A DNA stretch of 18,020 bases. Source: Abditibacteriaceae bacterium (GTDB lineage: Bacteria; Armatimonadota; Abditibacteriia; Abditibacteriales; Abditibacteriaceae). Below, one piece after another: positions 1 to 18,020 of the stretch. The stretch lies in NCBI GenBank assembly GCA_031372065.1, contig JANMKN010000096.1, positions 1-18,020 of the forward strand, written 5' to 3'. A program made the position numbers and the translations under genes. The notes beneath the pieces were generated by a model, which had not been told where the DNA came from, searched no databases, and saw only the letters and a list, made by a program, of their open reading frames with translations. How positions within the stretch are numbered: the first letter of the stretch is position 1; the number at the start of each line of letters is the position of its first letter.

Positions 1-113
1 TCGCACGCCGCGCGCGTCGGCGCGATGACAATTACGCGCCCGGTAGGAGGTTCAGCGGCAACAAACGCCTCGTGATCGGGCGGCAAAAAACGGTCTTGGA
101 CAGATTGAAGCAT
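1..113 (-). CDS. 5' fragment of a divergent gene, possibly an SF2 (DEAD/DEAH-box) helicase; runs off the window
   Basis: Hand translation from ATG at 113: MLQSVQDRFLPPDHEAFVAAEPPTGRVIVIAPTRAAC. 'VIVIAPTR' resembles SF2 helicase motif Ia. An in-frame TGA lies upstream (144-146). Only 37 codons are visible and the ORF is not in the supplied track. Confidence 0.5.
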   Translation of the reverse strand, partial: MLQSVQDRFLPPDHEAFVAAEPPTGRVIVIAPTRAAC

Positions 114-290
114 ACGTTTGAACAGTTTACGCAGACATTGCCATCACGAAGCGGCAAAAGTGGATCAGCTTATGCAAAAAACTGTCAATTTAGTGTATTG
201 CGGGCAATAATTAAATCGTCCAAACTTCTCTTTATCCAATTGTCGTAAGTGTGACTGCAACTTTTGAGCGTCAAAAGGTCTTAAATTCTC

Positions 291-3200
291 ATGATTCGTC
301 CGGTCATTCTTTCGTCGGCCCTTGCATTAAGCAGCGCCGTTATTTTGTCATGTGGTGTGGCGCACGCGGCCAAACCAGTGCCCGCCAAAGTTGGCTTTAA
401 CAAAGATATTCGGCCTATTTTGGCTGAAAATTGCTTTCCGTGTCACGGCCCCGACCCAGCGGCGCGTAAGGCGCAGTTGCGACTTGATACCCAAGCGGGT
501 TTTTTCGATAATCGCGGCGATGGCGCGACGATTATCAAAGGCAAACCGCTCGACAGCCCGCTTTTTAAGCGCATCTCATCGCATGATGAAAATGAAATCA
601 TGCCGCCGCCCAAATCGCACAAGCAATTGAAGCCGGAGCAAATCGCGCTTATAAAACAGTGGATTGAAGAAGGCGCGCCGTGGCAGCCGCATTGGTCGTT
701 TCTCAAGCCCGAACGCAGCGCTTTGCCCGCTGTAAAAAACAAAAAATGGGTCAAAAACCCGATTGATAATTTCATTTTGGCGCGTTTGGAACAAGCCGGT
801 TTGCAGCCCGCACCTGAAGCCGACAAATACACTTTGGCGCGTCGCGTGTCGCTGGATTTGACAGGCCTGCCGCCTACGCCGCAAGAACTGGAAAATTTCG
901 TTGGCGATAAAGCGCCGGACGCTTACGAAAAGCTGGTTGATCGCTTGTTGGCAAGCCCGCATTATGGCGAACATCGTGGGCGTTATTGGCTGGATGCGGC
1001 GCGCTATGCCGACACGCACGGCTTGCATTTCGACAACTACCGCGAAATCTGGCCGTATCGTGATTGGGTTATCAACGCCATCAACAAAAACGAGCCGTTC
1101 GATCAATTTACGGTTGAACAAATCGCGGGCGACCTGCTACCCAATCCGACGCAAGATCAACGGGTGGCGACAGGTTTTCATCGTTGCAATACCACCACCA
1201 ACGAAGGCGGCACGATTGTCGAAGAAAATCTGGCGAACTATGCGCGTGATCGTGTGGAAACAACCTCATGGGTGTGGCTCGGCCTGACTTCCAACTGCGC
1301 GGCCTGTCACGATCACAAATTCGACCCGATTACGCAAAAAGACTTCTACTCCATGAGCGCCTTTTTCCGCAACACCACACAAGGCGGCTTGGATGGAAAT
1401 ATCAAAACCGGAAACGGCCCGATTATTACGGTTATCACTGACCCCGACGACTCCAAACGCTGGGACACCTTGCCCGAATTAATCAAAACGGCCAAAGCCG
1501 CCATCGAAACGCGCAAAAAAGAAGCAGCGCCTGATTACGATAAATGGGTGACAAATGTCAAAGCCGAAGATTTCAAAGTGCCAACCGATAAAATGCTGCT
1601 GCACGCGGCTTTAACCGAAGGCGCGGGCGATGAAATTAAAGCGACTTCGAACGAAGCAAAACAATTTAAGGCCACGGGCGCCGTGGAATGGAAAGCCGAT
1701 GGCAAATTAGGCGCGGCGCCGGTCATTAAAAAAGATGTGACGTTTGATTTGGGCGATATTGGCGACTTTGAAAAAGATCAGTCGTTTAGCTATGGCGCGT
1801 GGGTCAAAGGAACGGGCATCGCGGGCGCGGGCATCATCGCGCGCATGGACGAAGGCAGCGATTTCAGAGGCTGGGATTTGTGGGCGCAAGGCAATGAATA
1901 CGCAGCGCATATTATCAACAAATGGCCGGAAAATGCCCTGAAAGTGGCTACCGAAGGCAACGCGCTCAAACCCAACGAATGGCAGCACGTTTTCGTGACG
2001 TATGATGGCTCCGCGAAACCAGCGGGCTTGAAAATTTATGTCAACGGCGTGGCTGCCAAAACCAGAGTTGAGCAGGATTCGCTCAAAGACACTATTCGGA
2101 GCAAAGTGCCTCTGCGCATCGGGCAACGCAGCAAGGGCAGCTTTTTCGAGAACGGGCAAGTGCAGGATGTGCGCTTGTATAATCGCAAATTGGAAGCGGG
2201 CGAAGTGAAATCGCTGGCCGATAATTCCACTTTGCAATCGCTGATTGGCATTGCCGCCGATAAGCGCAACGACGCGCAAAAGAAAAGTCTGCTCGACTAT
2301 TATCTGAACAACGAAGACGCGACTTACAAAACAAACATTGCACAGGTTAGCACGCTTGAAACCGAAAAAACCGTCCTGCAAAACAAGTATCCGATCACTC
2401 ATGTGCAGCAGGAGAAAATGGATTCGACGCCAATGGCGAACATTCTTTATCGCGGCGCTTATGACCAGCCCAAAGATAAAGTCGAAGCCAATGTTTTTTC
2501 TGCGCTCAACCCAATGCCCAAAGACGCGCCGAAAAACCGTTTGGGACTGGCAAAATGGCTGGTGGATGCTGAAAACCCGCTCACGGCGCGGGTCACGGTC
2601 AATCGCTTCTGGCAGGAGGTTTTTGGCAACGGCATCGTGAAGACTTCCGAAGATTTGGGCATTATGGGCGAAGCGCCCTCTCATCCCGAATTGCTTGACT
2701 GGCTGGCCGTCGAATTCCGCGAAAGCGGCTGGGATATGAAGCACATCTTCAAGCTGATGGTGATGAGTTCGGCGTATCGTCAGGCCTCAATCACCACGCC
2801 GCAAAAGCGTGAGAAAGATTTGGAAAATCGCCTGCTTTCGCGCGGCCCGCGCTTTCGCATGGACGCCGAAATGATTCGTGATTACGCTTTAGCTGCCAGC
2901 GGCACGCTTTCGGCGAAACTCGGTGGCCCGCCCGCTAAGCCTTATAATCCCGATGGTTTGTGGGACGTGGTTGGTATGTCGGGCAGCGACACGCGCACTT
3001 ATGTGCGCGACAAGGGCGAAGGGCTTTATCGGCGCAGCGTTTACGATTTTTGGAAGCGAATGTCGCCGCCAGCTAACTTGGAAATTCTCAACGCTCCGGC
3101 GCGCGAAACCAGTTGCCTGCGCCGCGAACGCACCAACACTCCGTTGCAAGCGCTGGTTATCATGAATGATCCGCAATTTGTCGAAGCCTCGCGCAACTTG

Positions 3201-3479
3201 GCACAAACCGCCTTGAAGCAAGGCGGCAACGACGACAAAACGCTGGATGAAATCAGCGAACGCCTGCTGTGCCGCACTTTGAAACCGGCGGAACGACAAA
3301 TTTTAAAAAGCAGTCTGCAAACGCTGCAAGCCGAATTTGCTGCCAAACCCGACGATGCCAAAGCCTTTATCAACGTCGGCGAAAGCAAGCCTGACGACAA
3401 ACTGCCCGCGCCACAATTGGCCGCGTGGACAATGGTTTCCAGCCAGATGCTGAATCTGGACGAAGTCTTGAATAAGTAA
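291..3479 (+). CDS. Planctomycete-type cytochrome c protein: PSCyt1 + PSCyt2 (DUF1549) + LamG/concanavalin-like + PSD1 (DUF1553)
   Basis: Signal peptide (..VAHA). 'FNKDIRPILAENCFPCHGPD' has CxxCH. DUF1549-like motifs 'NPIDNFI..RRVSLDLTGLPPT..WLDAARYADTHG' and 'CAACHDHKFDPI'. LamG-like 'WQHVFVTYDG..IYVNG..IGQR..VQDVRLYNRKL'. PSD1-like 'NRLGLAKWLV..NPLTARVTVNRFW..HPELLDWLA..NTPLQAL'. Confidence 0.92.
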   Translation: MIRPVILSSALALSSAVILSCGVAHAAKPVPAKVGFNKDIRPILAENCFPCHGPDPAARKAQLRLDTQAGFFDNRGDGATIIKGKPLDSPLFKRISSHDENEIMPPPKSHKQLKPEQIALIKQWIEEGAPWQPHWSFLKPERSALPAVKNKKWVKNPIDNFILARLEQAGLQPAPEADKYTLARRVSLDLTGLPPTPQELENFVGDKAPDAYEKLVDRLLASPHYGEHRGRYWLDAARYADTHGLHFDNYREIWPYRDWVINAINKNEPFDQFTVEQIAGDLLPNPTQDQRVATGFHRCNTTTNEGGTIVEENLANYARDRVETTSWVWLGLTSNCAACHDHKFDPITQKDFYSMSAFFRNTTQGGLDGNIKTGNGPIITVITDPDDSKRWDTLPELIKTAKAAIETRKKEAAPDYDKWVTNVKAEDFKVPTDKMLLHAALTEGAGDEIKATSNEAKQFKATGAVEWKADGKLGAAPVIKKDVTFDLGDIGDFEKDQSFSYGAWVKGTGIAGAGIIARMDEGSDFRGWDLWAQGNEYAAHIINKWPENALKVATEGNALKPNEWQHVFVTYDGSAKPAGLKIYVNGVAAKTRVEQDSLKDTIRSKVPLRIGQRSKGSFFENGQVQDVRLYNRKLEAGEVKSLADNSTLQSLIGIAADKRNDAQKKSLLDYYLNNEDATYKTNIAQVSTLETEKTVLQNKYPITHVQQEKMDSTPMANILYRGAYDQPKDKVEANVFSALNPMPKDAPKNRLGLAKWLVDAENPLTARVTVNRFWQEVFGNGIVKTSEDLGIMGEAPSHPELLDWLAVEFRESGWDMKHIFKLMVMSSAYRQASITTPQKREKDLENRLLSRGPRFRMDAEMIRDYALAASGTLSAKLGGPPAKPYNPDGLWDVVGMSGSDTRTYVRDKGEGLYRRSVYDFWKRMSPPANLEILNAPARETSCLRRERTNTPLQALVIMNDPQFVEASRNLAQTALKQGGNDDKTLDEISERLLCRTLKPAERQILKSSLQTLQAEFAAKPDDAKAFINVGESKPDDKLPAPQLAAWTMVSSQMLNLDEVLNK

Positions 3480-3481
3480 TC

Positions 3482-3545
3482 GTAAGGGCGAACCTTGTGT
3501 TCGCCCCATAGCGTATCACAGGGCGAACACAAGGTTCGCCCTTAC
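3482..3545. repeat. REP-like inverted doublet (REPIN/BIME-like)
   Basis: The 25-nt GTAAGGGCGAACCTTGTGTTCGCCC (3482-3506) has a perfect reverse complement at 3521-3545. Each arm is itself a palindrome (GGGCGAAC-5nt-GTTCGCCC) with a terminal GTAA, a variant of the GTAG foot. Confidence 0.85.
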
Positions 3546-3555
3546 AGGAACTATC

Positions 3556-5052
3556 ATGCATCCTTTTGAAGAACAACAATTGCTCGAAACGCGCCGCCAG
3601 TTTTTGGCGCGCAGCAAAAATGTCGTTGGCTATGCGGCGCTGACCAGTTTATTTGGCGAAGCGATGCTGCAAAACATCACTTCGGCTGCCGAAAACCCCG
3701 GCGCGGCGGAAAAAGGGTCGCCCGGCGCGCCGCGTGCGGCGGAATATCGCATTCCCGGCAAAGCCAAAAATGTGATTTACCTGCACATGGTCGGTGGCCC
3801 GGCGCAAATGGATTTGTATGATTACAAGCCAGCGATGGTCGAGCAATACGACAAAGATTTGCCCGAAACCATCCGCAACGGCCAGCGCCTAACAACCATG
3901 ACCAGCGGCCAATCGCGTTTTCCCGTTGCGCCTTCGATTTTCAAATTTGAGCAGGCCGGAAAATGTGGAATGTGGATGAACACGCAGCTTTTGCCCGAAA
4001 CCGCAAAGTGCGTGGATGATATGTGTTTCATCCGCTCGATGCACACCGAAGCCATCAATCATGAACCGGCCATTGTCGCCATGCAAACCGGCAATCAAGT
4101 GGGCGGCAAGCCATGTTTGGGTTCGTGGGCTTCGTATGGTTTGGGTTCGGAAAAGAAAAACTTGCCGAACTTCGTGGTTTTGGTGGCCACGCCCACCAAC
4201 CGCGAACAAGAGCAGGCGATTTCGGCACGCTTGTGGTCGGCGGGCTATCTGCCCGGCGAACACGCGGGCGTTTCGTTTCGCAGCAACGGCGACCCGATTT
4301 TGTATATCAACAATCCGCCCGGCGTTTCCGATGTCATGCGTCGCAAAATGCTGGATGGCCTCAACAAGCTGAACGAAATGAATTACAACAGCGTGGGCGA
4401 TGTGGAAACGCAAACGCGCATCGCGCAATACGAAATGGCGTTTCGGATGCAAACCAGCGTGCCGGAATTGACCGACTTATCCAAAGAAACCGACACAACG
4501 TGGAAACTTTACGGCGAAGAAGCCAAAAAGCCCGGCACTTTTGCCAACCACGCTCTGATGGCGCGCCGCCTTGTCGAGCGCGGCGTGCGTTTTGTGCAAA
4601 TTTACCTCAATAACTGGGACCATCACGGCAATTTAACCGGTCGTATGCCATCGCAATGCAAAGACATTGATCAAGCGACGTTTGGCCTGATTAACGACCT
4701 CAAATCGCGCGGTTTATTTGATGAAACGCTGATAATTTGGGGCGGCGAATTTGGCCGCACGATTTACTCGCAGGGCGGCTTATCGAAGACCAATTATGGC
4801 CGCGACCATCATCCGCGCTGTTTTTCGATGTGGATGGCCGGCGGCGGCGCCAAAGGCGGCACCATTTACGGCGAAACCGACGATTTTTCGTATAACATCG
4901 TCAAAGACCCAGTTCACATCCGCGATTTTCACGCGACGGTTTTGCACCTTTTGGGCATTGACCACAACCGTTTCACTTACAAGTTTCAAGGCCTTGACCA
5001 AAAGCTGACGGGCGTCGAACCGGCGCAAGTGATTAAAGCGCTTATCACTTAA
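3556..5052 (+). CDS. DUF1501 family protein (sulfatase-like), Tat-exported
   Basis: 'ETRRQFL' twin-arginine motif. Family motifs 'KAKNVIYLHMVGGPAQMDLYDYKP', 'ARRLVERGVRFVQI', 'WDHH', 'WGGEFGRT', 'GRDHHP', 'DFHATVLHLLGID'. AGGA precedes the start. Usual partner of PSCyt2/PSD1 genes. Confidence 0.92.
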   Translation: MHPFEEQQLLETRRQFLARSKNVVGYAALTSLFGEAMLQNITSAAENPGAAEKGSPGAPRAAEYRIPGKAKNVIYLHMVGGPAQMDLYDYKPAMVEQYDKDLPETIRNGQRLTTMTSGQSRFPVAPSIFKFEQAGKCGMWMNTQLLPETAKCVDDMCFIRSMHTEAINHEPAIVAMQTGNQVGGKPCLGSWASYGLGSEKKNLPNFVVLVATPTNREQEQAISARLWSAGYLPGEHAGVSFRSNGDPILYINNPPGVSDVMRRKMLDGLNKLNEMNYNSVGDVETQTRIAQYEMAFRMQTSVPELTDLSKETDTTWKLYGEEAKKPGTFANHALMARRLVERGVRFVQIYLNNWDHHGNLTGRMPSQCKDIDQATFGLINDLKSRGLFDETLIIWGGEFGRTIYSQGGLSKTNYGRDHHPRCFSMWMAGGGAKGGTIYGETDDFSYNIVKDPVHIRDFHATVLHLLGIDHNRFTYKFQGLDQKLTGVEPAQVIKALIT

Positions 5053-5071
5053 AGTTTCGATAAACCAAAGC

Positions 5072-5110
5072 GGGGCTGTCACCTTTTAAGGAGACAGCCC
5101 CTTGTTTTGT
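5072..5110 (+). terminator. Intrinsic terminator
   Basis: Stem GGGGCTGTC-a-CCTT / AAGG-a-GACAGCCCC followed by TTGTTTTGT, about 20 nt after the DUF1501 stop. Confidence 0.75.
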
Positions 5111-5120
5111 CTCTGCTTTC

Positions 5121-5777
5121 ATGAATAATCGCCGTCAGAAAATGCCATCGCCGCTGGAAATTGTCGCGGATTTTGTGGCTTTCCCCTTACGCGCTTTGTT
5201 CTTGGAAACCGAAGGCAGATTTGGACTTTCATCCTTGCGCGAAGAGCGCATGAGAATTGTTTGGCGTTTTTGTCTCGGACGGGTTTTAGATGTTGGGTGC
5301 GGGCCGGGCAATCTCTTTATTCGGGAATTTATCGGCACCCAAAACGGCGTGGGCGTGGACTGTTTTGCCTACGAAGGCGTGGAAAATGTGGTGCCCGATT
5401 TAACGCATTTGCCCTTTGAAAACGAAACTTTCGATACCGTGACTCTCATCGCTGTCGGCGGTCATATTCCTCGTTCACAGCGCGCCGCCGAGTTTCAAGA
5501 ATTAGCGCGCGTTTTGAAAAACGGAGGCCGTTTGGTAATGACCGAAGGTGAACCGGTTACGCAATATCTGGTGCATCAGTGGGTTTTCTGGCTGCACAAA
5601 CAACGCGGCACGCAAGATATGGATTCCGAGCGCGGCATGGAAAACGACGAAGAATTTTGTATGCCGCGAGGCGAATTATTAGGTTATCTCAACACGCCGC
5701 CGCTGCGTTTTAAGCGCCGCAAACGCTTTATGTGGCGCTTGAATAATGTTTATGTGGCGCAAAAAGAATCTTCCTGA
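5121..5777 (+). CDS. Class I SAM-dependent methyltransferase
   Basis: 'VLDVGCGPG' motif I, 'LPFENETFDTV', 'ELARVLKNGGRL'. The true start could be the ATG at 5142. Confidence 0.85.
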   Translation: MNNRRQKMPSPLEIVADFVAFPLRALFLETEGRFGLSSLREERMRIVWRFCLGRVLDVGCGPGNLFIREFIGTQNGVGVDCFAYEGVENVVPDLTHLPFENETFDTVTLIAVGGHIPRSQRAAEFQELARVLKNGGRLVMTEGEPVTQYLVHQWVFWLHKQRGTQDMDSERGMENDEEFCMPRGELLGYLNTPPLRFKRRKRFMWRLNNVYVAQKESS

Positions 5778-6823
5778 TGCTGTCTTTGAAATTTGCAAAT
5801 TATGACGAAAGTTGGCGCGCCCGCTGGGACGAATTTGCCGATTTACACGGCACGCTGTTTCACAAAATATCATGGTTGCAAACTTTACAAAAAAGTTTTG
5901 GTTATCAGGCGCGGCATCAATTGATTTTAGATGATAAAAACGAAATCGCTGCCGTTTTGCCACTCTGCATCGCGCGCAATTTGCGCGGTCAACGCGTCGG
6001 CGTTTCGTTACCCTTCGTGCATTTTTTGAATCCGGCGTGCCGCAGTGAAAAAACGCGCGATTTCCTCATTGCACAGTGCCCGAAATTGAGCCGCGATTTA
6101 CATCTGCACTATCTGGAACTGCGTTTGGATTATGAATTATGCGAAACGGTTGAAGCGGGCCGCAATAATGAAAATGTAACCTTTGTTTTGCCTTTGGACG
6201 GCGATGAAAAGGCTGTTTTGGCTTTAGCTTCGGGTGATAACCGGCGTCGCACGCGCCTTGTCTATCAAGGCGACTGGTTCGAAACGTCGCTTGATAAAGC
6301 GCGATTGCCGGAGTTTTACGAAGTCTATCGCAGGCGCCAGAAACAATTGGGTTCGCCCGCGCCTGCGTTGTCGTTTTTTGCCAATATTAGGGGGAAACTG
6401 CCGGAGAATGTGACGCTTCTGACGGTTGCAGATAAGCGACTGCAAAAAGTTGTGGGCGGAATGTTTTTATTGGCCGATGGCGCCACGTTGTATTATCATT
6501 GGGGTGCCACGCGGGTGGAATATAATGCCTATCATCTCAATCATTTTATGTATCGCGAAGCGATTCTCTTCTCGCTGCAAAAGCGATTTCGATTTTTCGA
6601 TTTAGGCCGTTCGCCGCGAAGCGAGCAGGGCGGAACTTACCGCTTTAAAGAGCAGTTTGGCGCGGAGCCGAAATCGCTTTTTTATTATCGTTTCGGCCAA
6701 CAGCCGCAGGATTGGCACAACGCGCAAAAAACGATGAAACCATTGATCGAAATCTGGAAAAAAACGCCAGCGTTTTTGACGGATGGCGCCGGGCATTATT
6801 TAATCGGGCGCGCTTTGCCCTAA
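5777..6823 (+). CDS. FemAB-like GNAT-fold acyl/aminoacyltransferase
   Basis: 'WDEF..GTLFHKISW..FGY', 'YLELR', 'LGSP', 'FDLGRS..GTYRFKEQFGAEP' resemble FemAB-related polysaccharide-locus proteins. TGATG overlap with the upstream gene. Confidence 0.82.
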   Translation: MLSLKFANYDESWRARWDEFADLHGTLFHKISWLQTLQKSFGYQARHQLILDDKNEIAAVLPLCIARNLRGQRVGVSLPFVHFLNPACRSEKTRDFLIAQCPKLSRDLHLHYLELRLDYELCETVEAGRNNENVTFVLPLDGDEKAVLALASGDNRRRTRLVYQGDWFETSLDKARLPEFYEVYRRRQKQLGSPAPALSFFANIRGKLPENVTLLTVADKRLQKVVGGMFLLADGATLYYHWGATRVEYNAYHLNHFMYREAILFSLQKRFRFFDLGRSPRSEQGGTYRFKEQFGAEPKSLFYYRFGQQPQDWHNAQKTMKPLIEIWKKTPAFLTDGAGHYLIGRALP

Positions 6824-6826
6824 CCT

Positions 6827-7492
6827 ATGAATCAAGAAGAATTGCGCTGTTTTTATGATGCAGAAGCGCGGCGTTGGGGCGATTCGGCGCGCACCGCACA
6901 ATATGTCAGCGGGGGCAATTTTCGCTTGTTGCAGAGGCGTCTTTTGGCGTGGACACGCAGCGCGCAACCATTAAAGATTTTAGATGCCGGTTGCGGAACA
7001 GGATTATTCAGCGCGCCTTTGACACGCCGCCATGAAGTGCATGGCGTGGATTTTTCTGATGAAAGTTTGCGTTTCGCTGCGCGGCATGGATTGAAAATTC
7101 GCAATGCCGACTTGAGGGCTTTGCCTTACGAAAATGAAGCCTTCGATTTAGTCTTGTGCATCGGCGTTTGGCAACATTTAGCGGAATGCGAGCCGGTTTT
7201 AATTGAGCTGTCGCGCGTTACGCGGCGCGGCGGTTTGGTCGTGGTCTCCACCATCAATCGCCATTCGGTTCAGCGCCGCGTTTTATCACACTTGTGGCAC
7301 CCCGCCGTGGCTGAGACTCTGCGTGCCTATAACGCGCCCGAATTGCAAAACGATTTTGAAAAATGCGCTTTGCAGGACATCGAATTTTTGAATTTATATT
7401 ATCCTTTGCCCTACGTTACACGGCGGCGAAAAACTAATTGGTTGCAAGATTTTTTCAGTTCGACGGTGGCGATTCGGGGCCGCAAACTTTAA
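6827..7492 (+). CDS. Class I SAM-dependent methyltransferase
   Basis: 'ILDAGCGTG', 'VHGVDFS', 'LPYENEAFDLV', 'ELSRVTRRGG'. Confidence 0.88.
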   Translation: MNQEELRCFYDAEARRWGDSARTAQYVSGGNFRLLQRRLLAWTRSAQPLKILDAGCGTGLFSAPLTRRHEVHGVDFSDESLRFAARHGLKIRNADLRALPYENEAFDLVLCIGVWQHLAECEPVLIELSRVTRRGGLVVVSTINRHSVQRRVLSHLWHPAVAETLRAYNAPELQNDFEKCALQDIEFLNLYYPLPYVTRRRKTNWLQDFFSSTVAIRGRKL

Positions 7493-7507
7493 GTTCAACT
7501 CTCGGTT

Positions 7508-8311
7508 GTGAGCGATTTGTTTTTTACTTTCGATGTCGAGGTTTACGCGCCGCTGCGCCATGACCGCGTTTTTTTGCGCGCTCAGGGCGAGGTATGGCAA
7601 AGCGTGTTGGAGCATTTACAGCGCGCCGCCGTGCGCACTACATTTTTCGTAACCGGTGAGTTTGTGGAAACCTATCCGGTGTTATTTGATGAGATGGTGC
7701 AAAGCGGACATGAAATCGCCTCGCATACCATGACGCACCGGCCTTATTTTTCGATTGGCGACAAAGAATTTGAAAATGAAATCGCGCGCAGCAAAAATTT
7801 TCTCGAAGACGTTTCGCAAACATCAGTTAGCGGTTTTCGCGCGCCGTTGGGGCAAATTCCCTCACACTTGGCGGCGCTTTTGAAAAAGCACGGTTACCAT
7901 TATGATTCTTCGGTTGCCGCCACGCATATTCCCGGCCATTTTCAGGCTTTAGGCGCGCCGCAGCGGATTTATCACGCCTCGTTAGAAGAAGTGCGGCGCG
8001 AAGATGAAAATTCTAATTTCTGGGAAATTCCCATCGCTGTCACTCCAAAAATTCCGCTGCCTTACGGCGGATTTTTTTTGTCGTTTATCGCGCCTGTGGC
8101 ATGGCGTTTTCCGCAAACGCAAAAACAATCGCACGTTATGTTTTCGCATCCGCACGATTTTATAGACATGAGAAAACAGGCTGGTTGTTATGCGTGGGAT
8201 AGATTCAAAATTACGCGCAATAATTGGCGAATGCTGGCGCATTTTTGTCGGCAACGGCAAGGCAGCGATGCGCGCTTATGCCAATTGCCCAAAGGCGAAT
8301 CATGTTTCTAA
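7508..8311 (+). CDS. Polysaccharide deacetylase (CE4/NodB-like)
   Basis: 'FTFDVE', 'TTFFVTG', 'GHEIASHTMTH', 'GFRAP', 'YDSS', 'EIPI..P..GG'. GTG start. Confidence 0.88.
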   Translation: MSDLFFTFDVEVYAPLRHDRVFLRAQGEVWQSVLEHLQRAAVRTTFFVTGEFVETYPVLFDEMVQSGHEIASHTMTHRPYFSIGDKEFENEIARSKNFLEDVSQTSVSGFRAPLGQIPSHLAALLKKHGYHYDSSVAATHIPGHFQALGAPQRIYHASLEEVRREDENSNFWEIPIAVTPKIPLPYGGFFLSFIAPVAWRFPQTQKQSHVMFSHPHDFIDMRKQAGCYAWDRFKITRNNWRMLAHFCRQRQGSDARLCQLPKGESCF

Positions 8312-9006
8312 CACCATTCGCCGCGCTGCCAATTCAAGTGCGACAAGTGTTGGGATTGCCGCGCGCCACAGCCCGCAAATTAGCCGCTGAATTGGCCGCG
8401 CTGCAATGTGATTTTTCGTTCGCGCAACTCGAAGAAACAGCAATTCCGTCTTACACGCATCGGTTGGCGCCCATTCGTTATTTGTTCTTGCGGCGTGTGC
8501 GCGTGGCACTTGATTTAACACGCAAAAATTTGCCCACGCGCAGTGAAATTTTAGATTTCGGTTGCGGTGCCGGGTTGATGACAATCGCTTTAAAACAGCA
8601 TGGTTTCAAGCCTGTTCGCTGCGATATTCGCCCGCAATTTTGCGCGCCTTCGGCACAGGCAATGCCTGGGGCCCAAATCGAAAACTTTGCCGAATTAAAA
8701 CGCTTTCGCGGCTGCGTGGCGTTGGATGTTTTGGAACATTTGAGCGAAAACGAATTACGCGACTTTGCCGCCGGTTTCGCGCCAGATGCTGTGTTGATTG
8801 TATCGGGGCCGACGGAGAATTTTCTTTATCAAATCGGACGACGCGTGGCCGGATTTAAAGGCGGTTATCATCAGCGCGATGTATTTCAAATTTTGCAATT
8901 CCTGCAAAGCGTTGGGTGGAATTTAGAATCGCCGCCGCGTTATATTTTTTCGCGCTGGTTTTGTCCGGCGTTTGTCGTTGTGGCTCTGCACAAAGGCGCG
9001 CTTTGA
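8302..9006 (+). CDS. Class I SAM-dependent methyltransferase
   Basis: 'ILDFGCGAG', 'ALDVLEHL', 'VSGPTEN'. Start placed at ATG 8302, which overlaps the deacetylase end, rather than at 8224. Confidence 0.82.
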   Translation: MFLTPFAALPIQVRQVLGLPRATARKLAAELAALQCDFSFAQLEETAIPSYTHRLAPIRYLFLRRVRVALDLTRKNLPTRSEILDFGCGAGLMTIALKQHGFKPVRCDIRPQFCAPSAQAMPGAQIENFAELKRFRGCVALDVLEHLSENELRDFAAGFAPDAVLIVSGPTENFLYQIGRRVAGFKGGYHQRDVFQILQFLQSVGWNLESPPRYIFSRWFCPAFVVVALHKGAL

Positions 9007-9026
9007 ATCGGGTAAAATTTCAGGCG

Positions 9027-10010
9027 ATGGAACACGAAAAAGCGGCGCGCATCGCCGTTGTCATTCCCTGCTACCAAGTGCGCGACACAATTTTGCAAGT
9101 CATCGCTGGAATCGGCCCGCAGGTCCAGGCGATTTATGTAGTGGACGATGGCTGCCCACAAGAAAGCGGGGCGCACGTCGAAGCCAATTGCCGCGATCCG
9201 CGCGTGGTGGTTTTGCGCTGCGAGAAAAATTTGGGCGTGGGCGGCGCGATGAGCAAAGGCTTCCGACAAGCGTTGCAAGACGGCGCTTTTATCGTGGTGA
9301 AAATGGATGGCGATGGGCAAATGGACGCTTCGTTTTTGTCGCGCTTGGTGCAGCCACTCTTGTCGGGCATGGCCGATTACGCCAAAGGCAACCGCTTTGC
9401 CGCGTCCTATCAAATGCGCCTGCAATTGCAACAACAAATGCCGCTTTTGCGGCGTTTTGGCAACAGCGTTTTATCGTTCGTGCATAAATCCATGTCGGGC
9501 TATTGGAATATCATGGACCCGACCAACGGTTACAGCGCCATTCATCGCGTGGCCTTGGAAAACATTGATCTCGAACGCGTGGCGCGCGGCTATTTTTTCG
9601 AGAACGATATGTTGTTTCAACTGAGCCTGATCGGTGCCGTAGTGCGCGATGTCCCGATGCCGGCGCGTTATGGCGAAGTGAGCAGCAACTTGCAAGTGCG
9701 TCGCGTGTTGTGGGAGTTTCCGCCGCTGATATTGAATCGCTTTTGCAAGCGTTTGTTTTACAAATATTTCATCAACGATTTCAATGTCGCGTCACTGGAA
9801 ATGCTGATTGGACTGCCTTTAGTTGCGGCGGGCACGCTGTATGGCAGTTACCGCTGGATGGGCGGCATTTTGTATAGCTGGGAAAACACATCGGGCACCG
9901 TGATGTTATGCGCTTTGCCGATTATTTTAGGTTTTCAATTGCTGCTTTCGGCGGTTAGCTACGACATCAACAACGTGCCTAAAGTGCCACTGAGCAGCGG
10001 ACTCGAATAA
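9027..10010 (+). CDS. GT2 glycosyltransferase, polyprenol-phosphate glycosyltransferase (DPM/GtrB-like) with C-terminal TM helices
   Basis: 'IAVVIPCY', 'VVDDG', 'NLGVGGA', DxD motif in 'KMDGDGQ', 'KGNRF', 'DPTNGY'. Two hydrophobic C-terminal segments. Start placed at ATG 9027, after the upstream stop. Confidence 0.9.
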   Translation: MEHEKAARIAVVIPCYQVRDTILQVIAGIGPQVQAIYVVDDGCPQESGAHVEANCRDPRVVVLRCEKNLGVGGAMSKGFRQALQDGAFIVVKMDGDGQMDASFLSRLVQPLLSGMADYAKGNRFAASYQMRLQLQQQMPLLRRFGNSVLSFVHKSMSGYWNIMDPTNGYSAIHRVALENIDLERVARGYFFENDMLFQLSLIGAVVRDVPMPARYGEVSSNLQVRRVLWEFPPLILNRFCKRLFYKYFINDFNVASLEMLIGLPLVAAGTLYGSYRWMGGILYSWENTSGTVMLCALPIILGFQLLLSAVSYDINNVPKVPLSSGLE

Positions 10011-10014
10011 ACGA

Positions 10015-11223
10015 TTGCAAACCAACTTTATGCGCGATTATTTGCGAAAATTCATTCAAAATTCGTGGGCCGTTTTTATTTTTATTTTGTTATTCGATGG
10101 CGCTTTGCTATGGAAAACAGGCCCGGCAGCGATTGCCGCCGATGCGAAATGGTATGCTGATGCGGCGCATCAACTGGTGGCGTTGCAATTTAATTTTTCA
10201 ACTTATTTTTCCCAAATCCAAAGCCCGATTTCGCCGGTTTTTTATATCACTTTCGTGACGCTCGTTGCCTTATGCCAAAAGCTGCTCGGCGCTTATTGGC
10301 TGCAAGGCGTTTTGCTGGTGAATGTGGGCGCTTTGGCTTGTAGCGGAACGCTCGTTGTGCGCTTGGTATTGCGATTAACGAAGCAAAAAAGCGCGGCCTT
10401 TATCGCTTTGCTTTTGTTTTTATCGTGCCTCGAAATGTTCAATTGGGCGCGCTTTGTTTTGACCGATACGATTTTTATGGCGCTATCGTGCGCGCTATTT
10501 TATAGTCTTGCGCGCGCCGTCACCGCTGAAGTGCCCCAAACGGCCAAAAAACACGCGTTGCTTGCGCTGGTTTTGCTTTTTTTAGCGCCTTTTAGCCGTC
10601 CGACGGGCGTAATTTTGTTTCCGATTGTCGCAGTTTTGTATTTCGCCCGCATCGTAGAAAAAGCGAGGATAATAAATCGTCGGCCACTGCTGTTGGCCGT
10701 TATCGGATTCTTATTTTTTATCAGCGTGGCCGATGCGTATTTGATGCAAGACATTCGGCGCTGGCCGCTGCCCGGCGCGGAAGCGTTGCGCTTGCCGTAT
10801 TATGCGAAGTTGTATCACGGAGGCGTGATGATAAATGCGCGGCCCGAAACGTATGCCGCGCCACCGCAATCGCTGTTTGAGTTTTTGGCGCTAAATGCGC
10901 GCCGCTTGGTTTATTTTTTCGCGTTTTGGTCGTCGAAGGGCTACAGTCGCGGGCACAATTTGGCGCTGGCCGTTTTCTTTGTGCCGGTGTATTTTCTATC
11001 GTTAAAGGCGCTCATAAACGGGCTACGGCGATGCAGCAATTTAGCGCATGAAGCGGAAACGGCGCTACTCATGGCGTGTGTATTTGTATTGGGCTTTGCG
11101 TTTTTCCACGCGCATACCGAAATTGATTACGATTGGCGTTATCGCTTGCCGGTTCTGCCGCCGCTTATTTTTATCGCGGCGCTCGGTTTTGCCTCGCGCG
11201 GGGCCGTTTTGAAAGCACAATAG
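10015..11223 (+). CDS. Multi-pass membrane protein, probable GT-C fold glycosyltransferase (PMT/ArnT-like)
   Basis: Many hydrophobic helices. 'DAKWY' in the first loop, 'LTDTIF', 'SRPTG' and C-terminal 'WRYRLP' are typical of GT-C proteins. Adjacent to the GT2. Start may be ATG 10030. Confidence 0.68.
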   Translation: MQTNFMRDYLRKFIQNSWAVFIFILLFDGALLWKTGPAAIAADAKWYADAAHQLVALQFNFSTYFSQIQSPISPVFYITFVTLVALCQKLLGAYWLQGVLLVNVGALACSGTLVVRLVLRLTKQKSAAFIALLLFLSCLEMFNWARFVLTDTIFMALSCALFYSLARAVTAEVPQTAKKHALLALVLLFLAPFSRPTGVILFPIVAVLYFARIVEKARIINRRPLLLAVIGFLFFISVADAYLMQDIRRWPLPGAEALRLPYYAKLYHGGVMINARPETYAAPPQSLFEFLALNARRLVYFFAFWSSKGYSRGHNLALAVFFVPVYFLSLKALINGLRRCSNLAHEAETALLMACVFVLGFAFFHAHTEIDYDWRYRLPVLPPLIFIAALGFASRGAVLKAQ

Positions 11224-11295
11224 GAGCATCTTTGGCGATAAATTCAGCAGAATTGCACCTTGTTGGACGCAAAACGCCTCTAAATTTCTTGTTTT

Positions 11296-13971
11296 ATGAA
11301 GAATTCTTACGTTGTTTTAACAGCCGGCGCTTTATTAAGCGTCTTTTCCTTGCGTGTGGCCGCTTTGGGTGCCGGGACAGAAAAAAAATATGTTGCGCTG
11401 GCCCCGGTGTCGAAAACAGTGCCGAAAAAAACTGTATCGAAAGCTTCTTCCAAGCCAACGGCGCAGGAAATCAGAGCGGCTAATGAAAAAGCGATTCACA
11501 AGTTTCTTGATGATCGCTGTTTGAGTTGCCACGACACCGAAACGCAAAAAGGCGGGCTGGACTTAGAAAAATTGAAGTTCGATTTGAACGAGGCGCGCAC
11601 TTTTGAAATGTGGGTGAAAATCCACGACAAAGTGCGCGATGGGCAAATGCCGCCACCCAAAAAAGAGCAGCCGACGCCGCAAGAACGCGCCGCTTTTAAA
11701 AATCGCCTCGCGGGCGCTTTAATTTCAGCCCAAAACCAAACATAGGGCCTCAGTGGGCGCGCGGTGTGGCGCCGCTTGAATCACTACGAATACGAAAATA
11801 CCGTGCGCGATTTGCTGAGTTCTCCGTGGCTGCAACTGAAAAATATGTTGCCCGAAGATGGCGAAGCGTTTCGTTTTAACAAGGTCGGCGAGGCGTTAGA
11901 TGTGTCGCACGTCCAACTTTCGCGTTACCTGCAAGCCGCCGATTATGCCTTGCGCGAAGTGATGGCAAACAGCCTGACGCAGCCGGAAAAAACCGTCAGA
12001 AAGTTCTACACGCGCGATGAAGGCGCCTTTGCCGGGGCGTATGATGTCGGCCCGGAAGTGCGCTCGACGTTTCCGGTTGTCGGTTCCAAAGAAGACCAAG
12101 CACACCTCAAGCCGCCTTTGAGCGTGGGCGACAAAGACCCTAAGGTGCGTGAAGAAGAAGGCGTCGGCGTGGTTCTTAGCACCTACGAACCAACCGAAAT
12201 TCGCTGGTCAAAGTTCCGCGCGCCGCGCGCTGGTCATTATAAATTGCGCTTTATGACCAACACGGTTTGGGTCGGCCCGAAAAACGAAAAACAATGGTGG
12301 GTGCCCAATTACGCCAATTTGTCGGAAGGACGGCGCAACGAACCAATTCTGATTTATTCAGATCGCCCGCCGCGCCTTTTGCGCTATTTGGGCAGTTTTG
12401 AAGCGACTCCTGAAGCCAAAGCCAACGAATTGGATGTATGGCTGCAAGCGGGCGAAAGCATCCGGCCCGATGCGGTGCGCTTTTTTCGCCCGCGTCCCGG
12501 TTCGATGCGCAATCCGTGGGCGACGCCCGAAGGTCAGCCTGCCGTTTCGTTTCGTTGGATGGAAGCCGAAGGCCCGCTGTTCGATTCGTGGCCCACGCCC
12601 GCGCAAAAATTGCTCTTTGGCGATTTGCCATTGAAACAAAACGAGAAAGACAAAACCGTGGAAGTTGTTTCCACAAATCCACAAGCCGACGCCGAAAAAT
12701 TGTTGCGCGGTTTCCTGCAAAAAGTCTCGCGCCGCCCCATAAATGAAGCGGATGTCAAGCGGTTTTTGCCGGTTATCAGCAAAGCGCTGGCTGATGGCTA
12801 CTCGTTTCAAGATTCGATGATTGCGGCGTATTCGGCGGTTTTGTGTTCGCCGTCGTTTTTGTATCTCGAAGAAAAACCGGGGCCGCTCGATTCGTATGCT
12901 TTAGCTTCGCGCTTGTCGTATTTGCTGTGGAATACGGCGCCGGACGAGGCGCTTTTGAAGGTAGCGGCCAGCGACCAACTGCGCAAGCCCGATGTTTTGC
13001 GGGCGCAAACCAATCGCTTGTTGGACGATAACCGCTCGCAGTTTTTTGTGGATGCGTTTTTGGATTACTGGCTTGATTTGCGCAAAGTCAACAATAACGA
13101 CGCTGATGTGACGCTGTATCCCGATTATCAACTGGACGATTTATTGGTGAATTCGTCGGTGGACGAAACGCACGCTTTTTTCTCCGAACTTTTGAAAAAG
13201 AATTTGCCGGTGAAAAATATCGTGTCGTCGGATTTTGCAATGCTTAACGAGCGCCTCGGCACCCATTATGGCATTGCTGATGTGGTTGGCAACGCCATTC
13301 GCCGTGTGTCACTGGCGCCCGATTCGATGCGCGGCGGTTTGATGACGCAGGCCAGCGTTCTGAAAGTGACGGCCAACGGCACCACCACTTCGCCGGTTTT
13401 GCGTGGCGCGTGGATTATGGAGCGCATTTTGGGTGAGCCGCCACCGCCGCCGCCGCCCAGCGTGCCCGCAGTTGAACCCGACACGCGCGGCGCTCATACT
13501 ATCCGTGAATTGCTGGACAAGCATCGCTCTATCGAAACCTGCGCCAATTGCCATCGCTACATTGACCCGGCAGGTTTTGCTTTGGAATCCTTCGATGTCA
13601 TGGGCGGCTGGCGCGAGAATTATCGCGCGGTTGCCAACGGCGACGGCAAGTTTCAAAAAATCGAAGGCTATGGGCACAACGGCGATGTTTTCAAGATTTT
13701 CGCAGGTTTGCCGGTAGATGCCACCGGACAACTTCCCACAGGCGAAGCGTTCAAAGATGTGCGCGAATTGAAAAAACTGCTTTGCCAAGATGATCGCAAA
13801 TTGGCGCGCAACGTGGCGAAGCAAATGACCATCTATGCAACGGGCGCGCCGGTTCGCTTTGCGGATCGTCCGAAACTCGAAGCTATTCTCGACCGCGCCA
13901 AAGCCAGCGATTATGGCGTGCGCGACTTACTGCACGAAATCGTGCAAAGCGACTTGTTTTTGAAGAAGTAG
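11296..13971 (+). pseudogene. PSCyt1 + DUF1587/DUF1595/DUF1592/DUF1588/DUF1585 cytochrome c protein interrupted by an in-frame TAG at 11743-11745
   Basis: ORFs 11296..11745 and 11764..13971 share a frame (offset 468). Read-through gives ..[30 protein letters not shown], a DUF1587-like motif. Also signal peptide, 'CLSCH', 'LASRLSYLLWNTAPD', 'TSPVLRGAWI', 'CANCH..IDPAGFALESFD'. Confidence 0.8.
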
Positions 13972-14020
13972 GGGCACGCTATGACGTGCCCAATGAGGAC
14001 ACGCCGTAGCGTGTCCCTAC
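13968..14020. repeat. GTAG-type REP doublet
   Basis: GTAG-GGGCACG-ctatga-CGTGCCC, a 5-nt spacer, then the inverted unit GGACACGC-cgta-GCGTGTCC-CTAC. The TAG of GTAG is the stop codon of the upstream gene. Confidence 0.82.
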
Positions 14021-14030
14021 GAGAATTATC

Positions 14031-15398
14031 ATGAAAAAATCTGCTCCTCCCTCTGTTTCGATGCCGAATGTCACCACGGGCCGCGCGATTCATCGTCGCC
14101 GCTTTTTGCAGGGCGCGGGTGTGCTGCTTGGTTTGCCGATTCTCGACGCGATGGTGCCCGCTTTCGGGCGCGCGGCGTGGGGCGCGGAAAAGAACGAGGC
14201 GGTGGCTGCCACCGAAGGCACGCCGCCGCGTCGCATTTTGGGCATTTGCAACAACTTGGGTTTGGTGCCGGATCGTTTTTTCCCCGATGAAAAATCCGTC
14301 GGACGCGGCTATAAATTGTCGCCGTATTTGCAGAATTTGGAAGACCACCGCGACGATTTCACGGTTTTTAGCGGCGTTTCGCACCCTGATGTGGACGGCG
14401 GGCATCCGGCGGACAACTGTTTTCTCACCGCAGCGCCGCATCCGGGGCGCGGCGGCTTTCGCAACACCATTTCGCTCGACCAATACGCCGCCGAGCGACT
14501 CGGCCACCTAACGCGTTTTCCTTCGATGACTTTGGGCGTCAACGTCTCGCAAGGTCAGCGCAGCTTATCGTGGACGGGTGGCGGTGTGCTGATTCCGTGC
14601 GAAGAAAAAGCCTCCGAGGTTTATAAACGCTTGTTTTTGCAGGGCACCAAAGAAGAAGTCGCCGCGCAAGTGCGCCGCTTGCAGTTGGGGCAGAGCATCA
14701 TGGATTCCGTCGCCGGGCAAGCCAAAGATTTGCAACGCAGCGTCGGCCCGCGTGACCGCGAACGTCTCGACCAATATTTCACCGGCGTGCGCGAACTCGA
14801 ACAGCGCATGACCATGTCGCAGGAATGGGAAAACAAGCCGAAGCCGAAAGTGACGGCGCCGATGCCAATTGACCCGCCCAGCCCACGCGCTTACATGGAC
14901 AAAGTGAAGCTGATGTATGACATGACGCGCCTCGCTTTTGAAACCGATTCGTGCCGTTTCATTACTTTGCTGCTCGATAGCGTCAGTTCGCCCGCGCTGG
15001 AAATTGATGGCAAAAACCTCTCGGACAGCTATCATAACCTGTCGCATCACGGAAAATCGAAAGAAAAACTCGACGAGTTAAATACCATTGACGAGTTGCA
15101 CATGAAGATGCTCGGCGACCTGTTTGGCGGCTTGAAAGGCGTCAAAGAAGGCAACGAAAACCTGCTGGAACGCAGCATGATTCTTTACGGCAGCAACCTC
15201 GGCAACGCCAACACGCACGTCACCACCAACCTGCCGATTATCTTCGGCGGCGGCGGCTTCAAACACGGCCAGCACCTCGCTTTTAACCGCGAATACAACT
15301 ACCCGCTGCCCAACCTGTTTGTCAGCATGATTCAACGCCTCGGCATCGAATCCGACAAATTCGCGTCAAGCACCGGCACCATGCGCGGTTTGGCGTAA
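14031..15398 (+). CDS. DUF1552 (HXXSHH) family protein, Tat-exported
   Basis: '[21 protein letters not shown]' Tat-like N-terminus, 'ISLDQ', '[12 protein letters not shown]', the HXXSHH motif 'YHNLSHHG', '[22 protein letters not shown]'. Usual partner of DUF1592/1588 genes. Start could be 14061. Confidence 0.92.
15334..15398 (+). repeat. Repeat copy 0: the live 3' end of the DUF1552 gene
   Basis: AACGCCTCGGCATCGAATCCGACAAATTCGCGTCAAGCACCGGCACCATGCGCGGTTTGGCGTAA, encoding [20 protein letters not shown]. Confidence 0.95.
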
Positions 15399-15425
15399 TC
15401 AAACGCCGAAAGGTGAGAAGTAAAA

Positions 15426-15803
15426 ATGAATCTGAAGGCCAAAATTGTCTTGTGTATTAGTGTGAGCGTAGCATTGGCTTGCTACATGGTTTTTCTCTAC
15501 TCGCCCTATGCGCATCTCACGAGTCTTCAAAGGTGTTGGTTAGGCCTTACTCCAGCCTTGTTCGTCAGTTACGGCCTGATATTCATATGGAAGTCTAAAG
15601 AACAAAGAAAAGGGTCCTTTGTGAGTGCCGTAATAGGAGCCATTATGTTCTTTTTGCCTCTCGCAATGCGCACTTGGGGAAATCCTTCGCCGGAGCAAAT
15701 GGAAAAAGTGACTTTCGCGATTTTCTTGTTGCCACTGGCCTACTTTTGGTTTCAAAAGCGAAAGCAGAAGGCAAAATTTCCTGACAGTCCTGTCGTGCAG
15801 TGA
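15426..15803 (+). CDS. Cargo ORF 1: hypothetical ~4-TM membrane protein
   Basis: 125 aa, four hydrophobic segments, basic C-terminal tail. AAGGTGAG lies upstream. Fills the space between repeat copies 0 and 1. Confidence 0.7.
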   Translation: MNLKAKIVLCISVSVALACYMVFLYSPYAHLTSLQRCWLGLTPALFVSYGLIFIWKSKEQRKGSFVSAVIGAIMFFLPLAMRTWGNPSPEQMEKVTFAIFLLPLAYFWFQKRKQKAKFPDSPVVQ

Positions 15804-15812
15804 GAAATTTCA

Positions 15813-15862
15813 AATCCAACAAGTTCGCCAGCAGCACCGGCACCATGCGCGGACTGGCGTAA
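15813..15862 (+). repeat. Repeat copy 1 of the DUF1552 3' end (50 nt)
   Basis: AATCCAACAAGTTCGCCAGCAGCACCGGCACCATGCGCGGACTGGCGTAA ([15 protein letters not shown]). Confidence 0.95.
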
Positions 15863-15885
15863 GAAGTTAGGTTTACGTCCCTGAT

Positions 15886-16293
15886 GTGAAGCGATTTAAA
15901 CACCTTTCGCGGCGACGCAAACAGTTTTTGGCTGTTATTGCGCTGGTGTTCGTTGTTGCTTGCGTCTCTGCGGGTAAGAAACTCGCAGAATTACGGGATG
16001 AATTAATGGTAGATAATTACGCAAGCTACCTAAAGTGCGTGTATTTGCCAGAACAGAGACACTTAACCGGAAAATGGCCTTCCGATTTGAGTGGTCTGCC
16101 TCAGTTTGTTAAAAATGAGAAAACAATGAGCGCCGACCAAAACTTAGACGATTTCATCTTGCGATTTCACGCTGACAATTATGAGGGGTTTGAACCAGTG
16201 AAAATCCAAAAAGATGGCGGGAACGAAATTTATACTTTCAACATTCGCTTGAAAGGCCGCAAAAAGAAGTTTCAGTGGATGGCTACCAATTAA
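15886..16293 (+). CDS. Cargo ORF 2: hypothetical protein with an N-terminal membrane anchor
   Basis: 135 aa, GTG start. Basic N-terminus then 'FLAVIALVFVVACVSA'. The TAA stop overlaps the start of repeat copy 2. Confidence 0.68.
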   Translation: MKRFKHLSRRRKQFLAVIALVFVVACVSAGKKLAELRDELMVDNYASYLKCVYLPEQRHLTGKWPSDLSGLPQFVKNEKTMSADQNLDDFILRFHADNYEGFEPVKIQKDGGNEIYTFNIRLKGRKKKFQWMATN

Positions 16294-16356
16294 CGCCTCG
16301 GCATCGAATCCGACAAATTCGCCAGCAGCACCGGCACCATGCGCGGCTTGGCGTAA
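16292..16356 (+). repeat. Repeat copy 2 of the DUF1552 3' end (65 nt)
   Basis: 60/65 identical to 15334-15398. All 5 differences are synonymous in the DUF1552 frame (GCG TCA to GCC AGC; GGT to GGC). Confidence 0.95.
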
Positions 16357-16367
16357 AGGAATTTAAT

Positions 16368-16838
16368 TTGTTAGAGCGTAGTCAAAAGCAAAATCAGACA
16401 CGCCGAAATAGTTGGCTGTTTGCTGCTCTAACTTGCGCTATTGTTTGGCGGTTGCCAGCCATTGAAGAGTGGCGTGCTGATCTCGCTCAAGACCGCCTGT
16501 ATGTGCGAAATGAACTTTCGGAGCCAATCGCGAAGACTCGTATTTTATTTTATGGCTATGGTGGAGGAGGCGACCCAGAGTTTCCAAACCATGAGCTTGT
16601 GTTTAGAAATGTGCCGGGCAACGATGCACGCTGGCAACACTTCGAGCCTAAGTGGGGCAATGGCGACTCAGGAAGATATTTTAAAATAGAGGGAGTTACA
16701 GCCAGCGGCAGGAAAATTGGTAATGCGAAAGTTTTTGAGCAACCAGAAACTCATGGCCCAATTCTCGATTTAGGATTAGGCGCAAGATTTTATATTACGG
16801 TTAGGTCGGATGGCATACTTGATGTGCAGCCAAATTGA
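16368..16838 (+). CDS. Cargo ORF 3: hypothetical protein with an N-terminal hydrophobic segment
   Basis: Start re-placed at TTG 16368, 7 nt after AAGGA (16356-16360), giving 156 aa MLERSQKQNQTRRNSWLFAALTCAIVW.. The track's 16275 start reads through the repeat out of frame. Confidence 0.62.
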   Translation: MLERSQKQNQTRRNSWLFAALTCAIVWRLPAIEEWRADLAQDRLYVRNELSEPIAKTRILFYGYGGGGDPEFPNHELVFRNVPGNDARWQHFEPKWGNGDSGRYFKIEGVTASGRKIGNAKVFEQPETHGPILDLGLGARFYITVRSDGILDVQPN

Positions 16839-16841
16839 AGG

Positions 16842-16883
16842 AAATTCGCCAGCAGCACCGGCACCATGCGCGGACTGGCGTGA
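16842..16883 (+). repeat. Repeat copy 3 of the DUF1552 3' end (42 nt)
   Basis: AAATTCGCCAGCAGCACCGGCACCATGCGCGGACTGGCGTGA ([13 protein letters not shown]), 40/42 identical to copy 1. Confidence 0.95.
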
Positions 16884-16926
16884 GAATACGAAGCGACCTG
16901 CATAGATTGCGGACGGCATCATAAAA

Positions 16927-17361
16927 ATGCGTTTTTCGTTGTTAGATCTCCTTATTGGAATCGGATGTGGAACCGCGCCGGGAGCGTGTGTAGGCTTTTT
17001 TATTGCGGGTTTATCAGGTCATAAACATTTGGCACTGGTGATGGCTCTATCACTTGCTTTAGTTAGTTATTTTCTAATTACGCCCTCAATTTACCGGTGG
17101 TTTCATTTGCGCTCGTTGGTAGTTCCGCGTTGTCCTCACTGTCACGAAAAGAACCGCTGGTATTGGTATGAGAAGGCCAAGGCTGATTGGCCGCACGACG
17201 TAATCATGTGCGCGACTTGTAAGAATACTCTGGAGCTTTGGTATGAAGTTCCTCAAGACGCAGAAATTTCCACAACTATGCCGAGTTTTCAGCTTTTATG
17301 GCCTCAATCTTGGGGACGCTGGCGCATGATTGCTGACAAGAAACAAGACCATAGCTCATGA
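16927..17361 (+). CDS. Cargo ORF 4: two TM helices plus a probable zinc-ribbon domain
   Basis: 144 aa, two hydrophobic N-terminal segments, then CPHC..CATC. Confidence 0.68.
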   Translation: MRFSLLDLLIGIGCGTAPGACVGFFIAGLSGHKHLALVMALSLALVSYFLITPSIYRWFHLRSLVVPRCPHCHEKNRWYWYEKAKADWPHDVIMCATCKNTLELWYEVPQDAEISTTMPSFQLLWPQSWGRWRMIADKKQDHSS

Positions 17362-17373
17362 CTAATCAAACCA

Positions 17374-17409
17374 AAGCCCGCGCTTTTGAAAAAATGCGCA
17401 GGCTTTTTT
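17374..17409 (+). terminator. Intrinsic terminator, imperfect copy of 17914-17950
   Basis: AAGCCCGCGC-loop-GCGCAGGCTT plus a T-tract, with one stem mismatch. Confidence 0.75.
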
Positions 17410-17492
17410 GTTTGCGCTAAAGGCATCGGGCTAAAATAAAGTATGCCTGAACTGAGTCGGTAACACATAACCAAAACGGAGAGGAATCAATC

Positions 17493-17894
17493 GTGAAAAA
17501 AACGCTGCTGTCTTGCCTTCTATGCCTTGCTATCTTCGGAGTAACAGCTTACAATCGGGCCGCGCCTGCTAAAGAAACCACCACGAAACCGCAAGCGAGT
17601 TCACTGCTGCGTAAGCGTGAAATGGCGGCACATAACGCTTGGGTTATGCAGAGTTACATGGAAATGAGAAAAATCAGGCTCGGTATGACACGAGCGCAGT
17701 TGCTCAAGGTTTTTAGCACCGAAGGTGGACTATCCACCCGCACGCAAAGAACTTACGTTTACCACGATTGCCCCAATATAAAAGTGGATGTTAAGTTCCG
17801 GCCCGTCGGAAAAATTGATCGTTTTTGGGAAGGGCCACAAGACGTAATTGTCAGTATTTCCAAGCCCTATTTAGCTTTAACGATTCTTGATTGA
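17493..17894 (+). CDS. Hypothetical secreted protein, with a BamE/SmpA-like 'GMT' motif
   Basis: GGAGAGG Shine-Dalgarno before GTG. Signal peptide MKKTLLSCLLCLAIFG. 'IRLGMTRAQLLKVF' motif. Confidence 0.75.
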   Translation: MKKTLLSCLLCLAIFGVTAYNRAAPAKETTTKPQASSLLRKREMAAHNAWVMQSYMEMRKIRLGMTRAQLLKVFSTEGGLSTRTQRTYVYHDCPNIKVDVKFRPVGKIDRFWEGPQDVIVSISKPYLALTILD

Positions 17895-17913
17895 TTCCAA
17901 CCAACGCAAACCC

Positions 17914-17950
17914 AAGCCCGCGCTTTTTGAATAAAGGCGCGGGCTTTTTT
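17914..17950 (+). terminator. Intrinsic terminator
   Basis: Perfect stem AAGCCCGCGC / GCGCGGGCTT followed by a T-tract. Confidence 0.85.
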
Positions 17951-17985
17951 GTGCCAGAACCCCCTGCCCAGAGGGCGCCCGCCGG

Positions 17986-18017
17986 CCCTTCCCCTTGTAA
18001 CGGCAAAAGGGGAAGGG
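17986..18017. repeat. Polypyrimidine/polypurine inverted repeat, possibly a dispersed palindromic element
   Basis: CCCTTCCCCTT (17986-17996) pairs perfectly with AAGGGGAAGGG (18007-18017). It is at the window edge. Confidence 0.55.
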
Positions 18018-18020
18018 AGA

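Follow-up and report, generated by a model that had tools for sequence, protein, structure and literature searches.

How does an ordinary gene come to be followed by several partial copies of its own 3' end that differ from the working end only at silent positions? The question is raised by a window of 18,020 nt (the whole stretch of DNA analysed, from an Abditibacteriaceae bacterium), in which a DUF1552 (HXXSHH) gene is trailed by three such copies, which we name stubs. The spare copies are most likely former working ends of the DUF1552 gene, displaced on import of DNA from relatives. This class of event is already published, as long target duplication, as sequential displacement and as an enzyme-free style of gene gain, and with the class known the surprise to a specialist is low. 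The new details are joins at the stop codons of the cargo genes and the occurrence of the family of one cargo gene, ORF2, in Rhs toxin loci.

Layout of the locus

Five small, foreign-looking cargo genes are stacked behind the DUF1552 gene, and the separators between them are either end-stubs or copies of a terminator-like hairpin (Table 1). The array continues past stub 3, a part missed in the earlier note, with ORF4 and ORF5 each followed by a hairpin copy. The inserts measure 0.41-0.50 kb each, with a cargo GC of 0.43-0.47 versus 0.57 for the DUF1552 gene, and the contig stops 70 nt beyond the array. A misassembly is unlikely, because contigs from public runs span four of the joints (live end/ORF1, ORF1/stub 1, stub 1/ORF2 and stub 3/ORF4) with 0 differences and at least 31 letters on each side; they come from four runs of one study, one of which may be the source sample. 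The upstream partner gene is interrupted by an in-frame TAG at 11743-11745, at a position that three relatives read through. Because this gene carries a stop, the operon may not be under selection now. Separately, codon usage shifts over the last 300 nt of the DUF1552 gene.

Table 1. Features of the DUF1552 locus, in positions of the window.
Feature	Position	Strand	Description	Evidence or composition
Upstream partner gene	11296..13971	+	planctomycete cytochrome c + DUF1587/1595/1592/1588/1585	
DUF1552 (HXXSHH) gene	14031..15398	+	anchor; last conserved gene of the operon	Pfam PF07586, E 1e-80; GC 0.57
Live 3' end of DUF1552 gene	15357..15398	+	GCG TCA allele	comparison with G002
Cargo ORF1	15426..15803	+	125 aa, hydrophobic; stop 9 nt before stub 1	GC 0.45
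Stub 1	15813..15862	+	about 50 nt, left edge ragged	
Cargo ORF2	15886..16293	+	135 aa; stop overlaps stub 2 by 2 nt	GC 0.43
Stub 2	16292..16356	+	65 nt; 60/65 identical to live end	
Cargo ORF3	16368..16838	+	156 aa, TTG start; stop 3 nt before stub 3	
Stub 3	16842..16883	+	42 nt, TGA at end	
Cargo ORF4	16927..17361	+	144 aa	
Terminator-like hairpin, copy 1	17367..17411	+	5 nt past ORF4 stop	
Cargo ORF5	17493..17894	+	133 aa, 130-nt leader	
Terminator-like hairpin, copy 2	17895..17952	+	matches the sequence directly 3' of the gene in G002	

The live end and the stubs differ only silently

The four 42-nt copies, ending at 15398, 15862, 16356 and 16883, all encode one 13-residue peptide, as the earlier note had claimed, and the variants it listed (AAA/AAG, GCG/GCC, TCA/AGC, GGT/GGA/GGC, TTG/CTG and TAA/TGA) are exact. 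Across the 14 codons shared by the live end and three stubs there are 8 variable columns that require at least 9 changes, of which 0 alter the peptide. The peptide is kept in the frame of the gene, and no other frame or strand conserves one. Silent changes make up only 29-31 of the 126 possible single changes. Simulated neutral decay, put forward as a check on the claim, gives a probability of 0.002-0.006 that the 4 stub-to-stub changes are all silent, and with 9 simulated neutral changes all are silent in at most 1 of 400,000 cases. If the null is made fairer, with selection on the live copy and decay of the stub, the probability stays low for stubs 1 and 3 (0.005-0.012), and the result is weaker for stub 2 (0.049-0.085). 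The left edges of the stubs differ, giving lengths of 50, 65 and 42 nt. A change of GAC to AAC at the left edge of stub 1 had been described as the sole non-silent one; it is so with the edge that was chosen for this stub, and because of that choice, as extending 3-6 nt to the left adds two more. The broader claim, that the copies diverged in a way that respects the reading frame, survives: in-place duplication followed by decay is rejected both at the locus and genome-wide.

Relatives, the empty site and the origin of the alleles

The DUF1552 gene has orthologues in 5 relatives, at 79-87% amino-acid identity, and also in G002. G002 is the closest relative, a different species and not a strain (79% complete, about 89% identical in the gene), and it represents the empty site: a terminator-like hairpin comes almost directly after the gene stop. 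Here, this hairpin sits 2.5 kb downstream of the gene, in two copies. The downstream neighbour of the gene differs at each of the 6 orthologous loci, and the 1.0-9.2 kb available at them contain no stubs. A second empty site is found at another locus with stubs (C90), for which the cargo is located elsewhere in the congeneric G003. G003 has stubs of its own with other cargo, behind 2 of 8 genes checked.

Over 62 nt the end of the DUF1552 gene matches G002 exactly; 7 differences follow in the last 34 nt, whereas the stubs have 3-4, which agrees with the description of the live copy as the odd one out. The GCG TCA pair of the live end is present in G003, and the live end carries silent variants that are donor-like, resembling G003, in what may be a short tract. 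The proposal that the copies arose as alleles in other strains is supported. Of the 13 variant codons, 11 are found in one or more of the 6 live orthologues, but a live allele matching a whole stub is absent; in an alignment of the relatives' DUF1552 ends, where each remnant was expected to match an intact allele, the nearest live allele still has 2 differences in 42 nt from a stub. Sharing of single codons is weak evidence, because each codon has only 2-6 silent choices.

The same cargo was not found behind the DUF1552 gene of any relative by blastn and tblastn against the orthologous loci, and the same searches against these loci and the genome itself matched stubs alone. Pattern scans for donors yielded 1 metagenome and 5 genome loci, each of which has a single match. 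Contigs of the four runs contain no alternative allele, the joints that skip cargo being diverged paralogues at low likeness (run X4, with a share of 0.07, counts as no evidence on alleles). Altogether, the orthologous loci, the genome itself and these contigs yield no donor, intermediate allele or population variant, and no donor sequence from beyond a cargo stop. A match downstream of the gene in G003 (75% over 52 nt, E 0.001) was rejected, as that genome's own end does not confirm it. As no relative has a whole stub as its live end or the same cargo behind this gene, we strongly infer, and do not directly observe, that the cargo came in with a donor's gene end.

The pattern recurs across the genome

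A downstream end-stub is found for 24 of the 3312 genes of the genome, while internal control probes taken 150, 300 and 450 nt inside genes find 2, 1 and 2 genes with a downstream copy. Stub plus cargo recurs at about 20 other genes, with stub left edges at 20-125 nt. Genome-wide, 102 of the 155 changed codons are silent, compared with null means of 0.20-0.40, and this share is reached in 0 of 5000 and 0 of 600 simulations. At 52 sites that differ between live end and stub in 7 other loci, the base in G002 is that of the stub at 27 and that of the live end at 20, which is not the live-biased pattern that decay of the stubs predicts.

The cargo stop lies within 30 nt of the join in 12 of 25 cases genome-wide versus 6.7% at random, and at the DUF1552 locus all five cargo stops are within 9 nt of the repeated target. 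Joins near cargo stops are seen again in G003 and G100. Such joins may reflect either selection for co-transcription or a mechanism. For gene starts, 5' probes 0-90 nt in detect 7, 6, 4 and 1 genes upstream versus 2, 6, 3 and 3 downstream, a signal from 13 genes several of which are signal-peptide paralogues, and it mirrors the 3' signal weakly.

How the array may have formed

The array was probably built by homology-anchored import with an imprecise second join, each new end and its cargo pushing the old ends downstream. In a donor, a small gene would already have stood behind the stop. A fragment of donor DNA would pair with the resident gene by ordinary homologous recombination, which provides the anchor, and its far end would join imprecisely a few dozen bases inside the end of the resident gene, so that the old end becomes a stub and nothing is lost. 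Three such rounds, and two more that duplicated the terminator, would give the observed order, with the newest unit adjoining the gene; existing stubs may also act as short second arms, so that whole blocks stack. The survivors are likely filtered: short diverged repeats would resist looping out, and joins just past the cargo stop would keep promoterless cargo genes on the operon transcript. No function is predicted for the stubs themselves. We infer this route, since the searches turned up no donor that combines such a stub with such cargo. The 62 nt of the live end identical to G002, followed by 7 differences in 34 nt, are explained by a very short tract of donor DNA no less well than by a long anchor. 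The genome has ComEC and DprA families, which do not show competence because they also match in most control genomes (10 and 11 of 14, respectively).

A possible but rather unlikely route is that a fragment with part of the gene end plus cargo circularises and a single crossover duplicates the shared end; in a variant, the circle pops out between two stubs. Either way, each stub would be a donor/resident chimera. This would give a duplication without a special join, and a crossover close to the stop would agree with the short stretch of the live end that resembles G003. In the E. coli experiments described, recircularised DNA left similar partial gene-end duplications in 56 of 60 clones, although longer ones, of 109-950 bp (PMC3240628). 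Our stubs of 42-65 nt fall below that range. Stubs of this length are short for RecA. Moreover, the live end and stub 1 have their longest common block to the right of GCG TCA, where a crossover would presumably keep the resident codons in the live gene, which is not seen, and no joint that cleanly skips a cargo gene occurs in the contigs of the four runs (contigs drop rare variants). Plain in-place duplication, with copies identical at birth and ordinary drift thereafter, is very improbable. The cases of long target duplication described by Furuta, Abe and Kobayashi 2010 (PMC2853133) do have near-identical repeats, and some stubs in our genome are nearly identical to their gene while others have decayed, nonsense changes included. 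At the DUF1552 locus, however, this explanation requires that 14 codons took 9 silent changes and 0 non-silent ones; if the stubs record successive states of a single lineage, several changes would probably also have had to revert. The corresponding null is rejected genome-wide, where G002 sides with stubs as often as with live ends. In-place duplication is thus rejected as the sole cause, and it can hold for individual near-identical stubs.

Site-specific recombination, with the gene end as attachment site or the cargo as integron cassettes placed by an integrase from elsewhere in the genome, is improbable. On contig C351 the genome does encode a genuine integron integrase (TIGR02249, 419 bits), accompanied by its own attC array, and attC arrays are present on contigs other than that of the DUF1552 gene; the cargo genes have the size of cassettes, lack promoters and end where the join lies; and stub 1 is a partial look-alike, with attC-like spacing and 8 nt in common with the start of the genome's attC, a match created by its two left-edge changes. 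Yet an adjacent integrase and attI are absent, and no site of the window passes an attC scan or matches the genome's attC family: stub 1 has no extra-helical base and is not among the 22 sites that pass, and attC geometry is missing from stubs 2 and 3 and from the live end. Of 25 joins, 3 have the core motif nearby against a background of 2.6%, and of 25 cargo heads, 1 contains the partner motif, for which the background is 2.4%. The left edges vary, the pattern occurs at 23 unrelated genes, and no attC array surrounds the cargo relatives inspected. The attC reading of stub 1 as a general mechanism was rejected on the scan and the motif counts, and classical integron cassettes are largely refuted. 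The least probable explanation is an RNA or DNA structure or binding site that keeps the repeat, with the silent pattern as a by-product. A similar stem can be folded in 4 of 4 copies, and the minus strands of stubs 1 and 3 give z of -2.7 and -2.4; the remaining 6 of 8 folds give only -0.7 to -1.2. No Rfam family is found on the stubs, the three matches far below threshold all lying on terminators. The peptide is conserved solely in the gene's frame, and the same silent bias is seen in the stubs of 22 other genes, which have no sequence in common; this genome-wide result makes a structural explanation unnecessary.

Comparison with known systems

The import reading that we favour has close published relatives. 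Long target duplication, in the cases described (PMC2853133), similarly involves a small insert without mobile-element genes, an empty site in a relative, and flanking direct repeats above 30 bp and of variable length, here 42, 50 and 65 nt in the stubs and about 45 nt in the case of the terminator; our inserts are below 20 kb and have no mobile-element genes. Most of those published cases are in naturally competent species (PMC2853133). They comprise single inserts of restriction-modification genes between near-identical repeats, whereas our locus has five stacked inserts, diverged alleles and a repeat that is a coding end or a terminator, and none of the five cargo proteins belongs to the restriction and modification genes on which that survey is based. 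Sequential displacement arrays at T6SS and Rhs loci, proposed by Kirchberger et al. 2017 (PMC5361080) to arise via homology-facilitated illegitimate recombination (HFIR), are alike in that a conserved anchor admits each new module at the front, older ones shift back, orphan 3' ends remain and no integrase is involved; of the cargo families here, at least one is also seen in Rhs loci. In that description a variable toxin tip is displaced, while here it is the invariant C-terminus of a non-toxin protein. HFIR combines one homologous arm, as would the route proposed here, with one imprecise join at 3-10 bp of microhomology; in the experiments reported it generally deletes about as much as is inserted and does not duplicate (PMC3240628), whereas here the resident end and terminator are kept and duplicated. 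Events of the deletion type would leave no stub and are hence invisible to a stub scan. The integrase-free hotspots beside conserved genes of Oliveira et al. 2017 (PMC5635113) share differing neighbours and turnover by housekeeping recombination; their model, as given, is a replacing double crossover at two flanking genes, and it predicts no stubs.

Among 17 proteins of the window scanned with Pfam, no recombinase was found, and the contig has no PF00589 match. Integrative elements that reconstitute the 3' end of a protein-coding target gene also bring a replacement end with silent variants and displace the old end. Such elements carry an integrase of their own and have a fixed att core. Here, both a fixed att boundary and an own recombinase are absent, and the three left edges differ. 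The literature searched, which included few subscription papers, has next to nothing on this exact architecture and nothing relevant on the clade.

With four time-ordered alleles, an empty site and a genome-wide count, the locus documents past gene gain without an integrase with unusual clarity, and the displacement model proposed for toxin loci gains support at an ordinary gene. The test for silent-only differences allows stubs to be used, in single genomes of uncultured bacteria, as a marker of past allele import.

Cargo genes

None of the five cargo proteins has a Pfam, NCBIfam or PADLOC family above cut-off. ORF2 is a candidate orphan immunity protein: 3 of 6 relatives of its family are in Rhs toxin loci, 2 of them directly after related C-terminal domains. 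A cognate toxin for ORF2 was not found in the genome, nor an Rhs link for ORF1, ORF3, ORF4 or ORF5. We consider it quite unlikely, if worth stating, that Abditibacteriaceae and related phyla have a gene-boundary-aware, integrase-free capture that cuts or joins incoming DNA at the cargo stop and just inside the resident end, with any operon tail acting as an integron-like array that banks orphan immunity genes against the Rhs toxins of neighbours; the precision of the joins at cargo stops is evidence that plain HFIR does not explain. Searches returned no relatives of ORF1, and one weak relative of ORF5 (in G005). ORF3 is intact, because its relatives share the same C-terminal end; its Atlas matches are clusters without a name (0.91-0.92), a lead only. 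For ORF4, the relative in G100 is likewise found directly behind a gene-end stub.

Array behind the DUF1552 gene

The last 42-65 bases of the DUF1552 gene are repeated three times downstream of it, and the gaps between the copies and the 1.1 kb past them hold five small ORFs, all on the gene's strand, with GC 0.43-0.47 versus 0.57. We call the 3' end of the DUF1552 gene itself the live end, the spare copies stubs 1-3 and the small genes cargo. The order is gene, ORF1, stub, ORF2, stub, ORF3, stub, ORF4, hairpin, ORF5, hairpin, the hairpin being a terminator-like element present in two copies; the contig ends 70 nt past the last one. Contigs of four public runs, all belonging to a single study, reproduce four of the joins without differences and extend at least 31 letters to either side of them. 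A scan of the proteins of the window and its contig finds no local recombinase.

Features of the array and additional observations in the window, its own genome (G000) and relatives
Feature	Location	Observation
DUF1552 gene	window 14031-15398	PF07586; last conserved gene in the window
Stubs 1, 2 and 3	window, ending at 15862, 16356 and 16883	
attC-like spacing in stub 1	window 15810-15874	8 nt common to the start of the genome's attC
Contig-terminal repeat	window 17981-18020	REP-like family, on at least 15 other contigs
Inverted repeat	window 3482-3545	perfect, 25 nt, between the first two genes
Intervening genes	window 5121-11223	methyltransferases, GNAT, polysaccharide deacetylase and glycosyltransferases between two cytochrome/DUF operons
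In-frame TAG	window 11743-11745	interrupts the cytochrome c / DUF1592-family partner gene; read through in three relatives, hence possible damage to the operon in the window's own genome
DUF1552 orthologue	G002:C16:121789-123144	closest relative; matched in several frames (frameshifts or consensus errors)
Integron	G000:C351:1-3902	integrase (TIGR02249, 419 bits) and an array of at least six attC sites of one family
Possible stacked alleles	G000:C368 near 12536-13135	the start of the cargo that separates live end and stub resembles that of the gene past the stub; a single downstream gene thus seems to be stacked here as two diverged alleles
CRISPR-like array	L109 4950-5775 (G003:C194)	29-nt repeat, 2.4 kb downstream of a gene-end stub
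Rhs C-terminal domain	L115 1025-1824 (minus); L116 (minus); L117	unnamed domain of Rhs proteins; FWGHG motif, later Cys; an ORF2-family gene follows

Silent differences between the gene ends

Over the 14 codons shared by the live end and the stubs, eight columns vary and the peptide is constant, as it is in none of the five other frames. The silent pattern is real, and the statement in the earlier note that the copies differ only at synonymous positions is borne out over these codons; its single non-synonymous change, placed at stub 1's ragged left edge, is less definite, as the non-silent count varies with the edge chosen. If all change were neutral, four all-silent changes would have P 0.002-0.006 and nine at most 1 in 400,000. 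Under a fairer null, in which the live copy is selected and the stub decays, stubs 1 and 3 have P 0.005-0.012 and stub 2 has 0.049-0.085. The live end differs from stubs 1-3 at 7, 5 and 7 positions and the stubs from one another at 3, 2 and 3; serial snapshots of one lineage would probably require several reversions.

The locus in relatives

The DUF1552 protein family is found in 15 of 41 genomes, and six have an orthologue of the window's gene. These six loci have six different downstream neighbours; with 1.0-9.2 kb available downstream, none has a stub, and the window's cargo is at none of them. In the closest relative, G002 (84-93% per 100 nt), the hairpin lies within about 30 nt of the stop, whereas its counterparts in the window are 2.0 and 2.5 kb downstream: the G002 locus is an empty site. 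The live end is identical to G002 over 62 nt, after which 7 of 34 positions differ. Over the last 42 nt, G002 has 4, 3 and 4 differences from stubs 1-3 and 7 from the live end; stub 1 has 2 from another relative, G010, and the GCG TCA pair of the live end is present in a congener, G003. Of the 13 variant codons, 11 are present in at least one live orthologue, the exceptions being GGT and TGA, and no orthologue matches a whole stub, the check that the earlier note had proposed.

Gene-end stubs across the genome

The survey took in 3312 ORFs with a length of 600 nt or more; the end of 31 of them is matched within 5 kb downstream, and 24 are left after a paralogue filter. The signal is specific to gene ends: probes placed 150, 300 and 450 nt inside the gene give 2, 1 and 2 cases, and the upstream control gives 4. 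The 5' mirror is weak. For the codon count we used 25 of 33 rows (23 genes), having dropped five with a paralogous upstream protein and three that were ends of whole ORFs; two long stubs were retained, stub 3 was manually given a length of 42, and the short rows on contigs C94 and C286 may be other repeats. The silent share of changed codons is 102/155 (0.66), or 89/141 without the DUF1552 locus; pure decay gives 0.20-0.25 and the fairer null 0.30-0.40, and no simulation reached the observed value. Eight stub loci were compared with three congeners. At the seven with a G002 orthologue, the G002 base is the stub's at 27 of 52 differing sites and the live end's at 20. For one of them, on C90, G002 has the site empty, and the cargo that goes with it is found elsewhere in G003; the six remaining G002 loci show no empty site and their neighbours differ. 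Behind two of the eight genes G003 carries its own stubs, with other cargo; one of these stubs contains a nonsense change, which shows that decay occurs as well.

Joins and proposed route of insertion

The joins lie at cargo stop codons. In the window the gap from stop to stub is 9, -2 and 3 nt for stubs 1-3, and from stop to hairpin 5 and about 0 nt; it is a few nt at both G003 stubs and likewise in G100, a genome of another family in the phylum. Gaps of at most 30 nt occur in 12 of 25 survey rows versus 101 of 1500 random points. ORF3 and its closest relatives end at the same residues and ORF3 is therefore not clipped; ORF2 may be clipped by a few residues, judging from a C-terminal cysteine pair that four of its six relatives have and it does not. 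Selection probably accounts for much of this placement, because a join past the donor's terminator would silence older promoterless cargo. A mechanism beside selection is possible; the boldest reading, a capture route that recognises gene boundaries and stores up immunity genes, is doubtful.

The proposal that the copies are former functional ends that arrived with a donor's cargo is supported, but no direct donor match was found; the finding of silent-only gene-end copies itself is confirmed. The repeats, with their variable edges, are observed directly; we infer that end and cargo were imported together from relatives, in a reconstructed order of events, and probably by a homologous anchor on one side and an imprecise far join inside the old gene end. 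Sequential displacement works alike: Kirchberger et al. 2017 (PMC5361080) propose an anchor-plus-illegitimate displacement for immunity arrays in which displaced 3' ends remain. The array also fits the structural criteria of a long target duplication, as in the survey by Furuta et al. 2010 (PMC2853133) of insertions that lack a mobile element and have long target duplications of variable length, though it is not an R-M insert; Oliveira et al. 2017 (PMC5635113) report many integrase-free hotspots beside conserved genes. The literature covered, a library that has few subscription papers, holds no closer description of the exact layout. The main rival to the anchor and imprecise join, with perhaps a third of its weight, is single-crossover entry of recircularised DNA: PMC3240628 shows E. 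coli gene-end duplications of 109-950 bp for this route, and describes homology-facilitated illegitimate recombination in E. coli as generally deleting.

Placement of the array by integron cassettes is improbable. On contigs other than this one the genome does carry attC arrays and an integron integrase (copies of the C351 family also on C2, C109 and C365), and stub 1 partly resembles an attC site; the array outside stub 1 and genome-wide motif counts do not support it, and the array is neither an integron nor a toxin array. The two left-edge changes of stub 1 create the match to the attC start, so ORF1 could once have been a cassette and have been clipped at its attC site. A preprint reportedly describes cassette insertion outside att sites. 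In-place decay of a duplicate, set against the silent shares simulated for it, is very unlikely, and a structural constraint keeping the repeat, set against a peptide constant in one frame, slightly more so.

Cargo genes

None of the cargo proteins reaches curated cut-offs in Pfam, NCBIfam or PADLOC. Of 300 genomes of the phylum, 6 have a relative of ORF2. Three of these relatives lie in Rhs loci (TIGR03696) and three elsewhere; two of the former stand directly behind related C-terminal domains (36% over 84 aa). That Rhs domain was not found in the window's own genome, which makes ORF2 a candidate orphan immunity gene. The domain of L115-L117 has a weak DUF6345 match and, with the ORF2-family gene, is a candidate new toxin-immunity pair. 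A search for ORF1 relatives found none, and ORF3 has a single relative in the phylum, at an operon tail without a stub. The best relative of ORF4 is in G100 (L119, G100:C444), where a gene end, a low-GC ORF and a decayed stub precede it; the layout thus recurs in another family of the phylum.

Follow-up and report, generated by a model that had tools for sequence, protein, structure and literature searches.

Stacked copies of gene tails between single small genes in an Abditibacteriaceae genome and their probable origin in homology-anchored insertion

How does the 3′ end of one protein-coding gene come to stand four times in a row, each time followed by a different small gene? The question is raised by a sediment bacterium with an Abditibacteriaceae-like genome (G000), a draft metagenome assembly of 6.14 Mb in 410 contigs that is 94% complete. 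The window analyzed here is one whole contig of 18,020 nt, which ends 126 nt past the fifth low-GC ORF listed below, and the array is seen only up to that point. It comprises the following features:

11764..13971, + strand: DUF1587/1595/1592/1588/1585 gene, the upstream partner of the anchor (Pfam)
14031..15398, + strand: DUF1552 (HXXSHH) gene, the anchor, 455 aa, GC 0.57 (ORF, composition, Pfam)
15334..15398, + strand: live 3′ end of the anchor, the segment repeated downstream (repeat comparison)
15426..15803, + strand: cargo 1, hydrophobic ORFan, 125 aa, GC 0.45, with an SD-like sequence upstream (ORF, composition)
15810..15862, + strand: tail copy 1, 53 nt, 83% identity to the live end, 6 nt past the cargo 1 stop
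15886..16293, + strand: cargo 2, ORFan, 135 aa, GC 0.43 (ORF list)
16292..16356, + strand: tail copy 2, 65 nt, 92% identity to the live end, sharing 2 nt with the stop of cargo 2
16368..16838, + strand: cargo 3, 156 aa, TTG start at 16368, hydrophobic N-terminal stretch
16842..16883, + strand: tail copy 3, 42 nt, 83–85% identity to the live end, 3 nt past the cargo 3 stop
16927..17361, + strand: cargo 4, 144 aa, two CxxC motifs and two hydrophobic stretches, without a tail copy behind it
17367..17409, + strand: terminator-like hairpin and T run that closes the array (repeat and hairpin search)
17493..17894, + strand: fifth low-GC ORF, 133 aa, flanked by the two terminator-like repeats; it may be another unit, with the terminator as its anchor
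17907..17952, + strand: second terminator-like hairpin, 89% identity to the first over 46 nt

This layout bears out the earlier note, which had described four DUF1552 3′ ends between unrelated ORFs, with copy 1 now placed from 15810 where the note had 15813. Compared with the live end, the similarity of each copy breaks off at its stop codon (TGA in copy 3, TAA in the others), and the stops at 15398, 15862, 16356, and 16883 are spaced by 464, 494, and 527 nt, as had been stated. Each tail is followed by one co-oriented ORF of 125–156 aa, with a GC content of 0.43–0.47 among the cargo compared with 0.57 for DUF1552, and the next copy lies, as claimed, within 10 nt of the cargo stop (gaps of 6, −2, and 3 nt). 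A 20-nt core is unchanged in all four tails, in agreement with the 20-mer said to be common to them, and the last 13 residues encoded are identical in all four; an overlapping 20-mer with up to two mismatches is found at only these four sites in the 6.14-Mb genome, with one additional match at three mismatches. This confinement led us to reject the reading of the 20-mer as a repeat dispersed independently of DUF1552, and the reading of the cargo ORFs as diverged paralogues was rejected on their lack of mutual similarity (best E 1.2).

A Pfam scan of the 17 window proteins identified no integrase or transposase, again as claimed, and none of the 11 tyrosine and 4 serine recombinase matches of the genome lies on this contig. 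No tRNA or Rfam element was found in the window, and the DUF1552 tail repeats contain no inverted repeat with a length of at least 14 nt. Cargo 1 has weak Pfam matches only, all below cut-off, and its relatives are one identical 52-aa fragment and two weak repeat-protein matches; for cargo 2 no relative was found except itself. Cargo 3 has two relatives (46 and 65% identity), and an Atlas search returned only unnamed clusters with weak recognition for it, while cargo 4 has four relatives (45–57% identity) and, in 300 other genomes of the phylum, one match with no tail repeat nearby. Integrons are arrays of small, single-gene, co-oriented, promoter-poor cargo with entry at one end, and the present array resembles them in its small, single-gene, co-oriented cargo. 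Unlike those of integrons, its repeats are coding tails that do not appear to form a shared attC family, and the contig has no PF00589 (IntI) match.

That the array is an assembly artefact or a simple tandem duplication is extremely improbable. The assembly is indeed a draft of 410 contigs from a metagenome, and one DUF1552-homologous locus elsewhere (L043) carries a longer duplication that continues past the stop, but the copies here differ by synonymous alleles, the cargo ORFs are unrelated, and the same tail-copy pattern is present in G001, G003, G012, and G039. Furthermore, zero-mismatch contigs from public runs of two samples, one of which may be the source sample, bridge five array junctions: X1 contigs bridge cargo 1/copy 1 and copy 1/cargo 2/copy 2, and X2 contigs bridge live end/cargo 1, cargo 3/copy 3, and copy 3/cargo 4. 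Among the pieces listed, all of them contigs, none bridges copy 2/cargo 3 and none contains a circular-cassette joint; the public runs listed as containing window sequence include no RNA data. Two cargo-skipping joints (15319–16292 and 15356–16842) were considered as empty sites and rejected for low support or foreign letters between their sides, and we read them as ends from other organisms or paralogues.

The scar is not peculiar to DUF1552. When the last 30 nt of each G000 gene were compared with the 4 kb downstream, a copy was found at 30 of 3082 genes (~1%). The controls gave 1–6 of 3082 at eight positions within the gene, offset by −30 to −360 (none at −300), a single copy for the opposite strand, and 6 of 2817 when the upstream side was scanned (gene end versus highest control, Fisher p = 7e-5). 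This search for other genes with repeated 3′ ends, which the earlier note had proposed, yielded 49 candidates, of which 12 were removed in curation (paralogue ends, tandem repeats, too short), leaving 37 copies at 33 mostly unrelated anchors. These include genes for methionine synthase, amidase, acetate kinase, pseudouridine synthase, sulfatase, and an ABC transporter as well as three DUF1501 and two DUF1552 genes, and a second four-tail array is present in the same genome. The copies are 20–230 nt long, with 31 of the 37 exceeding 30 nt. Because tail copies occur genome-wide at 33 anchors, we reject the claim that this is a system specific to DUF1552; the five nearest DUF1552 orthologues also have no significant tail copy.

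The cargo at these sites has a median size of ~0.6 kb, and the 37 cargo stretches contain one related pair. Among 38 cargo ORFs at the other anchors, Pfam identified one IS200-like transposase and two members of immunity-like families; restriction-modification families are absent from these ORFs and from the window cargo. A rarer mirror class, in which gene starts are copied upstream, comprises ~6 cases that are clear by eye among 25 raw matches, compared with 15 control matches.

The differences between copies and live ends bear on how the repeats arose. In the DUF1552 tails, all 13 differing codons are synonymous, including a TCA/AGC serine switch and the TAA/TGA stop switch, and for this reason we regard the tail copies as ends of different alleles. 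Across the genome, 154 of 252 differing codons are synonymous (0.61), whereas 0.35–0.43 is expected of an exact duplicate that decays (p ≤ 6e-9). At C368, the copy encodes the C-terminus of the sister species G002, which the live end does not. All three results argue against an origin as exact, long duplications of the target formed at a break, by staggered cuts or one-ended repair, as has been proposed for restriction-modification insertions; the repeats would then initially be identical and the cargo would bring no replacement end. We consider this explanation quite unlikely for the array, though it may hold for a minority of copies: some near-identical copies include non-synonymous differences, such as that at C343 (65 of 67 nt identical to the live end). 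The live end is closer than the copy to the sister species in 17 of 22 non-independent comparisons, an observation that fits conspecific donors followed by decay and also plain target duplication.

Insertion with long target duplication was reportedly discovered in H. pylori. As described by Furuta, Abe, and Kobayashi in 2010 (available text of PMC2853133), it leaves direct repeats of ~30–400 bp, often across a start or stop codon, with one copy at the empty site and no mobility genes in the cases given, mostly in competent species. The present loci share with that class repeats longer than 30 bp, empty sites, and inserts without an integrase, so that the earlier note's statement that this is not a described system was too strong. 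They differ in that the cargo described there consists of restriction-modification genes, a family absent here, and its short repeats are identical at 44–47 of 45–47 bp, whereas here mostly ORFan cargo lies between allelic repeats that end at the stop, are stacked, and occur at ~1% of genes. The literature searched, mostly outside subscription journals, yielded no description of genome-wide stacked gene-tail copies; Supplementary Figure 7 of PMC2853133 may hold closer cases.

Comparison with relatives gives the direction of the events. Empty sites were identified for the methionine synthase (G001), oxidoreductase (G002), and ABC transporter (G002) anchors, and at each the flank corresponds to the DNA behind the copy and aligns to within ~13 nt of the copy's stop, indicating duplication without loss. 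Since the ancestral flank lies behind the copy at all three sites, they support the earlier proposal that cargo enters at the live end with a replacement end and pushes the old end downstream, as does the C368 copy; for the DUF1552 anchor itself, no empty site was seen. Neither the DUF1552 array nor the array of the sister genome G003 displays a decay gradient along its length that would bear out the strict time order proposed in the earlier note.

In G003, a different gene carries an array of five tails, with copy boundaries at 60, 87, 87, and 114 nt, and one copy there differs from the G000 live end at 2 of 60 nt and from its own live end at 6 of 60. At three of eight shared anchors (3 of 278 genes in the G003 sample overall), G003 has its own copy with different cargo, which bears out the expectation that cargo would vary among relatives; the copy lengths at these anchors are 72 versus 43, 82 versus 46, and at least 58 versus 48 nt. 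No identical cargo was found at one anchor in two genomes. A possible decayed copy behind the G003 DUF1552 gene, 3 nt past a cargo stop, appeared plausible by eye, but it scored 27, below the maximum of 30 reached by shuffled sequences, and was left uncounted. Further afield, orthologues of five anchors showed no copy at 101 loci of relatives whose downstream sequence spanned at least 100 nt (maximum 1.5 kb), and the DUF1552 neighbourhoods of other taxa showed a tail copy at none of 126 genes. Among DUF1552-homologous loci (29 + 43, some shared and 2 incomplete), only L009 has a copy limited to the tail. A search of 26 genomes from the family did not recover the anchor of the C203 array.

Could these be decayed site-specific elements, that is, CIME-like remnants of integrase-bearing islands that accreted in tandem at a gene end, with the integrase lost or acting in trans? 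Replacement ends brought in by attP likewise show synonymous differences, the anchors recur in G003, where two copies have the 87-nt left boundary in common, and the genome does contain the recombinase matches mentioned above (11 tyrosine, 4 serine). The geometry, too, matches the tandem accretion described at rpsI, rpmG, fda, and rplL (available text of PMC7563491), in which integrase-less cargo is likewise stacked at a protein-coding 3′ end between att-like repeats. However, the anchors in this one genome (33) outnumber its recombinase matches (15), and only one, C61, shares a contig with such a match, ~10 kb away. Boundaries vary at a single anchor (42/53/65 nt in the window and 60/87/87/114 nt in G003), no junction motif is shared across anchors, and the 38 cargo ORFs at other anchors contain no integrase or remnant of one. 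As described, CIMEs are derivatives of ICEs or IMEs, occupy few integrase targets, and measure 1.2–13 kb (PMC7563491, PMC5812530), above the median cargo here. No parent element was seen in the cargo or, by eye, among the ORFs behind the five nearest DUF1552 orthologues, on a contig that ends soon after the array. We therefore judge this origin unlikely. The additive flexible genomic islands of Alteromonas are also hotspot cassettes, each marked by a downstream repeat of part of the anchor (PMC4898812), but in that case tRNA or tmRNA genes make up most of the anchors described.

A dedicated and so far undescribed host or mobile factor, either a promiscuous recombinase or a nuclease, that is directed to gene ends and shuttles gene-tail cassettes in the manner of an integron with many att sites would account for the clustering: G000 has two arrays with three copies each, compared with 0.0006 expected per genome under Poisson scatter, and G003 has its five-tail array. 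The tail-copy rate of 33 of 3360 in G000 and G003, compared with 1 of 874 in samples of four other relatives (p = 0.005, kin not being independent), and cargo cut close to its own stop would also fit. Nevertheless, no candidate gene or cis motif was found, the boundaries are variable, the mirror class occurs at gene starts, and the clustering is explained equally well by self-reinforcing homology and a small number of harmless operon-end sites. We regard such a factor as very unlikely.

The distribution of the scars suggests instead that genes were captured through ordinary recombination involving the DNA of relatives and not by a dedicated integrase system, and we think it probable that the array was stacked up by additive insertions that are homology-anchored, need no integrase, and occur genome-wide. 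DNA from the same species or genus, carrying the 3′ portion of the corresponding gene and the small gene that follows it, would enter, probably by transformation, and recombine into the resident gene. The non-homologous end would then be joined to the chromosome 20–230 nt upstream of the resident stop, by a chemistry that we infer. The order observed at insertions is the gene with the incoming end, the cargo, the stump of the resident end, and the ancestral flank. Judging from this geometry, a finished unit would have target-gene homology on both sides of its cargo, and a double crossover, or pop-out followed by single-crossover re-entry, could add it to any orthologue while keeping the downstream DNA; stacking by plain recombination, arrays, and recurrent anchors in the genus would therefore follow. 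Insertions at 3′ ends would be favoured by selection, since the gene is left whole and its promoter serves the co-oriented cargo; stumps that are short and diverged would be favoured too, as long identical ones would pop out. Such a mechanism is indifferent to stops, and the mirror class at gene starts is accordingly expected.

Stumps of 20–45 nt at 75–90% identity are poor RecA substrates, and the addition of finished units is therefore the weakened step of this homology-anchored scheme. Stop-to-copy gaps of 12 nt or less make up 12 of 25, compared with 29% of co-oriented gaps (p = 0.03), and the scheme does not predict this tightness. Neither donor molecules nor circles nor intermediates were seen. 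ComEC and DprA were found in G000, whereas reverse transcriptase and Ku were not found in this 94% complete genome; an RNA-templated route and Ku end joining were rejected on the latter grounds.

Homology-facilitated illegitimate recombination (HFIR), which is marked by microhomology at its illegitimate joint, is rare, and recipient DNA is lost at that joint. The host has the DNA uptake and loading genes that HFIR would call for, and allelic replacement ends would fit its one-sided homologous anchor; as described, however, HFIR displaces or deletes DNA of the recipient and does not duplicate it (PMC5361080), whereas the empty sites show duplication. Displacement arrays attributed to HFIR include the T6SS immunity arrays of V. 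cholerae (PMC5361080) and the C-terminal displacement of rhs, modelled as homologous recombination with circles (PMC2935791). In the text available for both, these share with the present arrays an upstream homology anchor, older modules downstream, core fragments of variable length, and the lack of an integrase, but there a toxin tip is exchanged at conflict loci, whereas here the anchor protein is unchanged and the anchors are ordinary metabolic genes.

Set against the insertion classes above, what is new is the genome-wide, stacked occurrence of allelic gene tails, integrase-free insertion with long duplication being already known (available text of PMC2853133). A bolder extension, which we hold with considerable doubt, is that any permissive gene tail in the genus may serve as a landing site, with units of a tail plus one gene passing through the population as self-targeting cassettes, either circles or short linear pieces, and adding themselves without an integrase. 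If true, this would constitute a distributed, integron-like route for ORFans into operons with hundreds of potential sites, possibly with an extra factor that places the joint just behind the cargo's stop. How single foreign genes without mobility functions enter bacterial chromosomes is an old open question, and in the present case each entry can be counted by what it leaves behind, namely a scar made of a short allelic tail copy from the adjacent gene. Simple scanning recovers this scar at ~1% of genes together with the direction of the event and recurrent anchors, and rates, donors, and dependence on recA or competence become testable across genomes. For interpretation, it is a caution that arrays at gene ends need not imply a hidden integrase.

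The repetition of gene ends in the window is real, and it extends more widely than first noted. The window is a complete contig (C67) of a 6.14-Mb assembly in 410 contigs, and its DUF1552 anchor, whose nearest orthologues are 78–87% identical and come from Abditibacteriaceae or Abditibacteriota records, is the second member of a DUF1592-type/DUF1552 gene pair. As the earlier note had described, the end of this gene recurs among unrelated ORFs: four tails, three of them copies, with stops at 15398, 15862, 16356 and 16883.

14031–15398, + strand: DUF1552 gene, with the live end
15426–15803, + strand: cargo 1, 125 aa
15810–15862, + strand: tail copy 1, 53 nt
15886–16293, + strand: cargo 2, 135 aa
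16292–16356, + strand: tail copy 2, 65 nt
16368–16838, + strand: cargo 3, 156 aa
16842–16883, + strand: tail copy 3, 42 nt
16927–17361, + strand: cargo 4, 144 aa

The copies are 83–92% identical to the live end, and the mutually unrelated cargo ORFs are low in GC. Two relatives were found for cargo 3 and four for cargo 4; the protein-relative search returned no real relative of cargo 1 or cargo 2. Five array junctions are bridged at 0 mismatches by contigs from two samples of one study. In the last 14 codons, the three copies differ from the live end at 5, 3 and 5 codons, all synonymously, compared with a synonymous share of 25% expected under random change, which indicates that the copies were functional ends of other alleles until recently; two further codon differences at the left end of copy 1 are non-synonymous. 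Co-transcription of cargo 1–4 with the operon is plausible because they are co-oriented, SD-like sequences precede cargo 1 and 3, and the first long hairpin comes only after cargo 4; a terminator scan placed three weak terminator-like sites inside the array on the + strand.

Beyond the array, similar terminator-like hairpins (17367–17409 and 17907–17952; 89% over 46 nt) lie on either side of a fifth low-GC ORF, perhaps reflecting the same process with a terminator as anchor. A short, REP-like repeat at the contig end (17956–18020) occurs dozens of times across the genome, frequently in inverted pairs ~130 nt apart. Upstream, methyltransferase, GNAT, deacetylase and glycosyltransferase genes (5121–11223) separate the DUF1553/DUF1501 pair from the DUF1592/DUF1552 pair. 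The planctomycete cytochrome c domain, often fused elsewhere to the DUF1587/DUF1592 part, is an ORF of its own (11296–11745) directly before the DUF1587/DUF1592 ORF (11764–13971), possibly through a split gene or an assembly slip.

The proposal of a capture system dedicated to DUF1552 did not hold, as the same scar is found at 33 anchors in this genome, for the most part unrelated genes. A short downstream copy of the last 30 nt was detected for 30 of 3082 host-like genes, whereas control searches gave no more than 6 at any internal offset and a single one on the opposite strand; windows in intergenic DNA past the stop were also frequently repeated (23–34), which we attribute to terminators and dispersed repeats. 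Curation of 49 candidates left 37 copies at the 33 anchors, 20–230 nt long (median 45), with cargo of 147–3966 nt (median 624). Cargo GC was below anchor GC in 30 of 37, and cargo ORFs of at least 100 aa were co-oriented in 24 cases and opposite in 8. Pfam assigned no family to the majority of cargo ORFs; those it did assign include Fic, SMI1/KNR4, Imm5, MazF-like, ankyrin, WD40, a subtilase paired with an AAA ATPase and a single IS200-like transposase, but no integrase. The largest cargo (4 kb; L084:1927–5751) is the subtilase and AAA ATPase pair, a defence-type pairing. A second array (L087, contig C203), with four tails and three copies of 27–43 nt, lies behind a 331-aa regulator-like gene that was not found in the 26 family genomes searched; its codon differences are 15 synonymous and 1 non-synonymous. 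Gene starts duplicated 0.2–1.8 kb upstream form a rarer mirror class (contigs C78, C225, C305, C364, C393 and C407).

The further claim that new DNA enters on the gene side is supported by three empty sites in relatives, where the sequence past the stop matches the DNA lying behind the copy in this genome. On contig C368, the displaced copy retains a sister species' C-terminus. The live end, not the copy, was closer to the relative in 17 of 22 comparisons, the pattern to be expected from mainly conspecific donors and decaying copies. Neither array has a decay gradient that would date its units and place them in strict time order, and multi-unit blocks could have arrived jointly.

The neighbouring gene differs among the five nearest DUF1552 orthologues, and the window's cargo is shared by none of them; orthologues of five host anchors carried no copy in 101 loci. 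Within 595 kb sampled from G003, a relative of the same genus, copies follow 3 of the 278 genes. These include a five-tail array (L224, G003:C70, gene end at 21339; copies of 114, 60, 87 and 87 nt) behind what we take to be a glycoside hydrolase family 4 gene, whose orthologue in the genome under study has no copy; one copy is nearer that orthologue's live end than its own, and two share an 87-nt left boundary. Elsewhere, copies were found behind 1 of 201 genes in G012 and none of 237, 224 and 212 in G006, G005 and G002 (one G002 paralogue pair dropped). In G001 a DUF1501 paralogue is followed by a 93-nt copy (read from coordinates alone), and G039 has a pair that we take to be PIN-like as well as a 70-nt copy following a DUF1552 paralogue. 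In three genomes belonging to the genus, ends of DUF1501 genes recur as acceptors (contigs C116, C118 and C397 here; G003:C141; G001:C118). In a metagenome contig (L043:3060–4400), a DUF1552 end has been duplicated along with the DNA behind it, a longer and different kind of duplication.

The window array resembles sequential displacement by homology-facilitated illegitimate recombination in mode of working (PMC5361080, PMC2935791), and CIME accretion (PMC7563491), additive islands (PMC4898812) and insertion with long target duplication (PMC2853133) in appearance; it shares the geometry of the last but not its cargo type or exact-copy repeats. No integron-type integrase was found on the contig and no integrase among the cargo ORFs, and the many anchors with variable boundaries do not fit the fixed targets of integrons and CIMEs; our literature search returned no account of a genome-wide, stacked, allelic form of tail copies.

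Many targets, variable left boundaries, the lack of a shared motif at copy junctions or a linked recombinase, allelic ends and the rarer mirror class at gene starts together point to homology rather than a site-specific enzyme. The genome encodes ComEC and DprA. The first insertion at any anchor would require one illegitimate joint; thereafter the unit would be flanked on both sides by target homology and could be added to any orthologue via ordinary recombination, which would account for stacking and recurrence. We infer these steps from their products, which alone are observed. The tight gaps from cargo stop to copy (at most 12 nt in 12 of 25) and the boundary common to two G003 copies are unexplained by homology. 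Of the 8 host anchors checkable in G003, 3 have a copy of their own there with different cargo (p = 3e-4 against the G003 background, for hand-picked anchors and mixed methods); anchors are therefore numerous, yet some are recurrent. General recombination, and not a dedicated capture system, most likely left the tail copies as scars.
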